In this document: one piece after another, positions 1-64,000 of the stretch | Layout of the letters: every line of letters begins with the position of its first letter | How positions within the stretch are numbered: position 1 is the first letter of the stretch | NCBI GenBank assembly: GCA_018969615.1 | Contig: JAGWYA010000004.1 | Coordinates: 9,922 to 73,921 of the forward strand | Origin: Patescibacteria group bacterium | Lineage (GTDB): Bacteria > Patescibacteriota > Minisyncoccia > UBA6257 > 02-FULL-45-10c | Direction: 5' to 3' | DNA length: 64,000 bases | The notes under the pieces: generated by a model | What the model saw: only the letters and a program-made list of their open reading frames with translations | Database searches by the model: none | What the model was told of the DNA's origin: nothing | Made by a program: the position numbers and the translations under genes

Positions 1-75
1 GCTTGGCGGAGGCCGATGGATGGCAATTGGGCGAACGCCGCCGCGAATTTTTTAATAGGGTCGGGGAGCATAAAT

Positions 76-150
76 AGTGAGTAGGGAGTAGCGCGTGGGC
101 AGTAGGGATAATAAGTAGTTAGTAGTGAGTAGGCAGTGGGTAAGGAATAG
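76..150. repeat. Heptad-periodic repeat array (GTAGGGA / GTAGGCA / GTAGTGA units). Same family as 5915-5945 and 46929-47020.
   Basis: Direct reading shows about 7-bp periodic GTRGNNA units: gtgaGTAGGGAGTAGCGCGTGGGCAGTAGGGAtaataaGTAGTTAGTAGTGAGTAGGCAGTGGGTAagg. Confidence 0.5.
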
Positions 151-159
151 GTCTAAAGT

Positions 160-181
160 CCCTGCCTGCCGGCAGGCAGGG
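160..181 (-). terminator. GC palindrome CCTGCCTGCCGGCAGGCAGG (perfect 20-bp) immediately downstream of dnaB on the minus strand. A near-identical copy lies at 23417-23437.
   Basis: Perfect inverted repeat that follows the dnaB stop codon. The U-run on the minus strand is weak. Confidence 0.45.
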
Positions 182-204
182 AATGTCGAAAGTCAGAAAA
201 CAAA

Positions 205-1554
205 TTATGATTCGGGATTATGGTAGGTATCGATCGAAAGGAAGCTTGCTTTGGTCGGATCGAATTTCAGTTTAACCGTGCCGACCGGACCGTTGCGGTG
301 CTTGGCAATGATGATCTCCGCCGTATCGTCATCATCCATTCCGGGGTTGGCGACGTTGCGGTCTTTGCGGTAAATAAACATCACGACGTCAGCGTCTTGC
401 TCGATGGAGCCTGATTCGCGAAGGTCGGAGAGCCGCGGCCGCTTATTGTCACGTTTGTCGACCTCGCGGGAGAGCTGCGAGAGGGCGAGGACCGGGACGT
501 TCAATTCGCGCGCCATGGATTTTAATCCGCGGGAGAATTCGGTGACCTGTTGAACCATATTATCACTATGCATCCGCGGCTGGATCAGTTGGAGATAGTC
601 GACGACAATGAGACCGAGGCCGTGCTCAGCCTGCAGGCGGCGGGCCATGGAGCGCATCTGGAGGACGGTCGGCGAAGGCGAGTCGTCGATATAGACCGGT
701 GCGCGGGAAAGATGGTCGAGCGCATTCTGGATAAGGCCGAAATCCTCGTCGGCCTTCAGTCGGCCGGTACGGAGCTCCCAGAGCGGGATGCCCGCTTCGG
801 ACGAGATAAGACGGTCTACGATCTGTTCGCGGGACATTTCCAGCGAAAAGATGCCGACTGGGACGTTCTCTTTGACTGCGACGTGCCGGGCGATATCAAG
901 TGCGAGAGAGGTTTTACCAAGCGACGGGCGGGCGCCCAGGATGACCAGGTCTGATTTCTGGAATCCGGAGAGCATATTATCGAGGCCGGAGAATCCGGTC
1001 GGGACGCCGCGCATCGTGCCTTCGCCGCTGTGCAGTTTTTCGATGCGTTCGAATGCGCCTTTCAGTTCGTCTTTGAGCGGCGAGAATTTCTGGCTGAACG
1101 AGTGCTGGGAGATCGCAAAGATCTTCTGTTCGATCGCATCCAGGATATCGTCGACATCATCAGAAGAGGAGAACGCGTTCTCGGTGATCTCGGCCGATGT
1201 TTTAATGAGATCGCGGAGGACCTTTTTCTCTTTGACGATCTTCGCGTAGTGTTCGACATGCGCCGCGGACGGGACGGAATCGATGAGCTTGGCAAGAAAC
1301 GACTGTCCGCCGATCTCTTTGAGCACATTTTCGCTTTTCAGTTTTTCGGTCACGCTCAAGATATCGATCGGTTGGCGCTTTTCATAGAGCGAAAGCATGA
1401 CCTCATAGATCTTCGAGTGGGCGGGTTTATAAAAATCTTCCTCGGTAAGGATATCCGCCGCATTGATGATGGCGTTCTTATCAAGCATGATCGCGCCGAG
1501 CACTGACTGTTCGGCGTCGATGTTTTGCGGAGGTAATTTAAGGGAAGTGGCCAT
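205..1554 (-). CDS. dnaB: Replicative DNA helicase DnaB
   Basis: 449 aa. Walker A motif GARPSLGKT, an N-terminal DnaB domain, and the conserved C-terminal RecA-like helicase motifs SLEMS and SQLSR. Confidence 0.93.
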   Translation of the reverse strand: MATSLKLPPQNIDAEQSVLGAIMLDKNAIINAADILTEEDFYKPAHSKIYEVMLSLYEKRQPIDILSVTEKLKSENVLKEIGGQSFLAKLIDSVPSAAHVEHYAKIVKEKKVLRDLIKTSAEITENAFSSSDDVDDILDAIEQKIFAISQHSFSQKFSPLKDELKGAFERIEKLHSGEGTMRGVPTGFSGLDNMLSGFQKSDLVILGARPSLGKTSLALDIARHVAVKENVPVGIFSLEMSREQIVDRLISSEAGIPLWELRTGRLKADEDFGLIQNALDHLSRAPVYIDDSPSPTVLQMRSMARRLQAEHGLGLIVVDYLQLIQPRMHSDNMVQQVTEFSRGLKSMARELNVPVLALSQLSREVDKRDNKRPRLSDLRESGSIEQDADVVMFIYRKDRNVANPGMDDDDTAEIIIAKHRNGPVGTVKLKFDPTKASFLSIDTYHNPES

Positions 1555-1632
1555 AAGCGAACGTATGCAATAAGACGTTCCGCTGCGTGCAGGGGAGAGA
1601 ATACTTGCTGTTCAGGAGTATGCGCGTACGCG

Positions 1633-3015
1633 TTACTCCTTCGGAAGGACGAGCGGACCCAGTAGTGTGTCCTCTATGATATATCCTACCGTGTCCAGTT
1701 CCTCGCGCAAAGCATCGGCCTGGATAAACTGTTTATGACTTCGAAGCGACTCCCGTTCCTTCGCTTTCTTCATGATCGCCGCGGGGACGCGCGGCTTCTT
1801 TTTAAGCCCTAATCCGAGGATTCCTAGCTTTTCTACCAACAGATCGCTGATCGCCTTTGCATCGGCGGCAGACATGGTCCACATCTGCGGCTCAACGGCA
1901 TTGAGGAGGCTGAAAAGCGCACCCAGGGCGTCCGGTGTATTGAAGTCATCGTCCATCGCAGCGGTGAATTTCTCCTCAGCGGTTTTGAGCATGTTTGTGA
2001 CTTCGTTTCCGGCACTTCCTTTTTTGCGCTTAAGGGCAAGACGTGCAAGCGTATGCCGGAGATGGGCGAGCGAGCTTGCTGCCTGAGCCGCCGCCGCTTC
2101 GGAATAATCGATCGGGGAACGATAGTGGTGCGAAAGCACGAGCATGCGCAGTGTTTCGGAAGCATGGTGTGCAAGAAAATCGTTGATCGTAATGAAATTG
2201 CCGAGCGACTTTGACATCTTCTCGCCGTTCACCAAAAGGAAGCCGGTATGCATCCAGATCCGGACGAACGGTTCTTTGCCCGAAGCTGATTCCTGCTGCG
2301 CGATCTCCGCTTCGTGGTGGGGGAATTTCAGATCAGCGGCCCCGCCGTGCAGATCGTATTGCGGACCGAAGAAGTGTTCGGAGATCGCCGTGTCTTCAAT
2401 GTGCCATCCCGGCCGTCCGGTGCCCAGCGGCGTTTTCCATTTCGGTTCGCCCGGCTTCGAATATTTCCATAGGCAGAAGTCGCCAGGATTCTTTTTATTC
2501 GTGCTGGTATCGATCCGGCTTACCCCGTCGCTTGCTTGGGCTGCCGTGCGGCGGGAGAGCTTGCCATAGGAAGGAAATGTTGAGAGATCGAAATACCAGC
2601 CGTCATCCGGGATCTCGTAGGCATGGCCGGTATCAATGAGTGTTTGAACCTGCTTGACGATGTCGGGAATGAAGTCGGTCGCGCGGGCATACATGCTTAC
2701 GCTGGTGACGCCGAGCTGTTTCATATTTTGATGATAGGAACGTTCAAGCTCCCGCACCAGTTTTTTCCAAGCGGTCTTTTGCTGAGCCGCCCGGTCGATG
2801 ATCTTGTCATCGATGTCGGTGATATTCTGAAGATAGGTGACTTCGCGTCCGCGTGCGCGGAGATAGCGGACGATCGCATCGAACGCGATATAGGTGCGGG
2901 CATGGCCGATATGCGCATGGTCATAGACGGTCGGACCGCAGACAAAAAGCCGCAGCGGATCGTGGTCGGGAAGCGGTTCTTTTTTTCCGGAAAGCGTGTT
3001 GAATGCCTGAAGCAT
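1633..3015 (-). CDS. cysS: Cysteinyl-tRNA synthetase
   Basis: 460 aa. Class I HIGH motif (CGPTVYDHAHIGHARTY) and KMSKS motif (KMSKSLGN). CysRS architecture. Confidence 0.93.
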   Translation of the reverse strand: MLQAFNTLSGKKEPLPDHDPLRLFVCGPTVYDHAHIGHARTYIAFDAIVRYLRARGREVTYLQNITDIDDKIIDRAAQQKTAWKKLVRELERSYHQNMKQLGVTSVSMYARATDFIPDIVKQVQTLIDTGHAYEIPDDGWYFDLSTFPSYGKLSRRTAAQASDGVSRIDTSTNKKNPGDFCLWKYSKPGEPKWKTPLGTGRPGWHIEDTAISEHFFGPQYDLHGGAADLKFPHHEAEIAQQESASGKEPFVRIWMHTGFLLVNGEKMSKSLGNFITINDFLAHHASETLRMLVLSHHYRSPIDYSEAAAAQAASSLAHLRHTLARLALKRKKGSAGNEVTNMLKTAEEKFTAAMDDDFNTPDALGALFSLLNAVEPQMWTMSAADAKAISDLLVEKLGILGLGLKKKPRVPAAIMKKAKERESLRSHKQFIQADALREELDTVGYIIEDTLLGPLVLPKE

Positions 3016-3133
3016 GTTTCAATTTTACTATATATTTGGATATCCCGCTAACATAAAACATTAAATACAAACCCTTGAAATTCTATATATTAAAAGATAA
3101 ACTTTGTATTAGTTCTCTAATGAAGGGGATCAA

Positions 3134-3493
3134 ATGAACGAAGCGAGTTTCAATGACATCTCGGCAAGAGTAAATAATTTATTGAATCATTTCAAAATCG
3201 GATCCCGTGTTTTGGCATTGATGTTGAAAGTTTCCGAATCCACGGTGAGGCGCGCGCGAAATGGAAAAGGCGGCTACAGATTATCGGAATTAAAAAGATT
3301 CGATAAATTAGAAAAAATGGTACGGGAAACTCCCAATGTTTTTGTTCCCGGAGGATTTGGTGAATGGTTTCGTGATCCGAATGAGTGCCTCGGCGGCTTA
3401 TCACCATTGGATTGCATTTTAAAATTTGATGAAAAAGGAATGGATCACGTTGCTGGTCTCTTAACGGGTATCAAATACGGTATCCCTTCGTAA
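3134..3493 (+). CDS. Xre-family antitoxin-like protein with a C-terminal DUF2384 (MbcA/ParS-type toxin-binding) domain
   Basis: 119 aa. N-terminal HTH-like segment (LKVSESTVRRAR). The C-terminus EWFRDPNECLGGLSPLDCILKFDEKGMDHVAGLLTGIKYGI matches the W.r.PN..LGG..PL..l....G...V..LL..i..G signature of the Xre/MbcA/ParS antitoxin C-terminal domain. GGGGA ribosome-binding site upstream. Confidence 0.6.
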   Translation: MNEASFNDISARVNNLLNHFKIGSRVLALMLKVSESTVRRARNGKGGYRLSELKRFDKLEKMVRETPNVFVPGGFGEWFRDPNECLGGLSPLDCILKFDEKGMDHVAGLLTGIKYGIPS

Positions 3494-3506
3494 CCGGCCT
3501 AAGAGC
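3484..3506 (+). terminator. Rho-independent terminator (CCGGCctaagaGCCGG followed by T6)
   Basis: Hairpin plus T-run directly after the stop codon of the 3134-3493 gene. Confidence 0.55.
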
Positions 3507-3568
3507 CGGTTTTTTATTTTAGCTTTTAATCTTTACTTTCGACTTTTTACTTTCGACGTTCGACTGGC

Positions 3569-4477
3569 TTATATCCACCCTTTCTTGCGGAAGAAGAAGA
3601 GGACGAGCGAGGTGCAGAGAAGGACAATAAAGAAGGTAAGCGCAAAAACGGCAAGGCTCCCGTCGGTGAATTTATCGACGGCGGGGACGGTGAAGAACGC
3701 GGTCGTCAGCACGAGCGGGAAGGTAAGGAAGGCAAGAATGGTGAAGCGCTGCATGACGCTGTTCGTTTTTGCATCCAGAAGCTGTGCGTTGGTCTGTTCA
3801 AGCGCATCGACGGTCTCTTTGAAGTTGTCGAGGAGCTGCATGATCTTGAGGTGATCGCCGGCAAGGTCCGAGAAGTAGATCTTGATCTGTTCATTCCAGA
3901 ACTTTCCGCCCACTTCGCGGAGGGATTCAAGGATGATCTCCTGCGGCTTACTGATGATGCTGTAGTCGAGGATGTCGCGCTTGAGATAGGAGATCTCCTC
4001 AAGAAGCTTCCGTTCTTCGCCCTGGAAGAGATCTTTCGTGAGCTGAGAGACATTCTCTTCGATATGGCGAAGCTGCCGCTGGGAGAAGAACAGGATCTCT
4101 TCAATAAGGTAGTAGAGGAGCCGTCCGGTGTCCTCGCCGAGGGCGCGGTCCTTGAAATGCGGATCGTTGCTGAGACGGCGCCAGAAGTTGTTCAGCGGCT
4201 CAAGGTCTTCATAGTGGACCGTGATGATCTTATCCTTGGTGATCAGAAAATCAACCTCGCCTTTGCGCGAGCTTTTGATGTTCTTGTCATAGATCGGCAG
4301 GTGATAGGTGAGATAGAGGTATTTCTCATACGGTTCCACGCGGGAGCGCGCAGAGGTATGCAAAAGCTCATCGAGAATGATCGGATGGAACTTGTGCTGT
4401 TTCCGGATGAACTCAATATCCTTTTTGGTCGGGTTCTGGACGTCGATCCAGGTGAATTTCCCTTTGATGATCCTCAT
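3569..4477 (-). CDS. CorA-family divalent cation transporter-like protein lacking the canonical GMN motif
   Basis: 302 aa. The N-terminal region fits the CorA pattern (TWIDVQNPTKKDIEFIRKQHKFHPIILDELL...YEKYLYLTYHLP). Two C-terminal transmembrane helices. The inter-helix loop reads VPAVDKFTDGS rather than YGMN. Confidence 0.65.
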   Translation of the reverse strand: MRIIKGKFTWIDVQNPTKKDIEFIRKQHKFHPIILDELLHTSARSRVEPYEKYLYLTYHLPIYDKNIKSSRKGEVDFLITKDKIITVHYEDLEPLNNFWRRLSNDPHFKDRALGEDTGRLLYYLIEEILFFSQRQLRHIEENVSQLTKDLFQGEERKLLEEISYLKRDILDYSIISKPQEIILESLREVGGKFWNEQIKIYFSDLAGDHLKIMQLLDNFKETVDALEQTNAQLLDAKTNSVMQRFTILAFLTFPLVLTTAFFTVPAVDKFTDGSLAVFALTFFIVLLCTSLVLFFFRKKGWI

Positions 4478-4503
4478 ATCGTAAGTATATCATATGGGGA
4501 TAA

Positions 4504-4530
4504 TTAGCACTCTTGACATGAGAGTGCTAA
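4504..4530. promoter_or_regulatory. CIRCE operator (HrcA binding site): TTAGCACTC-N9-GAGTGCTAA
   Basis: Perfect match to the CIRCE consensus, located 140 bp upstream of hrcA. Confidence 0.88.
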
Positions 4531-4542
4531 TTTTTTTACAAT
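4513..4542 (+). promoter_or_regulatory. Putative sigma70-type promoter overlapping CIRCE (-35 TTGACA, 18-bp spacer, -10 TACAAT)
   Basis: The hexamers were read directly. This is the classic arrangement in which the promoter is embedded in the HrcA operator. Confidence 0.5.
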
Positions 4543-4669
4543 AGGAACATTATGCCAGGTAGTAGATCTGCGATTAGAATCTGATTTTCGCATCTTGCTA
4601 ATTGGCAGCTAACGTATAAGTGGAAAATAAGAAATATTATAAATAATCAATAAAAATCAGATTCTGCGG

Positions 4670-5398
4670 ATGAACATCGCAGACTCACTACCTGGTATGA
4701 TGAACGCGCGTACCCAATCCATTCTTGAGGCGGCGATCAAGGAATATATCAAGACCGGCGAGCCGGTGAGCTCGCGTGTCCTGAGCAAGAAATATGATTT
4801 CGGCGTAAAAGATGCGACCATCCGGAACGAATTGAGCCGCCTCACCAAGGACGGCTATTTGGCGCAGGAGCATACGTCCGGCGGCCGGGTGCCGACCGAT
4901 AAGGGATACGGCTTGTTCGTGATGCATACGTATCAGAACCTGCTTGATTCGAAGCGGATCATCAATGACCGGCAGACGCGCCTGGCAAGCGGCCTGAAGA
5001 AGGGGAATGTCCGCGAGGCTGTGAAGGCGCTATCCAATGAAACGAAGGCGCTGGGGGTCATTCAGAGCGGCGAGGATGTGTATAAGACCGGTCTGAACGA
5101 TCTCTTCGAGCAGCTTAACCTTGATGCGCGGCAGGACCTGCAGGAGATCATTGAAGATTTTGAATCATTGGATGATCGCCTCGCGCAATTCCAGAAGAAG
5201 TTTCTGCAGGCCGCTTCTTCGCCTCAGGTGTTCATCGGAAAGAAAAGTCCGATCACGCAGAGCGAGAACCTTTCGGTCATTCTTGATTGTTATACGGTAG
5301 ACGGTGAGAAGGTCATTATCGCGGTCATCGGGCCGAAGCGCATGGACTACGATAAGAACTTGAAACTATTAAAAGGATTACATGAATTATATGAATAA
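4670..5398 (+). CDS. hrcA: Heat-inducible transcription repressor HrcA (short form)
   Basis: 242 aa. N-terminal winged-helix region resembles HrcA (ILEAAIKEYIKTGEPVSSRVLSKKY). First gene of the hrcA-grpE-dnaK operon, downstream of CIRCE. Confidence 0.8.
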   Translation: MNIADSLPGMMNARTQSILEAAIKEYIKTGEPVSSRVLSKKYDFGVKDATIRNELSRLTKDGYLAQEHTSGGRVPTDKGYGLFVMHTYQNLLDSKRIINDRQTRLASGLKKGNVREAVKALSNETKALGVIQSGEDVYKTGLNDLFEQLNLDARQDLQEIIEDFESLDDRLAQFQKKFLQAASSPQVFIGKKSPITQSENLSVILDCYTVDGEKVIIAVIGPKRMDYDKNLKLLKGLHELYE

Positions 5399-5909
5399 TG
5401 ACGAACCGATAAAACAGAATACGGAAGAGCAGGAATTGGCGCCGCAAGTGAATGAGTCGAATGGTTCGGCAAGCTCACCACAAGCCGATCTCGAAAAGGT
5501 AGAGCAGGAACGCGACGAGTATCTGAACGGATGGAAGCGGGCGAAAGCCGATTTCATCAATTATCAGAAAGATGAGACTAAGCGTCTGCGGGATGCGATA
5601 GGGTATGGGTCGGAGAACATGATGCGCGATCTGATCCCGGTCCTTGACAGTTTCGCCCTTGCCGCCATGGCGGGAAAGGACGACGAGGGAATGAAAGCGA
5701 TCCAGAGCCAATTGAAGGATGTGCTGAAGCGGCATGGACTGGAGAAGATGGCGGTAAGTCCGGGAGATGCGTTCGATGTCACGGTCCATGAGTCGCTCGG
5801 CGAGATGGAATCGGATAAGCCATCGGGCACGGTCGCGGCGGAAGTCGAAGCGGGATATCTGCTGAACGGGAAGGTTATCCGTCCGGCGAGAGTGAAGCTG
5901 GCGAAATGA
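5382..5909 (+). CDS. grpE: Nucleotide exchange factor GrpE
   Basis: 175 aa. GrpE signature (EYLNGWKRAKADFINYQKDETKRL). Overlaps the hrcA stop and precedes dnaK. Confidence 0.88.
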   Translation: MNYMNNDEPIKQNTEEQELAPQVNESNGSASSPQADLEKVEQERDEYLNGWKRAKADFINYQKDETKRLRDAIGYGSENMMRDLIPVLDSFALAAMAGKDDEGMKAIQSQLKDVLKRHGLEKMAVSPGDAFDVTVHESLGEMESDKPSGTVAAEVEAGYLLNGKVIRPARVKLAK

Positions 5910-5914
5910 AGATA

Positions 5915-5945
5915 GTGCGTAGGCAGTAGGGAGTAGGCAGTAACA
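5915..5945. repeat. GTAGGSA heptad repeat (gtgcGTAGGCAGTAGGGAGTAGGCAGTAAC) in the grpE-dnaK intergenic region
   Basis: Same unit as in 76-150 and 46929-47020. Confidence 0.5.
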
Positions 5946-5973
5946 TTACAAAACAAATCTTTTTAAAATAACT

Positions 5974-7842
5974 ATGGCAAAAATATTAGGTATCGACTTG
6001 GGAACAACGAACTCGGCAATGGCGATCATGGAGGCCGGAGGCCCTCGCGTGCTTGAGAACGCGGAAGGGAACCGCACAACGCCGTCCATCGCCGCATTCA
6101 GTAAATCGAAAGAGCGCGTCGTCGGTTTGCTTGCAAAGCGGCAGGCGGTGACCAATCCGCAGAACACTATCGCATCAGTGAAGCGCCTGATCGGGCGTAA
6201 ATTCACCGACGCCGAGGTTCAGAGCGATAAAAAAACGCTTCCCTATGAGATCCGCGCGACCGCTACGGGCGGCGTGGAGGTGAAGATGGGCGAGCAGTGG
6301 TACAAGCCGGAAGAGATCTCGGCAATGGTGCTCGGCAAATTAAAGGCGGATGCGGAGGCCTTGCTTGGCGAAAAGATCACCGAGGCGGTCATTACGGTTC
6401 CGGCATATTTCGACGACAGTCAGCGCCAGGCGACCAAGAATGCCGGCGAGATCGCCGGTTTGAAGGTCAGCCGTATCATCAATGAGCCGACGGCGGCAGC
6501 CCTTGCCTACGGCATGAACAAGAAAAAGAACGAAAAGATCGTGGTCTATGACTTCGGCGGCGGAACGTTCGACGTCTCCGTGCTGGAAGTCGCCGACGAT
6601 ACCGTTGAGGTGAAATCCACCGGCGGTGACACCCACTTGGGCGGCGACGACTTCGACAAGAAGATCATCGACTTCCTGATTGACCAGTATCGCAAGGAAT
6701 CGGGGATCGATATCTCCAAGGATCCGCTCGCGATCCAACGCTTGAAAGAGGCCGCTGAAAAGGCGAAACACGAGCTTTCGTCGTCGTTCGAGACCGAGAT
6801 CAATATTCCGTATATCAGTTCCGACGCGTCCGGTCCGAAGCATTTCCTGTTGAAAATGACGCGTGCAAAACTGGAAGAGCTGGTGAAGCCGTTCATTGAC
6901 CGTTCCATTGAGCTGACGCTGAAGACCGTAAAGGATGCGAAATTCGACGTGAAGGACATCAACGAGGTTATTCTGGTCGGCGGACAGACCCGTATGCCGG
7001 CGATGGCCGATGCGGTGAAAAACGCGTTCGGCAAAGAGCCGCATAAAGGCGTGAATCCGGATGAGGTGGTGGCGATCGGCGCCGCGATCCAGGCGGGTAT
7101 CATGCAGGGTGACGTGAAGGACGTATTGTTGCTCGACGTGACCCCGTTGTCGCTCGGTATTGAAACTCTCGGCGGCGTGTTCACTCGTCTGATCGAAAAG
7201 AACACGACGATCCCGACCGCGAAGACGCAGGTGTTCTCGACCGCGGCCGACAATCAGCCGTCGGTGGAGATCCATGTGTTGCAGGGCGAACGCGAAATGG
7301 CGGCGGACAACAAGACGCTTGCCAAGTTCATGCTCGACGGCATTCCGCCGGCGCCGCGCGGCGTTCCGCAGGTTGAAGTGACCTTCGACATCGACGCGAA
7401 CGGCATCTTGAACGTGTCCGCAAAGGACAAGGCGAGCGGTAAAGTGCAGAGCGTGAAGATCGAGGCATCAACCGGCCTTTCAAAAGAGGAGGTTGAGCGT
7501 TTGAAGAACGAAGCCGCCGCGCATCGCGAAGAAGACCAGAAGAAACGCGAACTGATCGAAGTGAAGAACTCGGCGGAGAGCGCGGTGTATGCGGGCGAGA
7601 AAGCGATCCGTGAAGCGGGCGATAAGGTTCCGGAGGATATCAAGACAGCCGTCACGGCGAAGATCGATGCGGTGAAAGCGGTGAAAGACGGCACGGACGC
7701 CGAAGCGATCAAGAAAGCACTGGAGGAATTGTCTCAGGAAGCGCAGAAGATCGGCGCGCATATGTACAAAGATCAGGGTGCCGGCGCGCAGCCGGGCGCG
7801 GCTGGTCCGGAAGCCCCGAAGGGCGAGGAGCCGAAGGCGTAA
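5974..7842 (+). CDS. dnaK: Molecular chaperone DnaK (Hsp70)
   Basis: 622 aa. Hsp70 signatures [20 protein letters not shown] and [11 protein letters not shown]. Confidence 0.97.
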
Positions 7843-7861
7843 CGCGTGGTATACTAAGAAT

Positions 7862-8848
7862 ATGCTTGAGAACTCTTCATCGACTACCGCACAGGACGCA
7901 AACATTGATGCTTCGGTCGCGAAAATGATCGGCTTGGGCGTGGTGAATATCCTCGCCGCGGCATTCCTTGCGTTCACGTTGCGCCAGGTCTTTGCGGATG
8001 GAGGGGTCAGCGCCAGGAATATTCTCGGTACGACGATCGCGAACCTTTTGTTCCTTTCGTGCGTGCTGCTGCAGGTTTTCTTTGTTAAATCAATGAAGGT
8101 CCAGAGCATCCTGGTCCTTTTGGAGGCTTTGGTGATCGCATCGCCGTTCGTGTTCTATTGGTCGGGGCTGTTCCTGCTTGCGCTGGCGCTGCTGATCTTG
8201 TTCATGATGAACGGGCTCCGGTCGGGGATGAAAGAAATGGACAATGAAATGGCGGTCCGGTTTAAGATGATCGAGCGGAAGACGCTTCCGGCGATCATTA
8301 CCGGGCTCTCCCTCTTTATCAGCATCATCTATCTTGCGATCAACGGGACCGGCGCATCGTTCCTCTCAAAGGATGCGTTTGCGGTCATGATGAAGCCGGT
8401 AGATCCGATCGCGCAAAGCCTTTTGATGCCGGGTTTTTCAGTGAATATGACCATGACCGAGCTCGCGCAGGCGGTTGCGGTCCGCCAGCTAGGGACGACC
8501 TTCACATCGCTGACGCCTGATCTGCAGAGCCAGGCGCTTGAGGCGATCCTGACACAGCTGCGCGGGCAAGCCGCAACTTATGGCGTTTCATTCACGGATT
8601 CTGAAACGGTAAGCGATGTGCTCTATTCGTATTTCGTGCGGCAGTTCAATCAGATCCCGAACCAGTACCGCTCGCTGCTCCCGTATGTGATCCTGATCCT
8701 GACCTTTATTACGGTAAAAAGCTTAGGCGCTTTGCTTCGCTGGCTTATCATCCCGCTGGCCTATGCGCTGTATCAGTTCTTGTTGGCGACCGGTTTCGCG
8801 CGGATCAGTCTTGAATCGCGCAGCCGACAGATCATTACGTTGGGGTAG
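7862..8848 (+). CDS. Hypothetical polytopic membrane protein encoded between dnaK and dnaJ
   Basis: About 328 aa counted from the ATG at 7862; the listed ORF would start inside the dnaK tail. Several hydrophobic helices. No recognisable family. Preceded by a TATACT -10 hexamer near 7850. Confidence 0.5.
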   Translation: MLENSSSTTAQDANIDASVAKMIGLGVVNILAAAFLAFTLRQVFADGGVSARNILGTTIANLLFLSCVLLQVFFVKSMKVQSILVLLEALVIASPFVFYWSGLFLLALALLILFMMNGLRSGMKEMDNEMAVRFKMIERKTLPAIITGLSLFISIIYLAINGTGASFLSKDAFAVMMKPVDPIAQSLLMPGFSVNMTMTELAQAVAVRQLGTTFTSLTPDLQSQALEAILTQLRGQAATYGVSFTDSETVSDVLYSYFVRQFNQIPNQYRSLLPYVILILTFITVKSLGALLRWLIIPLAYALYQFLLATGFARISLESRSRQIITLG

Positions 8849-8850
8849 CG

Positions 8851-8866
8851 ATTGGAAATTTCCAAT
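8851..8866. promoter_or_regulatory. Perfect 16-bp palindrome ATTGGAAATTTCCAAT upstream of dnaJ (possible operator)
   Basis: Read directly. Contains a GAAnnTTC core. Confidence 0.3.
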
Positions 8867-8952
8867 TACCGATACCCAATTTCAATCACTGGATCTTGAT
8901 CTTGCCGGCACCGCGCGGGATCGCTTGTTCGGTTTTCGTTATCTAAAGCATT

Positions 8953-10047
8953 ATGGCAAAAGATTATTACAAAATATTAGGCGTCGAAAAGAATGCATCC
9001 GAGGAGGAGATCAAAAAAGCCTTCCGGAAATTGGCGCACCAGCACCATCCCGATAAGGAGGGCGGCAATGCGGAAAAGTTTAAGGAGGCAAACGAAGCCT
9101 ATCAGGTGCTTTCTGATAAACAGAAGCGCGCGCAGTATGATCGCTTCGGAAGCGCATTCGAAGGAAACCAGGGCTTCGGCGGCTTTGGCGCCGGCGGTGC
9201 GCAAGGATTTGATTTTTCCCAGTTCGGCGATCTGAATGACATCGGCGATATTTTTGAGACTTTTTTCGGCGGAGGCCATCCGGGCCAGGCGCGCGGAGGC
9301 CGGCGCGGACAACGCCGAGGATCGGATATTGAAGCATCGCGGACGATCACGCTCGAAGATGCGTTCCGCGGAACGACGCTTCGTTTACAATATGAAACAA
9401 TGGGATCGTGCGATGCCTGCAAAGGCGTCGGAAGCTTTAAGGAAGCCGGGATGACGAAATGTACCGAATGCGGCGGCAAGGGACAGGTGCGTGAGATGCG
9501 GCGGACGATCTTCGGCCAGTTCGCGCAGGTGCGCGAGTGCACAAAATGCAAAGGCACCGGCGAGATCCCAAATAAGATCTGTACAAAATGCTCCGGCACC
9601 GGCCGCGTGAGGACGCCGAAGGATGTGCAGGTTTCGATCATGCCGGGCATTGCCGACGGACAGGTGATCAAGGTTCCCGGCGCGGGAGAGGCCGGCGAGC
9701 GCGGGGCAGTTACGGGCGATCTCTATGTACGTATTCATGTGGCGCCGCATCATGCGTTCCAGCGCGTAGGTGATGACCTGATCGTCCGGAAAGATATGGA
9801 TATTTTGAAAGTGCTTGGCGGCCATAAAGTGGAGATCCCGACGATCGAGGGCGGGAAAATAAACGTTGAGATCCCGGTCGGGTTCAATCTGCGCGAAAAA
9901 ATGCGTATTCCGAAAGAAGGCATGCCGCATCTCGGTAGCAGCGGCCCATTCGGCTCCGCTCATGGCAGGCGCGGCGATCTGTATGTTGAATTCGATATCA
10001 AGGTGCCGAAGGTGAAAGGGGACCTGAAGAAGATGCTTGGGGAGTAG
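8953..10047 (+). CDS. dnaJ: Molecular chaperone DnaJ
   Basis: 364 aa. J-domain with HPD (HQHHPDKEG), a G/F-rich region, and four CxxCxGxG zinc-finger repeats. Confidence 0.95.
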
Positions 10048-10117
10048 TTTTTCTTGCACGGTTTGGAAAAACGATATAGAGTGATCGTAGCTCATCGAGA
10101 TCGATCACAGAGGTTGC

Positions 10118-10621
10118 GTGAAGACAAAAAAGAATAAGCCCTATTTATCGCGCTTGGCGACAAAAAAGCTCCATACTTTAAGTTGGATATCCCTCGTTTG
10201 CGTTGTGGTTACGGTATTCCCGCTCGTTCCGCTTTTTCCCGCCCTAGTCACTCTTCATGGGCACCGAGTATATCTTTTATTTACGGGGCTTGTGAGTCTT
10301 GCTGCTGCTTCGGTCTTTTTTTTGGCAGCGGTGGACACGGCACTTAACATAAAAGAAAAAGTCCTTGCCCGCGGAGTTTTCGACCACGCGGAGTATCAGA
10401 AGCATTCGCGTCGTTCTCGTTCGGGGGCGATGGTCCATGCGACGCATACCGGCGTGGAGCGCCAGACCATTGTTCATTTGAAGGATGGACGTTGTTTTGT
10501 TCTTGGAGGTCATCAAGATGTCTTATTCTGCCAGGGAACGCCGATAAAGATCATGGAGAACGGCCATGGCCAGCGATCGATCGTTCAACTGAGACCGAGA
10601 AAATCCAAAAGCCGCGCATAG
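10118..10621 (+). CDS. Hypothetical membrane protein
   Basis: 167 aa with two predicted transmembrane helices. No recognisable family. Confidence 0.4.
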   Translation: MKTKKNKPYLSRLATKKLHTLSWISLVCVVVTVFPLVPLFPALVTLHGHRVYLLFTGLVSLAAASVFFLAAVDTALNIKEKVLARGVFDHAEYQKHSRRSRSGAMVHATHTGVERQTIVHLKDGRCFVLGGHQDVLFCQGTPIKIMENGHGQRSIVQLRPRKSKSRA

Positions 10622-10706
10622 CGGCTTTTTTATTTGCATGTAATATAAAGAATTTAAATACCACCATGCTACAGCAGAGCGGTATTTTACGTTTCATTTT
10701 ATTCTC

Positions 10707-10770
10707 CTAAAAACAAAACCTCTTTCACGCAGTGCCGGGTTCTTACACTGCTTCAAAGAGGTTTTGTTTT
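10707..10770. terminator. Long hairpin (about 25-bp stem: AAAACAAAACCTCTTTCACGCAGTG / CACTGCTTCAAAGAGGTTTTGTTTT) flanked by T/A runs. Bidirectional terminator between the 10118 gene and tRNA-Lys.
   Basis: Inverted repeat read directly. Confidence 0.5.
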
Positions 10771-10776
10771 ATTTTG

Positions 10777-10847
10777 TGCCCCCACTTGGAATCGAACCAA
10801 GGTCAACTGCTTAAAAGGCAGCTGCTTTACCATTAAGCTATGGGGGC
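10777..10847 (-). tRNA. tRNA-Lys(UUU): tRNA-Lys (anticodon UUU)
   Basis: Hand-folded cloverleaf on the minus strand: acceptor GCCCCCA/TGGGGGC, D-arm GCTT-AATGGTAA-AAGC, anticodon stem GCTGC/GCAGT with loop CTTTTAA, T-arm CTTGG-TTCGATT-CCAAG, discriminator A. CCA is not encoded. Confidence 0.8.
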
Positions 10848-10916
10848 ACTCTACAAACAACGTTAATCCCTGCTTTTATTTTCGATGAGCGAACCGATCG
10901 GTAGGCAACGCCTACT

Positions 10917-10952
10917 AAAGGCAGCTGCTTTACCATTAAGCTATGGGGGCAA
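10917..10952 (-). pseudogene. Partial duplicate of the tRNA-Lys 5' half (acceptor 5' strand through the start of the anticodon loop, 34 nt identical)
   Basis: GCCCCCATAGCTTAATGGTAAAGCAGCTGCCTTT is identical to nt 1-34 of the tRNA 103 bp away, then diverges. I could not fold a T-arm or acceptor 3' strand. Confidence 0.55.
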
Positions 10953-11046
10953 CTCCGATATAGTTAATCATATCACAGGCCTTTCTGTAAAGAATTTAGC
11001 CCCTTGCGAAGCGGCGGGGAATATGGTTATCTAATGTACAGGCAAT

Positions 11047-11078
11047 GGACGGCTGTTCGACCAGCCGTCTTTTGTTTT
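11047..11078 (+). terminator. Rho-independent terminator (GGACGGCTG ttcga CCAGCCGTC followed by TTTTGTTTT), plus strand only
   Basis: Hairpin plus T-run. There is no annotated plus-strand gene immediately upstream. Confidence 0.45.
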
Positions 11079-11157
11079 AAAAAAGCAAAAAATCCCTTGA
11101 AGTTTTAGTTTGGAAAAGCGTATAGTAAGCGTAGAACGTTGAATTGGAGAAGATGAG

Positions 11158-11499
11158 ATGGAGAGATTCCTTCTCGACGCTGCACAGCTGAGAAAGTACC
11201 TTCCGGCCCTTTCCGAATCGCAAAAGAATGCGATCAGAAACGGCAAGAAGATCAAGGTTGCTGAGGAACAGCGGGAGGGATGGACCGGAAAGCTTCCGTT
11301 CTATATTTTCTGGTGTCCTACCTGTGACAATTTCTCATACGATTACCCGCACGGTTTTATCGAAACACAGTACTTGACCTGCCATAAATGCTCTAAGCGG
11401 ATCGATTTCCGCCCTTGGTGGGTCGAGCTCGCGCAGCTCTGGGAGCTGATCAAGTGGATGTGCAGGCGAGACAAGAAAAACGCGGGAGGTGCGAAATGA
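11158..11499 (+). CDS. Hypothetical zinc-ribbon protein (CPTC...CHKC)
   Basis: 113 aa. A CxxC-N18-CxxC pattern. Its stop overlaps the next gene's start in an ATGA arrangement. Confidence 0.5.
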   Translation: MERFLLDAAQLRKYLPALSESQKNAIRNGKKIKVAEEQREGWTGKLPFYIFWCPTCDNFSYDYPHGFIETQYLTCHKCSKRIDFRPWWVELAQLWELIKWMCRRDKKNAGGAK

Positions 11500-11894
11500 G
11501 CCAGTCTCGTAAGAGCTTTCGTGATCATGTGGTCGTGACTCCGATCAAGGATATGCCGCGGCAGAAGCTTTTCAGTGTCCGTCGTTTGCTGACCTATAAT
11601 ACGGAAAAATATTTTTCTCGCGGAATGCTTGTTCCGGATCCTGAGGATCATTTGTCTGAGGCTCTTGAGCTTGCAAAGCGGCTTTTTGAGCATAACGGCG
11701 TCCAATCGATACTGGTGTCGCAATATGACATTTATGTTACGATCGGCCGCGCATTTGATTGGAAGCTCGACCATCTTGAGTCAGCGGTTCTTTCTACGAT
11801 CAAGAAATACTTTGAAGATTTTTATGATGCGTTGGAAGACGCTTCAGACCTGCTTGAAAAGCGATCGAAAAAGAAGAAGGGAAAATCTCCTTAA
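11496..11894 (+). CDS. Hypothetical protein, translationally coupled to the preceding gene
   Basis: 132 aa starting at the ATG at 11496. GGGAGG ribosome-binding site upstream. No recognisable family. Confidence 0.5.
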   Translation: MSQSRKSFRDHVVVTPIKDMPRQKLFSVRRLLTYNTEKYFSRGMLVPDPEDHLSEALELAKRLFEHNGVQSILVSQYDIYVTIGRAFDWKLDHLESAVLSTIKKYFEDFYDALEDASDLLEKRSKKKKGKSP

Positions 11895-11935
11895 ATATTG
11901 CAATAACTCCCAAAGGGAGTTATTTTTATTTTTAT

Positions 11936-12607
11936 ATGAATAAAGAACTTATCAAATGGATCGTGAGCGCGGTGGCGCTTGTGGGGTTGTTCGGAGGAGC
12001 GTATTATTTCAGTACGAGCAGTAGCGGACAGGCATTGCAGAACAGCCTGACCGGTGCGGCATCGAATACTTCTATGGCTCAAGCAACTTCAACGCCGGTC
12101 GCGATGGATAACCCGACCGATCCGACGGTTACTCTGGTTACGAACTTCGGCGACATCAAGATGGAACTGTTTCCGAGTGATGCGCCTTTGGCCGTCGCAA
12201 ACTTCCTAAAGCTCGCCAAGAGCGGCTTCTATGACGGCACGAAATTCCACCGGGTGATCAAAGGATTTATGATCCAGGGCGGGGACCCGCTCAGTAAGGA
12301 TGAGACCCTTCAGGCTCGCTGGGGCACTGGCGGCCCGGGATATTCGTTTAACGATGAATTGAACCCGAGCACGAAGTCCTACCAGCGCGGATACGTGCGC
12401 GGAACGCTTGCGATGGCAAATGCGGGACCGAACACGAACGGCAGCCAGTTCTTCATTATGCACCAGGATACACCGCTTCAGCCTCTCTATACGATCTTCG
12501 GAAAAGTACTGAGCGGGATGGATGCGGTGGATGCGATCGCGAACCTTCCGGTGAATTCGAACGACCGTCCGCTCCAGGATGCAACGGTTGAGAAGGTTGA
12601 ACTCTAA
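11936..12607 (+). CDS. Peptidyl-prolyl cis-trans isomerase, cyclophilin type, with an N-terminal membrane anchor
   Basis: 223 aa. Cyclophilin core motifs FHRVIKGFMIQGGDP and NGSQFFI. N-terminal transmembrane helix. Confidence 0.85.
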   Translation: MNKELIKWIVSAVALVGLFGGAYYFSTSSSGQALQNSLTGAASNTSMAQATSTPVAMDNPTDPTVTLVTNFGDIKMELFPSDAPLAVANFLKLAKSGFYDGTKFHRVIKGFMIQGGDPLSKDETLQARWGTGGPGYSFNDELNPSTKSYQRGYVRGTLAMANAGPNTNGSQFFIMHQDTPLQPLYTIFGKVLSGMDAVDAIANLPVNSNDRPLQDATVEKVEL

Positions 12608-12632
12608 TTTACTTTGTAGTACACTATTGCTC

Positions 12633-13898
12633 ATGCGTTCGAAATCAATTTTATTACTGACAGCGGTAACCCTTCTTGCAGTTGCGGGCGGCGTATTTGT
12701 GTATCCGCAGGGGAACTTCGCCAAGACCTATTTGCCGTGGAAGCTCGGCCTTGATCTGGTCGGCGGCACGCAGCTTATCTATCAGATGGACATGACGAAC
12801 ATCGCTCCGGCCGAGCAGGATTCTGTTGCGGCGGGTCTGCGGGATGTGATCGAGAAGCGCGTGAACTTGTTCGGCGTGAACGAACCGACCGTTGAAACGC
12901 TTAAGAACGGCGATTCATATCGTTTGCTGGTTGAGCTTGCGGGCGTGAAGGATATCCATCAGGCCATTCAAATGATCGGCCAGACGCCGTCTTTGGTGTT
13001 CAGCGAAGAAAGCAGCACGACCCCGGCGGCCGCAGCGACCTCGAGCCAGTCGGTCCAGTTCGTTCCGACCGAATTGAACGGCCGGTATGTTGAGGGCGCT
13101 CAATTGACCTTCGATCCGACCACGGGCACTCCACAGATCTCCCTGCAATTCAACGATCAAGGCGCCAAGCTTTTTGAAGCGATCACGAGCCGGAATGTCG
13201 GGAAACCACTCGGCGTCTTCTTGGATGGAAGCCTGCTGACCGCTCCGGTCGTTCAGGAAACGATCACCGGCGGCAAGGCGCAGATCACCGGCCAGTTCAC
13301 GATCTCGTCCGCGCAGCAGCTCGTCCAGCGTTTCAATGCAGGCGCATTGCCGGCACCGATCACGCTCATCAATCAGCAGACCATCGGCGCATCGCTCGGT
13401 CAGGATTCGCTCGATAAGATGGTCATGGCGGGTATCTGGGGGACCCTCGCCGTCATGCTGTTCATGGTTTTGTACTATCATCTCCTCGGTCTTTTCGCGG
13501 TTGTCGCGCTCATTATGTACGTGATCTTCGCCATGGCGGTCTTCAAGCTGTTCTCGGTCACGATGAGCCTTGCGGGTATCGCCGGTTTCATTCTTTCCAT
13601 CGGTATGGCCGTTGATGCGAACATTCTTATCTTCGAGCGCACGAAAGAAGAACTGAAGAAAGGTCTTTCGCGCCACGCGGCGATCGCTGCCGGTTTTGAC
13701 CGTGCCTGGACATCCATCCGCGATTCGAACTTTACGACGATCTTGACCTCGATCATTCTCTTCTACACGACCTCGAGCTTTGTGAAGGGCTTCGCGCTGA
13801 CGCTTCTTATCGGTGTCGTGGTCAGCATGTTCAGCGCCATTACGATCACGAGAACTTTATTGCAGGTGTTCCTCCGGGATAAGAAAGATACTAAATAA
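12633..13898 (+). CDS. secD: Protein translocase subunit SecD
   Basis: About 421 aa from the ATG at 12633. N-terminal transmembrane helix, a periplasmic domain, and a C-terminal 6-TM SecD/SecF block. Immediately followed by secF. Confidence 0.9.
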   Translation: MRSKSILLLTAVTLLAVAGGVFVYPQGNFAKTYLPWKLGLDLVGGTQLIYQMDMTNIAPAEQDSVAAGLRDVIEKRVNLFGVNEPTVETLKNGDSYRLLVELAGVKDIHQAIQMIGQTPSLVFSEESSTTPAAAATSSQSVQFVPTELNGRYVEGAQLTFDPTTGTPQISLQFNDQGAKLFEAITSRNVGKPLGVFLDGSLLTAPVVQETITGGKAQITGQFTISSAQQLVQRFNAGALPAPITLINQQTIGASLGQDSLDKMVMAGIWGTLAVMLFMVLYYHLLGLFAVVALIMYVIFAMAVFKLFSVTMSLAGIAGFILSIGMAVDANILIFERTKEELKKGLSRHAAIAAGFDRAWTSIRDSNFTTILTSIILFYTTSSFVKGFALTLLIGVVVSMFSAITITRTLLQVFLRDKKDTK

Positions 13899-13909
13899 CC
13901 CCTACTATT

Positions 13910-14800
13910 ATGGACGTCATTAAATATAAATTCGTATTCATCGGTTTCTCCACGATCCTGACCCTGGCTGCCGTCGCGAGCATGATCGGGTTCGGCTATA
14001 AGCAGGGGATCGATTTTGCGGGAGGGACCCTGTGGCAGATCCAATTCGCCCAGACCGGCGCCACTGCTCCGGCGGTGCAGGATTTCCTTACGAAGCAAAA
14101 CTTGGACGGCGTGACCGTGCGTCCTGAGGGAGATCAGAACGCGTTCTCGATCCAGACCCAGCAGTTATCCGAAGATCAGCATGTTGCGCTTGCGTCCGAG
14201 ATCCAGCAGCAGTTCGGTTCGTTCACCGAGCTGAGCTTCTCAAGCGTCGGCCCGTCGATCGGTTCCGAACTGCGCAACGGTGCGATCACCGCATTCCTTC
14301 TGGTATTGCTTGGTATCTCCCTGTATGTCGCTTTCGCATTCCGCAAAGTCTCATATCCGGTGAATTCATGGAAATACGGCATTGCGACGCTGATCACGCT
14401 GTTCCATGACGCTTTGATCCCTGCCGGCGCGTTCGCGTTCTGGGGCTGGCGATACGGCGTGGAGATCGATACGAACTTTATCGTGGCACTGCTGGTCGTG
14501 ATGGGCTTTTCGGTCCATGACACGATCGTGGTGTTCGACCGTATCCGCGAAAATCTGCTCTTGGCGAAGAATAAGAACGATCTTGCCGGGATCATTAACA
14601 TCAGTATTAAACAGACCTTTGCCCGTTCGGTGAACACTTCGTTGACCCTGATGATCGTCTTGGTCGCCTTGTATCTCTTCGGCGCGACCTCTTTGAGCTG
14701 GTTTACGCTTATGATGCTGGTCGGAACGCTGACCGGAACCTACTCCTCGATCTTTGTGGCAAGCCCGATGCTGACCTTCTTCCATAAGGACGTGAAATAA
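13910..14800 (+). CDS. secF: Protein translocase subunit SecF
   Basis: 296 aa. SecF topology and conserved C-terminal transmembrane block. Confidence 0.9.
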   Translation: MDVIKYKFVFIGFSTILTLAAVASMIGFGYKQGIDFAGGTLWQIQFAQTGATAPAVQDFLTKQNLDGVTVRPEGDQNAFSIQTQQLSEDQHVALASEIQQQFGSFTELSFSSVGPSIGSELRNGAITAFLLVLLGISLYVAFAFRKVSYPVNSWKYGIATLITLFHDALIPAGAFAFWGWRYGVEIDTNFIVALLVVMGFSVHDTIVVFDRIRENLLLAKNKNDLAGIINISIKQTFARSVNTSLTLMIVLVALYLFGATSLSWFTLMMLVGTLTGTYSSIFVASPMLTFFHKDVK

Positions 14801-14812
14801 CCATACGGCAAT

Positions 14813-14843
14813 AAAAAGATCCCCGAACGGGGATCTTTTTATT
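14813..14843. terminator. Bidirectional terminator (AAAAAGATCCCCGAACGGGGATCTTTTT) between secF and efp
   Basis: Perfect palindrome with flanking A/T runs. Confidence 0.6.
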
Positions 14844-14855
14844 GCGAGACGGAAA

Positions 14856-15428
14856 TTATTTCGCCTTCTCGACGCGCTCTACGTATGCGCCGGTCTGGGT
14901 GTTCACGCGGATAATGTCGTCGTTGTTCACAAAGAGGGGAACTTGGACGACGACGCCGGTCTCGAGCGTCGCGGCTTTCGTGCCGCCCTGCGCGGTGTTC
15001 CCGCGTTCGCCCGGAGGTGTTTCCTTGACCTTCAGGTCCATTTTAACGGGGAGTCTCAGACCGATGATCTGATCATCAAGCTTTACGGCGGTGACGTCAG
15101 CGTTCTGTTTTAAGAACTGTGCGCCGGTTCCCACCTTTGCTTCTTCCATAGAGAAACGCGTTGCCGGCTTTCCTTTCTCGCAGAACCAGTATTGTCCGCG
15201 GTTCGCATAGAGGAAGGTCAGTTCCTGTGGTTCGAGCTCGATCGATTCGAGCGCTTCGTTCTGATGGAACGTATGCTCCACCACCTGCCCGGTCAGCAGG
15301 TTCTTTAATTTTGTTTTTGCAACCGGCTTACGCTGCTGCATGCGCAGGAAAGCGTACTCAAGTACTTCATAGGGCGTACCTTCGAACTTGAAGACCGTCC
15401 CGATCTTTAATTCGTTATAACTTAACAT
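14856..15428 (-). CDS. efp: Elongation factor P
   Basis: 190 aa. EF-P signature (MLSYNELKIGTVFKFEGTPYEVLEY...). The listed 386-aa ORF is an upstream in-frame extension that overlaps mnmA on the other strand. Confidence 0.9.
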   Translation of the reverse strand: MLSYNELKIGTVFKFEGTPYEVLEYAFLRMQQRKPVAKTKLKNLLTGQVVEHTFHQNEALESIELEPQELTFLYANRGQYWFCEKGKPATRFSMEEAKVGTGAQFLKQNADVTAVKLDDQIIGLRLPVKMDLKVKETPPGERGNTAQGGTKAATLETGVVVQVPLFVNNDDIIRVNTQTGAYVERVEKAK

Positions 15429-15521
15429 GTTTGATAGTATATCGCGCGAAACGATCTTTTTCAAGGGTAAAAACGCGGAAGGATTGTCAAAAGAGGGCGA
15501 ACTTTGTATAGTATCGAGGTC

Positions 15522-16793
15522 ATGGCAAAAAAAACGAGGAAAAAAGTATTCGTTGGCATGTCCGGTGGAGTGGACAGTTCCGTTGCCGCGGCGCTTCTGA
15601 AAGAGCGCGGTTTTGACGTGGTCGGCGTGCATTTGAAGTGCTACAACGTGGACGGCTGTGCCGAGCAGGATGCGGAAGACGCACGCCGGGCCGCGGAAAC
15701 GCTGGGGATCCCGTTCTATGTGTTGGATATGGAGCAGGAATATAAGGACCGGGTCGTACAATATATGGTGGACGGTTATCGAAAAGGGATCACGCCGAAC
15801 CCCGATGTCATGTGCAATAAAGAGATCAAATTCGGGCTTTTCCTTGAGAAGGCGCTGGCAATGGGCGCGGACTATATCGCGACCGGGCATTATGTACGGC
15901 TCAGAAAAGTTCGAGATGCTGGAAATGTTCAAGATGTTGTAACTGATGGAAGCAAGCGAACGGCAGCGAGTGATAGAGCAACTAGAACACTTGGAACGAG
16001 CGAAGCGATAGAACAAGCAGGGCGGTTGAACAAGCGAAGTGATCCATCATTCGAACTTCAGATCGCGCGCGATCTGAATAAGGACCAGTCTTATTTTTTG
16101 TGGACGCTTACTCAAAAGCAGCTCCGGCATGCGTTGTTTCCGGTCGGTGATATGACGAAGCCCGAGGTGCGCAAGCTTGCACGGAAATATAAGCTGCCGA
16201 ACGCGGAGAAGAAGGATTCGCAGGGGATCTGTTTCCTCGGACAGGTGACACTGAAGGATTTTTTGGCCGAGTATATTCCGCAAAAGAAGGGCGTGGTGGT
16301 GAATACGGCCGGTGAAGTGATCGGTGAGCATACCGGAGCTTATTTTTATACGATCGGCCAGCGGGGAGGCTTAGGGATCGGCGGGCATGCGAAGCCGTAT
16401 TATATCGCTGAAAAGGATGTGAAAGAGAATGCGCTTCTGGTCGCGGAGGAGGGGGACCCGGCGCTGTACCGGAAGGAGGTGCGATTAACGAATGTGAATT
16501 TCATCACTGCGCGCCCGGTGCAGGCGCGGACGTCGGTATGGGTGCGCGTGCGATATCGCCAGCCGCTGTTTAAGGCGACTCTCGTTGTTCAAAATGCTGG
16601 AAATGTTCAAGATGTTGTAAATGATAAGAGCGCTAAAAATAGACAAGCCAGCCGATCGAACAAGCGAAGCAGTAGAACAGCTATCACTTATACACTTGTG
16701 TTTGATAAGCCGCAGAAATTCGTCGCGACCGGACAGTCGGCGGTGTGGTATTCGAAAAAAGGTAGAATGCTCGGCGGCGGGGTTATTTTCTAA
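15522..16793 (+). CDS. mnmA: tRNA-specific 2-thiouridylase MnmA, carrying two in-frame insertions of a short repeat element
   Basis: PP-loop SGGVDSS, catalytic-region motifs and the C-terminal GQSAVWY motif. About 55-60 residues longer than typical MnmA because of inserts at about aa 132-175 and 358-387. Start taken as the ATG at 15522; the listed ORF begins at a TTG at 15504. Confidence 0.9.
   Translation: MAKKTRKKVFVGMSGGVDSSVAAALLKERGFDVVGVHLKCYNVDGCAEQDAEDARRAAETLGIPFYVLDMEQEYKDRVVQYMVDGYRKGITPNPDVMCNKEIKFGLFLEKALAMGADYIATGHYVRLRKVRDAGNVQDVVTDGSKRTAASDRATRTLGTSEAIEQAGRLNKRSDPSFELQIARDLNKDQSYFLWTLTQKQLRHALFPVGDMTKPEVRKLARKYKLPNAEKKDSQGICFLGQVTLKDFLAEYIPQKKGVVVNTAGEVIGEHTGAYFYTIGQRGGLGIGGHAKPYYIAEKDVKENALLVAEEGDPALYRKEVRLTNVNFITARPVQARTSVWVRVRYRQPLFKATLVVQNAGNVQDVVNDKSAKNRQASRSNKRSSRTAITYTLVFDKPQKFVATGQSAVWYSKKGRMLGGGVIF
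15915..16044. repeat. Repeat element copy A, inserted in-frame in mnmA (modules ATGTTCAAGATGTTGTAACTGA and GAACRAGCGAAGYGATAGAACA, the latter reiterated)
   Basis: A lower-GC insertion. 26 bp (TGCTGGAAATGTTCAAGATGTTGTAA) are identical to copy B. Encodes AGNVQDVVTD... Absent from canonical MnmA. Confidence 0.7.
16593..16681. repeat. Repeat element copy B, inserted in-frame near the 3' end of mnmA
   Basis: Same 26-bp core plus CGAACAAGCGAAGCAGTAGAACAG. Encodes AGNVQDVVND... Confidence 0.7.
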
Positions 16794-16797
16794 GTAT

Positions 16798-17802
16798 ATG
16801 GTAAGCGGATTTTGGAAAAAGATCGCGGCCCGGGCGAAGAAAGAGAAGCGCCCGATCATGGTTGCAGCGCCGATGGCGAACGTCACCGATGCGGCGTTCC
16901 GGAGGATGCTCGCCAAATACGGAAAGCGCTCCATCCGGAGGAAGGGGTATCTTGATGCATTGTGGACCGAATTCGTTTCGTGTGAGGGGCTTTGTTCGCC
17001 GGGGCGCGATGTTTTGCTGCAGGACCTTATGTATGACCGGTCCGAACGGCCGATCGTCGCCCAGTTCTTCGGTGCGAAGCCTGAACATTTTTATGAATCC
17101 GCCCGTCTGGCGCAGAAGCTTGGTTTTGACGGCATCGATATCAATATGGGATGCCCCGATAAGAACGTCATCCGGCAGGGCGCCGGCGTCGGACTGATCA
17201 GAACCCCCGAACTTGCGCAGGAGATCATCCGCGCGACGATGCGGGGCGCCGGAAAGCTTCCGGTCTCGGTGAAGACCCGCATCGGATTCAATTCGCCTGA
17301 TCTGAAGAATTGGCTGTCGGTCCTTTTGGAGACTGACCCCGCCGCGATCATTATCCATGGCCGCACGAAAAAAGAGATGTCCCTGGTGCCGGCGCATTGG
17401 GATATCATCGGCGAGGCGGTGGAGATCAGGAACGCATCCGGCAAGGATGTGCTTGTCCTGGGAAACGGGGATGTTTCAAGCCTGGAGGATGCACAGAAAA
17501 AATATGAGACCTATGGCGTTGACGGCGTTATGATCGGTCGGGCGATGTTCGGCACTCCTGACTTTTTTGCTCCCAACAAAAAACCGGCAACGCTGAAGCG
17601 GAATTTGAAGCTTGCGCTGGAGCACACGCTTCTTTTTGAGAAACTCTTCAAAGGAGAGAAACATTTTGACATCATGAAAAAGCATTACCGGTCCTATGTT
17701 GCGGGGCTTGAGAACGCGAAAGCCATGCGTTTTGAACTGATGAATCTGAAAAGCCTGGATGCGGCCAAGAAGACATTGAAAAAGCTGATCGCAGAAGCAT
17801 AG
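16798..17802 (+). CDS. dus: tRNA-dihydrouridine synthase
   Basis: About 334 aa from the ATG at 16798. Dus TIM-barrel motifs (MVAAPMANVTDAAFR, INMGCP, catalytic Cys). Confidence 0.85.
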   Translation: MVSGFWKKIAARAKKEKRPIMVAAPMANVTDAAFRRMLAKYGKRSIRRKGYLDALWTEFVSCEGLCSPGRDVLLQDLMYDRSERPIVAQFFGAKPEHFYESARLAQKLGFDGIDINMGCPDKNVIRQGAGVGLIRTPELAQEIIRATMRGAGKLPVSVKTRIGFNSPDLKNWLSVLLETDPAAIIIHGRTKKEMSLVPAHWDIIGEAVEIRNASGKDVLVLGNGDVSSLEDAQKKYETYGVDGVMIGRAMFGTPDFFAPNKKPATLKRNLKLALEHTLLFEKLFKGEKHFDIMKKHYRSYVAGLENAKAMRFELMNLKSLDAAKKTLKKLIAEA

Positions 17803-17835
17803 ACGTCTTGAGGAGGGTGAGGGATAGTATCGCTT

Positions 17836-17870
17836 GACAATAGGGGTAAACTATGCTTAAATTACACCAT
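17836..17870 (+). promoter_or_regulatory. Putative sigma70 promoter (-35 TTGACA, 17-bp spacer, -10 TTAAAT) for the downstream ncRNA candidate
   Basis: Hexamers read directly. The -35 is a perfect consensus. Confidence 0.45.
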
Positions 17871-18187
17871 AGTTCTTTTACCGGCTTGTACTGCTCGTTG
17901 AGCGCCCGTGTGCGTGGGTCAGGGAAATCCGTTCCCGCGCCGCTGCTGCGATCGCGCCAGTACCGGCAAGACGTACGGAGAATACAGCCATGAGGCAACT
18001 CATGGTTCTGCGACCCGCGGCGGGGCCAAACCTCCTGCCTCGCTCTTGGTTGCGGACTGGGCCTTGGACGTCCTCGGCCTGACGGTAGTGTATTCTCTGG
18101 CACTTTAAGTCCTCGACTCTTGTCGAGGCCCAAGCCCTTCGTGCATCTGCCGGAGGCCCCTCGCACATATGCGAGGGTTTTGTTTTT
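17870..18187 (+). ncRNA. Unidentified GC-rich noncoding transcript of about 320 nt, bounded by a promoter and an intrinsic terminator (CCCCTCGCAcatatGCGAGGG followed by T-run at 18157-18187)
   Basis: No credible ORF on either strand; six-frame products are Arg/Pro-rich junk. Many local GC hairpins. A strong terminator 66 bp before aspS. I could not match RNase P P4, a tmRNA T-loop or tag, or a T-box motif. Confidence 0.4.
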
Positions 18188-18252
18188 TAAGGGCTCCGAT
18201 CGAGGAGTCTTTTTTATTTCCCGCGGATGCTGTATATTAGTAAAGTAATTTT

Positions 18253-19650
18253 ATGCGTACACTGATCGCCGATATCGTCAAAAAAGAAGGGGAGAAAGTC
18301 GAGCTGATGGGCTGGGTTGCGGTTCGCCGCGATCACGGCAAGCTTATTTTTATCGACCTCCGAGACCGGAGCGCGATGTGCCAGGTCGTGTTCATCGGAA
18401 AGGATAAAGAGCTCTATGAAAAGGCGAGCCAGCTCCGTTCGGAGTGGGTGGTGAAGATCACCGGTCAGGTGAATAAGCGCCCGGAGAAGTTGGTGAATCC
18501 GAATTTGGTGACCGGCGCCTATGAGGTGCTCGCCGAAGGATTGGAGATCCTGAACGAGGCAACGACCCCGCCGTTCGACCTGGGAACTGATGGGATGGAC
18601 GTGAACGAGGAAGTGCGGATGAAGTACCGCTATATCGACCTCCGCCGCGCGCGCCTGCAGAAAAATCTGAGACTTAGAAGCAAGACCTTGGCTGCTGTGG
18701 ATGAGTATTTGAAGCAGAATGATTTCGTAGAAGTCGAAACTCCTATTTTAGGAAAATCTACTCCGGAAGGAGCCAGGGATTATCTCGTTCCGGTCAGGAC
18801 CTATCCGGGGAAATTTTATGCATTGCCGCAGGCTCCTCAGCAATATAAGCAGCTTTTAATGGTTGGCGGTTTAGAGCGCTATTTTCAGGTAGCCCGTTGT
18901 TTTAGAGATGAAGATACGCGCGGGGATAGGCAGCCGGAGTTCACTCAGATCGACCTGGAAATGAGTTTTGTTAAAAAAGAAGACGTGCTGGATATTTTGG
19001 AGGGATTAATGATTGATGTAGTTAAAAAGGTTTATCCGGAAAAGCATATCACCCAAGTGCCGTTCCCACGCTTGTCCCATAAAGAGGCGATGGAGAAATA
19101 TGGAACCGATAAGCCGGACTTAAGAAAGGATAAAAATGATCCTAATGAGCTCGCCTTCTCGTTTATTGTGGATTTCCCATTTTATGAATGGGACGAGAAA
19201 GAAAAGAAATGGGATTTTGCGCATAATCCTTTCAGTATGCCAGGTGACGGTTCATTGCCTGATGATAAGGCGGAACTGGGCGGAGTTAGGGCTAATCAGT
19301 ACGATCTTGCTTTGAACGGATTTGAAATAGTATCAGGCGGCATCAGAAACCATAAGCCGGAATTGCTTAAAAAGGCTTTTAGCTTACTTGACTACGAAGA
19401 CAGTGTGATTATTGATAAATTTGGCCATATGCTCGAGGCGATGTCATACGGAGCTCCTCCGCATGGCGGCGCGGCTTTCGGGTTTGACCGGTTGATGATG
19501 ATCTTGCTAAATGAGCCGAACATCCGCGAGGTTATGGCGTTCCCGAAGACGGGTGACGGACGGGACCTCATGATGGAGGCGCCGAGCGAGGTGAGTAAGG
19601 AGCAATTACGCGAACTGCATTTAGAAATTAAAGAAGAAAAGAAAAAATAA
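18253..19650 (+). CDS. aspS: Aspartyl-tRNA synthetase, compact form without the bacterial GAD insertion domain
   Basis: 465 aa. Anticodon-binding OB fold. Class II motifs (FRDEDTRGDRQPEFTQIDLEMSF; GGIRNH; GAPPHGGAAFGFDRLMM). Confidence 0.92.
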   Translation: MRTLIADIVKKEGEKVELMGWVAVRRDHGKLIFIDLRDRSAMCQVVFIGKDKELYEKASQLRSEWVVKITGQVNKRPEKLVNPNLVTGAYEVLAEGLEILNEATTPPFDLGTDGMDVNEEVRMKYRYIDLRRARLQKNLRLRSKTLAAVDEYLKQNDFVEVETPILGKSTPEGARDYLVPVRTYPGKFYALPQAPQQYKQLLMVGGLERYFQVARCFRDEDTRGDRQPEFTQIDLEMSFVKKEDVLDILEGLMIDVVKKVYPEKHITQVPFPRLSHKEAMEKYGTDKPDLRKDKNDPNELAFSFIVDFPFYEWDEKEKKWDFAHNPFSMPGDGSLPDDKAELGGVRANQYDLALNGFEIVSGGIRNHKPELLKKAFSLLDYEDSVIIDKFGHMLEAMSYGAPPHGGAAFGFDRLMMILLNEPNIREVMAFPKTGDGRDLMMEAPSEVSKEQLRELHLEIKEEKKK

Positions 19651-19654
19651 TCCT

Positions 19655-20173
19655 ATGAAAAAAACAGAACGAACCTTAGTGCTTTTGAAGCCGGATGCGG
19701 TCCAGCGGAACTTGGCGGGTGAGATCATTAGCCGATTTGAAAAGGCCGGCTTGAAGATCGTGGCTATGAAGCTGGTGCTTCCGACCGCCGATCAGGCGCG
19801 GACCCATTACCAGATCAATCCGAACCTGCCGGAAAAGATCCTTACCCATTTGGTCGCTTTTCTGACCGCCAGCCCGGTGGTTGCGATGGTGCTTGAGGGA
19901 AATAAGGCGATCCCGGTCGTGCGCAAGCTGGTCGGCTCTACCGAGCCGCTGCAGTCCGCTCCGGGTACGATCCGCGGCGACTATACGCTTGATTCGTATG
20001 ACCTTGCCGATGCGGACGGCCGCGCGGTCCGCAACCTTGTCCATGCGTCATCCAGCCTGGAAGATGCCGAAAAGGAAACCACCGTATGGTTTACCAAAGA
20101 TGAGATCGTGGACTACAAGAGCATCCGCGAGCAGATCATCTACGATGTGAATTTGGACCATATTCTTGAGTAA
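19655..20173 (+). CDS. ndk: Nucleoside diphosphate kinase
   Basis: 172 aa. NDK motifs (ERTLVLLKPDAVQR; the NLVHASSS region). Confidence 0.88.
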   Translation: MKKTERTLVLLKPDAVQRNLAGEIISRFEKAGLKIVAMKLVLPTADQARTHYQINPNLPEKILTHLVAFLTASPVVAMVLEGNKAIPVVRKLVGSTEPLQSAPGTIRGDYTLDSYDLADADGRAVRNLVHASSSLEDAEKETTVWFTKDEIVDYKSIREQIIYDVNLDHILE

Positions 20174-20180
20174 AGAAAAA

Positions 20181-20213
20181 CCCCTCCGACTTGAGTCGGA
20201 GGGGTTTGTTTCT
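20181..20213. terminator. Bidirectional terminator CCCCTCCGACttgaGTCGGAGGGG with flanking A/T runs (CCTCCGAC...GTCGGAGG family)
   Basis: Read directly. Lies between the convergent genes ndk and the NDT-like gene. Confidence 0.6.
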
Positions 20214-20670
20214 ATCGGCTTTCGATCCTCCCTTTCCAGCCTTGCCTCGCGGCGTAGGAAGTCAGGAGCATGCGGAGGTCGCGGATGCCTTGGCCGAGCT
20301 CGGTCTCCATCATGAGGTTCCGGCAGCCGAAGACCTTGGCGAACAGGAAGGGTCGGTATCGCCGATCGCCCATAGGGATCTCATTGACGAAAATGACCGG
20401 CTTGTTCTGTCCGAGGGCGTATCCCATCTCCATGAACAACGGAAAAGGGAGCGGGTTATCTTTTTCAGCATAGCCGAATGTGATACTGGCATGGTCGCAC
20501 CGCATGCGGTCCATAGGCCCGTAGGCTTCGGGGTCGCTTGTTTTATTGTCCCGCGGATCGTTCCACGTGACGATCTTTTCATCAAAGAGATCTTTGCAGG
20601 TTTCTTTGACGAAATCCTGCCAGTTGCTTCTCATGCCACCAGCGAGATAGACATCGATCGGATTGATCAT
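20212..20670 (-). CDS. Nucleoside 2-deoxyribosyltransferase-superfamily protein (DNPH1/Rcl-like N-glycosidase candidate)
   Basis: 152 aa. N-terminal VYLAGGM Rossmann start and a GYALGQNKPVIFVNE segment resemble the NDT/DNPH1 fold. Confidence 0.5.
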   Translation of the reverse strand: MINPIDVYLAGGMRSNWQDFVKETCKDLFDEKIVTWNDPRDNKTSDPEAYGPMDRMRCDHASITFGYAEKDNPLPFPLFMEMGYALGQNKPVIFVNEIPMGDRRYRPFLFAKVFGCRNLMMETELGQGIRDLRMLLTSYAARQGWKGRIESR

Positions 20671-20719
20671 AATGCCTCCTGTGAGGATCTGAGAAGAATA
20701 TAAACTAAAATACAGTTAT

Positions 20720-20763
20720 TGTCAAAATAAAAAATACCCCCTCCGGCCGAAGTCGGAGAGGGC
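20720..20763 (-). terminator. Terminator CCCCCTCCGGCcgaaGTCGGAGAGGG preceded by an A-run (T-run on the minus strand), downstream of the HIT-like gene
   Basis: Same palindrome family as 20181 and 37579. Confidence 0.5.
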
Positions 20764-20771
20764 ATGGTTGA

Positions 20772-21167
20772 TCAGTAGGTGACCGCGAGCTCGGCCCGCA
20801 GATGTTGATTGGAATGACGGTAGTTATCCGAGACGTTGATCTTGTGAGATCCGTCCTTCCAGATGCGCATGGGGTCGTTGTCGCACGCCCCTTTGAAGTT
20901 CCTCAGACAATATTCCCCGACTTTTCCAAGGAATTCAGCGGCCTGAAGACAGAGATCCTTGTTTTCCCTGAGTTTCGCGTACGTGGTCAGATGGACCTTC
21001 GGAACGACGACGATCATTGCCGGTTTCTTAGCGTTGTCCGCGATCAGCGCGATGAAGTGTTTCGAATCCAGGATGGCCGTCATCTTAGGCCGCTCCATCC
21101 CGTAGACCATGGCGCATTGTGCGCAGCCTCTTCGCGGATCCTCCTTCTGCTTCTTTTTCTTTTTCAT
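20772..21167 (-). CDS. HIT-like fold protein with a degenerate histidine triad
   Basis: 131 aa. N-terminal CAQC...ILDSKHFIALIADNAKKPAMIVVVPKVH resembles HIT, but the C-terminal HxHxH is replaced by HKINVSDNYRHSNQH. Confidence 0.45.
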   Translation of the reverse strand: MKKKKKQKEDPRRGCAQCAMVYGMERPKMTAILDSKHFIALIADNAKKPAMIVVVPKVHLTTYAKLRENKDLCLQAAEFLGKVGEYCLRNFKGACDNDPMRIWKDGSHKINVSDNYRHSNQHLRAELAVTY

Positions 21168-21554
21168 TGTTTCACCTCTGTAGAGTAGCTGCCCATAGCA
21201 TAGCCATAGAGGCGTATTTCTGTCAATTAAAACGGCTTATTTTTATGCACAGCATCCGCGGCAGAGGAGGGGGTAAATATGCTATACTAAAGATGACCAC
21301 TTCGGTGGTCGAGAGATCTCGCTCATTTTCCTAACAAATCGTTAAATTCGGGAGAGCGAATTTCGTAGCGCCGTGGCGCTCCGATGAGCTCACCCACCTG
21401 ATTCATACCAGGGAACGATAGAGCGAGATTTTTTTATCCAAAAAACCTTAGAAACTACCTGTAGTGAGTTTGCCGAACTATTGACTTTTTGTTTCTTTTA
21501 GTGTATTCTATCAACTGTTCTTTGTTGTGCAGAGGTTCCCAAAGGAGCGACTCC

Positions 21555-21872
21555 ATGATGAAACAGCTGGAACGCCGCATTTCGGTCCAAAAGATCGGAG
21601 GAGAGCCGTTGTCGAAGCCGTTCTACATGACCGTGACGCCGCCGACCGGTTCCCAGTGGGTGGGCATCCGCCATGCGCCTTCCGCTGAGAAGATCCTGCA
21701 GGACTACCTGCGGGATACGAACTTGTCCCGGCGGGAGGTCGCCGGCCGTGTGTGTCTGACGCTGCTTCGTCCTCCGAAAGGCAAGGAGTATCTGGACACT
21801 GATCTTACGATCATGCCGAGGTTCTCGTCCAAGGAGGACTTTCTGCGGAAGAACCTCATCAGCGTCTCCTGA
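21555..21872 (+). CDS. Hypothetical protein
   Basis: About 105 aa from the ATG at 21555, with an AAAGGAG ribosome-binding site 7 nt upstream. No recognisable family. Confidence 0.45.
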   Translation: MMKQLERRISVQKIGGEPLSKPFYMTVTPPTGSQWVGIRHAPSAEKILQDYLRDTNLSRREVAGRVCLTLLRPPKGKEYLDTDLTIMPRFSSKEDFLRKNLISVS

Positions 21873-21880
21873 GGCTGTAC

Positions 21881-21920
21881 ATGCCCCTTTTCGCGTTCGC
21901 GCGGGAAGGGGCATTTTTCT
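21881..21920 (+). terminator. Rho-independent terminator (GCCCCTTttcgcgttcgcgcgggAAGGGGC followed by TTTTTC)
   Basis: Read directly. Confidence 0.55.
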
Positions 21921-21975
21921 TGCAAAAGAGAGCCGCTTGGTTTAATTTGGAATCAGTTCATCTTACGGAGGAAAT

Positions 21976-22920
21976 ATGGAACAGACTGGTTCGCAGGCGA
22001 TGATGTACTGTGCGTATCCGACCCGCCTTTGGAAGACTGGCGGCGGCGACCGGATCATCGAGTACGCCCGGCAGAAAGGGTTCGCTCCGGTGAATCCGTT
22101 CAACTGCGGCGACTTTCGCGATTTTGAAGGCGGTCTCGTCGGCCGCGAAGGGACCCTTCAGTGGACGCTGCATCTGCAGCGTGGCTGCTATTGGACGGGA
22201 TACTTCGGTATATCCGAAGGAGTGATGCGCGAGCTGCAGGATCGACTTTGCTGGGACAAGAACCGGCATATCCGGATCTTTTATGAAGACGATGCCGGGA
22301 AGCCGTTCGATCCGCTGTGGCACCAGGAATATGATGTGCTGAAAGCGAAGTACGGCGATCTGCTCGCCGATGTCCGCGGCAAGCATACGCTGTATGCGTT
22401 TGTCGGTCCGCGGGCAGTCGGGAAGACTTACTGGATCGACCGCATCCTTCAGGAACGGCAGGGCATCGGCCGGATCAAGAACACGACGACCCGACCTCCG
22501 CGCAATAATGAGGATCGAGCGTCTTATCGGTTCATCGAGCGCGATGCGTTCATGCTCCTTGCCGCCGCGCATGATTTTCTGGAACACGTCCAATATGAAG
22601 GGCATTTGTACGGCTCTTCTCTTTCGGCGATCAGGACTGCGCTGTGCCATCATGACGGGATTTTTGCAGTGACGCCGGATGGTGCGAAGGCGCTGTACCA
22701 GTGCCGCTATGAGCTGAACGTCCGGTTCGTGCTTTTGAAAACAACCCCGGAAGTACTTCTTAAGAACCTTGAGAAGCGCGGCATCACTGATCCTCAGGAG
22801 CAATTCAGGCTCATTCAGAAAGCTGATGAGTTCACGCTTCCTTCGGAGATGCCGCATGAGACGATCATTTTGAATCGTGACGCATCAGACGCTGAAAAGG
22901 TCTTCGGACTTTTCCGCTGA
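21976..22920 (+). CDS. gmk: Guanylate kinase fused to an N-terminal domain of about 140 aa of uncertain identity (possibly NDT-like)
   Basis: 314 aa. The C-terminal half carries a P-loop (GPRAVGKTY) and the GMP-binding segment TTTRPPRNNEDRASYRFIERDAF...YEGHLYGSS typical of guanylate kinase. The N-terminal half (MMYCAYP...ISEGVMRE) is not found in canonical Gmk. GGAGG ribosome-binding site. Confidence 0.7.
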   Translation: MEQTGSQAMMYCAYPTRLWKTGGGDRIIEYARQKGFAPVNPFNCGDFRDFEGGLVGREGTLQWTLHLQRGCYWTGYFGISEGVMRELQDRLCWDKNRHIRIFYEDDAGKPFDPLWHQEYDVLKAKYGDLLADVRGKHTLYAFVGPRAVGKTYWIDRILQERQGIGRIKNTTTRPPRNNEDRASYRFIERDAFMLLAAAHDFLEHVQYEGHLYGSSLSAIRTALCHHDGIFAVTPDGAKALYQCRYELNVRFVLLKTTPEVLLKNLEKRGITDPQEQFRLIQKADEFTLPSEMPHETIILNRDASDAEKVFGLFR

Positions 22921-22998
22921 GATCGTAAGCTCCCCGCATTGGGGAGCTTTTTATTGTCCGATCAGAAAATATGATGTATCCTTACCTTTGAAATAGAA

Positions 22999-23069
22999 CG
23001 GGCTGTAGTATACCGGTAGTACGCGTCCATGGGGTGGATGTAGACCGGGTTCAATTCCCGGCAGCCCGA
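22999..23069 (+). tRNA. tRNA-Pro(GGG): tRNA-Pro (anticodon GGG)
   Basis: Hand-folded: acceptor CGGGCTG/CAGCCCG, D-arm GTAT-ACCGGTA-GTAC, anticodon stem CGTCC/GGATG with loop ATGGGGT, T-arm CCGGG-TTCAATT-CCCGG, discriminator A. Confidence 0.75.
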
Positions 23070-23073
23070 CAAA

Positions 23074-23110
23074 TTAAAATATGCCCTTTGGGGCATATTT
23101 TAATTTTGAT
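23074..23110 (+). terminator. Palindrome TTAAAATATGCCCtttgGGGCATATTTTAA with T-run, downstream of tRNA-Pro
   Basis: Read directly. Confidence 0.5.
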
Positions 23111-23303
23111 GGTTTAGGAATTGAACCCGGGAAGGGGGTCGGGGAAACGGCCCGCTTCGCCAAAGCTTTAGCGAGGCGAGGAGTTTCTCCGAAGCGGAGG
23201 CAGCTTCGTGGAACGAAGCGTTGGAACCGAATGGTTCCAAAGAGCGCGAGCGTCCTGTCAGTGAGATCCAGCGAGCGCGAGGGTTCTAGGAGCGGAGCGA
23301 CGG

Positions 23304-23323
23304 ATTCCCGGCAGCCCGACAAA
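23304..23323. repeat. 20-bp exact direct repeat of the tRNA-Pro 3' end (ATTCCCGGCAGCCCGACAAA; the tRNA copy lies at 23054-23073)
   Basis: Read directly. The two copies bracket about 230 bp that contain the 23074 palindrome and a run of short hairpins. Confidence 0.6.
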
Positions 23324-23416
23324 GAAAGATGATCATCTCACTATCCTTCAACGGCGAAATGCCACAGTTTCAGGATATTGAGATGATCGTGAGAGGGAAA
23401 GCAGTATAAGAAAAAA

Positions 23417-23437
23417 CCCTGCCTACCGGCAGGCAGG
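23417..23437 (-). terminator. GC palindrome CCCTGCCTACCGGCAGGCAGG with an A-run (T-run on the minus strand), downstream of rpmB. Sister copy of 160-181.
   Basis: Read directly. Confidence 0.5.
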
Positions 23438-23442
23438 CGCCT

Positions 23443-23631
23443 TTACTTGGCGGCTTTTTTCAACTTGATGCACTTCACGCAGGCTTTCACGCGCCCCGCT
23501 TTTCCGGGTTCGGAAAACCACTGCAGGTTTGCCTGCTTCTTTGACCAATTCGTCGGATTGTAGTGGCCGCGGAGCAATTTACGGGTTCCGCCCATAAAAT
23601 GTCCCTTGCCGCAAAATGCGCACTGCTTCAT
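23443..23631 (-). CDS. rpmB: 50S ribosomal protein L28
   Basis: 62 aa from the internal Met (MKQCAFCGKGHFMGGTRKLLRGHYNPTNWSKKQANLQWF...). The bL28 pattern C..CGK......VSHS-like. The listed 96-aa ORF is an upstream extension. Confidence 0.8.
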   Translation of the reverse strand: MKQCAFCGKGHFMGGTRKLLRGHYNPTNWSKKQANLQWFSEPGKAGRVKACVKCIKLKKAAK

Positions 23632-23722
23632 ATAGAAATAGAGTATATATGAATTGAAATTAAAAAGCAAGGACGCTATGCTAGAGCATAGTACTTGCTG
23701 AGATAGATATCGGAGCGTTCCG

Positions 23723-24061
23723 ATGAAGGCCATTCAATGGTGGGGGAATTCCGGTTACTTGTTTCCGGATCCCGGCACGATCCGTAAGGCGTATTGCGGC
23801 GTGTGCGACACGCGCATGACCGTCAGGCGGAGCGTGCTTGGTCCGACGTGTTTCGCGATGGCGATGGCGGGACATAAGCGGAGGCATGACTCCTTTTATT
23901 GCCCGAATTATGGAAAGGATTGGCATCACCGGATCGATCATCTCAAGATGGAGGTCAACCGCGAGGAACTAAACCACGGGAAAACCGCCAAGCTGAAGCG
24001 GATACGCCGCAATGCCAAGAAAGAGATCTTGAAACTGCTGAAAAAGCATATGGCCCGATGA
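23723..24061 (+). CDS. Hypothetical Cys/His-rich (zinc-binding?) basic protein upstream of dnaG
   Basis: 112 aa. CGVC...C...HKRRH...C...HH pattern. The C-terminus is Lys-rich. No recognisable family. Confidence 0.4.
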   Translation: MKAIQWWGNSGYLFPDPGTIRKAYCGVCDTRMTVRRSVLGPTCFAMAMAGHKRRHDSFYCPNYGKDWHHRIDHLKMEVNREELNHGKTAKLKRIRRNAKKEILKLLKKHMAR

Positions 24062-24077
24062 TATCGGGCCGTTTTTA
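24052..24077 (+). terminator. Hairpin GGCCCGATgatATCGGGCC followed by T-run, overlapping the stop of the 23723 gene
   Basis: Read directly. Confidence 0.45.
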
Positions 24078-24130
24078 TTGCGCCGAAACTGTCCCTGCGC
24101 TCTTTTTTATTGTAAGATTCAATTATTACT

Positions 24131-25867
24131 ATGCCATCCGATACCGCGCATCTCGTCAAAGAAAAATTGGACATCGTCGCGTTCCTGCGCAATTACGTCG
24201 ACTTAAAGCCGGCGGGGAAGAACTTCAAGGCGCAGTGCCCGTTCCATAAGGAGAAGACCGCGTCGTTCATGGTCTCGCCCGAACGGCAGACCTGGCATTG
24301 TTTCGGAACCTGCAATGAGGGAGGGGACATCATCTCGTTCCTGATGAAGTATGAGAACATCGAGTTCTATGATGCGCTGAAGATCCTTGCCGAGAAAGCC
24401 GGCGTTGAACTCCATGCCGCGGGCGACCGCGATTACCAGGCGTCGCAGACGCTGTATCAGCTCATGGCGGCGGCAAAGGAATTCTTTGTTTCCCAGTTGA
24501 AACAGGCGCCGAAGATCAAAGAGTATCTTCATGAGCGCGGCCTGGCCGATGCGACGATCGAAGAATTTGAGATCGGCGTGGCGCCGGATACGTCGGATGC
24601 GCTGATCAAATATCTGGTACAGAAACGATTCACCGTTGCGGACATTGAGCGGGCAGGTTTGGCATTGAAGACCGAGCGGGGAACCTATTGGGATCGCTTC
24701 CGGGCGCGGATCATGTTCCCGATCCATAATCAGATCGGCAAGACCGTTGCGTTCACCGGCCGCGTTCTGCCGTGGAACAACTCGGAGAACGTCGGGAAAT
24801 ATGTGAACAGTCCCGAGACCCCAATCTTCCAAAAATCCAAGGTGCTGTACGGCTTTGATAAAACAAAAGGCGAAATCCGCCAGGTGCATCGCGCCGTGGT
24901 GGTGGAGGGCCAGATGGACCTCATTATGGCGTGGCAGGACGGCATAAAGAACATTGTGGCGACCTCGGGGACGGCGCTGACGAACGATCATCTTGTATTG
25001 CTGAGCCGGCTCGCGGATGAACTGGTGCTGAGCTTTGATGCCGACGCGGCAGGCCAGGCGGCGGCGGAGCGGGCGATCGACCTTGCAAATGCCGCCGACC
25101 TTTCGGTGAAACTGCTTTTGATCGACGATCCGAAACTGAAGGACCCTGCGGATATGGCGCGCGAGCGTCCGGGGCATCTGGCGCAGCTGGTCGCAGCCGC
25201 AAAGCCGGCGATGGAATATTATTTCCATAAATATATGGCGCAGACGTCCGCGGACCGGATGCAGAAAAAGCAACAGATCAGGCTGGTGCTCGGGAAGATC
25301 CGCATGCTTGCGAGTCCGATCGAGCGGAGCGAATGGCTGAAGGAACTTTCGTATATCACGAAGATCAATGAAGAAGTGCTGGTTGAAGAAATGGCGGCGC
25401 TTCCGACGACCGCGCCTGCGCCGGCTCCCCGGACCAAGGAAAGCGCGGCGCCGGTTATTACCGAGTTGAACCGCCGCGAGAAGATCATTCAGCGGCTGAT
25501 CGGGATCCTGCTGTATCTCAAGAGCGACGTGAAGGCGCTGAAGGACTTCGCGCAATATGTTCCGGATAAATATGCGGCGGTGTATCGGAGCTTCACGGTT
25601 CCGGACGCGGAGCGTTCCGAGGAGATCAAGGAGCTGATGGCGGCGATCAGCATGAAGTTCGGATTTGAGAATCAGGGAACGCCGGCTCCTGACCTTGAAA
25701 AAGAGGTCGGCCTGCTGCTCCGTGAACTGAAGCGGGAATATTTGAAGGAGCGCCGCGAGGCGTTGAGCGATCAGATCACGATGTGGGAACGGAGCGGCGA
25801 TCAGGAGAAGCTTGCCGCTGCCATGACGGAATATGCCGCGGTCGCCCGCGAGCTGCAGGGACTCTAA
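24131..25867 (+). CDS. dnaG: DNA primase DnaG
   Basis: 578 aa. Zinc-binding CPFHKEKTASF...CFGC motif, TOPRIM domain (VVEGQMDLI) and a C-terminal helicase-interaction region. Confidence 0.93.
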   Translation: MPSDTAHLVKEKLDIVAFLRNYVDLKPAGKNFKAQCPFHKEKTASFMVSPERQTWHCFGTCNEGGDIISFLMKYENIEFYDALKILAEKAGVELHAAGDRDYQASQTLYQLMAAAKEFFVSQLKQAPKIKEYLHERGLADATIEEFEIGVAPDTSDALIKYLVQKRFTVADIERAGLALKTERGTYWDRFRARIMFPIHNQIGKTVAFTGRVLPWNNSENVGKYVNSPETPIFQKSKVLYGFDKTKGEIRQVHRAVVVEGQMDLIMAWQDGIKNIVATSGTALTNDHLVLLSRLADELVLSFDADAAGQAAAERAIDLANAADLSVKLLLIDDPKLKDPADMARERPGHLAQLVAAAKPAMEYYFHKYMAQTSADRMQKKQQIRLVLGKIRMLASPIERSEWLKELSYITKINEEVLVEEMAALPTTAPAPAPRTKESAAPVITELNRREKIIQRLIGILLYLKSDVKALKDFAQYVPDKYAAVYRSFTVPDAERSEEIKELMAAISMKFGFENQGTPAPDLEKEVGLLLRELKREYLKERREALSDQITMWERSGDQEKLAAAMTEYAAVARELQGL

Positions 25868-25953
25868 GACTGTTACTTCCTTGAAGGATCTTTCGTTGTA
25901 TTATTGCACTGTTTGATATAGAATAGGTGCACGAGTGCAGACCATCCTTATCT

Positions 25954-27213
25954 ATGAAATCGAAGCGCGCCACAAAAAAAATGAAGAAGAAGCCGGCAAA
26001 GAAGGCTCCGGCAAAGAAGCATAAAAAGGTTGCGAGCCCGCGCCCGGTGCAAAAGAAAAAGACCGGCGGTTCAACCGCGAAGCATCCGGTAAAAGCGAAA
26101 GCGGCGTTAAAGCCGGTAAAGCTCAGCAAGAAAGAAGAGATCGCCCAGGAAAGCCTTGATGAACTTATCACCCGCGGCCGCGGACGCGGTTTTGTGACGG
26201 ATAACGAGGTATTGCAGGCATTCCCGCAGATCGAGGATAACGTTGTTCTCTTGGAGCAGATCTACCAGAAGCTTGAAGAGGCGAACATTAAAGTCGTTGA
26301 AACGAGCCAGCTCATCGAACTGCCGAAAGACGAGGAAGTGTCCCAGGCGGAGTTGGAACGCGCCGACCGGATCGAAGGCGAACTGCCGGATTCCGTGCAG
26401 ACCTATTTGAAGGAGATCGGAAAGATCAAACTGCTGACCGGACAGGAGGAAAAAGACCTTGCGAAGCGCGTTGAGAAAGGCGACAAGGAGGCGCGCCGGA
26501 AGTTCATTGAAGCCAACCTCCGCTTGGTGGTTTCCATCGCAAAGCGCTACGTGAACCGCAGCCCGCATTTGAGCATCCTCGACCTGATCCAGGAAGGGAA
26601 CATCGGCTTGTCCCGCGCGGTTGCGAAGTTCGATTATCGCCGCGGTTTCAAGTTCTCGACCTACGCGACGTGGTGGATCCGCCAGGCGATCACGCGTGCG
26701 CTGGCCGACCAATCCCGCACGATCCGCATCCCGGTCCACATGGTGGAAACGATCTCGAAATATACCCAGGCGAAGCGCCATCTGGTCCAGGAATTGGGCC
26801 GTGATCCGCTGCCGGAAGAGATCGCGATCGAAATGAACCTCCCGGTTGAGAAAGTGCATCATATTCAGAAGATCTCGCAGGAAGTCGTTTCCTTGGAGGC
26901 TCCGGTCGGCGAAGATGACGAAGGAGAGTCATCACTGGCTGAATTCATCGAAGACCATACCAGTCTGACGCCGGCGCAGGTAGCGTCCCAGACGCTGCTC
27001 CGCGAGCGTATCCGCGATATTCTTGTTGATCTGACGCCTCGCGAGCAGAAGATCCTGCAAATGCGCTTCGGATTGGAGGATGGCATTACGCACACCCTCG
27101 AGGAAGTAGGGAAGGAGTTCGAGGTCACCCGCGAACGCATCCGTCAGATCGAAGCAAAGGCGTTGAGCCGCATCAAATCCCACGGAAAGTCCCATATGCT
27201 GGAGGGATACTAG
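25954..27213 (+). CDS. rpoD: RNA polymerase sigma factor RpoD (sigma-70 family)
   Basis: Regions 1.2 to 4 are present ([16 protein letters not shown]; the [18 protein letters not shown] region 2; TIRIPVHM; region 4 [21 protein letters not shown]). Start taken as the ATG at 25954 after a Lys-rich tail; an alternative GTG lies at 25927. Confidence 0.92.
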
Positions 27214-27254
27214 GTCTGAAAGCGGGATCGGATCGAAGAGCGTATGATAACGGC

Positions 27255-27282
27255 AAAAACCGGCTTAAAATGCCGGTTTTTG
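27255..27282 (+). terminator. Rho-independent terminator (ACCGGCttaaaatGCCGGT followed by TTTT) after rpoD
   Basis: Read directly. Confidence 0.55.
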
Positions 27283-27418
27283 CATCCCCGGACCCCCCTC
27301 TGGCATTTGGGGGCTATCTGTGGTATAGTAGGCTCGTGAGGTATAGGGGTGAATAAGTTCAAATATGTAATCGGAAAGCTTATCTCGGTAAGCTTTTTTC
27401 ATTGGAAATAGGCAATTT

Positions 27419-28912
27419 ATGGACATGATCACAAGGAATACCCGGCTTTTTGCTGTGGGAATTGCGGTTACTGCCTTTTTATGCGCTCCTCAGATGGGAA
27501 CGCCGGTTGCGCGTGCGGCTGGATCATCCGATCCTTCTTTTTCGAATCCGGGCCTGCTCCCGACCAATCCTTTCTATTTCTTGAAGGTATTTGCGCGTTC
27601 CGCCGAGCGTGCGTTGACCATTGATCCGATCAGCCGCGCCAATTTGGAGGCGGGCATTTTGGACCAGAAGGCGGGAGAGCTTCAAAGCCTTGAACAGATC
27701 CTCGGCAGCGCTGATACTCGCGTGGAAGCTGCCGCGGGACCTTATGGCGACAGCATTGATCGTTTACAGGCGGATCTGCAGAATATCACCGCTACCAGCG
27801 ATAAGAACAAGAACGTCGACGCTTTGCTTACGCATGTCTTGCAGGTGAGCACGAGCGACATGGCTATTTTTGACCAGCTTGAATCGGTCGGCGATCTGAA
27901 CATGCGGGACCAGCTTGAGGCTTTGGACGGAAAGGTAAGTTCGCTGATCGCCGGTTCGTTTGCGCGGCTTGATACGGCAAGCGGATTCCAGGGGCGTCTT
28001 TCGGTCTTGGCATCGAACAGTAATTCCGATCTGCTGTCTGAAATGGTGCTTGCGCGGAGCTTAAGCAGGATCGCCGATGCGGTGCCGGCGGATTCGTCCC
28101 TGCAGTCCCCGCTGCTTTTGAGTACGGACCATCTTCTTTACAGCATCCTCGCGGATATGGAAACGACCACCGGAGACGGCGCTGTTGCGGCGCTGATCGA
28201 CCAGCTGCCGGGCACGAAGCTGCGCACCATTATGGTGATCGATGAATTGCAGGAGCGGGCGACGGACGCTGCGGTCCAAAATACGCTTTCGATCATCAGA
28301 CAGCATCTCGTTGATATTTCGCAGGATGACCAGACGGTGAGCAAGCCGGCTGCCCAAGCCTTGTCCGCTGAAGCTGATACACTGGCAACGTTCCTCCATG
28401 ATCAGGCCCGCGGCGTGCGCAGTTCCGCTCTTTTGGCTCTGGTCGTCCGTGCCCGTTCTTTTGCCGATGAAGCGGACACTTCTTTTTCGCTCGGCCAGTA
28501 CGGCGATGCCGCCTGGAGCGCAAGCCTTTCGCTGGCGGCGTCCCGGAACGGACTTACGTACCTTGCGCGGAATGACCAGGATGTGCTGACCGCGGAAGTA
28601 AAACAGTTTGAAACACAGTATGATGTTCTTTTGAATACCGCACAGGACGCCGGCGTCAGCCAGGATACGGAACCCGGTATAATGGCGCTTTTCTCCGAGG
28701 CGGAGACGGCTCTCGGGAACGCTTCCGATCTCATCGGCCCTCGCCTTGACCTTGATAAGGTTGTTGCTGCGGTGCGCACTGCGGATCTTTCATTGGAACA
28801 GGCTGATGCGGCCGTGCAGGAGTATCTTCAGCAAATGAAGGTCGTGGCCGCGGCCGCACAGGCGGCGAAACCGGCGCTTGACCGCGTGCTTCCGCCGGCG
28901 GCATTGAATTAG
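27419..28912 (+). CDS. Secreted hypothetical protein with a signal peptide and an Ala/Leu/Asp-rich helical repeat region
   Basis: 497 aa. N-terminal signal-like segment (FAVGIAVTAFLCAPQMGTPVARAAGS). A conserved-looking PGLLPTNPFYFLK stretch. No catalytic motifs. Confidence 0.5.
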   Translation: MDMITRNTRLFAVGIAVTAFLCAPQMGTPVARAAGSSDPSFSNPGLLPTNPFYFLKVFARSAERALTIDPISRANLEAGILDQKAGELQSLEQILGSADTRVEAAAGPYGDSIDRLQADLQNITATSDKNKNVDALLTHVLQVSTSDMAIFDQLESVGDLNMRDQLEALDGKVSSLIAGSFARLDTASGFQGRLSVLASNSNSDLLSEMVLARSLSRIADAVPADSSLQSPLLLSTDHLLYSILADMETTTGDGAVAALIDQLPGTKLRTIMVIDELQERATDAAVQNTLSIIRQHLVDISQDDQTVSKPAAQALSAEADTLATFLHDQARGVRSSALLALVVRARSFADEADTSFSLGQYGDAAWSASLSLAASRNGLTYLARNDQDVLTAEVKQFETQYDVLLNTAQDAGVSQDTEPGIMALFSEAETALGNASDLIGPRLDLDKVVAAVRTADLSLEQADAAVQEYLQQMKVVAAAAQAAKPALDRVLPPAALN

Positions 28913-28984
28913 CTCCCGCGCGTGGTACTTCGGTTCGGCGCGCTTCCGCGCCGATTTTTTTTATGCTAGGATAGTGCGTATCAT

Positions 28985-30748
28985 ATGACCGCTCCCGAGA
29001 TCCGAAAAAAATTCCTTTCTTTTTTTAAAGAACGCGGACACGCGGTTGTTCCGTCGTCGCCCCTTATTCCCGATGATCCGTCGGTGTTATTGACGACCGC
29101 GGGAATGCAGCAGTTCAAACCGTACTATGTCGGGAAGGCCGATCCGCAGCGTGACTTCGGGTCACTGAATGCGACCTCGGTCCAAAAATGTTTCCGCACG
29201 TCGGATATCGAAGAGGTCGGGGATGACACGCATCTGACGTTCTTTGAAATGCTCGGGAATTTTTCGTTCGGCGGTTATTTCAAGAAGGAAGCGATCCCGT
29301 GGGCGTATGACTTCGTCGTCAATCAGCTTGGGATCGACCGCGAGCATCTCTATGTGACGATCTTTGCCGGCGACGCGGACGTGCCCGAAGATACGGAGTC
29401 GTTCAAGATCTGGCATGAGACGATCGGTATTCCGAAAGACCGGATCCGCAGGCACGGCCGGGAGGATAATTTTTGGGGACCGACCGGAAGCGAGGGGCCG
29501 TGCGGCCCGACGACCGAGATCTATGTCGCGGCGAACGCGGAGGGTGCGCGTGCGGGCAAAGGCGTGGAGATCTGGAACCTGGTGTTCAATGAATTTTACG
29601 GAAAGCAGGATGAGCATAAAAAATTAGTTTTAGAAAAATTAGTAGTCCCGGGTATCGATACCGGCATGGGATTGGAGCGGCTTGCGGTGATGCTGCAGGG
29701 CGCTAAGAACGTTTTCGAGACCGATCTGTTCCGTCCGCTGATGACGGCGATCCACGAAGCGCAGCAGGGATTGGATGACCGCGTGGTTCGGGTGCTGGCG
29801 GACCATCTCCGCTCTTCGATCTTCTTGATCGCGGACGGCGTTCGCCCGTCGAACAAAGAAGCGGGCTATATCCTCCGCCGCCTCCTCCGCCGCATTTTGG
29901 CGTATACGATCCAGTATGATATCCATGCGGATCTGTTCGCGCTTGCGGTCCCGGTGGTGAGCGGACAGTTCGGTGATGTTTATCCCGAGGTCCGCAAGAC
30001 GAACGAGATCCTTGCGGTTCTGACGGAAGAAAAGACGAAGTTCGAGCGGGCGCTTGCGCTCGGGATGAAAGAGATCGAACGGTATGAAACGATCTCCGCA
30101 AAAGACGCTTTCTCGCTCTATGAAACGTTCGGCGTGCCGTTCGAGCTCTTGCAGGAGCTTGCCCCTGCAAAAGTGAAAGGATTAAAGAAAGAGGACCTGG
30201 AAGAAGAGATCAAAAAACATCAGGAGATCTCCCGCGCCGGCGCGGAAAAGAAGTTCGGCGGCCACGGCCTCATTTTGAACACGGGTGAATTGAAGGCTTC
30301 GACGCCGGAAGAGGTTGTGACAGTGACGCGGCTCCATACGGCGACCCATTTGGTCCAGGCGGCGCTCCGGAAGGTGCTTGGGACCGAGGTCCATCAGATG
30401 GGGTCGGATATCACCGCCGAGCGCGCGCGGTTCGATTTTTCGTTCCCGCGGAAGCTGACCGAAGAGGAGGTGAAAAAAGTGGAAGATCTCGTAAACGATG
30501 CGGTTTCCCGCGACCTGCCGGTGACCGTGCAGGAATTGCCGATCGAAGAGGCGAAAAAGACCGGCGCCCTCTATTTCTTCAAGGAAAAATATCCGGAGCG
30601 TGTGACGGTCTATTCGATGGGGGATTTTAGCAAAGAGTTCTGCGGCGGTCCGCATGTGACCAATACGCTCAAAGTAGGGAAGTTCAAGATCACCAAACAG
30701 GAATCGGTCGGCGCCGGCGTGCGCCGGATCCGGATCTCGGTTGAATAA
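28985..30748 (+). CDS. alaS: Alanyl-tRNA synthetase, compact form (catalytic plus editing domains, no C-terminal C-Ala domain)
   Basis: 587 aa. Class II AlaRS N-terminus (FKERGH...LLTTAGMQQFKP, FEMLGNFSFGGYFK). Editing-site HxxxH and CGGPH motifs near the C-terminus. Confidence 0.9.
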   Translation: MTAPEIRKKFLSFFKERGHAVVPSSPLIPDDPSVLLTTAGMQQFKPYYVGKADPQRDFGSLNATSVQKCFRTSDIEEVGDDTHLTFFEMLGNFSFGGYFKKEAIPWAYDFVVNQLGIDREHLYVTIFAGDADVPEDTESFKIWHETIGIPKDRIRRHGREDNFWGPTGSEGPCGPTTEIYVAANAEGARAGKGVEIWNLVFNEFYGKQDEHKKLVLEKLVVPGIDTGMGLERLAVMLQGAKNVFETDLFRPLMTAIHEAQQGLDDRVVRVLADHLRSSIFLIADGVRPSNKEAGYILRRLLRRILAYTIQYDIHADLFALAVPVVSGQFGDVYPEVRKTNEILAVLTEEKTKFERALALGMKEIERYETISAKDAFSLYETFGVPFELLQELAPAKVKGLKKEDLEEEIKKHQEISRAGAEKKFGGHGLILNTGELKASTPEEVVTVTRLHTATHLVQAALRKVLGTEVHQMGSDITAERARFDFSFPRKLTEEEVKKVEDLVNDAVSRDLPVTVQELPIEEAKKTGALYFFKEKYPERVTVYSMGDFSKEFCGGPHVTNTLKVGKFKITKQESVGAGVRRIRISVE

Positions 30749-30755
30749 TAAAAAT

Positions 30756-30780
30756 GACCCCTTGAAAGGGTTGTTTTTTG
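30756..30780 (+). terminator. Rho-independent terminator (GACCCCttgaaaGGGTTG followed by TTTTTT) after alaS
   Basis: Read directly. Confidence 0.55.
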
Positions 30781-30842
30781 CACGTCGTAATCTTAATTTT
30801 ATGTAGTAAAAATGCCTAAAAACTGTGTTATACTAAATACAC

Positions 30843-32051
30843 GTGGTATTACACAAAAAGATACTACATACGTTCTCACGTTTCTTGCCTAAGGGTGATA
30901 AATATGTGGTGATCGAGATCCTCAATCACTACGTCCAGGTCACCGTCCTTCGAACTGACTTCGCGAACAAAGAAATACGCATTCTCAAGGCATTTTCCAA
31001 AGATCTTCCCCAGCCGGACCCGCATCTTGTGCTCAAAGAGCTCCGGCGTTTGCTCAGAAAAATACCGGGCCTGTCCCACTACCGCATCGTGATCGGTCTC
31101 GATTCGCTGCTTGCAACGACCAAGTACGCTTCGATCTCGTTAGTGCGCCCGAACGCAAAGGAGGTCATTGATGAGGCCGACCTCGACAATCTTATTTCGC
31201 AGGCGATCTGGCGGTTCTTTGACAAGCACCGATTCCGCATCGCGCAGAAGATGGGCATCGATGAGGTGGACGTCCTGCTGACCGATGTGCGCATCCGCGA
31301 TATCCGCATTGACGGCCATCGGGTGGTGAATCCGATCGGCTTTAAGGCGAAATCAGTGGAAGTGTTCTTCAGCCAAACGTTCGTATCGCGCGGATTCATG
31401 GCCGAGCTCCGTGACGTGGTTCCGCGGGAGGGGATCGAGCTGCTGGTCGAAGCGGGGACTGCGCTCTCGCATGTTCTTGCCCAGGCGCGGGGCGACGGAG
31501 CCTTCTACATGGCAAATCTGTTCCCGAACCACACCGCGATCTTTGCCGCCGCGCATCCGCATTTCGGCCATGAGGACAGTTTTGCCTGGGGCGGGGACAA
31601 TCTGATCCGCTATGTCGGCCGCTCGCTCCATGTGGACCCGGAAACCGCCGCCGCCGTGATCAGCGCCTATGCGGCGTCGGAAGGCTCAGAGCCTTTTCTG
31701 CGGAAGTTCGAGGGGATCGTGACGCATGAGCTGGGTTCTTTCGCGCACGGGGTTGAGTCGCTCGTTGATCGCGATGTTCCCGACGTCTATCTCAATCCGT
31801 TCTTCCCGATGCCCGAGGTCGTATTTTCGGCGCGGTTCCAAAATCGATTCGACCGGCCGTTGCGCCTGCTGCCATTATCCACACAATTCGTTACCGAAAA
31901 GCTCGGCTATACGGTACAATACAATAAAGCAGCATCAGGCATACGGGATCCGCTGATGCTTTATGGAGTGCTCTTAGAACTTACGCTTCTGCCGCGGAAC
32001 GATACGATGAGCCATCTTGCCGACCGGCGCGTCCGATGGCTGGTAACGTAG
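30843..32051 (+). CDS. Actin-like ATPase of the FtsA/PilM superfamily (putative)
   Basis: The listed ORF starts at a GTG at 30843. The in-frame GTG at 30905, with a GGGTGA ribosome-binding site, may be the true start. An N-terminal beta-hairpin-type motif (VVIEILNHYVQVTVL) and ...DEVDVLLTDVRIRDIRIDGHRVVNPIGFKAKSVEVFF resemble FtsA/PilM subdomains. The assignment is by pattern only. Confidence 0.45.
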   Translation: MVLHKKILHTFSRFLPKGDKYVVIEILNHYVQVTVLRTDFANKEIRILKAFSKDLPQPDPHLVLKELRRLLRKIPGLSHYRIVIGLDSLLATTKYASISLVRPNAKEVIDEADLDNLISQAIWRFFDKHRFRIAQKMGIDEVDVLLTDVRIRDIRIDGHRVVNPIGFKAKSVEVFFSQTFVSRGFMAELRDVVPREGIELLVEAGTALSHVLAQARGDGAFYMANLFPNHTAIFAAAHPHFGHEDSFAWGGDNLIRYVGRSLHVDPETAAAVISAYAASEGSEPFLRKFEGIVTHELGSFAHGVESLVDRDVPDVYLNPFFPMPEVVFSARFQNRFDRPLRLLPLSTQFVTEKLGYTVQYNKAASGIRDPLMLYGVLLELTLLPRNDTMSHLADRRVRWLVT

Positions 32052-32069
32052 CCGGCCCGGAAGCGATCT

Positions 32070-33728
32070 GTGTTTATGAAAAAAATATTCGTCAATAAAA
32101 GCGATGAGGTTTCGGTCATTGTCGAGAAGATGATCGAAGCGGAAGACCGGGAGATCACCCTGAGCGTGCCCCGGTTTTCGCATATCGGCGGATCGCTGGG
32201 TAATTTTTATCTTTTGAAACGCGAAGCGGATGCGATCGGCAAGAAGGTCTTCGTTGAATCAGTGGATGACAAGGTCATTGAGCTTGCGGCGATGAGCGGG
32301 CTTACGGGTACGAACCCGTTCTTTGCCAAGAATACGCGCCAGTTCTCCGACATCGTTGCCCCGACCCAGAAGACCGGCAAGGCGACGGCGCCTCGTGTGC
32401 GTTCTGTCCGGCCGGCTCCGCGCCGATCGACCGGTGATATTCGGACCTCATCCCGGGAGCGGGTCCCGATCTTCTCGCCCGCGCCTGAGGACCCGCATGA
32501 AAAAGAGCCTGAGCAGGAGATCCGCCGCGAACCCCGGATGCGCTCTTTTCCGACGCTGTCGATGCCGAGCGTGGACATGCCGGATGTGATCCATTCGCAT
32601 TTTTTGCGCTGGACCGTGATCGGCGTCCTGGGCTGTGCCTTGGTGTTCTATCTTGCGACCGCGGTTCTTCCCCGGGCGGATGTGAAACTGATACCGCAGA
32701 AAACGCAATGGAGCTATGACAATGCGATCAACGCCGTTCCCGGCGCAACTGCGGATATTTCGACCATGACGATCCCCGCGCAGGTTTTCAGCGAGACGGG
32801 GAACGATACGAAGCCGTTCCCGGCGACCGGAAAGAAGCAGGTTCAGCAATATGCGACCGGGACGATCACGATCTTCAACGCGTACAGTTCGCAGCCGCAG
32901 CAGTTGGTGGCGACGACGCGGTTCATGACGCCTGACGGAAAGATCTTCCGCCTCGATAGATCGATCATGGTCCCCGCCGCGCAGATCGTTGACGGTAATG
33001 TTGTCGCTTCGAGTACTGAGGCAATGGTGACTGCCGATCAACCTGGCCCCGATTATAATATCGGTCCGGTACAACTGTTCACGATCCCCGGGTTTCAGGG
33101 GACGCCGAAGTATAAAACATTCTATGGGACGTCTTCAGCGAATATGACCGGCGGGTTCACCGGCGAGGTTGCGTATCCGACGCCGGGCGATATTGCCGCC
33201 GCGGAAAAGACCGCCGCCGCCGATCTCCAGGATGCGCTGACGACCAAGCTGTTGTCGGAGGTCCCGAACGATTTTAAGATCTTAGACGGCGCGCAGCAAT
33301 TTTCGCTGACGTCGCAAACACCCGATACCACCACGGATGCCAACGGAAACTTCACGATCCTGACCAAAGCTACCGCGACGGCGATCGCCTTTAAAGAGAG
33401 CGATGCGGTGTCGCTTTTGGAGAATAAAGCGTTGAGCGCGAACACGGAGCAATACGCGGTCGGAACGACGAGCCTGACCTATGACCTTGCCCGCGCTGAT
33501 TTCACGAAAGGCCAGATCTCGTTCCCGGTCCATTTTTCCGCGACGCTCGCCCGCGTCATGGATGCGGCGGCGTTGAAAGCGAAGATCGCCGGGAAATCTG
33601 AGACGGACCTGAAAACGACCATCTTCGCACTCCCGGGTCTCGACAGCGCGACGATCTCGCTGTGGCCGTTCTGGGTAAAAACCGTTCCGACATCGCCCGA
33701 CAAGATCACGGTCACGATCGCGCAGTAG
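32070..33728 (+). CDS. Hypothetical bitopic membrane protein (cytoplasmic N-domain, one transmembrane helix, large extracytoplasmic domain)
   Basis: 552 aa. A transmembrane helix around aa 180-200 (FLRWTVIGVLGCALVFYLATAVL). A Pro/Arg-rich linker. A Thr/Ala-rich C-terminal domain. Confidence 0.45.
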   Translation: MFMKKIFVNKSDEVSVIVEKMIEAEDREITLSVPRFSHIGGSLGNFYLLKREADAIGKKVFVESVDDKVIELAAMSGLTGTNPFFAKNTRQFSDIVAPTQKTGKATAPRVRSVRPAPRRSTGDIRTSSRERVPIFSPAPEDPHEKEPEQEIRREPRMRSFPTLSMPSVDMPDVIHSHFLRWTVIGVLGCALVFYLATAVLPRADVKLIPQKTQWSYDNAINAVPGATADISTMTIPAQVFSETGNDTKPFPATGKKQVQQYATGTITIFNAYSSQPQQLVATTRFMTPDGKIFRLDRSIMVPAAQIVDGNVVASSTEAMVTADQPGPDYNIGPVQLFTIPGFQGTPKYKTFYGTSSANMTGGFTGEVAYPTPGDIAAAEKTAAADLQDALTTKLLSEVPNDFKILDGAQQFSLTSQTPDTTTDANGNFTILTKATATAIAFKESDAVSLLENKALSANTEQYAVGTTSLTYDLARADFTKGQISFPVHFSATLARVMDAAALKAKIAGKSETDLKTTIFALPGLDSATISLWPFWVKTVPTSPDKITVTIAQ

Positions 33729-33732
33729 GATG

Positions 33733-33766
33733 GGGTTGACTTTTTTAGGGCTTCGGTGCTATACTC
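33733..33766 (+). promoter_or_regulatory. Sigma70-type promoter (-35 TTGACT, 18-bp spacer, -10 TATACT) for the infA-rpmJ-rpsM-rpsK-rpsD-rpoA-rplQ operon
   Basis: Hexamers read directly. Confidence 0.55.
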
Positions 33767-33780
33767 TTAAACATTGATTA

Positions 33781-34026
33781 TTGAACGTCATACTAGTGCC
33801 GACCACGAATAACTCCACAAAAGGCAATATTAAGGTTGACGCAGTTGTCGAAGAGGCTCTCCCAGCCGCTTCGTTTCGTCTTAGGACGCGCGAAGGCAAG
33901 GCGATCTTGGGACATCTTTCCGGCAAAATGCGCATGTACCATATTAAGATACTGCCGGGAGATCACGTCACAGTAGAGATGACTCCTTACGACCAGGAAC
34001 GGGGAAGGATCACGCGACGGCTCTAA
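33781..34026 (+). CDS. infA: Translation initiation factor IF-1
   Basis: IF-1 S1-fold signature ([38 protein letters not shown]...[15 protein letters not shown]). Confidence 0.85.
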
Positions 34027-34040
34027 TCATATTTCATATC

Positions 34041-34154
34041 ATGAAAGTGCGCTCATCGGTTAAAAAGATCTGCAAGGATTGTAAGACGGTTCGCCGCGAG
34101 AACCGCGTTTTTATCGTCTGCAAGATCAAGAAACATAAACAGCGCCAAGGCTAA
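34041..34154 (+). CDS. rpmJ: 50S ribosomal protein L36
   Basis: Not in the ORF track. I translated it directly: [37 protein letters not shown], a canonical bL36. Confidence 0.88.
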
Positions 34155-34165
34155 TTTCCATCACT

Positions 34166-34549
34166 ATGCGTATCATCGGTATCAATCTGCCTGACAATAA
34201 GAAAGTGCTCATCTCATTAACGTATCTGTACGGCGTGGGACGCACGCGTTCAGCCGAGATCCTCGCCGCGACAAAGATCGATCCGGATAAGCGCGCGAAA
34301 GACCTGACCCAGGACGAAGTGGGAAAGATCAAAGAATATCTTGAAAAGAACCACAAAGTGGAAGGCGAGCTCCGCCAGATCCTCAAGCAGAACATCGGCC
34401 TTTTGAAAGATCTCCAGACCTATCGCGGGATCCGCCATATGCGCCGGTTGCCGGTACGCGGGCAGCGGACCAAGACGAACTCGCGCACGGTGCGCGGCAA
34501 TGTCCGTAAGACGGCGGGCAGCGGAAAGCGTAAGTCAGAGCTTAAGTAA
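34166..34549 (+). CDS. rpsM: 30S ribosomal protein S13
   Basis: 127 aa. uS13 signature (MRIIGINLP...GVGRTRS...). Confidence 0.95.
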   Translation: MRIIGINLPDNKKVLISLTYLYGVGRTRSAEILAATKIDPDKRAKDLTQDEVGKIKEYLEKNHKVEGELRQILKQNIGLLKDLQTYRGIRHMRRLPVRGQRTKTNSRTVRGNVRKTAGSGKRKSELK

Positions 34550-34558
34550 TCTATACGT

Positions 34559-35011
34559 ATGGGAAAGAAAAAAGTCTTAAAAGAAACACACGATCAGGCG
34601 ATCAAAGCATCCGAAAAAGTGGAGGCGGCTTTGGTGAAGACCGGAAGCAAGTCATCGGGTAAGCAGCTGATCAAAGGCGCGGTCTATATCAAGGCAAGTT
34701 TTAATAATACGATCATCACCGTGACCGATGCGGCAGGGAACGCCATCGCATGGGCATCGGCGGGTTCCCTTGGATTTTCGGGTCCGAAGAAGGCAACGCC
34801 GTTCGCAGCGTCCAAAGTGGTCGCCGCGATCGCCGAAAAACTGAAGAAGACCGGCCTTTCCAGTGTTGAAGTGTTCGTAAGCGGCGTGGGAAGCGGCCGC
34901 GATTCAGCGATCCGTTCGCTGGCGAACCAGGGCTTTATGATCAGCGCGATCCGCGATCTGACCCCGATCCCGCATAACGGGCCTCGACCGCCGAAGGTTC
35001 GCAGGGTATAA
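34559..35011 (+). CDS. rpsK: 30S ribosomal protein S11
   Basis: 150 aa. uS11 signature (AVYIKASFNNTIITVTDAAGNAIAWASAG...). Confidence 0.95.
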   Translation: MGKKKVLKETHDQAIKASEKVEAALVKTGSKSSGKQLIKGAVYIKASFNNTIITVTDAAGNAIAWASAGSLGFSGPKKATPFAASKVVAAIAEKLKKTGLSSVEVFVSGVGSGRDSAIRSLANQGFMISAIRDLTPIPHNGPRPPKVRRV

Positions 35012-35032
35012 TACCTATTCCACTTCATTCCT

Positions 35033-35647
35033 ATGTTCAATACTAAAGAAAAAAGAGAGCGTTCCCTCGGCGTGCACCTGTTCTTAAAGGCGCATCGTTG
35101 CAATTCGCCGAAGTGCGTGCAGCTCCGCAAGGGGTACCGCCCGGGCCTTCACGGCCAGGCGCGCCACACCGTGACCGAATACGGAAAGCTTTTGAATGAA
35201 AAGCAGAAGATCAAAGCGGGATACGGTTTGCGCGAAGCGCATTTGTGGAAGATCTTTGCGACCGCCAGCAAGAACCCCGGGAACACCGGAAACCTGATCG
35301 TCCAGCTTTTGGAGCGCCGTCTCGACAATACGATCTTCCGGCTCGGTCTCGCGCCGTCCCGTTCGGTCGCCCGCCAGCTGATCAGCCATGGTCACATTAT
35401 GGTGAACGGCCGGAAGCACACGATCTCATCCTATGAGGTCCGGGTAGGCGATAAGCTCTCGATCCGTCCGCAGTCCAAAGGGATCGCCGCGGTGAAGGAC
35501 TTGAACGCTGAATCATTGAAAAAGACCGACGTTCCGTCATGGCTCCGCTTGGATAAGGAAAAACTTGAGGGAGAGGTCGTCTCGCTCCCGCAGGATATTG
35601 AGATGCCGTTCGATGTCAGCATGGTCGTTGATTATTATTCAAAATAA
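35033..35647 (+). CDS. rpsD: 30S ribosomal protein S4
   Basis: 204 aa. uS4 features including an S4 RNA-binding domain (LERRLDNTIFRLGLAPSRSVARQLISHGHIMVNGRK). Confidence 0.95.
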   Translation: MFNTKEKRERSLGVHLFLKAHRCNSPKCVQLRKGYRPGLHGQARHTVTEYGKLLNEKQKIKAGYGLREAHLWKIFATASKNPGNTGNLIVQLLERRLDNTIFRLGLAPSRSVARQLISHGHIMVNGRKHTISSYEVRVGDKLSIRPQSKGIAAVKDLNAESLKKTDVPSWLRLDKEKLEGEVVSLPQDIEMPFDVSMVVDYYSK

Positions 35648-35663
35648 TTATTATTACAGCATT

Positions 35664-36422
35664 ATGCAGTTTGCATACTTAAGCGAATCAGTGACTATCA
35701 AAAAGGTTTCGGAGACAGGTACCGAAGGCGTATTTGAAGTGGAAGGATTGTACCGGGGCTATGGTATGACGATGGGCACGGCATTGCGCCGCGTTCTGTT
35801 CTCATCCTTGCCGGGTGCCGCGATCACGCAGTTTAAGGTAAAAGGCGCCGGCCATCAGTTTTCGACGATCCCGGATGTCGCCGAGGACCTGGTTGAACTT
35901 GGTCTGAACCTTAAGAAGGTCCGTTTCCGTCTGCATACCGATGAACCGCAGGTCTTGACCCTGAAGGTCAAAGGAGAAAAAGAGGTCACCGCGGCTGATA
36001 TTGAAACGAACTCGAACGTCGACCTGATCACTCCGGATGCTCCGATCGCGACATTGACGTCAAAATCGGCCGAGTTGGAGATCGAACTGACCGTGGAGCG
36101 CGGTCTCGGATTCGTGGCTGTTGAGCTTCAGAAATCCGAAAAGCTCCCGATCGGAACGATCGCGCTTGACGCCGCTTTCTCGCCGGTCACGAAGGCGAAC
36201 TTCACCGTGGAAAATATGCGCGTGGGCGACCGGACCGATTATAACAAGCTGGTCATCGCGATCACGACGGATGGAAGCATCACGCCGAGCGCTGCGCTGC
36301 ACAAAGCGAGCAATATTTTGAAGGATCACTTTGATAAGGTGTCCCAGATAGAGGTTATGGAGCCTGAAGCATCTTCTGCGAAAGAGGAAAAAAAGAAAAC
36401 TACAAAAAAAGCAAAGAAGTAA
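35664..36422 (+). CDS. rpoA: DNA-directed RNA polymerase alpha subunit, N-terminal domain only (no alpha-CTD)
   Basis: 252 aa from the ATG at 35664. Alpha N-terminal-domain motifs (YGMTMGTALRRVLFSSLPGAAIT). Ends in a Lys/Glu-rich tail instead of the roughly 80-aa C-terminal domain. Confidence 0.85.
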   Translation: MQFAYLSESVTIKKVSETGTEGVFEVEGLYRGYGMTMGTALRRVLFSSLPGAAITQFKVKGAGHQFSTIPDVAEDLVELGLNLKKVRFRLHTDEPQVLTLKVKGEKEVTAADIETNSNVDLITPDAPIATLTSKSAELEIELTVERGLGFVAVELQKSEKLPIGTIALDAAFSPVTKANFTVENMRVGDRTDYNKLVIAITTDGSITPSAALHKASNILKDHFDKVSQIEVMEPEASSAKEEKKKTTKKAKK

Positions 36423-36428
36423 TCACGT

Positions 36429-36767
36429 ATGATGCCGCGTAAATTTAGAAAGCTCCGGGGGAAAAGGATCTCGTTCCTGAAGGCCCTGGCGAACAATTTG
36501 ATCATGAAGGGAAAGATGCAAACGACCGAGCCGCGCGCTAAGGAAATTCGCGTCCGCGTGGAGAAGCTGGTCACCCTCGCAAAGAAACAAAACCAGGCGA
36601 GCCTCCGGCTGCTGCTTGCGCGTTTACCGAAGTCAGCCGCTATGAAACTGTACTATGAGATCGCTCCGCGGTATCAGGAGCGGTCAGGCGGATATCTTCG
36701 GATAACGAAGCTTGGAAAGCGGCGCAAGCGCGATGCGGCCTTGCAAGCTGTCGTTGAATTTGTATAA
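36429..36767 (+). CDS. rplQ: 50S ribosomal protein L17
   Basis: 112 aa. bL17 signature. Confidence 0.92.
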   Translation: MMPRKFRKLRGKRISFLKALANNLIMKGKMQTTEPRAKEIRVRVEKLVTLAKKQNQASLRLLLARLPKSAAMKLYYEIAPRYQERSGGYLRITKLGKRRKRDAALQAVVEFV

Positions 36768-36778
36768 TACTCTCATCT

Positions 36779-37117
36779 ATGCAGTACACGATCGACGCAA
36801 AAAATAAGACCCTTGGCCGCCTCGCTTCCGAGATCGCAGAGATCTTGCAGGGGAAGAAGTCGGCATACTATGAGCCGCGCCTTGCCGGTGCTGATTCGGT
36901 TATGGTGACGAACGTAAAAGACATCACGGTGACCGGGGCGAAAATGACCCAGAAAAAGTACTATCATCACACGGGGTATATGGGACATCTCAAGTCAAAG
37001 ACCCTTCGCGAGGTTATGGAAAAGGATCCGTCCCAGGCATTGCGCCATGCGGTAGAACGCATGCTCCCGAAGAACTCGCTGCGCTCCAAGCGGATGCTGC
37101 GATTAGTCATTAAATAA
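36779..37117 (+). CDS. rplM: 50S ribosomal protein L13
   Basis: 112 aa. uL13 signature. Confidence 0.92.
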   Translation: MQYTIDAKNKTLGRLASEIAEILQGKKSAYYEPRLAGADSVMVTNVKDITVTGAKMTQKKYYHHTGYMGHLKSKTLREVMEKDPSQALRHAVERMLPKNSLRSKRMLRLVIK

Positions 37118-37122
37118 TCCTT

Positions 37123-37569
37123 ATGTCACCAAAAGCGAAAAAAACAGAACAGCATGCAGCAAAAAAGCCGGCGGCAAAAGCGGAGCGTTATTTTGAGGCG
37201 CGCGGCGGACGCAAGACGTCCGTGTCCCGCGTCCGTCTGACCGCTGAGAGCTCCGGCGTAACCGTGAACGGCAAGGATCTGAAAGCGTATTTTCCCGAAG
37301 CGGACCTTCAGGAGACCGTTCGCCGGCCGCTGGTCGTGCTGAATCTGGAAAGCAAGATGGGTGTGAGTGCGCATGTTCGCGGAGGAGGATTGCGCGGCCA
37401 GGCAACCGCGATCGCTCTCGGGATCGCCCGCGCCCTGACCGTCTATGACGGTGCGCTGAGAACGCAGTTGCGCCATGAGAATCTTTTGACCCGCGATTCC
37501 CGCGCGGTTGAGCGTAAGAAATACGGACTTCGCAAAGCACGCCGTGCTCCGCAGTGGGCAAAGCGTTAA
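37123..37569 (+). CDS. rpsI: 30S ribosomal protein S9
   Basis: 148 aa. uS9 C-terminal KYGLRKARRAPQWAKR. Confidence 0.92.
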   Translation: MSPKAKKTEQHAAKKPAAKAERYFEARGGRKTSVSRVRLTAESSGVTVNGKDLKAYFPEADLQETVRRPLVVLNLESKMGVSAHVRGGGLRGQATAIALGIARALTVYDGALRTQLRHENLLTRDSRAVERKKYGLRKARRAPQWAKR

Positions 37570-37578
37570 AGAGAAAAA

Positions 37579-37604
37579 CCTCCGACATTGGTCGGAGGTT
37601 TTTT
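37579..37604. terminator. Bidirectional terminator CCTCCGACattgGTCGGAGG with an A5 run upstream and T6 downstream
   Basis: Read directly. Lies between the convergent rpsI and the flippase gene. Confidence 0.6.
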
Positions 37605-37609
37605 ATAGA

Positions 37610-39061
37610 TCAGAGCAGCGTCAGGATATAGGTGAACGCCTCTTCTTTCCACAGCGCCAGCATCCCGAGATACATGGCGGTTGCCGCAGCAAGATCAATG
37701 AGGACCGAAGGCTGTATGATCTGAAGGAGAACCGCGACAAGCGCCGCGAGCACGGACGCGGTAACGATCTTAACCAGTCTCGGCATGACCGTGAAAGGGA
37801 CGACTTCGTTCATTCTATGCCAGATAAAGGCGTTGGCGATGATCTGGGTTGCCAGGGTCGATATCGAGCACCCGACGATCCCGAAGGCGGGGATCAGAAG
37901 GAAGTTGAAGAGGATGTTGCCGACCGCGCCGACCAGTGAGAACGTGACGAACTGCTTTTGCTGATCGTATGCCAGAAGCGAATTACTGATGATCACGGAC
38001 GGAAAGATGATGGCGACGGTGAGCAAGAGGACCTGGAACGATGCCGTTGCGGGGAGATATTGCGCGCCGAAGAGGAGCCTGATGATCCCGGTGCTCAGTG
38101 GCAGACCGATCACAACCGCAGGGATCGCGGCAAAAAGCGATGCGGTCAGGGTCCGTTCCAGGATATACCGGAAGCGCACGTTGCGCTCGTCATGGGCAAG
38201 CTTGGAAAGAATAGGAAAAAGGCTTGCGGCGAAAAGTCCGGCAAGGGTATAGAGGAATTGGACCGGCCGCTGCGCGGCTGAATAAAACCCAATCTCCGCC
38301 GGCGACCGCATCCAGCCAAGCATGATCAGATCGGTATTGATCATGATGGCGCCCAGAAAGCTTGCGAACGCAAAAGGGAGCGATGACGTAAGGATCGGCC
38401 GGATGAGCTCTTTTTGAAAATGCGTGAATAACCGGGCGATATAGTTCCGGAGCAGGATGAACATAAGGATCATGCCGACGGCGGTTCCGATGATATATGC
38501 ATACGCCAGCGCCTCTGTTCCGCCCGAGTGAAGCAGCGCGGCGATCCCAAGGCCGGTGATCATAAGGTTCGTGACGATCTCGTCCGCAGCCTCCCATTGC
38601 ATCCGTTCGATCGCCCGGCTGATCGCAAAGCCAAAATTCCGAAGACTATCGAAGATCAGAAGAAAGGTTACCACCGTCAGAAGCCCCCGCGCTTCGGGGA
38701 TCTTCGTGAGGTAAGGGGCCCCGAAGATAAGCAGGCAGCTGCCGGCCGCCAGAAGGACGATCTTGAGGAAGAAGGCGGTTGAGAAGTATTCGGCGCTGCG
38801 GGAAAGGTCTTTCGCCGATTCCCGGGTAACGATCGCACTGATCCCGACATCTGAAAAGATCAGGAGGAACGCGACGAGGCTCATAACATAGGAAAAGGCG
38901 CCCCAGCTTTCCGGCCCCAGGATGCGGGCGGCAAAAATGACCAGGATCACGCGAAGGATGCGTCCCGAGGCTTGGCCTAAAAAGAGCCAGAAGGTGTTTT
39001 TGGCCACTGTTTGTTTTTGGGTGCGATTTTCAAAAAGGAATCCGCGGATCGAGCTGAACAT
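37610..39061 (-). CDS. Polysaccharide/oligosaccharide flippase (Wzx/MATE-like, MOP superfamily)
   Basis: 483 aa. About 12-14 transmembrane helices. Typical flippase N-terminus (TFWLFLGQASGRILRVILVIFAARILGP). Confidence 0.75.
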   Translation of the reverse strand: MFSSIRGFLFENRTQKQTVAKNTFWLFLGQASGRILRVILVIFAARILGPESWGAFSYVMSLVAFLLIFSDVGISAIVTRESAKDLSRSAEYFSTAFFLKIVLLAAGSCLLIFGAPYLTKIPEARGLLTVVTFLLIFDSLRNFGFAISRAIERMQWEAADEIVTNLMITGLGIAALLHSGGTEALAYAYIIGTAVGMILMFILLRNYIARLFTHFQKELIRPILTSSLPFAFASFLGAIMINTDLIMLGWMRSPAEIGFYSAAQRPVQFLYTLAGLFAASLFPILSKLAHDERNVRFRYILERTLTASLFAAIPAVVIGLPLSTGIIRLLFGAQYLPATASFQVLLLTVAIIFPSVIISNSLLAYDQQKQFVTFSLVGAVGNILFNFLLIPAFGIVGCSISTLATQIIANAFIWHRMNEVVPFTVMPRLVKIVTASVLAALVAVLLQIIQPSVLIDLAAATAMYLGMLALWKEEAFTYILTLL

Positions 39062-40401
39062 TATGAATGATTGGTGATCAGGAATTTCGCGGTGCGGATG
39101 GCGATAAGGATATCAAGGAGCAGGGAATTGTTCTTGATATAGTAGAGATCGTATTGAAGCTTTTGATAGGCATCGGCTGCCGACGCGCCGTAGCGATAAT
39201 TGATCTGCGCCCATCCGGTGACGCCCGGCTTGCTCAGATGCCTGAGATCATAGAAGGGAAGCTCTTTTCTCAGCGTCGTGATGAATTCGGGCCGTTCGGG
39301 GCGCGGACCGACGAAAGAAAGATCCCCCGTGATGATGTTATAGAGCTGCGGAAGCTCATCGAGATGCGATCGGCGGAGAATGTTCCCGAACCAGGTTACG
39401 CGCGCATCGTTGAAGTAGTTCGCCCATTGCGGGCCGTTCTTTTCCGCATCAGGCCGCATGGTCCGGAACTTCCAGATCGTGAACTCGCGCCCGTTCTTGC
39501 CGACGCGGCGTTGCGAAAAGAACGCGGATCCCGGCGAGGTGACCTTGATCAGGAACGCGATGAGCACCAGAAGCGGCATGATGACGATCCCCAGAAGCAG
39601 GGCGAGCAGGCGCTCGGTCGGATCGCTGATGCTTTCGTACATGCGGTGCTTCGTCGTCAGGTTCTCCAGGAACCATACCTCTTCAAGTTCGGCAAGCGGC
39701 ACTTTGCGGAAGAGAAGCTCATACAGCTTGGCAACATCGACCACGTCGACGCCGAGCGCGAGGCATTTATAGATCAGCTTCGCGGCAGCGCTGTCTTTTT
39801 TGATGTGCGCCGGGATCACGATCATGGTGATCCGGTTCTCAAGGATGATCTCGGCGAGATGCGCGAATTCTTTGTCGCGAAGGCCGTCCTTCATCCAGTG
39901 GCTTACGGTGTAGCCGATCTGCGGATTTTGTTCCAGATAGGTCACGATCTCCTGGGTCGTCTGGTTCGCACCGACGAGCAGGATCCTGCTCGCAGCGCCT
40001 GTTCGTCCTAGGGCGGTATTGTAGAGCGACCGCCAGAGATAGTTGATGCAGCCGAAAATGACAAAGAACAGTCCGAGGACCGTTTTTGGCGTGATGGCGA
40101 AATGCGGGATCGCATAGAAGAACAGCGCGGTAAGCAGCACGTTTGCGATCGTGGTGTACCAAAAGGTCTTTTCAAACTCAAAATCGTTCTTAAGCGATTG
40201 GAGATCGTACAGTCCGGCGATATAGAAAATGAGGATCCATACGGCAAAGATGATGGTGAACGGCTCAAGGTGGTTATTGATAAGTTCCGCGTAGAAGAAC
40301 TTGCCGTAGCGAAGCCAGAGCGTCAGAATGAGAGCCAAATAGAGCGTACCGATGTCGCCCAGAATGAGTAAAAGCTGTTTTGGCCGTGAAATGGCGTCCA
40401 T
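39061..40401 (-). CDS. Polyprenyl-phosphate sugar-phosphotransferase (bacterial sugar transferase, WbaP/WcaJ type)
   Basis: 446 aa. N-terminal transmembrane helices. C-terminal catalytic domain with PGVTGWAQINYRYGAS and GDLSFVGPRPERPEF. Confidence 0.85.
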   Translation of the reverse strand: MDAISRPKQLLLILGDIGTLYLALILTLWLRYGKFFYAELINNHLEPFTIIFAVWILIFYIAGLYDLQSLKNDFEFEKTFWYTTIANVLLTALFFYAIPHFAITPKTVLGLFFVIFGCINYLWRSLYNTALGRTGAASRILLVGANQTTQEIVTYLEQNPQIGYTVSHWMKDGLRDKEFAHLAEIILENRITMIVIPAHIKKDSAAAKLIYKCLALGVDVVDVAKLYELLFRKVPLAELEEVWFLENLTTKHRMYESISDPTERLLALLLGIVIMPLLVLIAFLIKVTSPGSAFFSQRRVGKNGREFTIWKFRTMRPDAEKNGPQWANYFNDARVTWFGNILRRSHLDELPQLYNIITGDLSFVGPRPERPEFITTLRKELPFYDLRHLSKPGVTGWAQINYRYGASAADAYQKLQYDLYYIKNNSLLLDILIAIRTAKFLITNHS

Positions 40402-40483
40402 AAGAAGAGGAGGGGTTGTTGTGTGTTTTCGGGAAGCTTTGCTATACTAATATAACATTAAACAATTATAAAAAATAACACCT

Positions 40484-41188
40484 ATGAAAAAGGACTACTT
40501 GTTACCGGTCAGCATCCTCGTCGCCGCCGTTTTGATCGCCGGCGCGGTCATTTATAGCGCAGGCACGACTCCGGCGCCGTCCCCGGCCGGCCAGCAGCAG
40601 CCGTCGGCTGCCGTTGATGCGAATGCATTGAAACTGACCAGCGATGACGTGGTCCTGGGCGACCTGAACGCTCCGGTCACGCTGATCGAGTACGGCGATT
40701 ATCAGTGCACCTTCTGCGGACGTTTCTTCTCGGAGACTGAATCGCAGATCGTCAATAATTATGTGAAGACCGGCAAGGTACGGCTTGTGTTCCGCAACTT
40801 CCCGTTCTTGGGTCCTGAATCGGCTCCGTCCGCCAATGCGGCCGAATGCGCGAAGGACCAAGGTAAGTTCTGGGAATATCATGATGCGTTGTTCACCGCC
40901 GAGGTGAAGGACGGCCAGGAGAACAACGGCAACCTGACCCGCGGTCTGTTCATGAGCCTTGCCTCGAACCTTGGATTGGATACGACGCAGTTCGGTTCTT
41001 GCCTGGACAGCAATAAGTACGCATCGCTCGTTGCTTCTCAGAAGAGCACCGCGATCTCTTCCTTGGGCGTGCAGGCGACCCCGACCTTCTTCTTGGGAAC
41101 TCAGAAGATCGAAGGCGCGCTGCCGTACGATCAGTTCAAGACGGACATTGACCAGGCGCTTGCCGCAGCTACGACGACCGCGCAATAA
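40484..41188 (+). CDS. DsbA-like thiol:disulfide oxidoreductase (membrane-anchored or secreted)
   Basis: 234 aa. N-terminal transmembrane or signal segment. A CTFC active site in the thioredoxin fold. Confidence 0.75.
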   Translation: MKKDYLLPVSILVAAVLIAGAVIYSAGTTPAPSPAGQQQPSAAVDANALKLTSDDVVLGDLNAPVTLIEYGDYQCTFCGRFFSETESQIVNNYVKTGKVRLVFRNFPFLGPESAPSANAAECAKDQGKFWEYHDALFTAEVKDGQENNGNLTRGLFMSLASNLGLDTTQFGSCLDSNKYASLVASQKSTAISSLGVQATPTFFLGTQKIEGALPYDQFKTDIDQALAAATTTAQ

Positions 41189-41214
41189 ATCATTAACCTT
41201 ACTTCATTACTCTT

Positions 41215-41454
41215 ATGGACCATACCGTTGTTATCTACAGCACGCCGACCTGCGTGTATTGCAAAATGGCGAAGGAATATTTTAAAAAGTACGGGGTGAC
41301 CTATACGGAGCATGATGTCGCCTCCGATGCCGCAGCCCGGAAGGAGATGGTGGAGAAATCGCATCAGCTGGGCGTCCCGGTGATCGACATTGACGGTGAG
41401 ATCCATGTCGGTTTTAATCGCCCTGAGGTTGCCCGTGCCCTTGGTTTGAAGTAA
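41215..41454 (+). CDS. Glutaredoxin/NrdH-like small redoxin
   Basis: 79 aa. CVYC active site (VVIYSTPTCVYCKMAKEYF). Confidence 0.75.
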   Translation: MDHTVVIYSTPTCVYCKMAKEYFKKYGVTYTEHDVASDAAARKEMVEKSHQLGVPVIDIDGEIHVGFNRPEVARALGLK

Positions 41455-41471
41455 TTGTCTTATCTCTTATA

Positions 41472-42395
41472 ATGTACGACCTGGTTATCATTGGCGGCGG
41501 TCCCGGCGGCATTGCCGCGGGTATTTATGCATCACGGAAAAAGCTGAATGCCGCGATCGTTTCTGAGACCTTCGGCGGCCAATCGGTCGTATCGATGGAT
41601 ATCCGGAATTGGATCGGGACCGAATCGATCGCCGGTGTTGATCTTGCAAAGAACCTTGAAGCGCATCTTCGCGCACAGCCTGATCTGAAGGTTGTCGACG
41701 GCGAGATCGTCACTGCGGTGGCGCCAATGGAGGGCGGGTTCCATATCACAACCAGGAGCGGTGCGATGATGGAGACAAAGACCATTTTGGTCGCTTCCGG
41801 GAGCCGGCATCGCCGGCTGGGCATTCCCGGAGAGGATGCATTCGATGGAAAGGGCGTGGTCTGGTGCTCGACATGCGATGCGCCGCTCTTTGGCGGCAAG
41901 ACGGTCGTGGTCGTCGGCGCCGGCAATGCCGGCTTGGAAGCGGTGCGTGATTCGCTTGCTTATGCCTCGAAGGTCCATCTGTTCGTCCGGGGCGATGCGG
42001 TCAAAGGTGACGCGGAGACGTTCGATATGATCAGCAAGGATCCTAAAGTAGAGATCCATTACCAGGTGGAAGCGAAGGAGATCATCGGCGACCAGTTCGT
42101 CACCGGATTGCGGTATCTCGATAAGAAAGAGGGGGGCATGAAAGAATTGGCGACCGACGGCGTGTTTGTCGAGATCGGAAGCGTGCCGAATGTCGAGTTC
42201 TTGGGCGATTTGGTAAAAAAAGACCCGTATAATGCGATCGTGGTTGACCATGCCACACAGCGGACATCCCGGGAAGGCATCTGGGCGGCGGGCGACGTGA
42301 CTGATCTGCCGTACCGTCAGAACAATATTTCCGCCGGAGACGGGGTCAAAGCGCTTTTGAACATTTACGACTCGCTTACGAAGCGTAAGCAGTAG
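41472..42395 (+). CDS. trxB: Thioredoxin-disulfide reductase
   Basis: 307 aa. FAD motif GGGPGG, redox CSTCDA, NADPH motif VVGAGNAG. Confidence 0.88.
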   Translation: MYDLVIIGGGPGGIAAGIYASRKKLNAAIVSETFGGQSVVSMDIRNWIGTESIAGVDLAKNLEAHLRAQPDLKVVDGEIVTAVAPMEGGFHITTRSGAMMETKTILVASGSRHRRLGIPGEDAFDGKGVVWCSTCDAPLFGGKTVVVVGAGNAGLEAVRDSLAYASKVHLFVRGDAVKGDAETFDMISKDPKVEIHYQVEAKEIIGDQFVTGLRYLDKKEGGMKELATDGVFVEIGSVPNVEFLGDLVKKDPYNAIVVDHATQRTSREGIWAAGDVTDLPYRQNNISAGDGVKALLNIYDSLTKRKQ

Positions 42396-42397
42396 CC

Positions 42398-43738
42398 TTA
42401 TTGTACGGTTGTTGAGACAAGCGTGCCGTTATCCTTGAGGAGAAAGACCGTATTGGTCGCGCCGTCATAGGCGTATTTTTTAACACCCGAATCGATCTTC
42501 TGCAGATTGATCGGCGGCTGATCGTTCGCTTCCAAAAGATAGAGCGCATCGGGATATTCGAAGAACACATAGTCGCTGTCTTTGTGCCAGGCGATGGCCT
42601 GTTCGTCTTCGCCGCTTACGTGCACGAGGGCGGTTTTAGGCATGCCTAATGCCTGACCGTGGGTACCGTAGGTATAGATGCCGAATTCCTGGCCGGTCGT
42701 GGTGAACGCAAGCTCCATCGCCGACGGCGAGAAAAGCATGGTCCGAACGCCGGTGCTGACCGGTCGTGCCGCGAGCGTCTGGCGGTTGGTCAGGACGAGC
42801 GTCCCATCGGCGTTCAGAAGAGCGAAATACGAGCCGACCCCGTTCATGGTGATCCTGACCGGACCAGGGATCACCGGGGCGATCGGGAGAAGCTGCGGCC
42901 CATTCCCGTTCCAGGGGAAAGAAAGGATGGTGCGGTCCGCAATATAAAGCACCTCTTTCGGACCGATAGAAAATGACGTGACCGGCGTGTCCGCGATCCG
43001 CGTTATTGAAAGGGATGAAGTATCAAAAAGATAAAGACCGCCGTCGGTTTGAAGGAGCAGTTTTGTCGCACTGTCCGGCTCAAAGGCGACCGATGCGATC
43101 GGAGTTCGGTCGGCGATCTTCGCCTCTATGCGCGCCGCTTGGAACGCCGAATCAAGCGTGAGCGCGTTCGAAGGGGCGTTCAATGAGAGGAAATAATAAT
43201 AGCCGTGGAGATTGCGGGTCACGACCGCGCTTCCGTCATCCGCCCATGCGGAGACCGTTGTTCCCGGGATCGTTCCGTGTTGATATTGAAGCGTTTCCGC
43301 GAGCGTTCGGGTGATGATCGTTTGTTCTTTGATCCAAAAATCGGTGACCGAGGATGCGACCGGCAGCTCGGCGGGCGTCGAGGTCGGGAGCATGATGATC
43401 GGCGGCACTTCGGTCACTAAGGAGGGTTCGACCGCGATCTGTTTCGACCAGGATTGATAGCCTGTTTTCTCAATATGGGCGGTATAGGTCTTCGGGAACA
43501 GATTCGCGATCAGGATGCTTGAACCGAGGAACGAGGGATTGAACTGCAGGTCGAGCTTTTCGACGGTGAGCGTTGCGCCATCCGGTACTTTATCAAAATA
43601 GATCCCGCCGAGCCGGTTGATCGTGAGCGTTTCCAGATCGAAGCGCCAGCCGTTCGAATAGAAGAGCGCGGCGACTGCGATCACAAAAAAAGAGAGCGTG
43701 GTGATATAAAAAAGGATCCGGCGGGTACGCTTTGTCAT
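42398..43738 (-). CDS. Hypothetical membrane-anchored extracytoplasmic protein (PEGA-like N-terminal domain followed by repetitive beta-rich region)
   Basis: 446 aa. N-terminal transmembrane helix, then a TLTVEKLDLQFNPSF...YTAHIEKTGYQSWSKQIAVEP PEGA-like pattern, then DGTLVL-type repeats. Confidence 0.4.
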   Translation of the reverse strand: MTKRTRRILFYITTLSFFVIAVAALFYSNGWRFDLETLTINRLGGIYFDKVPDGATLTVEKLDLQFNPSFLGSSILIANLFPKTYTAHIEKTGYQSWSKQIAVEPSLVTEVPPIIMLPTSTPAELPVASSVTDFWIKEQTIITRTLAETLQYQHGTIPGTTVSAWADDGSAVVTRNLHGYYYFLSLNAPSNALTLDSAFQAARIEAKIADRTPIASVAFEPDSATKLLLQTDGGLYLFDTSSLSITRIADTPVTSFSIGPKEVLYIADRTILSFPWNGNGPQLLPIAPVIPGPVRITMNGVGSYFALLNADGTLVLTNRQTLAARPVSTGVRTMLFSPSAMELAFTTTGQEFGIYTYGTHGQALGMPKTALVHVSGEDEQAIAWHKDSDYVFFEYPDALYLLEANDQPPINLQKIDSGVKKYAYDGATNTVFLLKDNGTLVSTTVQ

Positions 43739-43791
43739 AAAAATGAGATATGCTTACAAGAGAGTTTTGAAGTATTTATACTATACGTACT

Positions 43792-45054
43792 ATGCAGTTT
43801 ATTATCAATGGAGGAAAGCCGTTGAGCGGGACGATCGCCGTTGCGGGATTCAAGAACGCGGCGACGCCGATCATTGCGGCGACAGTATTGACCGACCGCG
43901 CCTGTGTTTTGAAGAACGTTCCCCGGATCACCGATGTTATGAAACTTCTGGGCATCCTTCGGGATATGGGCTCCCGGCAGGAGTGGCTGGATGAACATAC
44001 GATCCGTATCGATAATAAAGACCTTGTTCCGCAGCCGCTGGAAAGCGATGCGGTGGCGCAGATCCGGTCGTCGATCCTTCTGATCGGGCCGTTCCTTGCG
44101 CGTTTCGGGAACGTGTCATTTGTCACGCCGGGAGGCTGCAAGATCGGCAGCAGGCCGATCGATACGCATATCGAAGCGTTCGCTGACCTGAGGGTGCGTG
44201 TCTCGTATGATGATGCGTCGGGGCGCTACCTGATGGAAGCGCCGCGGGAGACCGGCGGTGAAGCGGTCCTCAAAGAGCTTAGCGTTACGGCGACCGAGAA
44301 CGTTCTTATGCTGGGAGCGAAGTATCCGGTCGCGATCCGGCTTGCGGCCATCGAGCCTCACGTGTTCGATCTTATCGGGTTCTTGGAGCGCTTAGGTGTA
44401 ACCGTGCATGCGGATGGCATGCACGGTTTTACGACGACTCCCGCCGCCGCGGTTCCTTCGGGGCAGATAGAATATACTCTGATGCCCGATCCGATCGAAG
44501 CGGGAACGTTCGCGGTGCTTGCCGCGGCAACGCGGAGCTCTATGCGGATCGACGGCGTTGACGCCGGGGTTTTGGAGGCTCCTCTCCGGAAATTACGCGA
44601 GTTCGGAGTGAAGTTTGCGCTTCGCGACCGCGTACTGGAAGTTGACGGAGCGCATTCAGTGTTGACCGCGACCCGCGTGCAAACGATGCCGTATCCCGGT
44701 CTCCCGACCGATCTGCAGGCTCCGTTCGGCGTTCTTGCGACGCAGGCGAAAGGATCGTCGCTTATCTTCGATACGATGTATGAAGGAAGGCTGAAATATA
44801 TCACCGAGCTAAAGAAAATGGGGGCTGATGCGGTTTTGCTCGATCCGCACCGCGCCATCATTACCGGACCGTCCGCACTACATGGCGCCGAGATCGAAAG
44901 CCTTGATCTGCGGGCCGGTGCGACGCTGATCATCGCCGCCTTGCTCGCTGAGGGCAAAACGACGCTCGGAAACATCGAACAGATCGACCGGGGATACGAG
45001 CGCCTCGACGAGCGGTTGCAGGCGCTGGGGGCGGATATTGCAAGAGTTGCGTAA
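43792..45054 (+). CDS. murA: UDP-N-acetylglucosamine 1-carboxyvinyltransferase
   Basis: 420 aa. MurA/EPSP-fold signatures (GGKPLSGTIAVAGFKNAA; catalytic Cys region). Confidence 0.93.
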   Translation: MQFIINGGKPLSGTIAVAGFKNAATPIIAATVLTDRACVLKNVPRITDVMKLLGILRDMGSRQEWLDEHTIRIDNKDLVPQPLESDAVAQIRSSILLIGPFLARFGNVSFVTPGGCKIGSRPIDTHIEAFADLRVRVSYDDASGRYLMEAPRETGGEAVLKELSVTATENVLMLGAKYPVAIRLAAIEPHVFDLIGFLERLGVTVHADGMHGFTTTPAAAVPSGQIEYTLMPDPIEAGTFAVLAAATRSSMRIDGVDAGVLEAPLRKLREFGVKFALRDRVLEVDGAHSVLTATRVQTMPYPGLPTDLQAPFGVLATQAKGSSLIFDTMYEGRLKYITELKKMGADAVLLDPHRAIITGPSALHGAEIESLDLRAGATLIIAALLAEGKTTLGNIEQIDRGYERLDERLQALGADIARVA

Positions 45055-45078
45055 TTTGCACTATACTGATATATCATT

Positions 45079-46086
45079 ATGTTCACTCGAAAGATCGGAA
45101 TCGACCTGGGGACCGCGAACACGATCGTGTTCGTTCCCGGACGGGGATTTATCATCAATGAGCCGACGATCGTCGCGCTGAGCCTTCCGGACAACGGCGT
45201 GCTTGCGGTCGGTCGCGAGGCAAAAGATATGGTCGGCAGAACGCCGGGAGATATCGCCGCATATCGTCCGCTGAAGGACGGCGTGATCGCCGATTATTAT
45301 ATTACGAAGGCGATGCTGAAATACTTCATCGCAAAGGCGATCGGATCGTTCAATATCGTTCGTCCGGACGTGGTCATTTCCGCACCGGCGGGCATTACGC
45401 CGACCGAGCGCCGCGCCATTATGAACGCTGCGAAAGAAGCAGGCGCAAAAGAAGCTTATATCGTGAAAGAGCCGTTATTGGCCGCATTGGGCGCCGGCAT
45501 CCCGATCAATTCTCACTCGGGCAACATGATCATTAACATTGGCGGCGGAACGTCCGAGGTTGCGGTTATTTCGCTCGGCGGCATTGTTTCCTGGTCCAGT
45601 CTGCGCGTGGCGGGCAATAAGTTCGATCAGGCGATCATGGACTACATTAAGAAGAAATACTCGCTGCATATCGGCGAGCAGACCGCGGAGTTGATCAAGA
45701 TCGAGATCGGTTCGGCATTGCCGTCGAAGGAGCGGCTTGAAATGCGCATCCGCGGGCGGGATATCGCAAGCGGTCTCCCGAAAGACATCATCGTGAACTC
45801 GAACGAGGTTGCCGAGGCATTGAGCCAGCACCTGATCGATATCGCCGCATCCGTAAAGAACGTGTTCAATGAAACGCCTCCGGAGCTCGTCGCTGACATC
45901 ATGGAAAAGGGGATCATCGTTTCCGGCGGCGGCGCGCAGCTTCGCTATATCAATGATTTCTTTAAGCAGATGACCGGCGTGGAGACCTATATCGCCGAAG
46001 AGCCGCTGTTCTGCGTTGCCAAAGGCGCCGGTATCATTTTGAACCATTTGGACGTCTATAAGAGGACAGTGTTGAACAAGCGCTAA
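45079..46086 (+). CDS. mreB: Rod shape-determining actin homolog MreB (paralog 1)
   Basis: 335 aa. MreB signatures (IGIDLGTANT, NIGGGTSEVAVIS, VSGGGAQL). Confidence 0.92.
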   Translation: MFTRKIGIDLGTANTIVFVPGRGFIINEPTIVALSLPDNGVLAVGREAKDMVGRTPGDIAAYRPLKDGVIADYYITKAMLKYFIAKAIGSFNIVRPDVVISAPAGITPTERRAIMNAAKEAGAKEAYIVKEPLLAALGAGIPINSHSGNMIINIGGGTSEVAVISLGGIVSWSSLRVAGNKFDQAIMDYIKKKYSLHIGEQTAELIKIEIGSALPSKERLEMRIRGRDIASGLPKDIIVNSNEVAEALSQHLIDIAASVKNVFNETPPELVADIMEKGIIVSGGGAQLRYINDFFKQMTGVETYIAEEPLFCVAKGAGIILNHLDVYKRTVLNKR

Positions 46087-46928
46087 TGAAAACAGCTGAT
46101 GCTTTTTTGGGGCATGAAGATCTGATAAAAGATTTTACCGCCTTGATTAAAACCGGACGGCTCGCCCACGGATATCTTTTCTTCGGCGAACCGAAGATCG
46201 GGAAGTTCGCGTTCGCAAAGAATCTCGCTTACTTATTGGAGCAGGGAACGTTCGAAGCGACCGATCGGCCCGCCAAAGGCGAGGCTCGCCAAAGGCGGCC
46301 GCTGCAGGATGCCATGATCGTACCGGAAGGCGGCGGGATCGATCTGATGCGTGAAGCGCGTCAGTTCGTCTGGCAGCGCCCGAACATTTCTTCCCGGCGC
46401 ATCGTGATCGTGAATGATGCGGATGACCTGACCGTTGAAGCGCAGAATGCGATCCTGAAGATCGCCGAGGAGCCTCCGGAGCACGCCGTGATCATTTTGA
46501 TCGCCCGCAATCTCGAAACTATCCTCCCGCCTTTGCGGTCCCGGCTGCAGAAGATCTATTTTGCGCCGCTGTCAGATGCGGATATGGCGAAAGAAGGCAT
46601 TTCGCCGAAGATCATTCCTATTGCTTATGGCCGGCCTGGCCGGGCAGCACAACTTGCCGAGCCGACGCAAGCAGCGCGTTCAGCTAAAGACTATACGGAT
46701 CGTTTTCTCCGCTCTTCCGGGCCGATGCGATCGAAAATGATCAAAGAGTTCATCGATCTGCAGAAAGAACAGCCTGAAATGTTGGATCTTTTTTTCGAAG
46801 AGGTGATCGCGGTTCTTCGGAAAGATCCGGTACGGAATGCGGCGGCTCTCCGCGACATACTGCATAGATTATTTCTGATAAAAGAGTATACTACGAATAA
46901 GCGGCTTCAATTGGAGGCTCTAGGATAG
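46086..46928 (+). CDS. holB: DNA polymerase III delta-prime-like clamp-loader subunit
   Basis: 280 aa. AAA+ lid with GYLFFGEPKIGK, VIVNDADDLTVEAQNAILKIAEEPP, and the sensor SRLQKIYF. Confidence 0.78.
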   Translation: MKTADAFLGHEDLIKDFTALIKTGRLAHGYLFFGEPKIGKFAFAKNLAYLLEQGTFEATDRPAKGEARQRRPLQDAMIVPEGGGIDLMREARQFVWQRPNISSRRIVIVNDADDLTVEAQNAILKIAEEPPEHAVIILIARNLETILPPLRSRLQKIYFAPLSDADMAKEGISPKIIPIAYGRPGRAAQLAEPTQAARSAKDYTDRFLRSSGPMRSKMIKEFIDLQKEQPEMLDLFFEEVIAVLRKDPVRNAAALRDILHRLFLIKEYTTNKRLQLEALG

Positions 46929-47020
46929 TTCGTAGAGAGTGGCGCGTAGGGAGTAGAAAATACCCTTGAGAGCCACGAACTGTGTTCTACTACGTGCTAC
47001 TGCCTATTTACTACTCACTA
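46929..47020. repeat. Inverted pair of GTAGGSA-type heptad repeats (GCGCGTAGGGAGTAG ... CTACTACGTGCTACTGCCTATTTACTACTCAC)
   Basis: Same family as 76-150 and 5915-5945, here present on both strands. Confidence 0.5.
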
Positions 47021-47123
47021 AATCATGGACAAAGCATTTCTTCTATTCATGCTCGTGCTCTTCACCGGTATTTTATTGTATTTTCTCCCGCTGGTGTGCC
47101 GCGTGGGATAGCATCTAACTTTT

Positions 47124-47666
47124 ATGGACGCAAAAGTTCTTGATCAGCGCTTACGCGCAGCCGTGGACAATCTAAAGACCGAATTCCAGACGATCCGGAG
47201 CGGCCGACCGTCGCCGCGGATGGTGGAGGACATCAAAGTTGAGGTCTATGGGCAACATCTGCCGGTCAAAGGCCTTGGCTCGATCTCGGTCGTACCGCCG
47301 AAAGAGATCGATATTACGTTATGGGATATTTCGATCGTTGGAGCGGTCTCAAAAGCGGTTGAGGACGCTTTGAAGGTTACGGCAAGCACCGACGGGGCCC
47401 TCATCAGGGTTAATTTACCTTCGCTGACCGAAGAGCGGAAAAAAGAATTTGAAAAAGTGATCAAAAAGTTGACTGAAGAGACCCGCATCCGGATCCGCGG
47501 TATCCGCGATGAAGCGAATAAGGATGTAAAACAGGAGGAGGCTGACAAAAAGATCTCCGAGGATTTTGCATTCAAGGAGAAAGAAGGGATCCAGAAGAAG
47601 ATCGATGCAACGAACAAAGAGATCGAGACGATCACGGGATCAAAATTGAAAGAGATCATGGACTAA
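47124..47666 (+). CDS. frr: Ribosome recycling factor
   Basis: 180 aa. RRF signature (GSISVVPPKEIDITLWD...VNLPSLTEERKKE). Confidence 0.92.
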   Translation: MDAKVLDQRLRAAVDNLKTEFQTIRSGRPSPRMVEDIKVEVYGQHLPVKGLGSISVVPPKEIDITLWDISIVGAVSKAVEDALKVTASTDGALIRVNLPSLTEERKKEFEKVIKKLTEETRIRIRGIRDEANKDVKQEEADKKISEDFAFKEKEGIQKKIDATNKEIETITGSKLKEIMD

Positions 47667-47759
47667 CGGCCCGCCCAGGGGCGAGGCTCGTCTTTAGCGG
47701 CCCGCTCAGAGGCGAGGCTTATTTTTAACGGCCCGCTCAGAGGCGAGGCTCGTCTTTAG
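47667..47759. repeat. Tandem array of three 31-bp units (CGGCCCGCYCAGRGGCGAGGCTYRTYTTTAR), followed by a terminator hairpin CGGCCgcgaGGCCG plus T-run at 47760-47783
   Basis: Read directly. The unit length is not a multiple of 3, so the array is noncoding. Confidence 0.65.
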
Positions 47760-47811
47760 CGGCCGCGAGGCCGTTTTTCTTTTCCGGTGAGCCGCGCTAT
47801 ACTGAACGTAT

Positions 47812-48396
47812 ATGGAATATACACCACAAAATTATGACCGCTTGCTCGGAACTCCGGGATTCAGCGATCTGTTATTAAAAAATCACTTCACGCTGTACCA
47901 GGGGTACGTGAAAAATACCAATAAACTTTCCGATCTGCTCGCAACGCTTGCAGAGGAAGATCAAATGGCGACTCCGGAATATGCGGAGATGAAGCGCCGG
48001 TTCGGCTGGGAGTTCAACGGCATGCGCCTCCATGAACTGTACTTCGGCAATATGGCGAACGGCGGTGCTGCGCTTGAGGATTCTTCGGCGCTTGCCAAGC
48101 AGTTAACGGCGCAGTTCGGTTCGGTCGCGGCATGGGAAAAGGACTTCAAGGCGAGCGGAACGCTCCGCGGGATCGGCTGGACGATCTTGTATCACGATCC
48201 GGCAGGGGATAAGCTCTTCAATACCTGGGTGACCGAGCATGACATGGGGCACTTAGCCGGCTGCACGCCGCTCCTGGTCCTGGATGTCTTCGAACACGCC
48301 TATATTTCCGATTACGGATTGAAGCGCGCCGATTATATCGAGGCGTTCATGAAGGCAGTTGATTGGAAGACGGTCGGCGAGCGTCTGAGGAAATAA
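47812..48396 (+). CDS. Fe/Mn superoxide dismutase family protein (divergent N-terminus)
   Basis: 194 aa. C-terminal DVFEHAYISDYGLKRADYIEAF matches the SOD metal-binding region. The N-terminal HHxKHH motif is degenerate (LLKNHF). Confidence 0.7.
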   Translation: MEYTPQNYDRLLGTPGFSDLLLKNHFTLYQGYVKNTNKLSDLLATLAEEDQMATPEYAEMKRRFGWEFNGMRLHELYFGNMANGGAALEDSSALAKQLTAQFGSVAAWEKDFKASGTLRGIGWTILYHDPAGDKLFNTWVTEHDMGHLAGCTPLLVLDVFEHAYISDYGLKRADYIEAFMKAVDWKTVGERLRK

Positions 48397-48403
48397 AAAA
48401 GAA

Positions 48404-48434
48404 GGCCCGTTCCTTAAGGGAACGGGCCTTTTGG
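48404..48434. terminator. Bidirectional terminator GGCCCGTTCCttaaGGGAACGGGCC with flanking A/T runs
   Basis: Read directly. Confidence 0.6.
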
Positions 48435-48998
48435 TTAGGACGGCATTTTCGCCGTCGATCGCATGAAGAGCATCGGCTCGGTCATCCGGCGATTGACCAG
48501 GATGACCAGAACCTCATCAAGAATGCGCTCGTGGTTTTTGAGAATGTAACCGCGCTTGTTCTTTCCGATGATCTCGCGGATGTAGATCTTCAGCTCATCG
48601 TACTCGATCCACCCTTTCTCGACGTTAAGCGCCTGATCCCCGTGCGTGCAGATCATGGAGATGATGTTTTCGCGCGACTTCGGCAAGTCCTTGAGCCAAT
48701 GCAGCGAAGGGCCGAAGTATGAATACGAGCCGTCGTCGTCTTCGAACTTGATGCGAACAAGCTCGCTCAGCGGGAAGGAGAAAGCGGTCCCGAGCCTTAG
48801 GAATTCACCGGGTCTTTCTTCGAGGACGGGCTCGATGATGATCTTTTTATCCTCGCGCCTGATCCTTCCATTCGGAACGCTGTATTCGCGGTTGCTGTCT
48901 AAAAGAACTTTGATGCTGTTCTTGACCTGCGGGAGCTGCGTCAGCCAGTCGCCGTGCTTCGTTACGCTCATGCGGCCTCCTCTGCGGCAAAGTAACAA
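48435..48998 (-). CDS. Hypothetical protein
   Basis: Up to 187 aa; an internal Met near 48971 is probably the real start. No recognisable family. Confidence 0.4.
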   Translation of the reverse strand: MLLCRRGGRMSVTKHGDWLTQLPQVKNSIKVLLDSNREYSVPNGRIRREDKKIIIEPVLEERPGEFLRLGTAFSFPLSELVRIKFEDDDGSYSYFGPSLHWLKDLPKSRENIISMICTHGDQALNVEKGWIEYDELKIYIREIIGKNKRGYILKNHERILDEVLVILVNRRMTEPMLFMRSTAKMPS

Positions 48999-49105
48999 AC
49001 AAGCATAGAATACGCCTTTTCATATGATTTGTCAATTTTTGCTTGTATCGCCTCAGAAGAGAACGGTACACTAATGATATACCTTGAAAATTAAAGAGGC
49101 TCACC

Positions 49106-50002
49106 TTGATAAGGTTCCTGATCGCTCTTTTGGTCTTGCAGGCGTGTATTATCGGTTTGTATGTGCTTTCGGGGAAGATGGCGTTTTCCGCCGACCCCAA
49201 TGGCGCATGGCTGATCAAGGATGAGGGAATGGACACCCTTCTCTCGTGGCTTGATCTTAAAAAACTAACTCTTTGGCAGATCGCGCAAAAGATCATTCTC
49301 CTTGCGGGAGGAATGACCGCCCTTCTTTTCGTGATCTCTCACTTTCCGATCGTATTCCTTTGGCTTATGATCGTGTACGATACGGGGCTGACAGCTTATA
49401 TGCTGTGTAAGTATGCGAATGCGCTTTTGGATCTTCCGCTTCGAACAAAGATATTACTTTTTGCCGCTATCGCACTTGCCGTGAATGCGTGGATTGTAAC
49501 GGTTAATTGGGCGACGATCGATTGCGCAGCTTGGCTGATCGGGGTTATGCTTCTGATCCAGTTCAGAAAAACCTCCTTTCGTGCGGCAGTGCTCTTGTCC
49601 GCGGGTATTATGCTTTATGATGCCACGGCGGTCTTCGGGACGCATGTGATGCAGCATGTTGCGACGACACAATTCATGGCGTTACCGGTTTTGTTTTCGA
49701 TCCCGGCATCGCTTTCTCTGTCGTCTCCTGCCATCCTGCATTTGGGATTGGGCGATGTCGTCTTGCCCGGCGCGATCGTGATGATGGCGATCCGGGAATC
49801 GATCGCTCATAAGCGCTCAGTGCTTGCGGTTGCCGCGTTGGGCGGATATGTCGCTGGATTCATAGCAACGATCGTTGTTATGGTTCTCTTCCGCTTTCCG
49901 CAGCCGGCGACCATTTACCTGATGCCGGGAACGCTTCTCGGATTTACGCTCGCCGCATGGCGCGGCGGTCTTTTGAAGAAAATAGCAAACCGATCCTCGT
50001 GA
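49106..50002 (+). CDS. Presenilin/signal-peptide-peptidase-like intramembrane aspartyl protease (A22 family candidate)
   Basis: 298 aa, polytopic. Three motifs in order: YD (MLYDATAVF), GxGD (HLGLGDVVLPG) and a PAL-like segment (RFPQPATIYL). Confidence 0.55.
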   Translation: MIRFLIALLVLQACIIGLYVLSGKMAFSADPNGAWLIKDEGMDTLLSWLDLKKLTLWQIAQKIILLAGGMTALLFVISHFPIVFLWLMIVYDTGLTAYMLCKYANALLDLPLRTKILLFAAIALAVNAWIVTVNWATIDCAAWLIGVMLLIQFRKTSFRAAVLLSAGIMLYDATAVFGTHVMQHVATTQFMALPVLFSIPASLSLSSPAILHLGLGDVVLPGAIVMMAIRESIAHKRSVLAVAALGGYVAGFIATIVVMVLFRFPQPATIYLMPGTLLGFTLAAWRGGLLKKIANRSS

Positions 50003-50077
50003 TCGGTTTTTTCTTGACCCGATCTATTTTTTATTGTAAAATATTCATGATCATTGCAAACAAAATAGGAGGCAACT

Positions 50078-51775
50078 ATGAAGCGATGGGCATCGATCCT
50101 GATCGCACTCTGCCTCTTTTCACAGGAGGCTTTCGCAACGGACGCATGGGAGGCTGATCTCGGCACGTCCCAATACGGGTCCTATACATACGACAAGGAT
50201 CAGTTCCATTTCACTGCCGATGTCAGCGATCTTGTGAAGGCGGTGAACGTTTCGTTGCAAATAGGGGAACGGAAAAAGATCCTGTTCACTTTTCTTTCGA
50301 AACGGATCGCGCCGCATGGCGCTACCGCGGTGCGTGCCACGTATGTCGACGAGATCCCGCTTGTCCGCTGGCACGACTGGCGGCTGGAGGATGAGAGCCG
50401 TTTGGGGACGGGGATCGTTTCATCCCATTATTTTTTCCCCGACGGCAATTCGGTTCCGAGCACTGACTTCACGCACTATGCGTTGGGTGCGGGGAATTAC
50501 TTGGTCAATACGTTCCATCTTGGATCGCGCGGACGCATGAGTATGCGTGTCGGCGGCGACGAGACCGGATCGGAGATCAATGATACCGCCGGTGCGATGC
50601 CTGCGCAGTGGGATAGTTATCGGATGCTGATGGACGGAAAGGCTTCGTGGCGTTTTTCGCGATTAGCGACGATCAACGCTACGGCATCCCTTTCGCGCAC
50701 TCGTTACAATCCCGACCGGTATTTCTTCGTTCAGAATTGGGCAAAGGAATACCACGGAAATATGAGCGTGACGTGGGCGCCGGTCTCCCAATGGGAGATC
50801 ATCCCATCGCTCGGATACGATTATGTGGATATCGAGCGTGATGCGCGCATCGATCTCGAACGGCCTTCGGTCGGCATGATGGTGGTACGAAAAAACATCG
50901 TATCGGCTCATGACCGGATGTATGTCCGGGGGATCTATGCGCCATGGCGCCAGATGCGCGGACAGGATACGCTTCTTGCGGCCGGGTTCTCTTATAAGAA
51001 CGTTGGCGGCGAGGTCTATCGCCGCGAGACGAACGCGGTTTACTCAACGTTCGTTGAGAAAAGCGCCTTAACCGGACTCAGATTTTCGTGGCGGTTCGGC
51101 GAGGCGGCTTTCCATGCGCGGGAAGGATTGAAGCGGTATCGTTCTCCGGAGCGGAAATACGCTTTCTACTATCCGGGCGATCAGGTTACCGACGATACAT
51201 CATTGAGCCGGACGCAACAGGCTGAGCGCCTCGGAAATCTTCGGCGGCGGATCGCATGGAGCGGACAGTACTTGACTTGGAAGGAGGCGCCCAACGGCGG
51301 CCTGGGATTCAGGTATCAGGATACAACCTACGCCGGCCGGGCAGGAGATTGCGATGAGCAGTCCTGCATGAATAATTCGATGGACCGCTTGAACGGTTAT
51401 AGGGCATATTCACTTGCCTGGTGGGATTATTCGAAGGCGTACGAAGGCCATGCCGTTGAGCTCGTCCAGGACCTGACGAACAAGGAGTGGTTCTGGGTCG
51501 AGTATGGAATGGTCTATAAACTGCGGGTCAATCCGAACATGACGATGGAGCAGATCATGCGGGAAGCGTTGGCGCAGAACAATCAGTTCTCGGCGCTGCC
51601 GATCAAAGATCCGAGCCAAACGCATTTCGAGCTCATTCAGTGTGATACGCAAGGAACCTATACTACGGTCTCGCCGTATTACACGCTGAGAACGATGATG
51701 CGGTCATCGGACCGGCCGGCGATCGAACGAGGGATCGACCTTTTCACGAAACGAGATTTCGTGCTGGGCGATTGA
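50078..51775 (+). CDS. Secreted hypothetical protein rich in Trp/Tyr
   Basis: 565 aa. Signal peptide MKRWASILIALCLFSQEAFA. No recognisable family. Confidence 0.5.
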   Translation: MKRWASILIALCLFSQEAFATDAWEADLGTSQYGSYTYDKDQFHFTADVSDLVKAVNVSLQIGERKKILFTFLSKRIAPHGATAVRATYVDEIPLVRWHDWRLEDESRLGTGIVSSHYFFPDGNSVPSTDFTHYALGAGNYLVNTFHLGSRGRMSMRVGGDETGSEINDTAGAMPAQWDSYRMLMDGKASWRFSRLATINATASLSRTRYNPDRYFFVQNWAKEYHGNMSVTWAPVSQWEIIPSLGYDYVDIERDARIDLERPSVGMMVVRKNIVSAHDRMYVRGIYAPWRQMRGQDTLLAAGFSYKNVGGEVYRRETNAVYSTFVEKSALTGLRFSWRFGEAAFHAREGLKRYRSPERKYAFYYPGDQVTDDTSLSRTQQAERLGNLRRRIAWSGQYLTWKEAPNGGLGFRYQDTTYAGRAGDCDEQSCMNNSMDRLNGYRAYSLAWWDYSKAYEGHAVELVQDLTNKEWFWVEYGMVYKLRVNPNMTMEQIMREALAQNNQFSALPIKDPSQTHFELIQCDTQGTYTTVSPYYTLRTMMRSSDRPAIERGIDLFTKRDFVLGD

Positions 51776-51783
51776 AATATCAA

Positions 51784-51810
51784 GGAGCGAACGCTGTTCG
51801 CTCCTTTTTT
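51784..51810 (+). terminator. Rho-independent terminator GGAGCGAACgctgTTCGCTCC followed by T6
   Basis: Read directly. Confidence 0.6.
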
Positions 51811-51843
51811 ATGGCCATAGTGCGGGTGTGCTATGATAGGGAT

Positions 51844-52887
51844 ATGTTTACGTTCTTATCGTATCTTTTTGTCGTCATCGGCCTTTCGGTGCTGGTCTTG
51901 GTCCATGAGGCGGGCCATTTTCTTGCGGCAAAGGCATATGGGATCTTTGTGGAAGAGTTCGGGTTCGGTCTCCCGCCGCGGATCACCGGACGCCGCTTCG
52001 GCGAGACACTTGTATCGATCAATTGGCTGCCGTTCGGCGGGTTTGTCAGACTGTTTGGAGAGCAGCCGGCTCATGAAGGCGAGGCGGTTTCGAAAGTTCC
52101 GCCGGCGCGAAGTTTCAGCGAACAGTCTGTCGGCAAACGAACGATGGTCATCGCCGCGGGTGTCGCGATGAATTTTCTTTTGGGATGGTTCTTGCTCTCG
52201 GCGGTCTTTATGGTGGGGATCCCGCAAACTCTTACGGTCACCGATATCCAGCAGGGAAGCGCTGCGCAGCGTGCCGGGATCCAAAAGGGAGATCAATTAC
52301 TGGGTTTTCCGACCATTGCCGATCTTACGGCTTTTTTGGAACAACGCGGCGGAATGACGGTCCCGCTTAGGATCGTTCGCAATAACGTCGAACAGACGGT
52401 ATCGGCGGTGCTCCCGATCCCTCCAGCGGGCACCGATGTCCACCTTGGCGTGTATTTGGTTGAATCCGGTGTCCCTCAGTTAAGCGTTGGGGAGAGCATT
52501 ACGCGGGGACTTTCCGATGCGTGGGAAATTTCCATCGGGATCGTTACCGCGCTTGGCGCATTGATCATGGGTTTCTTCGGGCATGGTGCCGCAGTCGGCG
52601 GATTCGTAGGTCCGGTGGGGATCGTCACGGTTGCGGCGCAGACCGCGCGGCAGGGCATTGTGTATTTCATGCAACTCCTCGCCCTCTTATCCCTGAACCT
52701 TGCGGTGTTCAATATCATTCCGTTCCCGGCGCTGGACGGCGGCCGTCTGGCGTTCCTGGTCTTTGAAAGGCTCACCGGGCGGAAAGCGAATGAGCGTCTG
52801 GAAGCCGCGTTCAATACGATCGGTTTTGCGATCCTCCTTTTATTGATCGCGATCGTGACCGCACACGATATCTTGAGGCTTCTTTAG
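51844..52887 (+). CDS. rseP: Site-2 protease RseP (zinc metalloprotease with a PDZ domain)
   Basis: HExxH within TM1 (VLVHEAGHF), a PDZ segment and the C-terminal LDGG motif. Start taken as the ATG at 51844; the ATG at 51811 abuts the terminator T-run. A TATGAT -10-like hexamer sits at 51831-51836, so the transcript may be leaderless. Confidence 0.85.
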   Translation: MFTFLSYLFVVIGLSVLVLVHEAGHFLAAKAYGIFVEEFGFGLPPRITGRRFGETLVSINWLPFGGFVRLFGEQPAHEGEAVSKVPPARSFSEQSVGKRTMVIAAGVAMNFLLGWFLLSAVFMVGIPQTLTVTDIQQGSAAQRAGIQKGDQLLGFPTIADLTAFLEQRGGMTVPLRIVRNNVEQTVSAVLPIPPAGTDVHLGVYLVESGVPQLSVGESITRGLSDAWEISIGIVTALGALIMGFFGHGAAVGGFVGPVGIVTVAAQTARQGIVYFMQLLALLSLNLAVFNIIPFPALDGGRLAFLVFERLTGRKANERLEAAFNTIGFAILLLLIAIVTAHDILRLL

Positions 52888-52973
52888 GGCGTTTCAGGAA
52901 CGGTTTGCCTGCGATATTTTTTCTTTACCGCGGGGTTTTTTTCTGATAAGAGGCATGGTATTATTTCCTCATA

Positions 52974-54221
52974 ATGTTGCAGTCCCATTTATTCAGTAAA
53001 ACATCTAAGCAGCTTCCGGAAGGGGAGGAATCGAAGAACGCCCAGCTTTTGATCAAAGGCGGCTTTATCAATAAATCGTCCGCCGGCGTCTATACGTTCC
53101 TTCCGTTGGGGCTGCGAGTTTTAAATAAAGTGAACCAGATCATCCGCGAAGAGATGAATGCGATCGGCGCATCCGAGCTTTTGATGCCGTCACTGATCCA
53201 GAAGAAATACTGGGAGCAATCGGGCCGGTGGGATGTTGATGTGATCTATCGCACGGGCGAGGGCGCAAAGACAGAAAAGGATTTTCAGTACGGTCTCGGG
53301 TGGACCCACGAAGAAGTGATCACGGCGATCGCGAAGCATTTTATCAGTTCGTATAAGGATTTGCCGCGGGCGGCCTATCAGATCCAAACGAAGTTCCGTG
53401 CGGAAGTGCGCGCGCAGGCGGGTATTTTGCGCGGCCGCGAATTTTTGATGAAGGATCTGTACAGTTTTCATGTGGACCGCGCCGATCTCGATCGGTATTA
53501 CCAGGAGGTCATCACAGCGTATAAGAAGATCTTCTCACGGCTGGGCTTGAAGGCATTGGTGACGGAAGCGTCCGGAGGCGCGTTCACAAAGGAATATACG
53601 CATGAGTTCCAAGTGCTCCATCCGTCGGGAGAGGATACGGTTTATTATTGTGAAGCGTGCGGATTCAGCCAGAACAAGGAGATCTATACGCCGGAGGCGC
53701 ATAAAGAATGCTCGGGCGAGGTACGCTCGGGGCAGGCGATCGAAGTGGGAAATGTGTTCAAGCTGGGAACGAAGTTCTCGGATGCGTTCAAGCTTTCCTA
53801 TACTGATTCCGAGGGAGCAAAACATCCGGTGGTCATGGGCTCTTATGGCATCGGACCGACCCGCGTAATGGGGACGATCGCGGAAGTGCATAGTGACGAG
53901 AAGGGTCTTACGTGGCCGTCAGCGGTTGCGCCGTTTTCCGTGCATCTGATCGCGCTCGGCGACAGTTCCGAGGTCCTTTTGGCGGCTCAAAAGGCCTATG
54001 AGCTTTTATCTGGACTTGTCGGTGAAAGCGAGGTATTATATGACGAAAGAAGCGCATCGGCCGGTGAAAAACTGAACGATGCCGACCTTTTGGGTATTCC
54101 GCTTCGGGTCGTGGTCAGCGCCAAGACCGTTGCGGCTGAAAAAGTTGAAGTGAAGAAGCGGTCCGAGAAAACGGCCGCGCTGATGACGCTGGACCAATTG
54201 GAAGCATCCGTGCGTAGTTAA
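52974..54221 (+). CDS. proS: Prolyl-tRNA synthetase, compact form without an INS editing domain
   Basis: 415 aa. Class II motifs and the ProRS-specific N-terminus (LIKGGFINKSSAGVYTFLPLGLRVLNKV). Confidence 0.9.
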   Translation: MLQSHLFSKTSKQLPEGEESKNAQLLIKGGFINKSSAGVYTFLPLGLRVLNKVNQIIREEMNAIGASELLMPSLIQKKYWEQSGRWDVDVIYRTGEGAKTEKDFQYGLGWTHEEVITAIAKHFISSYKDLPRAAYQIQTKFRAEVRAQAGILRGREFLMKDLYSFHVDRADLDRYYQEVITAYKKIFSRLGLKALVTEASGGAFTKEYTHEFQVLHPSGEDTVYYCEACGFSQNKEIYTPEAHKECSGEVRSGQAIEVGNVFKLGTKFSDAFKLSYTDSEGAKHPVVMGSYGIGPTRVMGTIAEVHSDEKGLTWPSAVAPFSVHLIALGDSSEVLLAAQKAYELLSGLVGESEVLYDERSASAGEKLNDADLLGIPLRVVVSAKTVAAEKVEVKKRSEKTAALMTLDQLEASVRS

Positions 54222-54242
54222 TCCTCTTACCCCTTATCTTTT

Positions 54243-54545
54243 ATGGAAAAGTTTCCTTCCCGTGGCGGGCATGAGAATAAAGAGCCGCGTTTCGATTTCA
54301 AGAAGACATTGAAAGAGATATCGGATCTTGCGAAAGAAAAACTGGGTCCGGCGGAGCGCAAACACGGCTTTAAGGGAACTCGGGAAAGCGATCGAAAGGC
54401 GGCAGGCGGAGTTGAACCGTTCTATGTTGAACAAAGCGATATTGATGCGCTCCCGGGAAATCTTCATGAAGCGATGAGCCATCCGGGACCCGAAGAGCAC
54501 GAGGAGGAAGGATATGAAGAGACCGATCCGTATGATGGCGAATAA
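54243..54545 (+). CDS. Hypothetical acidic small protein
   Basis: 100 aa. Glu-rich C-terminus. Confidence 0.35.
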   Translation: MEKFPSRGGHENKEPRFDFKKTLKEISDLAKEKLGPAERKHGFKGTRESDRKAAGGVEPFYVEQSDIDALPGNLHEAMSHPGPEEHEEEGYEETDPYDGE

Positions 54546-54566
54546 ATAATCTCAGACCTCTCTATT

Positions 54567-55619
54567 ATGAAGAATCCATTCATCTATTTTACAAAAAGCA
54601 TCGGTGTCGATCTCGGAACGGCGAATTCGCTGGTGTATGTCGCCGGGCGGGGGATCGTGATCAACGAGCCGTCCATTGCGGCGGTGAACAATAAAACAGG
54701 GCAGGTCCTCGCGATCGGTGATGAGGCGAAGAAAATGGTCGGCAGAACGCCGGCGCATATCACTATCATCCGTCCGTTGGTGAACGGCGTTATTTCTGAT
54801 TTCGATATGACGCAGGAAATGCTCAAATATTTTTTCAAAAAGATCGGCGCGAACAACGATCTGCTTCACTATAACCGCGCGGTCATCGGCGTGCCGACGA
54901 ACCTGACCGAAGTGGAACGCAAGTCGGTGGAAGATGCGGTGATCGGCGCCGGAGCGAAGAAGGCGTACGTTGTTGAAGAGCCGCTGGCGGCGGCGATCGG
55001 TGCACGATTGCCGATCGACCAGCCGACCGCAAGCATGATCGTTGATATCGGCGGGGGAACCACTGAGATCGCGGTGATCTCCATGGGCGGGATCGTAACC
55101 TCGAAGAGCTTGAAGGTCGCCGGCGACCGCTTGAACGATGACATCATTCGTTTTATCCGTGAAGAGTTCAAACTTGCCGTAGGCGAGCCGACCGCGGAGG
55201 AACTGAAGATGACGATCGGAAGCGCCACCGCTGCCGGGTCCGAGAAGCTTGATATGCCGGTGCGCGGGCGCGATATGGCGACCGGCCTCCCGAAAGAGAT
55301 CATCTTGAAAGATGTGCACGTTCGCGCGGCGATGGCCCGTTCCGTGAAGATGATGCTGGATGCGATCCACGAAGTGATCGAGACGACGCCTCCTGAGCTG
55401 GTCGGCGACATGCTCCGCAACGGGGTGTACCTGTCCGGGGGCGGTTCTTTACTGAAGAATCTCGACAAACTGCTTGAAAAGGAGCTGATGGTGCCGGTGC
55501 GCGTGATCGACGATCCGCTGACCGCCGTTGTGCGCGGATGCGGCATCGCCGTTGAACAGTTCGATAAGTTCTATAATGTGGTGAATAACCCGCTTCGTCC
55601 GCGGGACATTAAAATATAG
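54567..55619 (+). CDS. mreB: Rod shape-determining actin homolog MreB (paralog 2)
   Basis: 350 aa. MreB signatures (IGVDLGTANS, DIGGGTTEIAVIS, LSGGGSLL). Confidence 0.9.
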   Translation: MKNPFIYFTKSIGVDLGTANSLVYVAGRGIVINEPSIAAVNNKTGQVLAIGDEAKKMVGRTPAHITIIRPLVNGVISDFDMTQEMLKYFFKKIGANNDLLHYNRAVIGVPTNLTEVERKSVEDAVIGAGAKKAYVVEEPLAAAIGARLPIDQPTASMIVDIGGGTTEIAVISMGGIVTSKSLKVAGDRLNDDIIRFIREEFKLAVGEPTAEELKMTIGSATAAGSEKLDMPVRGRDMATGLPKEIILKDVHVRAAMARSVKMMLDAIHEVIETTPPELVGDMLRNGVYLSGGGSLLKNLDKLLEKELMVPVRVIDDPLTAVVRGCGIAVEQFDKFYNVVNNPLRPRDIKI

Positions 55620-55661
55620 CAGCCGCGATGAGCGGTGCGCGAGAGACCTTGGTAGCCCACC

Positions 55662-57530
55662 ATGGATGACTTTAATTTGGAACATTCCATCATTGAGAGC
55701 GGGATCAAGAATGACCTGGAGGTCATGGAAGTCCCGCTTTCGAAGAACGCCTTCCGCCTGATCAGCGTCATGGTGATCCTTTTTGTCGGCACCGTTTTTC
55801 TCCGCGTGTTCGACCTCTCGGTGGTCCAGGGAGCGTTCTATTCCGAGCGGTCCGCGATGAATGTGACCGAACCGGTGACCCTTCCTGCGACCCGCGGAGT
55901 GATCTACGGACGGTATGGAACGGTCTTGGCCACGAACAAGCCCGCGTTCCGCGTTGTCTTCAATGCGGTGACCGCGGAGCAGGAACATTTGGACCTTGCG
56001 AAAGTGGCAAGCGAAGCGGGGCCGATCCTCCAGATGAGCGAGTCCGATCTGCAAACGACCTTGGGACAGGCGAATATCGAGAAGACCGCCTTGGTGACGC
56101 TCGCGCGCAATGTTGATTCCCAGCAGATCGCCGCGATCGAAAAGTTGAATGAAAAAGCGCTGGAAGTGCAGGATGACTACACTCGCGTTTATCCCATGGG
56201 ACCCGCGTTCGCTCAGGTCATCGGGTATACCGGCCTTGCGCAATACGGCGAGGTGCATGGGCGGGCGGGGTTGGAGCAGTATTACGACAGCGAGCTTTCG
56301 GGTACGGACGGGACGCGTCTTTTTTATCGGTCCGCGACCGGCGATCTGCTGGGCGAGAAGCTTTTGACCGCTCCGCAGAACGGCGAAGATATGCATACGA
56401 CGATCGATGCGGGGTTGCAGCAGTATTTTTACGATCGGATCGTGCAGGACCTGCATGATCTGGGAAGGAACATCGGTCTGGGGATCGCACTGGATCCGAA
56501 TACCGGACAGGTGCTCGCCATGGTGAACGTGCCGAGCTATGACAATAATATCTTTACCGATGCATCGCCGGCTTCCACCGCCGCGCGCGCCGCTTTGCTT
56601 TCGGCTCCGTATGAACCGTTGTTCAACCGGGCGATCTCCGGCCAATATACGCCGGGATCGACCATTAAGCCGGTTGATGCGATCGGCGGCTTAACGGACG
56701 GCGTGATCACGCCGCAGACCGAGGTTTTTTCGAAAGGCTACATCGAACTGCCGAACCCGTATGATCCGGCGCATCCGAGCCGGTTCTATGATTATGAGCC
56801 GAACGGCTGGGTGAATGTGCGTTCCGCGCTTGCCCGCTCGAGCAATATCTTTTTCTATGCGACCGGCGGCGGCTTCGGCGATGTGTCCGGCTTAGGGATC
56901 GATCGCCTGAAGCAGTGGTGGCAATTCTTCGGGTACGGATCGAAGACCGGCATCGACCTTGCCGGCGAGAGCGTCGGTTTCTTGCCTGACCCTCAGGAAA
57001 AAGAAGCGGTGAAGCATGACATCTGGCGTATCGGCGATACGTACAACGTATCGATCGGCCAGGGAGATCTTCTGGTGACGCCGATCCAACTGATCAGGCA
57101 GATCGCTTCGATCGCAGCGAACGGAAAGGAGTATAAACCTTATCTGATGCAGGAATTAGTCGGATCGAACGGCACGACGACCGTCGCGACGCCTGATCTG
57201 ACCTTGGATTATTCGAACCTTGCACCCGCGATCACTGAAGTCCAGCAGGGCATGCAGGATGTGGTCAGAATGCCGTATGGAACCGCTTATGAGCTGCACG
57301 ACCTTCCGTTCCCGGTCGCGGCGAAGACGGGAACATCGCAGACCGACAATAACCAGAAGGTGAACGCGCTGTTCGTCGGATACGCGCCGGCAGATCATCC
57401 GCAGGTCGTAGTTTTGGTATTGGTTGAGAATGCGAATCAAAGCAGCTTGAACGTGGTGCCGGTCGGCAAGGACGTATTGAATTGGTATTACCAGAACCGC
57501 ATTCTCACGCCGGGAACTGCCCTTCAGTAG
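55662..57530 (+). CDS. mrdA: Peptidoglycan D,D-transpeptidase PBP2
   Basis: 622 aa. N-terminal transmembrane helix, a dimerisation domain, and transpeptidase motifs STIKP, SxN and KTG (AAKTGTSQ). Confidence 0.9.
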   Translation: MDDFNLEHSIIESGIKNDLEVMEVPLSKNAFRLISVMVILFVGTVFLRVFDLSVVQGAFYSERSAMNVTEPVTLPATRGVIYGRYGTVLATNKPAFRVVFNAVTAEQEHLDLAKVASEAGPILQMSESDLQTTLGQANIEKTALVTLARNVDSQQIAAIEKLNEKALEVQDDYTRVYPMGPAFAQVIGYTGLAQYGEVHGRAGLEQYYDSELSGTDGTRLFYRSATGDLLGEKLLTAPQNGEDMHTTIDAGLQQYFYDRIVQDLHDLGRNIGLGIALDPNTGQVLAMVNVPSYDNNIFTDASPASTAARAALLSAPYEPLFNRAISGQYTPGSTIKPVDAIGGLTDGVITPQTEVFSKGYIELPNPYDPAHPSRFYDYEPNGWVNVRSALARSSNIFFYATGGGFGDVSGLGIDRLKQWWQFFGYGSKTGIDLAGESVGFLPDPQEKEAVKHDIWRIGDTYNVSIGQGDLLVTPIQLIRQIASIAANGKEYKPYLMQELVGSNGTTTVATPDLTLDYSNLAPAITEVQQGMQDVVRMPYGTAYELHDLPFPVAAKTGTSQTDNNQKVNALFVGYAPADHPQVVVLVLVENANQSSLNVVPVGKDVLNWYYQNRILTPGTALQ

Positions 57531-57551
57531 GTTTTACGGTATACTGGAAAG

Positions 57552-58544
57552 ATGAAGAAGTCGCAGTCGCAATTGAGGCAGGACCTGGTCTCCGGAGACT
57601 GGATCGTCATCGCTCCCGGGCGTGCAAAGCGTCCGCATGATTTTTTAAAAAAACGGCGCCCCCGGCGGCGTTCCCCGAGATCAACCTGTCCTTTTGAGGA
57701 TCCGCAGGCATCGGGCAATGGAGCGCCGATCCTGATCTACGGGGATAAGGCGTGGGAGCTCCAGCTTATTCATAATAAATTTCCCGCATTCGTACATAAG
57801 AATGTCTGCAGCGGGATCATGAAGGACGGACCGTATTCGGTGACCGATACGAGCGGCCATCATGAACTGCTGATCACGCGCGACCACGATAAGAATTTCT
57901 CCCAATTATCCCGGACCCGCGCCCGGCAGGTCCTGGAGGCGTTCCGCGACCGCTATCTGATGCTGACGAACGACAAGTGCATCGAATATATTTCCATGTT
58001 CCAGAACTGGGGCCCCACCGCCGGCGCCTCGATCGCGCATCCGCATTATCAGTTCATCGCCGTTCCGATCGTGCCGCCTGATGTCATGCACTCGCTCCGC
58101 GGCTCGCTGCAGTACGAAAAGGAACGGCATCGGTGCGTTCATTGCGTTATGCTGGCATGGGAGAAGAAATATAAAAAGCGCATCATCTATGAGAACGCCG
58201 GTGCGATCGTGTACGCGCCGTTCGTATCCAAAGCGGCTTTCGAAGTCCGCATTTTTCCCAAGCGCCATCTCCCGTATTTTGAGAATACGCTCGATCATGA
58301 TATGGATTGCGTGGCGGATGCGCTCCAGGCGGCGCTTCGCCGGGTGCGCGCGGTTTTAAAGGACCCGGATTATAATTTCTTCATTCATACGGCTCCGCTG
58401 AAGGACAAGAACCGGTACGGGATGTATCACTGGCATATCGAGATCATTCCCCGGTTCTCATTGAATGCGGGTTTTGAGCTGGGAACGGGAATAGAAATTA
58501 ATTCCGTCGATCCTGATATGGCGGCGCGGCTGCTGCGCGGCTAA
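57552..58544 (+). CDS. Galactose-1-phosphate uridylyltransferase family (GalT-like HIT-superfamily nucleotidyltransferase)
   Basis: 330 aa. An N-terminal CPFE...zinc-site remnant. The HPHYQF active-site motif (GASIAHPHYQFIAVP). A second half-barrel. Confidence 0.7.
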   Translation: MKKSQSQLRQDLVSGDWIVIAPGRAKRPHDFLKKRRPRRRSPRSTCPFEDPQASGNGAPILIYGDKAWELQLIHNKFPAFVHKNVCSGIMKDGPYSVTDTSGHHELLITRDHDKNFSQLSRTRARQVLEAFRDRYLMLTNDKCIEYISMFQNWGPTAGASIAHPHYQFIAVPIVPPDVMHSLRGSLQYEKERHRCVHCVMLAWEKKYKKRIIYENAGAIVYAPFVSKAAFEVRIFPKRHLPYFENTLDHDMDCVADALQAALRRVRAVLKDPDYNFFIHTAPLKDKNRYGMYHWHIEIIPRFSLNAGFELGTGIEINSVDPDMAARLLRG

Positions 58545-58547
58545 CCT

Positions 58548-59180
58548 ATGTTCGACCTTATCGCATTGATCAAAGCGGCGGGGTATCTTGGTATTTTTGC
58601 CGTGATCTTCGCTGAATCAGGATTGTTCATCGGTTTCTTTTTTCCGGGCGACAGTCTTTTGTTCACCGCCGGGTTTTTGGCGTCGCAGGGGTATCTGCAG
58701 ATCGGCATGGTCATGGTTTTGGTGTTTATCGCGGCGGTCTTGGGCGACACCGCGGGGTATGCGTTCGGCTATCGGGTCGGCCCGATGATCTTCCGCAGGG
58801 AAGATTCGGTGATCTTCCATAAGGATAATCTTTTGCGCGCCGAAGCGTTTTATGAGAAATACGGCAAAAAGACGATCATTCTTGCCCGGTTCCTTCCCGC
58901 GGTTCGGACGTTCGCGCCGATCCTTGCCGGCGTCGGAAAGATGCGTTACCGCACCTTCGTTTCCTATAACGTTATCGGCGGTCTTTTATGGGGCATCGGC
59001 GTTCCCGGATTGGGATATTATCTGGGACGTTCAGTCCCGAATATCGATCACTATTTATTGCCGATCATCGGGCTGATCATTGTTCTTTCGATCCTCCCGA
59101 CCGCTTTTCAGGTCCTCCGGGACCCTCAGCGGCGGGTGCATATTTGGGGTATACTGAAAAGAATAGCATTCAAGAAATAA
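58548..59180 (+). CDS. DedA/SNARE-associated family membrane protein
   Basis: 210 aa. DedA signature FFPGDSLLFTAGFLA. Confidence 0.8.
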   Translation: MFDLIALIKAAGYLGIFAVIFAESGLFIGFFFPGDSLLFTAGFLASQGYLQIGMVMVLVFIAAVLGDTAGYAFGYRVGPMIFRREDSVIFHKDNLLRAEAFYEKYGKKTIILARFLPAVRTFAPILAGVGKMRYRTFVSYNVIGGLLWGIGVPGLGYYLGRSVPNIDHYLLPIIGLIIVLSILPTAFQVLRDPQRRVHIWGILKRIAFKK

Positions 59181-59197
59181 CAGATCGAATTGTTCAC

Positions 59198-59243
59198 ATG
59201 TTCTGCCTGTTGTAGCTGAACAAGCGCAGCGATAGAACAGGGA
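59198..59243. repeat. Repeat element copy C (ATGTTCTGCCTGTTGTAGCTGA + GAACAAGCGCAGCGATAGAACAGGG), intergenic between the DedA-family gene and tpiA. Probably the minimal form of the element inserted in mnmA.
   Basis: Both modules match copies A and B at 15915 and 16593. Confidence 0.6.
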
Positions 59244-59272
59244 GAACATTTATCATCATTAGAACGGATCCA

Positions 59273-60004
59273 ATGGCAAAGCTGATCATGTTCAATTGGA
59301 AAATGAATCCGTCTTCCGTGCAGGAGGCGGGAGTTTTGGCGCAGGCGAGCGATCATGAGCATGTCGTAGTGGTTCCGCCGTTCCCGTATCTGCTGGTGGC
59401 GGGGGATATGCTGACCCGGGCGCAGCTGGGAGCGCAGGATGTATTCTGGGAGAATCCGCCGGAACGAAAAGGGTCCTTTACCGGAGAAGTATCCGCGAGC
59501 CAGCTGAAGGATATGAATGTGAAATACGTGATCGTGGGCCATTCGGAGCGCCGGCATAAGCTGCATGAATCCGATGAGGTCATCGCAAAAAAGCTCCGGA
59601 CGGCTTTCGATGCCGGGTTTATTTCCGTTCTGTGTGTCGGAGAAACGAAAGAGGAGCGGGCGGCCGGAAAGACGGAAGAGGTCATTACGCGCCAGATCGC
59701 GGCCGATCTCTCGCTGATGGCGGGCGTTTCGATCCCGAGCGATCGGATCCTTCTTGCCTATGAGCCGGTTTGGGCGATCGGCACCGGAGATCCGGAAACG
59801 CCGGCAGGAGCGGCAAAGACCATCGGGTTCATTAGATCAGTGCTCCGGTCGCAGATATCGGTGACGCCGCAAGTCCTTTATGGCGGGTCAGTGACCGGCG
59901 ACAACGTGAATGATTTTCTTAAACTTCCCGAGATCGACGGCGTATTAGTGGGAGGTGCGAGCCTGAAGACGGATGAGATCGAAAAAATGCTTGCTTTGCT
60001 CTAG
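59273..60004 (+). CDS. tpiA: Triose-phosphate isomerase
   Basis: 243 aa. TIM signatures (NWKMN; AYEPVWAIGTG). Confidence 0.93.
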   Translation: MAKLIMFNWKMNPSSVQEAGVLAQASDHEHVVVVPPFPYLLVAGDMLTRAQLGAQDVFWENPPERKGSFTGEVSASQLKDMNVKYVIVGHSERRHKLHESDEVIAKKLRTAFDAGFISVLCVGETKEERAAGKTEEVITRQIAADLSLMAGVSIPSDRILLAYEPVWAIGTGDPETPAGAAKTIGFIRSVLRSQISVTPQVLYGGSVTGDNVNDFLKLPEIDGVLVGGASLKTDEIEKMLALL

Positions 60005-60007
60005 CAT

Positions 60008-60703
60008 ATGGATTCCCCTGAGAAGGTTATCATCAGAACCGTTGACGATCTGCAGATCGCGGCGCTTTGGTACCAGGCTCACCATCCGAAGGGATGGGTG
60101 TTGCTGGTTCATATGATGCCGGCAGTGAAAGAATCATGGGATATGCTTGCCCAAAGCCTTTCCCATGAAGGATATTGCGCTCTCGCGATCGATCTGCGCG
60201 GCCACGGTGAATCAACCGGGGGTCCGAACGGCTATAAGGAATTCACGGATGCTGAACATCAGGAAAGCAGGAAAGACCTTGAGGCGGCATGGGAGTTTTT
60301 GCGCGCGCATGGCGCGCGCCCGGAAGCTACCGCCGTCCTTGGCGCATCGATCGGGGCGAATCTTGCGCTCCAGTTCCTGGCCGATCACTCACAGGTGCGC
60401 CGCGGAGCCTTGTTCTCCGCCGGTATCAACTATCGCGGCCTGATGAGCGCTGATCAGGCGGTAAGGCTTTCTTCTGCGCAGGAGATCCTGCTTGCTACGA
60501 GCAGGGATGATGATAGTAATACCGCTCAAAACGAGGTATTATATAAAGCGCTTCCCTCATCGATGCGAAAGACATTGATCGTCCTTGATCATGGCGGTCA
60601 TGGAACACATATGCTGTCCGCAGGCAGGGAAGGGAGCCGTCTTTCCGCAGCGGTGACCGAATTCATTCTTCATGGAATACTCTCCTCATTCTCCGAAACA
60701 TGA
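60008..60703 (+). CDS. Alpha/beta hydrolase (dienelactone hydrolase/S9-like)
   Basis: 231 aa. GxSxG nucleophile elbow (LGASIGANLAL) and a C-terminal HGGHG. Confidence 0.65.
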   Translation: MDSPEKVIIRTVDDLQIAALWYQAHHPKGWVLLVHMMPAVKESWDMLAQSLSHEGYCALAIDLRGHGESTGGPNGYKEFTDAEHQESRKDLEAAWEFLRAHGARPEATAVLGASIGANLALQFLADHSQVRRGALFSAGINYRGLMSADQAVRLSSAQEILLATSRDDDSNTAQNEVLYKALPSSMRKTLIVLDHGGHGTHMLSAGREGSRLSAAVTEFILHGILSSFSET

Positions 60704-61286
60704 TGTGTGGCTGAGCAGCGGCATCGGCGCAGTGATCGCCGTGCTGATGCTGCCGGTTCTTGCGAATTTTCGCATCGTTCTTTCGCCTGCGCACACGGCG
60801 ATATTCATCGCCGGCATGGCCCTCCTTGCGCTCACCGGATACGGCATTGCGCATGTTTCCAGTAAGCGCTGGCCGGTCGTTATGCAGATCGTGAAGTTCG
60901 CCACGGTCGGTGTTCTGAACTCTTCGATCGATCTCGGCGTGCTCAATACCCTGATCGCGGTGACCGGGATCCCGTTGGGATTATGGTTCTCGGTCTTCAA
61001 ATCGGTCTCGTTCCTGGTGGCGGTCACGAACAGTTATTTTTGGAACAAATATTGGACGTTCCGTGCGACCCATGCCTCGTCTTTGAAGGAGATCGCGCAG
61101 TTCTTTATCGTGAACGTGGGGGGATTTTTGATCAACGTCGGCGTGGCATCGTTCGTCGTGAACGTGATCGGCGCTCCGGCGGGATTCCCGCTCCGCGCCT
61201 GGGCGAATCTGGGGGCGCTTTCCGCGGCGGTCTTCTCAATGACCTGGAATTTCATCGGATTGAAGTTCATCGTTTTTAAGCGGTAG
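60672..61286 (+). CDS. GtrA-family membrane protein
   Basis: 204 aa. GtrA pattern (VKFATVGVLNSSIDLGVLN...YFWNKYWTF). Overlaps the upstream gene by 32 nt. Confidence 0.7.
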   Translation: MEYSPHSPKHDVWLSSGIGAVIAVLMLPVLANFRIVLSPAHTAIFIAGMALLALTGYGIAHVSSKRWPVVMQIVKFATVGVLNSSIDLGVLNTLIAVTGIPLGLWFSVFKSVSFLVAVTNSYFWNKYWTFRATHASSLKEIAQFFIVNVGGFLINVGVASFVVNVIGAPAGFPLRAWANLGALSAAVFSMTWNFIGLKFIVFKR

Positions 61287-61396
61287 TATTTCTCTTGCAT
61301 TTTTGGCACGGATATGCTAGGATAAAAGTGTGAGTGTGAGTATTCCCGAGCGATGATATCGACTGAGGAATGCCCTTTCTCGCGATTTGTAGCAAA

Positions 61397-61425
61397 AGAC
61401 TCCCTTCGGGGAGTCTTTTGTTTTG
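61397..61425 (+). terminator. Rho-independent terminator AGACTCCCttcgGGGAGTCT followed by TTTTGTTTT
   Basis: Read directly. Confidence 0.6.
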
Positions 61426-61461
61426 ACCGGGGCGGGGAGTGTGCATAAGGCCTACTTGTTG

Positions 61462-61491
61462 TCCTGCGCGGGCATAGTATAATACAAGTGA
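61462..61491 (+). promoter_or_regulatory. Sigma70-type promoter (-35 TTGTTG, 16-bp spacer, -10 TATAAT) for hpf, with a roughly 120-nt leader
   Basis: Hexamers read directly. Confidence 0.5.
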
Positions 61492-61615
61492 GTGGTAGGA
61501 GAGCACTCACGCAATACAAATCGCATTGGAGGTCACCACTACCACTCACCGAGCGCAGAACATCGTTTTGTGCGCTGGGTGAGTGGGCTCTTTCGTTCAT
61601 AATTAATCACGATCT

Positions 61616-61945
61616 ATGAGAATACAGATAAGCGCAAAAGGATTTGAACTGACCACGTCGCTGCAGCAATTCGTGGAGGAGAAGATGATGAGCCTTGAGA
61701 AATACGTGTCCCGCTGGGATGAGAACGATTCTGTGATCGTTCGCGTTGAGGTGGCAAAGAACACCAAGCATCACAATAAAGGCGAGGTCTTTTTAGCGGA
61801 GGCCAATATCGATCTGCCGAAGCATCTGGTGCGTATGGAAGTGACCGATGCCGATCTTCATGCCGCCGTTGACGTTCTGAAAGACCGCATGAAGAACGAA
61901 CTTCTGAAATTAAAGGATAAAGAGGATAGCGCGATCCGCGGCTAG
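61616..61945 (+). CDS. hpf: Ribosome hibernation promoting factor (HPF/RaiA, short form)
   Basis: 109 aa. YfiA/HPF fold signature (MRIQISAKGFELTTSLQQFVEEKM...). Confidence 0.85.
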   Translation: MRIQISAKGFELTTSLQQFVEEKMMSLEKYVSRWDENDSVIVRVEVAKNTKHHNKGEVFLAEANIDLPKHLVRMEVTDADLHAAVDVLKDRMKNELLKLKDKEDSAIRG

Positions 61946-61954
61946 GGTCCTCGG

Positions 61955-61986
61955 AATAGCCCTTTCATAATGGGCTATTTTTTATT
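61955..61986 (+). terminator. Rho-independent terminator AATAGCCCtttcataaTGGGCTATT followed by TTTTT
   Basis: Read directly. Confidence 0.55.
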
Positions 61987-62009
61987 ATCATAGGGAAGCG
62001 ATACTTTGT

Positions 62010-64000
62010 ATGGGATTATTCAATTCTTTATTTGATCCGACCCGGGCGTTACGCGCCCGCGCCGCAATGATCACCGACCTCGAGCCTGAAATAGCGGCTT
62101 TGACCGATGCGCAGCTGAAAGAAGAAAGTGCGCGCCTGAAAGAGCATGCCAGTAAGGGCGAGGACCTGAACGAGCTTTTGCCCCGCGCGTTCGCGCTGAT
62201 CCGCGAGGCGGCAAAGCGGACGCTCAAGCAGCGTCATTTTGACGTCCAATTAATGGGAGGGATCGCTTTGCACGAGGGGAAGATCGCCGAAATGGCGACC
62301 GGTGAAGGAAAGACGCTGTCCTCGACCGCGCCGATCTATTTGAACGCGCTGGGAGGGAAAGGGGTTCATGTCATCACAGTGAACGAATATCTCGCCAAAC
62401 GCGACATGGTCTGGATGGGGCAGATCTACCATTTTCTCGGTCTTTCGGTTGCCTGCCTCGTTCACGAAGGAGCGCTGATGTACGATCCGGAATATATTTC
62501 GAAGAACGCGGAGACGCTTATCGACGCCGAGCGCGATACGACCGGCAGCTTTCTCGTACAGGAAGAATACCTTCGCCCGGTCTCGCGCCGGGAGGCCTAT
62601 GAGGCTGATATTACTTACGGGACGAACCATGAGTTCGGCTTTGATTATCTCCGGGACAACTTGGTCTATGCCAAGGAGCAGCAGGTGCAGACCCGCGGCA
62701 GGAATTACGCGATCATCGATGAGATCGACAGTATTTTGATCGATGAAGCGCGGACCCCGCTGATCATTTCCGCCCCTGATGCGGAATCAAGCGATCATTA
62801 TCGAACGTTCGCCCGGATCGCGGCATCGCTGACCCCGAACGAGGATTATGATCTTGATGAAAAGTTCCGCGCCGTTAATATCCTTGAGCCGGGGATCGAT
62901 AAGGTGGAAAAGACGCTGGGGATCGAAAATATCTACGACGCCGAAAATATCCGCCTGACCCATTATCTCGAAGAAAGCCTGAAAGCGCATGCGCTGTTCA
63001 AGCGGGACAAGGATTACGTCGTGAAGAACGGCGAGATCATCATTGTGGACCAGAACACGGGACGGTTGATGTTCGGCCGGCGCTATTCTGGCGGCCTGCA
63101 CCAGGCGATCGAGGCGAAAGAAGGAGTGCGGATCCAGCAGGAATCGCGGACCTATGCCCAGATCACGATCCAGAACTATTTCCGGCTGTACACGAAGCTT
63201 TCCGGTATGACGGGTACCGCCCAGAGCTCAGCGGAGGAATTCGATAAGGTCTATAAGCTCTCGGCCGTCACGATCCCGACGAACAAACCGATTCAGCGAA
63301 AGGATATGCCCGATCTGATCTTTAAGACCGCTGATGCGAAATTTACGGCCGTGGCGCAGGATATCAAAAAGAGGCAGCAGGATGGTCAGCCGGTCCTGGT
63401 GGGCACGATATCGATCGAAAAGAGCGAAGAGCTTTCGTCGTATCTTCAGCGCGCCGGCGTAAAGCATGAGGTCTTGAACGCAAAGAACAATGAGCGTGAA
63501 GGGGCGATCATTGCGCAGGCCGGCAGAGCGGGCGCGGTGACCGTTGCCACGAACATGGCCGGACGCGGCGTTGATATTATTTTGGGCGGGAATCCGCCGG
63601 ATATTCTGGAATCGGAGAAGGTGAAAAAGCTCGGCGGTTTGCACGTGATCGGCACCGAACGCCATGATGCGCGCCGTATCGACAATCAGCTGCGGGGCCG
63701 TTCCGGCCGTCAGGGCGACCCCGGTTTTTCGCAGTTCTATCTTTCGCTTGAGGACGACCTGATGCGCATTTTCGGCGGCGACCGGATCAAGGGGTTGATG
63801 GAATCGCTGGATATCCCGGAAGATATGCCGATCGAATCGACATGGGTATCCCGGGCGGTCTCTCAGGCGCAAAGCAAGGTTGAGGGTTTCAATTTCGATT
63901 CCCGGAAGCATTTGCTTGATTATGATGATATTTTGAACAAGCAGCGTTTGGCGATCTATGACAAGCGCCAGGGGCTTTTGGAACAGCATGTGCATCCGCA
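62010..64000 (+). CDS. secA: Protein translocase ATPase SecA (5' partial; continues beyond the window)
   Basis: Not in the ORF track because there is no stop codon inside the window. I translated it directly: [45 protein letters not shown]...MATGEGKTL (Walker A) and [18 protein letters not shown] (DEAD motif). Confidence 0.93.

Follow-up and report, generated by a model that had tools for sequence, protein, structure and literature searches.

What kind of DNA can lie twice within the reading frame of a housekeeping gene and once more between two genes of the same contig? The question is raised by a 64-kb stretch, here called the window, of a Patescibacteria contig from a metagenome-assembled genome (MAG), in which the gene for MnmA contains two segments resembling each other and a spacer between a VTT/DedA-domain gene and tpiA. 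The mnmA segments and the intergenic copy probably belong to a single low-copy, non-autonomous, modular inverted-repeat family of Patescibacteria (CPR), most of whose metagenomic loci carry no taxonomic assignment. The repeat is a Rickettsia-RPE-like in-frame family in Patescibacteria.

Repeat copies inside and outside mnmA

The mnmA open reading frame is intact, and its product matches all three MnmA Pfam domains in a profile comparison (3/3) and MnmA chains of the PDB at E 1e-82. The protein has 423 aa as against ~375 aa in the solved homologues. The features discussed below are the following.

14859-15428, minus strand: efp, flanking mnmA
15522-16793, plus strand: mnmA, coding sequence of a tRNA 2-thiouridylase of 423 aa, host of two repeat copies
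15906-16049, plus strand: insert 1, mnmA residues ~129-176, recognised by a gap in the PDB alignment, low pLDDT and an ortholog in L009/P0003; the middle, between the left and right arms, is degenerate
15909-15953: left arm of insert 1, five 9-nt units, GTTCGAGAT GCTGGAAAT GTTCAAGAT GTTGTAACT GATGGAAGC
15994-16010, 16011-16027 and 16028-16044: right arm of insert 1, three 17-nt units, GAACGAGCGAAGCGATA, GAACAAGCAGGGCGGTT and GAACAAGCGAAGTGATC, respectively
16057-16078, plus strand: perfect 22-nt palindrome TTCAGATCGCGCGCGATCTGAA within the coding sequence, immediately 3' of insert 1, a hairpin in the predicted fold
16587-16682, plus strand: insert 2, mnmA residues ~356-387, recognised by a gap in the PDB alignment, repeat matches, low pLDDT and an ortholog in L008/P0002
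16587-16631: left arm of insert 2, GTTCAAAAT GCTGGAAAT GTTCAAGAT GTTGTAAAT GATAAGAGC
16658-16674: GAACAAGCGAAGCAGTA, part of the right arm of insert 2, followed by GAACAGCT
15916-15942 (insert 1) and 16594-16620 (insert 2), plus strand: 27-nt tract identical between the inserts (exact match)
16798-17802, plus strand: dus, flanking mnmA
58548-59180: VTT/DedA-domain gene, upstream neighbour of the intergenic copy
59191-59252, plus strand: compact intergenic copy recognised by its right-arm match, with three TGTT(C/G) units, then GAACAAGCGCAGCGATA, GAACAGGGA and GAACA
59273-60004: tpiA, downstream neighbour of the intergenic copy

The original prediction, made from the letters of the window, was that the two mnmA segments share an identical 26-bp core and a second module, and that a third copy lies between the DedA-family gene and tpiA. 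These elements are all present. On the plus strand there are exactly two occurrences of the 26-nt core TGCTGGAAATGTTCAAGATGTTGTAA (15917-15942 and 16595-16620), and none of 100 shuffled sequences matches it, even when 3 mismatches are allowed. One further upstream base brings the identity to 27 nt, and over the surrounding 39 nt it is 92%. The second module, of the GAACAAGCGAAGCGATAGAACA type, is found with 1-4 mismatches at 15994, 16011/16028, 16658 and 59218. Clusters of phased TGTTC or GAACA pentamers are seen only at these three places in the 64-kb window, while shuffled sequences contain 0.01-0.04 clusters. The intergenic copy matches a 22-nt right-arm module with a single mismatch, for which we estimate by hand calculation a chance of ~5e-7 in 64 kb. 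Both mnmA copies are in the same codon phase, reading AGNVQDVV(T/N)D, and an example of a peptide encoded by an insert, as a predicted translation, is DAGNVQDVVTDGSK. The right-arm units of insert 1 follow one another in three frames and read TSEAI-EQAGRL-NKRSD.

Phased units of 9 and 17 nt are common to all copies of the family, which range from 52 to 144 nt in length. The left arm consists of tandem 9-nt units with TGTTC in variable number, and the right arm of 9- and 17-nt units with GAACA, the 17-mer carrying a GC-RNA-GC core such as GCGAAGC. Among 69 non-seed 17-mer units, the heptamer is GCGNAGC in 30 and GCANAGC in 13. The unit number varies among the near-identical loci L021, L057 and L121, so that the repeats could serve as strain-level markers. 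Many intergenic members have the GAACA-type array alone, with no inverted arm. Insert 1 has a terminal inverted match of 8 to 12 nt (AAGTTCGAGATG versus CATCATTCGAACTT), and no conserved termini were seen across the copies.

The description of the element as palindromic holds for the intergenic copy, for which RNA folding predicts a good hairpin at 59198-59249 (-25 kcal/mol, z -3.4), and it does not extend to the two mnmA inserts, which show no significant structure (z -0.5 and +0.4). Other intergenic copies, L016, L050, L021 and L030, have fold z-scores of -3 to -5.5. The palindrome next to insert 1 has counterparts in L009 (TTCGTATCGCGCGCGATACGAA) and L010 (TTCTGATCGCGAAGGATCAGAA), in which changes on both sides preserve the pairing, and is absent in L008, L011, L132 and L133; it may be part of the repeat element. 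When the window, the inserts and five loci were compared with Rfam at gathering and E-value thresholds, only tRNAs reached the gathering score and nothing credible fell on the repeats. The intergenic copy at 59191-59252 does not match the intrinsic-terminator consensus, the one promoter-like match that overlaps it is no more than expected by chance, and no signal stands out in a terminator and promoter consensus scan of mnmA.

Hairpin tips of MnmA and the age of the inserts

Alignment with solved MnmA structures leaves a gap at residues 133-181 for insert 1, where 9hlv has 7 residues, and at residues 358-391 for insert 2, where there are 5 residues. The solved structures show only short turns at these sites, in agreement with the proposal that the segments are read in-frame where canonical MnmA has no insertion. 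The AlphaFold model of the window MnmA has a target-normalised TM of 0.85 against 2hma and 2det and superposes on both outside the inserts. Only within the inserts, at residues 134-172 and 361-384, does its pLDDT fall below 50. The low-pLDDT part of insert 1 lies between strands 124-130 and 176-181, and that of insert 2 between strands 350-359 and 387-399, in each case at the tip of a beta-hairpin. Both inserts are modelled as surface loops compatible with the host fold.

The same two sites are used repeatedly. The repeat family occupies one or both of them in at least six separate MnmA clades, many unrelated insert families lie there in other lineages, and in CPR MnmA proteins these loops are, almost without exception, hypervariable. 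A second intergenic hairpin of the window, CCTGCCTGCCGGCAGGCAGG, is found in-frame in the C-terminus of mnmA in L008 and L009.

Two readings, that the insertions are recent and that the repeat is specific to this lineage, have to be given up. The family extends across several MnmA clades and many metagenomes. Orthologous inserts occur at the same positions in P0002 (insert 2 only) and P0003 (both), and since the relatives that carry them have MnmA proteins 74-83% identical to that of the window, both inserts are old. Insert 2 shares 84% nucleotide identity with its L008/P0002 ortholog. Insert 1 is missing from P0002, the closest relative, and the sister clade has neither insert. Two observations together would have spoken against the idea of an inserted repeat, namely orthologous inserts at the same positions and an intergenic copy found nowhere else; the former was made, but the latter was not, as the family is widespread.

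The alignment of the inserts is a mosaic. Over 27 nt the window inserts are identical to each other, while the L008 ortholog of insert 2 differs at 3 positions in this tract; downstream of it, each insert matches its own ortholog instead. The identical core is best explained by gene conversion between the inserts, not by two recent insertions.

The inserts evolve differently from their host. The mnmA core has a dN of 0.09 and a dS of 1.15 (dN/dS ~0.08), insert 2 has a dN of 0.14 and a dS of 0.30, and comparison of the inserts with L009, L010 and L011 gives a dN roughly equal to dS, at 0.4-0.8. With this relaxed dN/dS, the inserts are under no protein-level constraint. Third codon positions are conserved at 27 of 34 sites in the orthologous insert 2 and at 180 of 298 in the host gene (p = 0.04), which is unexpected for neutrally decaying selfish DNA. 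This conservation hints at nucleotide-level constraint or at repeated homogenisation between copies.

Distribution, spread and rival readings

The family was searched for in metagenomic loci by exact match to a right-arm 21-mer, AACAAGCGAAGCGATNSAWCA. At least 120 loci matched, giving 114 distinct elements among the matches listed. Among these matches, ~85-90% of the copies (about 100) are intergenic and about 15 are in-frame. The in-frame copies are all in the forward orientation (~15/15) and the intergenic copies are in both (about 33 versus 22), so that the bias within genes is best attributed to selection on the peptide. The in-frame hosts include MnmA at site 2 (L024/L047) and site 1 (L094), LeuRS at two sites, an IleRS-type synthetase, UvrA, PriA, an EF-Tu-type (LepA-like) GTPase, a TrmD-like protein, and GT4 and other glycosyltransferases. 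In the metagenomes the family is thus in-frame, with no stop codons, in at least eight protein families besides MnmA, which makes the proposed comparison with the RPEs of Rickettsia apt.

A core of 15 to 21 nt is exactly conserved in contigs of 33 to 64% GC. Most copies are no more than 100 nt from a gene boundary. One copy sits in the grpE-dnaK spacer of L008. The density of copies is low, with 3 per 64 kb in the window and ~8 extra elements per 747 kb of seeded loci. A search with the 20-mer AAATGTTCAAGATGTTGTAA of species-representative genomes, a collection without the source genome, gave 7 matches in unrelated taxa, about the number expected by chance. A profile of the element peptide gave 1 match among 5.8 billion proteins, the profile being too short for E-values on the scale of such a database. 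The searchable literature yielded no description of the element, consistent with its having been called undescribed.

The dispersed distribution suggests that the repeat is mobile, and this part of the original proposal is retained. Its direct marks were not seen: no transposase was found near the copies (120 loci, 729 neighbouring genes), and no target-site duplication or pair of empty and filled alleles was found at L132, the only empty site and a strongly diverged one. All-against-all clustering of the 729 genes from the 120 loci revealed no recurrent neighbouring family, and the element therefore appears non-autonomous.

Based on these observations, we propose that the repeat is copied as DNA into short spacers between genes and less often into the genes themselves, possibly by a transposase acting in trans or by recombination or template switching at hairpin-prone sites. 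In genes, selection would retain only those copies that leave the frame intact, are free of stop codons, lie in permissive surface loops and have the orientation that gives a hydrophilic product (N/D/Q/V, then K/R/S/N/E). Units would be gained and lost by slippage, which keeps the frame in the left arm because its units are 9 nt long. Both beta-hairpin tips of mnmA would already have been colonised when the lineage separated from its relatives, and the inserts are presumably translated as disordered loops free of protein-level constraint. A recent conversion tract of ~27 nt would then have made their left arms identical.

A different reading is that the repeat is not tolerated selfish DNA but a functional cis-acting nucleic-acid signal selected at the nucleotide level, with the intragenic copies being functional sites that happen to suit coding. 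Such a signal could be an array of single-stranded DNA mini-hairpins or a set of phased sites bound by a conserved Patescibacteria protein, and could act in replication priming or pausing, recombination, DNA uptake or transcript processing. We regard this as unlikely, but several observations fit it: the exactness of the core across the range of GC contents, the agreement of the 17-mer heptamer GC-R-N-A-GC with the GNA mini-hairpin rule (PMC13037366), the position of most copies within 100 nt of gene boundaries, the pairing-preserving palindrome that adjoins insert 1, and the third-position identity of insert 2 above that of the host gene, with its dS of 0.30 versus 1.15. The same low dS could however be given by concerted evolution between copies, and the stem of the heptamer is nearly invariant, so that covariation lends it no evidence. 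The very low density, both orientations between genes, the insignificant folds of the intragenic copies and the lack of Rfam matches also count against a signal, as do the departure of the intergenic window copy from the terminator consensus and the chance level of its overlapping promoter-like match. In its boldest form, which we consider quite improbable, phased TGTTC/GAACA units and GCGNAGC single-stranded mini-hairpins would make up a conserved, protein-recognised signal throughout Patescibacteria, under nucleotide-level selection even in coding sequence. The loops of genes such as mnmA would then encode something other than protein as well, as a second code, and the two MnmA hairpins would be hot spots colonised in a directed way, not by accident.

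The inserts could instead be selected protein modules, basic flexible extensions that aid the binding of tRNA or other nucleic acids, with the similarity in DNA a by-product of module duplication. The K-, R-, S- and N-rich peptides (e.g. EQAKRSNKRSD) and the joint occupation of both MnmA loops in P0001, P0003, P0031 and P0073 agree with this, and most hosts bind nucleic acids (MnmA, TrmD-like, LeuRS, IleRS, UvrA, PriA, translational GTPase), but glycosyltransferases are also among them. Since the insert dN is roughly equal to dS against ~0.08 for the core ratio, the inserts are modelled as disordered, most listed family members are intergenic, close relatives lack one or both inserts and unrelated sequences fill the same loops elsewhere, such modules are doubtful indeed. 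Very improbable is an origin with no mobility at all, by local slippage of 9-nt units and gene conversion, the intergenic likeness being low-complexity convergence. The 9-nt period of the left arms, their varying unit number between near-identical loci, the evidence of conversion between the inserts and the hypervariable MnmA loops are in line with it. Slippage alone, however, cannot transfer sequence between loci, and the one-mismatch intergenic match (by our own estimate of chance) and the exact 21-mer with its flanking architecture in the 114 elements listed, in unrelated genes and spacers, speak against convergence; such an origin is already contradicted by identity across loci. That the duplicated core is an assembly artefact is barely conceivable: the contig comes from a MAG and repeats can mislead assemblers, but the reading frame is intact with all MnmA domains, independent assemblies from other samples have orthologous inserts at both sites, and assembly k-mers are typically longer than 27 nt.

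Other candidates were dropped. The copy differences are not adenine-specific, as they would be for the template and variable repeats of a diversity-generating retroelement; an intein or intron would not be so short, with the frame always preserved and no stops; and DNA uptake sequences would be dispersed at high density, whereas the units are clustered, as judged by cluster density. The units do not seem to fit the consensus sequences of parS, LexA-box or DnaA-box arrays.

If the inserted-repeat family preferred here is accepted, selfish DNA inside protein-coding genes, documented chiefly for the RPEs of Rickettsia, extends to Patescibacteria (CPR) and offers a partial explanation for length variation in CPR housekeeping proteins, with MnmA homologues of 339 to 504 aa. 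Insert segments can mislead domain annotation, and phylogenomic alignments and homology models should be built with them masked. The inserts further offer a natural experiment in which non-coding DNA turns into protein sequence, and their nucleotide-level conservation raises the testable question of a function of the repeat itself.

Comparison with known repeats

REP/BIME elements are short extragenic palindromes near gene ends that carry a signature of GTAG plus a hairpin and are mobilised by RAYT (TnpA-REP). To our knowledge, REPs do not insert systematically in-frame. The present family resembles them as short extragenic palindromes near gene ends that may be handled as single-stranded hairpins, but its units have no GTAG-plus-hairpin signature and no RAYT gene was found near any copy.

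Pneumococcal BOX elements (boxA-boxB(n)-boxC) have a variable number of internal units. Like BOX, ERIC, Correia/NEMIS and cyanobacterial MITEs, the family is small, non-autonomous, hairpin-forming and mostly intergenic, with occasional in-frame fusions known for some of these (in part from PMC10969869). It has the size of a MITE, being shorter than ~300 bp with no coding capacity of its own and in several copies (3 in 64 kb versus 0.01-0.04 by chance). It differs in that neither target-site duplications nor clearly defined terminal inverted repeats were identified and no partner insertion sequence was found at the loci; many members are single-armed, the density is far below that of typical MITE bursts, and, unlike in these modular repeats and MITEs, the same two loops of one gene have received in-frame copies in several lineages.

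Sequences of the d(GCGNAGC) type, GC-GNA-GC, are reported to form very stable single-stranded DNA mini-hairpins (Hirao and colleagues; PMC13037366). The 30 of 69 independent units with GCGAAGC, GCGCAGC, GCGTAGC or GCGGAGC share this heptamer, while the 13 GCANAGC units are not among the hairpin-formers in PMC13037366. Hairpin formation is deduced from sequence here.

In the passages of PMC10969869 devoted to them, RPEs (Ogata et al. 2000, 2002) are short repeats of non-coding type that lie between genes and in-frame in unrelated housekeeping genes, adding a hydrophilic surface peptide without destroying the protein, at low copy in reduced, host-dependent genomes. The present repeats belong to Patescibacteria instead of Rickettsia and are likened to RPEs by description, not by sequence homology to RPE-1 to RPE-10. 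Their length is unfixed (~52 to 144 nt), the 9- and 17-nt units of their arms vary in number, one arm is missing from many members, and folding predicts no stable palindrome for the intragenic copies. What they share with RPEs is a short, non-coding-type repeat family present both between genes and in-frame in unrelated housekeeping genes, a hydrophilic surface peptide that the protein tolerates, low copy number, and hosts with reduced, host-dependent genomes.

Architecture of the repeat in the window

The window has just two exact copies of the 26-nt sequence TGCTGGAAATGTTCAAGATGTTGTAA, both on the + strand (15917-15942 and 16595-16620); 100 dinucleotide-preserving shuffles of the window contain no match, even at three mismatches. 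With one further upstream base the identical core reaches 27 nt, in a surrounding 39-nt stretch of 92% identity between the two copies, both of which lie in mnmA. Matches to a second module, GAACAAGCGAAGCGATAGAACA, are found at 15994, 16028, 16658, and 59218 with 1-4 mismatches. In the 64 kb, phased TGTTC/GAACA pentamer clusters are confined to three places: the two mnmA segments and a stretch at 59191-59266 (0.01-0.04 expected from shuffled sequence). The observation of the original prediction, a core and second module shared by two mnmA segments, together with a third copy between a VTT/DedA-domain gene and tpiA, is confirmed.

Copies of the element and their host gene
15522-16793, + strand: mnmA, an intact open reading frame with 3/3 MnmA Pfam domains
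~15906-16049, + strand: insert 1, at site 1 of mnmA
~16587-16682, + strand: insert 2, at site 2 of mnmA
~59191-59252, + strand: compact intergenic copy

The two mnmA copies have a common layout, and each begins on a codon boundary. The left arm has five 9-nt units (GTTCGAGAT/GTTCAAAAT, GCTGGAAAT, GTTCAAGAT, GTTGTAACT/GTTGTAAAT, and GATGGAAGC/GATAAGAGC), and the right arm has GAACA-containing units, several of them 17-mers of the form GAACAAGCGAAGCGATN. TGTTC is the reverse complement of GAACA, which makes the arms arrays inverted to each other. A 17-mer is one base short of six codons (17 = 18 - 1), so consecutive 17-mers pass through all three frames and give the recurring peptide TSEAI-EQAKR(S/L)-NKRSD. 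The intergenic copy has a hairpin at 59198-59249 (-25 kcal/mol, z -3.4); the intragenic copies, each taken whole, fold no better than shuffles (z -0.5 and +0.4).

Within the 17-mers, GAACAA is followed by a heptamer of the pattern GC-R-N-A-GC. Among 69 units, the search-seed unit left out, it was GCGAAGC (19), GCAAAGC (8), GCGCAGC (7), GCACAGC (3), GCGTAGC (3), GCAGAGC (2), and GCGGAGC (1). GCGNAGC is the mini-hairpin DNA motif, which is reported to have a melting temperature of 70-76 °C and to need a GNA loop (PMC13037366). The stem positions of the heptamer are almost invariant, so its resemblance to this motif is only suggestive and is not covariation evidence.

Just 3' of insert 1, coding DNA at 16057-16078 holds a perfect 22-nt palindrome, TTCAGATCGCGCGCGATCTGAA. 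The equivalent mnmA codons are TTCGTATCGCGCGCGATACGAA and TTCTGATCGCGAAGGATCAGAA in the related loci L009 and L010, and across these three sequences the flanking codons (Q/L, R/T, L/Q) co-vary with pairing kept. The palindrome is absent from the related loci L008, L011, L132, and L133.

The inserts in MnmA and its relatives

Alignment against solved MnmA structures is broken at residues 133-181, where the structure has 7 residues, and at 358-391, where it has 5, in line with the expectation of extra segments relative to canonical MnmA. In an AlphaFold2 model built on 24 homologues, the stretches with pLDDT under 50 are exactly residues 134-172 and 361-384, both of them flanked by the two strands of a beta-hairpin (124-130/176-181 and 350-359/387-399). 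The remaining model superposes on MnmA structures 2hma, 2det, and 2der (target-normalised TM 0.84-0.85). On this basis the inserts are predicted to be loop extensions at hairpin tips, which agrees with the hydrophilic loops originally proposed.

The best 120 MnmA homologues (P0001-P0120) are 339-504 aa long, and the same two positions are filled by a large variety of unrelated inserts. The family is recognised by the peptide signature V-x-(D/N)-V ... (E/Q)QAKR-x-NKRSD.

MnmA homologues carrying the family
Both sites: P0001 (window), P0003, P0031, P0073
Site 1 only: P0011/P0018, P0067
Site 2 only: P0002, P0066

In a neighbour-joining tree of 75 homologues, P0001, P0002, and P0003 form one clade (both sites, site 2 only, and both sites, respectively), their sister clade lacks the family, and the remaining carriers fall into five more separate clades. 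The states within the clade indicate that both window inserts predate the split from relatives with MnmA 74-83% identical over aligned columns. At these two loops, moreover, gain or loss of the family has happened repeatedly. In the empty orthologue L132 the two sites are short native turns (RLKKFGKTYKL and LAMSGKKYRL). The closest relative, L008 (mnmA at 10001-11164), lacks insert 1 and has at site 1 three tandem GTCGAAA heptamers encoding ..ERRKSKVES.., which may be a remnant of insert 1 or a separate slippage product.

The two hairpin tips are exceptionally permissive hot spots, occupied by many other insert families. Recurrent unrelated inserts among P0001-P0120 include SRYISDGTGVVRFQRANAPTP..RSYRTKHT, VRTAVRSLQRRAPATPQRQNSAF, STRFARPATRSLVLAG, YENQNKFFPAKNFSSPSA, GFRGQGLGVRKTK..YPIPYTLY, and FIIHNSxFKL. 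These look like translated repetitive or palindromic DNA, which suggests that the in-frame phenomenon may be general in CPR bacteria.

The family beyond mnmA and other repeats

A metagenome scan with AACAAGCGAAGCGATNSAWCA matched at least 120 stretches. The matches listed comprise 114 distinct elements, genic and intergenic, and most have the unit architecture in common. About 85-90% of the matches listed are intergenic, usually less than 100 nt from a gene end and in both orientations relative to neighbouring genes (~33 versus 22); many of these intergenic copies have a GAACA-type array alone. About 15 of the matches listed are in-frame copies within long ORFs, and in every one the coding strand carries the GAACA arm. 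No recurrent protein family was found beside the element among the 729 neighbouring genes of the matches listed, and extra copies are rare (~8 in 747 kb of seeded loci).

Hosts of in-frame copies
Identified by Pfam: GT4 and other glycosyltransferases; LeuRS (editing-domain hairpin and near the anticodon-binding domain); an IleRS-type synthetase; PriA (3' DNA-binding domain); UvrA; an EF-Tu-type GTPase with LepA-like sequence
Recognised from sequence: MnmA site 2 (L024/L047); MnmA site 1 (L094, 59-61% identical to CPR homologues); a TrmD-like protein (L130)

The near-identical loci L021, L057, and L121 differ only in how many 9-nt CAACAAYTA units their right arm holds, which shows array dynamics and unit-number polymorphism between strains. 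Repeat-bearing metagenomic aminoacyl-tRNA synthetases (L071:4772-8278, L075:1646-4681, L061:4462-6786) also hold whole inserted domains, NUDIX and Ser_hydrolase in LeuRS and His_Phos_1 in the IleRS-type enzyme. A subfamily of tandem TCAACA-type 9-/17-nt units without an inverted arm (L013, L017, L025, L036, L040, L042, L043, L055, and others) is on contigs of ~40% GC (e.g. Ga0209187, Ga0114957) that may not be Patescibacteria; its end is often 10-30 nt upstream of a start codon, where no Shine-Dalgarno sequence is obvious.

Other repeats are present in the window. The hairpin repeat CCTGCCTGCCGGCAGGCAGG is intergenic at 161-181 and 23417-23437, and occurs in frame near the mnmA C-terminus in L008 (11087-11164) and L009 (11210-11287), encoding (D/N)(L/P)PAGRQV, e.g. 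DLPAGRQV; it is a second family with the same in-frame behaviour. Arrays of a ~7-nt GTAGGNA unit lie immediately past gene ends at 66-137, 5911-5941, and 46924-46954, one of them directly after the grpE stop at 5909. In the grpE-dnaK spacer of L008 a TGTTC/GAACA element sits there instead, right behind the grpE stop codon; one and the same spacer thus shows turnover of repeat families. Three tandem 31-nt units (TAACGGCCCGCYCAGRGGCGAGGCT...) at 47664-47764 follow an ORF ending at 47666, with a diverged copy 1.4 kb upstream (46262-46300). The gene (10776-10847, - strand) for tRNA-Lys(UUU), a substrate type of MnmA, has its 5' half duplicated exactly, over 35 nt, at a distance of 103 nt (10814-10848 = 10917-10951), perhaps left behind by an integration or partial duplication event.

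Origin of the inserts and known systems

The sequences of relatives speak against two recent insertions as the source of the identical core. The two window copies are identical over the 27-nt tract, from which insert 2 of L008, the orthologous copy, departs at 3 positions (alignment A4). Directly downstream, insert 2 matches the L008 orthologue and insert 1 matches the L009 orthologue. Such a mosaic points to gene conversion over a short tract, between the two copies, in the lineage of the window.

Divergence between the window and L008 (identity at codon positions 1, 2, 3)
mnmA core: dN 0.09, dS 1.15; 257/298, 280/298, 180/298
Insert 2: dN 0.14, dS 0.30; 32/34, 27/34, 27/34

Against L009, L010, and L011, dN is close to dS in the inserts (0.4-0.8), and core dS is 1.4 or saturated. 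These values argue that the insert is without constraint as protein, and a selected basic protein module seems rather improbable. Insert 2 diverges more slowly than host-gene synonymous sites (position 3, Fisher p = 0.04, from only 34 codons), which may reflect either nucleotide-level constraint or continued homogenisation against other copies. A functional nucleic-acid signal, against which the shuffle-like folding of the intragenic copies speaks, we consider unlikely, albeit the least so of the alternatives. Purely local slippage would suit the varying unit numbers, and with copies in many unrelated genes and spacers it is very unlikely. An assembly artefact, set beside an intact mnmA and relatives carrying the family at the same sites, is scarcely credible.

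The evidence best supports a family of modular inverted repeats in Patescibacteria that is low-copy and non-autonomous. Its usual home would be spacers, with occasional arrival in genes, where selection would spare only frame-keeping, stop-free copies encoding hydrophilic peptides in permissive loops. Such selection on in-gene copies would explain their strict orientation within ORFs as against the mixed orientation between genes. The copying step may be transposition in trans, recombination, or template switching.

A 2024 review singles out Rickettsia palindromic elements (RPEs) as the prime example of in-frame insertion, with no mention of CPR bacteria (PMC10969869). In our literature searches, elements of this sort turned up nowhere for Patescibacteria, and to that extent the suggestion that the repeat is undescribed for this lineage holds. 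The principle of in-frame repeat insertion is itself already known; here a rare phenomenon is extended to a major bacterial radiation in which it is apparently undescribed, and the nucleotide-level conservation of the inserts raises a further question. Nothing seen here places the family among the classical MITEs, whose marks are terminal inverted repeats, target-site duplication, and a partner transposase. The nearest analogue is the RPE. The proposed RPE-like nature stands as to one repeat in frame in unrelated genes and the surface-loop position, but not as to membership of the RPE families proper, since the phylum differs; the likeness proposed is one of behaviour.

Follow-up and report, generated by a model that had tools for sequence, protein, structure and literature searches.

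The DNA just upstream of aspS in the stretch analysed here encodes a member of a new, small and lineage-restricted family of structured, stand-alone CPR RNAs that is neither a known housekeeping RNA nor an aspS leader. The window, by which I mean the whole stretch of 64,000 nucleotides, comes from a Paceibacteria-like CPR bacterium, and the MAGs closest to it by locus carry the labels Saccharibacteria, Harrisonbacteria or Paceibacterota. Its AspRS shows 100% identity to an NCBI protein assigned to a 'Patescibacteria group bacterium'. It is well supported that a structured non-coding RNA of about 318 nt has a gene of its own at positions 17870-18187 of the plus strand, with a sigma-70-type promoter and an intrinsic terminator; its expression and ends are predicted. 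The RNA is most likely a trans-acting regulator.

A transcription unit between dus and aspS

The genes around the RNA are, in order, EF-P (on the minus strand), mnmA, dus, the RNA itself, aspS and ndk. The aspS start at 18253 is confirmed, and the initial annotation of this DNA had proposed an independent non-coding transcription unit of about 320 nt ahead of it. This proposal stands: the unit has its own promoter and terminator, and the gene that follows it differs among members of the family. I take the RNA as 17870-18187 (plus strand), and the stretch that was folded is 17870-18190 (321 nt). The features of the locus are listed below; P1 to P4 are helices of the RNA, and L058, L089 and the like are related loci in other genomes.

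17834-17839, plus strand: -35 hexamer TTGACA, conserved in L058, L089 and L094
17854-17862, plus strand: extended -10 box TGCTTAAAT (TG-n-TTAAAT), with TTAAAT at 17857-17862 and a 17-nt spacer to the -35 hexamer
17870-17880, plus strand: leader motif AGUUCUUUUA, where the RNA is predicted to begin; the start is put at about 17869-17871 from the position of the -10 box
17881-17975, plus strand: variable 5' domain of GC-rich hairpins, including GCGUGGG...CCCGCGC, with the conserved words UGCUCG and GCCCGU
17976-17986, plus strand: 5' strand of P1, CGGAGAAUACA, which pairs with 18089-18099
17987-18006, plus strand: P2 hairpin of the four-way junction, with 4 of 6 pairs changed on both sides
18007-18056, plus strand: P3 hairpin, with 5 of 7 pairs of its outer helix changed on both sides
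18027-18036, plus strand: apical loop of P3, CAAACCUCCU, with the anti-Shine-Dalgarno-like ACCUCCU; mean unpaired probability 0.98
18059-18080, plus strand: P4 hairpin GGGCCUUGGACGUCCUCGGCCU, with hardly a difference in L015 and L094 and, in L089, a changed sequence that still pairs
18089-18103, plus strand: 3' strand of P1, UGUAUUCUCUG, and the tail GCAC (R-C-A-Y across the five members)
18111-18128, plus strand: extra hairpin CCUCGACUCUUGUCGAGG, specific to the window
18158-18188, plus strand: intrinsic terminator, an 8-bp stem (6 G-C pairs, 18158-18177) with a 4-nt loop, then UUUUGUUUUUU
18189-18219, plus strand: another terminator-like hairpin (18189-18212), which has a T run too and separates the RNA from the aspS promoter
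18228-18252, plus strand: promoter-proximal region of aspS itself, TGCTGTATATTAGTAAAGTAATTTT, outside the RNA; aspS is independent of the RNA promoter

The -35 hexamer, the 17-nt spacer and the -10 box described before are all present, with the true start at 17834, 2 nt upstream of the claimed one. A consensus scan of 16500-19500 returns the RNA promoter as the sole promoter-like site. Because shuffled versions average 2.1 such sites, the match by itself is not significant, and the promoter evidence carries weight because of its conservation among homologues. The arrangement TTGACA-N17-TGC-(T/A)(T/A)(A/T)AAT is common to the window, L058, L089 and L094 (4/5 members); no clear promoter was seen ahead of the RNA in L015. 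In L094 the promoter is intergenic, and an overlapping coding sequence therefore does not explain its conservation there. The strong intrinsic terminator that had been reported ahead of aspS is also in place, and the T run straight after its stem reads TTTTGTTTTTT. A GC-rich hairpin followed by a U run closes every homologue.

Between these signals lies the GC-rich, hairpin-forming body that the initial annotation had described. Its G+C content is 60%, compared with 54% for the whole window and 49% for aspS, and 17870-18190 folds with an energy of -143.5 kcal/mol. Its folding z against dinucleotide shuffles is -3.98, compared with -3.16 for the minus strand of the same stretch and -7.17 for the L094 RNA. 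The claim that some 300 nt lack a plausible ORF also holds: ORFs of 30-164 aa can be drawn mechanically on both strands of the RNA region, and peptide similarities among the five homologues fall in all six frames, on both strands, with the frame changing between members, so there is no conserved reading frame. A small ORF in the RNA region was rejected on the ground that no frame is kept across the five members.

Searches against known RNA families

A search with the Rfam covariance models, which the initial annotation had suggested, finds no known family in the RNA region. At gathering thresholds, Rfam 15 identifies only two tRNAs in the whole 64 kb. Relaxing the threshold to E<=10 over 17700-18300 yields three chance-level matches, none of them to RNase P, tmRNA, SRP, 6S, T-box or riboswitch models; the L094 RNA at E<=10 also gives chance-level matches only (no RNase P, tmRNA, SRP, T-box or riboswitch), as do the L058, L015 and L089 RNAs at E<=5. 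The covariance models RNaseP_bact_a/b, which include the P4 pseudoknot and CR-I to CR-V, and the Rfam SRP models, which include the domain IV motif (GNAR loop, symmetric and asymmetric loops), were unmatched at E<=10 in the window (17700-18300 for RNase P) and L094, and at E<=5 in L058, L015 and L089. ARAGORN found no tRNA and no tmRNA gene in 17000-19000, and neither ARAGORN nor cmscan detected the hallmarks of tmRNA (tRNA-like domain, tag reading frame). The RsaE model is matched by neither the window RNA nor those of L058, L015 and L089. Both by MFE and by centroid, every member folds into several domains and has a terminator hairpin on its 3' side, and its two ends stay apart, unlike those of the extended 6S rod with its large central bubble. 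Thus the suggestion of a divergent RNase P RNA, tmRNA or SRP RNA is not supported, given the lack of any Rfam match at permissive E and the empty ARAGORN result, and neither is a T-box, no T-box or riboswitch model being matched by the window RNA or its homologues.

The 5' leader was also considered by itself. A likeness to the 5' end of 16S rRNA was dropped, as no SSU model matches. The leader GUUCUUU(U/G)A resembles the boxA consensus GYTCTTTAANA (PMC5725501). The motif AGUUCUUUUA is shared with L089 (AAGUUCUUUGAUC) and L007, and in related loci it also opens mRNAs that are unrelated to the RNA, for which reason I leave the likeness to boxA as a side observation.

Homologues and their distribution

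The first search covered 78 aspS-anchored loci from GTDB species genomes, two of which (L015 and L058) contain a similar sequence, about 3 kb upstream of aspS and directly before comEC. The contigs of twelve AspRS homologues gave 17 loci, with the RNA in L089 and L094 only. All four homologues lie upstream of comEC, about 3-4.5 kb from aspS. L094 was recovered with 95.3 bits (E = 1.5e-25) by a covariance model to which it had not contributed, the sequences behind the model being those of the window, L015 and L089, the three further members with a junction; nhmmer matches are mutual among all five members. The RNAs range in length from 178 nt (L058) through 272 nt (L089), about 296 nt (L015) and about 318 nt (window) to about 490 nt (L094). 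A new small family outside Rfam 15, with five members all from Paceibacteria-like CPR bacteria, is well supported, and as far as seen the family is restricted to a few genomes of that lineage. The RNA is contained in the NCBI genome of the window and in the assemblies GCA_900206355.1, JGI 3300027819, CAYHBW01 and CAYUKW01.

Wider searches added no further members. The 832 kb of related DNA, whole window included, hold no second copy of the RNA, and there are no repeats. A metagenome scan with TGCTCGN{5,6}GCCCGTN{50,79}CGGAGARTRCA, a pattern that fits the window, L015 and L058 (the members then known), gave three matches, all in coding DNA and judged to be chance. Against viral, phage and plasmid collections, one P4 pattern had zero matches and a looser one had 38, in which the covariance model fits only the seeded hairpin; blastn against phages and plasmids found no match.

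Within the AspRS tree the RNA carriers fall in three separate clades. The closest relatives by AspRS (L001/L082, L002/L085, L034, L084 and L087) lack the RNA in the 4-7 kb around aspS, among them L001/L082, which in the AspRS comparison are 78-79% identical to the window; over the same distance it is also absent from L090-L092, next to L089. Since the closest relatives lack it near aspS, the RNA is either dispensable and repeatedly lost, horizontally transferred, or located elsewhere in their genomes. Conservation and covariation, which had been proposed as a check on the RNA, are both seen in relatives and no small protein is conserved, with the qualification that the carriers are not the closest relatives.

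The same slot holds other RNAs. L007 and L010 have promoter-plus-terminator RNAs of about 390 nt (z = -5.45) and about 415 nt (z = -7.02), whereas L006 has a predicted AT-rich transcript of 70 nt there. I rejected the L007 and L010 RNAs as homologues of the window RNA, as neither nhmmer nor the covariance model detects them; they share with it only synteny and, for L007, the leader motif. The L007 RNA gave chance-level matches only against Rfam in permissive mode. The slot (mnmA or the small protein on one side, comEC or aspS on the other) thus repeatedly hosts very stable GC-rich RNAs that are unrelated in sequence, which hints at a fast turnover of structured RNAs in reduced genomes.

Neighbouring genes

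Downstream of the RNA lies aspS in the window and comEC in L015, L058, L089 and L094. A gene for a small protein precedes the RNA in L015, L058 and L089 (3/5 members) and is also found in L090-L092, which have no RNA. A profile search of 5.8 billion sequences with this protein returned the three query proteins only, and it has no match in Pfam. The window contains neither comEC nor the small-protein gene. In L058 and L089 the RNA promoter sits inside the last ten codons of the small protein (..LDNKDKVCLN* and ..IDRSMKLCFN*), and positions 17834-17863 of the window read LDNRGKLCLN, with the stop codon lost and the rest of the gene gone. These 30 or so nucleotides are probably a remnant of the C-terminus of the small-protein gene that carries the promoter, and L094 keeps a similar remnant. 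The retention of this promoter-bearing gene end in the window would suggest that the RNA gene and its promoter were kept while both neighbours were replaced.

The -10 element of aspS, TATATTAG..GTAATTTTATG, is common to the window, L090 and L095, the latter two without the RNA. In many relatives the aspS -10 box lies 7-8 nt before the start codon, so the mRNA would be leaderless in those relatives; the aspS leader is short or absent, and aspS has no Shine-Dalgarno sequence. Beyond the terminator, -10-like boxes are found in the window (TGTATATT) and, conserved and belonging to comEC, in L015 and L089 (GGT(A/TAT)AATATCC). The suggestion of a riboswitch-like aspS leader is therefore rejected both by synteny, comEC being the downstream gene in 4/5 members with aspS some 3-4.5 kb away, and by the -10 box that aspS has of its own. 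Of the options in the initial annotation, only 'something new' is left standing.

A modular architecture

The five RNAs (178-490 nt) are modular and consist of a short 5' leader, a variable 5' hairpin domain, the P1 helix, a tail and the terminator. P1 is a sequence-conserved helix of 11-13 bp (CGGAGAAUGCA/UGCAUUCUCCG) that closes a four-way junction in 4/5 members; in L058, the shortest, it is capped by a 5-nt loop and there is no junction. In four to five members the P1 arms agree at 9 of 11 pairs. Across members P1 shows one A-U/G-C compensatory change and two wobble changes, the window having one A-U pair in place of G-C and one G-U pair. The tail after P1 is GCAC in three members, ACAC in L058 and ACAU in L094. 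The junction, formed with P2, P3 and P4, has almost no unpaired nucleotides except for 6-8 purine-rich ones between P4 and P1; its strands are short and poorly conserved, whereas its helices are conserved. The P4 sequence GGGCCUUGGAnnUCCUCGGCC hardly differs between the window, L015 and L094, and the L089 version (GGUCGCGGAAUUCCGCGAUC) keeps the pairing. In L058, L094 and L015 the 5' domain consists of two hairpins enclosed by a helix, and 6 of the 11 pairs of that helix show compensatory changes; the domain is rearranged in the window and L089, and the window has no closing helix. L094 contains an additional large 3' domain.

An RNAalifold consensus from a plain MAFFT alignment of three sequences contains 41 pairs, 9 of them with compensatory changes. 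Across four sequences of the junction domain, 93.2% of cells are paired and 12/41 pairs are changed on both sides, against 1-2 in slid controls (partners moved by 1-3 columns) and with 0/500 shuffles reaching 12, counts that lean towards the structure because the alignment is small and model-fitted and three of the four sequences built the model. The recovery of L094 and the RNAalifold consensus on the MAFFT alignment support the same structure and point the same way. A long-range helix of GGCUUG (within 17884-17890) with CAAGCC (18131-18136) appears in the MFE fold of the window and is not claimed here, because the other members have no counterpart.

Exposed CCUCC loops and a possible function

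At its anti-Shine-Dalgarno end, 16S rRNA has the core sequence (C)ACCUCC(U). All five members have a CCUCC hairpin loop with a mean unpaired probability of at least 0.8: it is in P3 in the window (CAAACCUCCU), L089 (AAACACCUCCU) and L094 (GCCACCUCC), in P2 in L015 (AAUCCUCC), whose P3 copy is base-paired, and, as CCCUCC, in a loop of the 5' domain in L058. The unrelated syntenic RNA of L010 also exposes CCUCC; that of L007 does not. Exposed CCUCC occurs in 4-8/80 dinucleotide shuffles per RNA (5-10%), a rate to be read with the motif having been chosen after the fact and its location differing among members, and under a looser motif definition 15-30% of shuffles expose a C-rich loop. Because the motif is post hoc and its looser form is common in shuffles, the anti-Shine-Dalgarno loop is the leading hypothesis and not a finding.

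I tentatively favour a stand-alone structured sRNA that would act in trans through its CCUCC loops on ribosome-binding sites, a function that I would call possible and stop short of calling probable. A stable regulatory RNA of this kind would present at least one unpaired CCUCC loop on its rigid scaffold, which in the window is CAAACCUCCU, the tip of P3. By pairing with ribosome-binding sites of the GGAGG type, such loops could stop the translation of target mRNAs from starting; P1 and P4 may additionally bind a protein. The C-rich loops of RsaE/RoxS and RNAIII in Firmicutes would be the precedent for this step, as unpaired C-rich motifs of the Rsa RNAs and RNAIII of S. aureus bind Shine-Dalgarno sequences and block initiation (PMC2790875). 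Several observations count against the proposal: there are five members only, and the RNA is missing near aspS in the closest relatives. Furthermore, base-pairing sRNAs usually conserve single-stranded seeds, whereas the best-conserved sequences here are the helices P1 and P4, which fit protein recognition better.

A bolder version, which I consider a long shot, is that the RNA imitates the 3' end of 16S rRNA in a way peculiar to CPR bacteria, with an anti-Shine-Dalgarno loop on a rigid four-way-junction scaffold serving as a global decoy. It would then compete with ribosomes for mRNAs led by a Shine-Dalgarno sequence, or titrate a factor that recognises the 16S 3' end, and translation would shift towards leaderless or Shine-Dalgarno-less mRNAs such as that of aspS, a kind of mRNA that is common in these reduced genomes. 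The L010 RNA, and perhaps that of L007, would be functional analogues produced by rapid turnover.

Alternative explanations

The conservation of P1 and P4 makes a protein scaffold the main rival to the trans-acting sRNA. Under this explanation the RNA would be a component of an RNP or a protein decoy, in the manner of 6S RNA, Y RNA or the raiA/OLE type, with P1, P4 and the junction as the parts that are recognised and the C-rich loops as a by-product. The near-identity of the P1 arms (9/11 pairs) in four to five members and of P4 in the window, L015 and L094, the strong promoter and the very stable fold all fit, a four-way junction whose outlying helices vary in length is a typical trait of RNP RNAs, and the 6S-1 RNA gene of B. 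subtilis adjoins aspS. But no partner protein is linked to the RNA (the small protein accompanies 3/5 RNAs and occurs without one in L090-L092), no protein-binding RNA family in Rfam matches, the RNA does not fold into the bubble-bearing rod of 6S RNA, and the patchy distribution speaks against a core housekeeping role, so that I regard a scaffold as unlikely, if still a serious competitor. The same patchiness, over three AspRS clades and with the nearest relatives lacking the RNA, is what one would expect of non-functional or selfish DNA, be it what is left of a decaying leader, intron or mobile GC-rich element, or a fast-evolving 'junk' transcript in a permissive slot between mnmA and comEC or aspS. 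The spread in length (178 to about 490 nt), which comes with the gain or loss of whole domains, agrees with such an origin, as do the unrelated GC-rich RNAs of L007 and L010 and the 70-nt AT-rich transcript of L006 in the same slot. However, promoter and terminator are intact in the four members with a recognisable promoter, compensatory changes keep four helices paired, the window gene survived the loss of both ancestral neighbours, and neither repeats, nor a second copy in 832 kb, nor a phage, plasmid or viral match turned up, all of which makes a non-functional origin improbable.

Two further explanations fare worse. The RNA could be a cis-acting leader in which the junction senses a ligand or protein and the terminator gates comEC (ancestrally) or aspS (in the window); it is co-oriented with the downstream gene in all five loci, its terminator directly follows the junction domain, and four-way junctions are common in riboswitch aptamers. 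I nonetheless hold a leader to be very improbable, as the downstream gene is not constant (aspS or comEC) and has a -10-like box beyond the terminator, no anti-terminator pairing with the 3' strand of P1 is apparent by eye, conservation lies in the helices and not in the short junction strands, L058 has no junction altogether, the window has two tandem terminators, and no riboswitch model matches. A highly divergent housekeeping RNA (RNase P RNA, tmRNA, SRP RNA or 6S RNA) would be compatible with the size range, the G+C content and the strong promoter, and CPR RNAs can be atypical. Yet Rfam gives no match for the window and L094 at E<=10 or for L058, L015 and L089 at E<=5, ARAGORN finds no tmRNA, the RNA is missing from the syntenic region of the closest relatives, and members range between 178 and about 490 nt, the shortest of them, L058, being without the main domain. 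An essential universal RNA such as RNase P RNA does not fit an RNA that is absent around aspS in the closest relatives and so variable in length and domains, and I give a housekeeping RNA next to no credence.

Comparison with known systems

My literature search found no paper on non-coding RNAs of CPR bacteria or Patescibacteria, and the regulatory RNA content of this group beyond the universal RNAs appears largely unexplored. The locus offers a concrete candidate, with predicted start and stop signals, covariation from five sequences, a modular junction and the idea of an anti-Shine-Dalgarno-like loop; its value is moderate, the family being tiny and patchy and its function only inferred.

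Several known RNAs resemble the family in part. The SAM-I, cobalamin and yybP-ykoY aptamers likewise have a P1 that encloses a four-way junction with an intrinsic terminator close behind, but none of their models matches, the junction strands of the CPR RNA are unconserved and L058 has no junction, and the gene downstream is not conserved and has its own promoter. 6S RNA (ssrS, or bsrA and bsrB of B. subtilis) is also stand-alone, structured, of similar size and fast-evolving, whereas the window RNA has no rod, central bubble or 5'-3' pairing, matches no 6S model and is patchily distributed. Like the window RNA, raiA, OLE and ROOL/GOLLD are GC-rich structured islands in a lower-GC context, with helices supported by covariation and a variable periphery; unlike them, it has no Rfam match and is found in few Paceibacteria-like CPR genomes, and it is smaller than OLE, ROOL and GOLLD.

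From RsaE/RoxS and RNAIII the window RNA differs in having no sequence or Rfam similarity to them, and the CPR RNA is much larger and has a more elaborate fold, with a four-way junction, lengths of up to about 490 nt, and helices instead of loops as its best-conserved parts. As a functional class, and not by homology, C-rich trans-acting sRNAs are non-coding RNAs with their own promoter and terminator, and the window RNA has all of these. RsaE/RoxS, the other Rsa RNAs and the hairpins of RNAIII are, like it, stand-alone genes with their own promoter and intrinsic terminator, and they form stable hairpins that expose C-rich loops (UCCC/CCUCC) complementary to the Shine-Dalgarno sequence (PMC2790875), which the predicted CCUCC loops of the window RNA would resemble.

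Gene content of the slot

The slot between mnmA and comEC is highly variable in gene content among the related CPR loci (L-numbers). In some relatives neither the small-protein gene nor the RNA occupies it, and a gene of the CobA/CobO/BtuR type (PF02572) takes their place; the RNA is the predicted structured non-coding RNA found between dus and aspS in the window. L007 and L010 carry other GC-rich predicted RNAs in the same genomic slot as the window family, before comEC or aspS, each with a consensus promoter, a terminator and a very stable fold (z, against dinucleotide shuffles). Neither has an Rfam match, and neither can be aligned with the window family.

L082 4149-4691, CobA/CobO/BtuR-type gene
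L087 2380-2916, CobA/CobO/BtuR-type gene
L088 670-1206, CobA/CobO/BtuR-type gene
L007 752-1175, GC-rich predicted RNA of about 390 nt, fold z = -5.45
L010 1139-1590, GC-rich predicted RNA of about 415 nt, fold z = -7.02
L006 1545-1667, only a 70-nt AT-rich transcript in the slot

The promoter region of the RNA (window 17834-17863) translates in frame as LDNRGKLCLN. In L058 and L089 the gene directly ahead of the RNA encodes an uncharacterised protein of 147-152 aa, and this peptide matches its C-terminus. The segment is probably a leftover of the small-protein gene, and it was probably retained because the promoter of the RNA sits within it. The protein has no Pfam match, and a search of 5.8 billion proteins returned only three members of its family.

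Flanking genes

Window 15504-16793, mnmA ORF, 429 aa
Window 18189-18219, second terminator-like hairpin with T run, directly 3' of the RNA's terminator
Window 18253-19650, aspS, encoding an AspRS of only 465 aa

A terminator hairpin likewise lies directly upstream of aspS in L095, which lacks the RNA. I compared the region upstream of aspS in the window (18228-18255) with that of about 17 related loci and found no Shine-Dalgarno sequence; the -10 box precedes the start codon by 7-8 nt in many relatives, and by 15 nt in the window, L090 and L095. From sequence, the aspS mRNA appears to be leaderless or to have a very short leader. Bacterial AspRS typically contains a GAD insertion. The only Pfam domains of the window AspRS are the anticodon-binding domain and the class-II core, and it therefore lacks this insertion; the longer bacterial-type enzyme was matched only among the distant loci L064-L075.

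Two insertions in the window mnmA have in common the peptide AGNVQDVV(T/N)D with a basic stretch, rich in serine, behind it. The split Pfam match of the L090 and L092 homologues suggests similar insertions there.

A leader motif

The motif AGTTCTTT[G/A/T]A occurs 7-12 nt past a -10 box, where the transcript is predicted to begin. The RNA carries it, and in related CPR loci it also precedes several unrelated protein genes.

Window 17871-17880, motif in the RNA
L089 3597
L007 796 and 6569(-)
L093 6903
L006 7021(-)
L009 711(-)
L061 8477(-)

Its sequence resembles the boxA consensus, GYTCTTTAANA (PMC5725501), but the motif may instead be a promoter-proximal element common to the clade.

Follow-up and report, generated by a model that had tools for sequence, protein, structure and literature searches.

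The locus described here lies in a window of 64 kb, this being the whole stretch of DNA that was analysed. It belongs to a MAG of the Patescibacteria group, to which the NCBI names KGO95_02715 and KGO95_02730 are tied; an earlier guess that the host is a small-genome bacterium was thus correct. The five open reading frames (ORFs) of the initial annotation were all found again in the ORF listing and are given here with the other features.

19655–20173 (+): canonical nucleoside diphosphate kinase (NDK), 172 aa; Pfam NDK, NCBIfam
20178–20207 (both strands): terminator-like hairpin, bidirectional, separating the convergent genes for NDK and the 152-aa protein
20212–20670 (−): 152-aa NDT-superfamily-like protein (Nuc_deoxyri_tr2/YtoQ-like); sub-threshold Pfam match
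20772–21167 (−): 131-aa HIT-fold-like protein with the degenerate triad H-L-R-A-E; Pfam HIT, profile against PDB
21280–21288 (+): promoter-like element of the extended −10 type (TGcTATACT), preceding the RNA; read from the sequence
21295–21436 (+): conserved structured RNA of about 140 nt; covariation, covariance model
21489–21872 (+): small conserved hypothetical protein, 127-aa ORF; position-matched ORFs in relatives
21881–21914 (+): strong terminator-like hairpin between the small ORF and the fusion gene
21976–22920 (+): 314-aa fusion protein
21976–22386 (+): its N-terminal domain (residues 1–137), NDT/DNPH1-fold, DUF7768-related; homology, model, conserved residues
22387–22920 (+): its divergent guanylate-kinase-family domain (residues 138–314); Pfam Guanylate_kin
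22927–22949 (+): terminator-like hairpin after the fusion gene
22999–23070 (+): tRNA-Pro (GGG), directly downstream; ARAGORN and Rfam tRNA

Long ORFs on the strands opposite to these genes (20191–20703, +; 21958–22857, −; 21498–21914, −) were rejected as shadow ORFs of the real genes.

Neighbouring genes and a structured RNA

The identification of the NDK was borne out by a full-length match to the Pfam NDK profile (E=1.5e-43) and by the NCBIfam NDK equivalog models (E=1e-45). The sequence shows the catalytic His motif NLVHAS and is 85% identical to its counterparts in the related loci L001 and L007. The 152-aa protein, in comparison, is only 31% identical in L007, and its homologues number only six among 5.8 billion proteins. 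It had been described as an NDT/DNPH1-like putative N-glycosidase; the likeness to NDTs is real but lies below curated thresholds (Pfam Nuc_deoxyri_tr2, E=9.7e-4, 19.9 bits against a gathering score of 30, with the same sub-threshold match in five of the six homologues), and the glycosidase function is presumptive. Its N-terminal VYLAGG..W motif was aligned to YtoQ (8of6), and Y8 and E81, the latter within F-M-E-M-G-Y, are invariant in the family.

A HIT fold with a degenerate histidine triad had been proposed for the 131-aa protein. The triad H-L-R-A-E was confirmed, and the HIT assignment was found to be real but again below the curated threshold (Pfam HIT, E=5.3e-3, 17.8 bits; gathering score 21.5). 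On searching the PDB with a four-sequence profile of the family, the top three matches were the HIT (Hint-type) hydrolases 6d6j (E=0.0028), 4egu and 5uvm, to which the CxxC and the 'P..LviPk.H' core align; CxxC and P..H are kept in the family. The canonical triad is HxHxHxx, whereas the family has HxRxE in the window, HxHxS in L001, HxHxK in L007 and HxHxE in L010. In Hint and Fhit, the central triad position is the nucleophile; since the triad of the window protein reads H-L-R-A-E, this position is occupied by Arg.

The RNA consists of a hairpin (P0) and a closing helix of 13 bp (P1) with a U-tract behind it, and has an inner three-way junction. All sufficiently long loci, the window among them, carry it ahead of the fusion gene and on the strand of that gene; the L010 contig stops shortly after the RNA. 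Covariation is strong across eight loci: RNAalifold gave compensatory changes in 18 of 44 pairs, and 97.7% of cells pair, compared with 39–49% in slid controls, a value reached by none of 500 shuffles. The covariance model scored 153–172 bits on the strand of the RNA and 17–29 bits on the opposite strand. No Rfam family matched the RNA, either at the gathering score or at E<=10. The promoter-like element in front of it is kept as TGnTATAMT in the loci whose sequence covers it. The small ORF that follows shares 25–30% identity with ORFs that occupy the equivalent place in L001 and L011 and is missing from L006, L007 and L008; its true start is probably internal, at the M at 21555 or 21627, giving a protein of about 80–105 aa. 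The product had been left without assignment, and it remains so after searches of Pfam, NCBIfam, PHROG and PADLOC.

The genes had been viewed as a nucleotide-salvage cluster. Nucleotide genes are indeed co-located, but the genes do not form one operon; they are separately terminated, run in both orientations and include a variable accessory slot. The hairpin between the convergent genes has a G+C-rich 13-bp stem and a T-rich tail on each strand, and that upstream of the fusion gene has a 15-bp stem with nine G-C pairs followed by TTTTT. In relatives, NDK, NDT-like and HIT-like genes recur beside the fusion gene, although in some the 152-aa and 131-aa genes are replaced by Nudix; L008 likewise has a tRNA after the fusion gene. 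Much of this synteny is seen between rather closely related loci. In distant CPR lineages, the fusion gene is found near dCMP deaminase, thymidylate kinase, Nudix and HD phosphohydrolase genes, between GatB and L11/NusG. No match to a defence system was found at the locus, and no base-modification genes lie nearby.

The fusion protein and its distribution

The 314-aa protein starts at the ATG at 21976 (MEQTGSQAMMY...), with GGAGG 5 nt upstream. The initial annotation had quoted the start as MMYCAYP, whereas the 314 aa are counted from this ATG; the short N-terminal tail is conserved in homologues, and its G5 is invariant. An exhaustive HMMER search gave about 71 cluster representatives of the N-terminal domain, about 20 being the same fusion and many being stand-alone. 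At E<=1e-20, 49 fusion clusters were obtained from NCBI, JGI, ENA and Logan assemblies, with lengths of about 300–354 aa in 46 of them. Among the source names are 'Patescibacteria group' and 'Candidatus Wolfebacteria', and MAGs labelled Saccharibacteria supplied two loci. Neither GenBank phages nor, for the patterns used, IMG/VR yielded a relative; as far as has been seen, the Gmk-fused subfamily is confined to CPR bacteria.

The unusual architecture alone might suggest an artefact in which two neighbouring genes were joined by a frameshift or misassembly. This reading is already refuted because the fusion recurs: the same collinear architecture was found in 56 distinct full-length proteins, 35–65% identical overall, that stem from independent assemblies and sources; their linker is kept as well (R134 in 54 of 56; GDxL...LRG), and there is one ribosome-binding site and one start. 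NCBI calls the fusion proteins hypothetical. The fusion belongs with known enzyme families as an uncharacterised variant and does not constitute a new type of system.

The suggestion that the first 140 or so residues form a second NDT-like domain was upheld by transitive homology, a structure model and a Y...S-x-G-x3-E signature. Residues 1–137 of the window protein have no direct match in Pfam or NCBIfam, but a profile of the window clade detects stand-alone relatives that match Pfam DUF7768 (PF24963). DUF7768 is matched by 21 of 47 family members (P0058, P0067 and P0045 above the gathering score), whereas the window protein and the fusion clade do not themselves reach it; DUF4406 and Nuc_deoxyri_tr2 are related families, and the clade is a divergent, Gmk-fused subfamily relative to DUF7768. 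The extension is not a known Gmk-associated domain, and no literature on DUF7768 was found. The AlphaFold (AF2) model of the domain has a pLDDT of 94.5. Foldseek against the PDB returned DNPH1, Rcl, NDTs, TIRs and ThsB-type folds with weak E-values (best 1.8e-3), the best structural match being DNPH1 8rpt_B (TM 0.53, rmsd 3.3 A over 101 columns). Against BFVD, the top 30 were nearly all NDT, DUF7768, DUF4406, CMP hydrolase or BlsM, with a probability of about 1.0; phage NDT, DUF7768 and DUF4406 models are among the best. Independent links of the domain to nucleotide enzymes exist as well: it is fused to a phosphoribosyltransferase (P0066), one stand-alone copy adjoins two AAA_17/18 kinases, and another is two genes away from a nucleoside/AMP-phosphorylase-type gene.

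Conserved residues of the two domains

The proposed nucleophile of DNPH1 is Glu104, to which Tyr24 is hydrogen-bonded; Ser98 and Gly100 bind the 5'-phosphate (PMC10483697). The N-terminal domain shares the Rossmann-like fold of DNPH1/Rcl and the NDTs (PF05014), and its strand-1 Tyr and post-strand-3 Ser-x-Gly-x3-Glu have the spacing of Tyr24, Ser98, Gly100 and Glu104. It differs from them in having no significant sequence similarity: neither a profile search against the PDB nor hhalign against DNPH1 gave a significant match, though hhalign places the signature in the DNPH1 register below significance. Because direct matches are absent, weak or non-significant, the residue equivalences rest on motif spacing and secondary-structure position. 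NDTs have an Asp where the domain and DNPH1 have Ser; this, together with the [ST]-R after strand 1, suggests a 5'-phosphorylated substrate, as in DNPH1. No clear counterpart exists for the general-acid Asp80 of DNPH1: the 'C-D' position ahead of strand 3 is Y72 in the window protein and varies across the family. E51, R57 and FDPxW are extra invariant elements. In the 56 fusions, Y11 is kept in 54/54, E51, R57, G82 and E86 in 56/56, S80 and D112 in 54/56 and W115 in 55/56; P15, [ST]16 and R17 are also conserved. Y11, E51, R57, S80, E86, D112 and W115 are kept in the stand-alone homologues of about 125 aa, too.

The kinase domain matches Pfam Guanylate_kin (residues 138–305, E=2.2e-14, 54 bits; gathering score 25.2) and is alignable over its whole length to yeast guanylate kinase 1ex6/1gky (E=1.6e-12). 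Canonical Gmk (PF00625, TIGR03263; yeast Guk1 1GKY/1EX6) has about 190–210 aa and lacks the 137-aa N-terminal domain. The fusion keeps its P-loop (GxxxxGKT), its TTRxPR motif (TTR173xxR176) and equivalents of Tyr50, Glu69, Tyr78, Ser80, Arg135, Arg38 and Arg41; K150 and E203 are found in 55/56, and T171, R173, R176, Y184, Y212 and S214 in 56/56. Judging from this conservation, purifying selection acts on active-site-like positions of both halves across the 56 fusions. Family-specific residues set the kinase domain apart: Ser34 is replaced by Asn (N169), Arg131 by Asn (N264) and Asp98/Asp100 by Ala/Thr (A231, T233) followed by Pro, while the Arg146 position is variable, so that the second LID arginine is not conserved. 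Ser34 and Asp100 are guanine-contacting residues of the yeast enzyme (1GKY).

Candidate functions of the fusion

The 314-aa protein is tentatively read as a bifunctional enzyme for the salvage or sanitation of guanine nucleotides, with a probability of about 0.45. This reading builds on what was observed, namely which domains are present and how the N-terminal one folds, which residues are conserved, that the fusion recurs and which genes lie around it; from these we infer substrate, chemistry and domain coupling. A difficulty is that an NMP glycosidase and an NMP kinase joined in one protein would compete for substrate unless their specificities differ.

The main rival, possible though doubtful, takes the N-terminal domain as a non-catalytic ligand sensor that binds a nucleotide-derived small molecule and allosterically switches the fused kinase. 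Fusion to a kinase is easier to explain by sensing than by a competing hydrolase. A role in sensing nucleotide ligands is widely proposed for SLOG-type domains and shown for ThsA, and the TIR and ThsB-type folds among the Foldseek matches and the missing general-acid Asp point the same way. Sporadic SLOG-guanylate kinase fusions in phages, known from viral-proteome comparative genomics, share the general layout, with a SLOG/NDT-superfamily domain linked to a guanylate kinase domain, and were interpreted as sensors of NAD+/ADPr derivatives in conflict systems (Iyer, Burroughs, Aravind and co-workers 2022, PMC9503650). By description the CPR fusion is set apart from these; it is chromosomal, lies in housekeeping neighbourhoods rather than conflict-system contexts and carries the NDT/DNPH1-type catalytic signature, which a pure binding site need not retain. 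The stand-alone and PRTase-fused copies also fit an enzyme better than a regulatory module.

It is unlikely that the fusion is simply the housekeeping guanylate kinase of the lineage, with a degenerate structural or oligomerisation appendage lacking any ligand-related role. The gene is apparently single-copy, lies among core genes (AspRS, NDK, L28, DnaG and RpoD in the window; GatB, L11 and NusG elsewhere), and no second Gmk was found in the 64-kb window, the part covered of a check proposed earlier for the genome; NDT-fold proteins are, moreover, obligate oligomers. Yet the retention of Y11, E51, R57, S80, E86, D112 and W115 in nearly all 56 fusions, and in stand-alone homologues, would be unexpected for a scaffold. 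The altered Ser34, Asp98/Asp100 and Arg131 positions and the loss of a conserved second LID arginine imply that the substrate may not be GMP, and a TIGR03263 score of 63.8 bits, far below the equivalog cut-off of 160.45, and the hypothetical status at NCBI are in keeping with this. The kinase half could then phosphorylate a different or modified purine NMP made or selected by the N-terminal domain, in a non-canonical nucleotide pathway. This is quite improbable, as the Glu69, Ser80, Tyr50, Tyr78, Arg38 and Arg41 equivalents are all invariant, and core-gene surroundings devoid of base-modification genes favour an ordinary substrate.

In the bifunctional reading, the gene would have been vertically inherited in several Patescibacteria (CPR) lineages. 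Tyr11, Ser80-x-Gly82-x3-Glu86 and [ST]16-Arg17 would bind a (deoxy)nucleoside 5'-monophosphate and attack its N-glycosidic bond in a DNPH1-like manner, via a 5-phospho(deoxy)ribosyl intermediate linked to Glu86, so that an unwanted or damaged nucleotide would be hydrolysed or the base exchanged. The kinase domain, divergent but probably catalytically competent, would convert (d)GMP or a close analogue to the diphosphate, and the neighbouring NDK would convert this to the triphosphate. The 152-aa NDT-like and degenerate HIT-like genes and, in relatives, Nudix may be fast-evolving, exchangeable accessory nucleotide-handling genes. If this is true, the fusion would represent a node of guanine-nucleotide salvage and quality control in an organism living on imported nucleotides.

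The fusion gene, its family and its neighbours

An ORF listing of the window contained all five reading frames named in the initial annotation. The positions, strands and database matches of these genes are as follows.

Genes of the cluster in the window
19655-20173, +, NDK; canonical (Pfam E=1.5e-43, profile positions 1-135 of 135), with the catalytic-His motif NLVHAS
20212-20670, -, 152-aa protein; NDT-type matches below threshold
20772-21167, -, 131-aa protein; HIT match below threshold
21489-21872, +, 127-aa small ORF; no match
21976-22920, +, 314-aa fusion protein; Guanylate_kin on residues 138-305, no direct match to curated Pfam models on residues 1-137

The start of the fusion gene at 21976 has GGAGG 5 nt upstream, and its short N-terminal tail is conserved. 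The genes lie in both orientations, each with its own terminator-like hairpin, and they are not one operon. Long ORFs on the opposite strands (20191-20703, +; 21958-22857, -; 21498-21914, -) are shadows of the real genes. Such a shadow (2005-2340, -, 111 aa) was called in the public annotation of a related MAG, L001, in place of the HIT-like ORF at 1831-2325 (+). Product names at NCBI are "hypothetical protein KGO95_02715" and "KGO95_02730 [Patescibacteria group bacterium]", and the fusion proteins are likewise annotated there as hypothetical. Directly 3' of the fusion gene, at least two lineages have a tRNA gene (window, 22999-23070, +, a tRNA-Pro GGG; L008, 170-240, -).

A profile search for the fusion gave 49 clusters at E<=1e-20, 46 of which are about 300-354 aa long; the family counts about 50 clusters at 90% identity among 5.8 billion proteins. 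Named sources are Patescibacteria-group and Candidatus Wolfebacteria MAGs, together with two GTDB genomes labelled Candidatus Saccharibacteria, which were recovered with a two-sequence alignment only. Assemblies that carry the fusion include GCA_039731935.1, GCA_964361985.1 and GCA_974658265.1, besides the MAG with the KGO95 locus tags. Alignment patterns of the family gave nothing in IMG/VR, and one other alignment likewise gave nothing in GTDB genomes. So far as seen, the family is restricted to CPR bacteria (Patescibacteria). The reading of the cluster as a defence system was dropped, since PADLOC found no match.

The initial annotation had suggested that conservation of the cluster be examined in relatives. 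Among those of the window, the order AspRS, NDK, accessory slot, conserved RNA, small ORF (where present), fusion, L28, DnaG, RpoD was found to be kept, and the accessory slot between NDK and the RNA varies. An NDT-like and a HIT-like gene occupy the slot in the window and in L001, L007 and L010; in L006 (603-1061, +) and L009 (1075-1542, -), a Nudix hydrolase (motif GGK...REEVGLE) takes their place. Because of this replacement, the slot seems to vary in which nucleotide housecleaning genes it carries. Its NDT-like and HIT-like proteins evolve fast; in L007 they are 29-31% identical to those of the window, against 85% for NDK and 89% for RpoD. In distant CPR genomes, where the fusion shares about 44% identity, the gene is flanked by GatB on one side and L11/NusG on the other, and dCMP deaminase, thymidylate kinase, Nudix proteins or an HD phosphohydrolase are encoded near it. 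Next to the 152-aa-type gene, relatives encode a conserved protein of small size, about 78-90 aa, with the pattern ...YTY.ELLEAF...KK.DRDP.DWIGHYSK (L001, 2889-3149, +; L007, 8379-8615, -; L010, 980-1249, +); it is not in the window. Conserved proteins of 170-181 aa with the motif MRPLVICCSQRFK...GYVG.NT.GEV are encoded near the fusion in L016 (10973-11485, -) and L017 (11960-12505, -). The motif pattern of these proteins is suggestive of a further NDT-like fold, but neither Pfam, which gave no match, nor any other search supported this.

The 152-aa protein scored 19.9 bits against Nuc_deoxyri_tr2 (gathering 30) and carries a YtoQ-like N-terminal motif (weak match, E=0.011-0.022); papers on YtoQ are silent on its function. 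Five of the six members of its family in the database give the same weak Nuc_deoxyri_tr2 match, and Y8 and E81, the latter within an NDT-like F-M-E-M-G-Y motif, are invariant. The 131-aa protein scored 17.8 bits against Pfam HIT (gathering 21.5). When a profile of four sequences of its family was compared with the PDB, the top three matches were all HIT hydrolases (E=0.0028-0.024), spanning the CxxC and "P..LviPk.H" core. The central His of the HIT triad is the nucleophile in Hint and Fhit. In place of HxHxHxx, three homologues have HxHx[S/K/E] and the window protein has H-L-R-A-E-L-A; the central His is therefore missing from the window copy, and the earlier description of its triad as degenerate was correct.

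The two halves of the fusion protein

The first roughly 140 residues had been proposed, from the sequence alone, as a possible second NDT-like domain, and this is now backed at the level of fold and of transitive homology. A word-index search with the domain returned two fragments only, whereas 71 proteins were returned when 1.84 billion representatives were searched exhaustively with HMMER. About 20 of these are 309-331 aa long with the same domain-kinase architecture, while many are stand-alone proteins of 120-135 aa. When 47 members were scanned against Pfam, DUF7768 was matched in 21 and Guanylate_kin in 19, the DUF7768 gathering score being exceeded by the members P0058, P0067 and P0045. 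Since it is homologues that match DUF7768 and not the window protein itself, family membership is transitive. DUF7768 was absent from the searchable literature, nor did searches there turn up anything relevant on NDT-Gmk fusions or on Gmk in Patescibacteria salvage.

Single-sequence AlphaFold prediction of the full 314-aa protein was unusable (pLDDT 35). The domain was modelled afresh from a 48-sequence alignment (pLDDT 94.5, pTM 0.88), giving the three-layer alpha/beta arrangement of the NDT fold, with four main strands alternating with helices and a short strand excursion after strand 4. Foldseek matches of this model had TM of about 0.5-0.57 and probability up to 1.0, with weak E values of 1.8e-3 to 0.1, but they form a coherent set. 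The best PDB superposition was on human DNPH1 (8rpt_B; TM 0.53, rmsd 3.3 A over 101 columns, probability 1.00), followed by Rcl, several nucleoside 2-deoxyribosyltransferases and TIR domains. The top 30 BFVD matches (TM about 0.55, probability about 1.0) were nearly all N-deoxyribosyltransferase, DUF7768, DUF4406, CMP/hmCMP hydrolase or blasticidin-M-type proteins. At the level of sequence, the family profile gave spurious apolipoprotein and dehalogenase matches only among PDB sequences, and hhalign gave no significance against a human DNPH1 sequence whose numbering agrees with PMC10483697. Comparison with the 152-aa family by hhalign was also non-significant; hence, no paralogy is detectable between the cluster's two NDT-like proteins. 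Against GenBank phages, tblastn with the domain gave no match, and a stand-alone relative gave weak matches (E~1e-2) to genes annotated as nucleoside 2-deoxyribosyltransferase. Taken as a prediction from homologues and model, assignment of the domain as NDT/DNPH1-fold and DUF7768-like is supported.

Residue conservation was counted over 56 full-length fusions, all distinct and sharing 35-65% identity with the window protein. In the region of strand 1, Y11 (54/54), P15, [ST]16 (56/56) and R17 (53/56) are conserved, followed by E51 and R57 (each 56/56), S80 (54/56), G82 and E86 (each 56/56), D112 (54/56) and W115 (55/56). Stand-alone relatives of the domain keep the same set. In the model, Y11 is placed on strand 1. 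The loop that follows strand 3 carries S80-x-G82, and the helix after it has E86 in its first turn; the spacing is that of Tyr24, Ser98, Gly100 and Glu104 in DNPH1, and the placement is as expected from the topology of that enzyme. In DNPH1, Glu104 is the proposed nucleophile, hydrogen-bonded by Tyr24, and the 5'-phosphate is held by Ser98, by Gly100 and by Ile29-Arg30-Gly31 in the loop that follows strand 1 (PMC10483697). The S-x-G-x3-E motif was put by hhalign in exact DNPH1 register, but statistically unsupported, and the proposed equivalence of Glu and Tyr rests on motif spacing together with this non-significant alignment. No conserved Asp was found at the helix corresponding to that of the general acid (NDT Asp72/DNPH1 Asp80). 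At the consensus "C-D" before strand 3, the window protein has Y72, with D, G, H or Y among the fusions. E51 or R57 may substitute for the general-acid Asp. The site is predicted to bind a nucleoside 5'-monophosphate and is probably catalytic.

Related domains occur in other arrangements, and the recurring link among them is nucleotide metabolism. P0029, a member of the family, is a tandem duplicate, and a stand-alone gene lies near a nucleoside/AMP-phosphorylase-type gene. In L003 (2361-3851) and L004 (1717-3207), a stand-alone member of 126 aa overlaps convergently with tandem AAA_17/AAA_18 P-loop kinases of 187 and 182 aa, an unfused version of the domain-kinase pairing. In P0066 (L012, 1751-2674), the fusion partner of the domain is a phosphoribosyltransferase, and the next gene (2671-4053) encodes an FAD-dependent protein (HI0933-like/FAD-depend_C); in P0055, the DUF7768-like domain is fused directly to that FAD protein. 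This association is a second recurrent partnership of the DUF7768-like domain.

The kinase half belongs to Guanylate_kin (54 bits over residues 138-305, gathering 25.2) and can be aligned over its full length to yeast guanylate kinase (E=1.6e-12). Against the NCBIfam equivalog TIGR03263, it scored 63.8 bits with a cut-off of 160.45, so that it does not score as an orthologous housekeeping Gmk. The P-loop GxxxxGK[ST] is present as G144-PRAV-G149-K150-T151 (K in 55/56 fusions, T in 53/56). R173 and R176 (TTR173xxR176), Y184, E203, Y212 and S214 are invariant or present in 55/56; they correspond to R38, R41, Y50, E69, Y78 and S80, which in the yeast enzyme contact the GMP phosphate and guanine. 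R268 (yeast R135) is conserved in the family. Other canonical positions are replaced family-wide: N169 stands in place of S34, A231 and T233-P234 in place of D98 and D100, and N264 in place of the LID residue R131. The position of the second LID arginine, R146 (R278 in the window), varies, with E in 24, K in 13 and R in 7 of the 56 fusions. The kinase half is therefore a divergent Gmk-family NMP kinase, probably active. No second Gmk-like sequence was found by tblastn within the 64-kb window. Among PHROGs, only the kinase half was matched, by phrog_1815 (guanylate kinase); for 22381-22920 this match gave 88 bits (E=1.7e-24) against 54-64 bits for the cellular Gmk models of Pfam and TIGRFAM, scores from libraries that are not strictly comparable.

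A conserved RNA upstream of the fusion gene

The stretch that separates the HIT-like gene from the small ORF contains a structured, conserved non-coding element, preceded by a promoter-like box.

Elements upstream of the fusion gene in the window
21280-21288, +, extended -10 box TGcTATACT
about 21295-21436, +, structured RNA of about 140 nt

RNA together with -10 box, by locus
21280-21436, +, window
1593-1749, -, L001
1129-1295, +, L006
9743-9898, +, L007
1371-1528, -, L008
838-1004, -, L009
159-315, -, L010 (contig stops just downstream of the RNA)
1517-1672, -, L011

Scanning metagenomes with a pattern gave four of the RNA loci; their fusion proteins are as divergent as 42%. At every locus that is long enough, the window included, the RNA is on the same strand as the fusion gene and upstream of it, or of the small ORF and fusion. 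Its architecture comprises a hairpin, an inner three-way junction and a 13-bp closing helix followed by a U-tract. RNAalifold predicted six helices, in which 18 of the 44 pairs show compensatory changes; 97.7% of the alignment cells pair, against 39-49% when the partners were slid. The observed covariation was reached by none of 500 shuffles. A covariance model scored 153-172 bits on the RNA strand and 17-29 bits on the opposite one, which, with the G-U pairs, fixes the strand.

Rfam 15 gave no match to the RNA at gathering score nor at E<=10, and nothing in Rfam overlaps it in L008, L010 and L011. SRP, 6S and known riboswitches were rejected because of this and of the missing characteristic motifs. 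The element is probably a new RNA motif, and it may either act on its own as a small RNA or serve the fusion gene as a leader or riboswitch. In the window, independence is favoured by the separate promoter-like site and the strong terminator flanking the small ORF. In L007 and L008, the RNA is about 70-110 nt from the fusion start. Its conserved single-stranded CAUUUUCCU could pair with downstream AGGGAA or Shine-Dalgarno sequences.

Proposed function and significance

To our knowledge, Patescibacteria have no de novo nucleotide synthesis and depend on salvage, and little is known of the enzymes with which they sort, repair and re-phosphorylate the nucleotides they import. The fusion protein is an uncharacterised variant of known families. 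Recurrence of the architecture excludes a gene-fusion artefact. The reading preferred here, with a probability of roughly 45%, is a bifunctional enzyme in which a DNPH1-like domain and a Gmk-type kinase form a node of guanine-nucleotide salvage or sanitation. The N-terminal domain would bind a (deoxy)nucleoside monophosphate and cleave or exchange its base, the kinase would phosphorylate (d)GMP, and the adjacent NDK would finish the route to the triphosphate.

The main rival takes the N-terminal domain as a ligand sensor regulating the fused kinase. Sporadic SLOG-guanylate kinase fusions are found in phages, where the SLOG domain has been proposed as a sensor (PMC9503650); for the fusion studied here, a sensor role is regarded as somewhat unlikely. 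Two other readings are less likely. That a housekeeping Gmk merely carries the domain as a purely structural appendage seems improbable, and that the kinase half acts on a non-canonical purine nucleotide is highly improbable. A bolder form of the bifunctional reading joins protein and RNA: the domain would be a new nucleotide-level base-exchange or N-glycosidase enzyme and the RNA a new riboswitch class. For example, (d)GMP would be made from other (d)NMPs and guanine, or damaged guanine nucleotides would be removed, with the product passed to the enzyme's own kinase, and the RNA would sense a nucleotide-derived ligand and control the fusion gene. This combination is quite a long shot; if true, it would amount to an unrecognised salvage route by which CPR nucleotide pools are rebalanced without de novo synthesis.

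The RNA is a candidate for a new class of non-coding RNA, sRNA or riboswitch, specific to these CPR bacteria. No paradigm is changed by these findings, and the fusion and its neighbours are well-defined, cheap targets for enzymology. In a small family kept across several CPR lineages, a modified guanylate kinase is physically joined to a putative active site of DNPH1/NDT type. Should the N-terminal domain prove to be a sensor, the family would be a chromosomal housekeeping case of SLOG-regulated nucleotide kinase activity; if the domain is catalytic, it would provide the first function for DUF7768 and a new coupled step of guanine-nucleotide salvage or sanitation.
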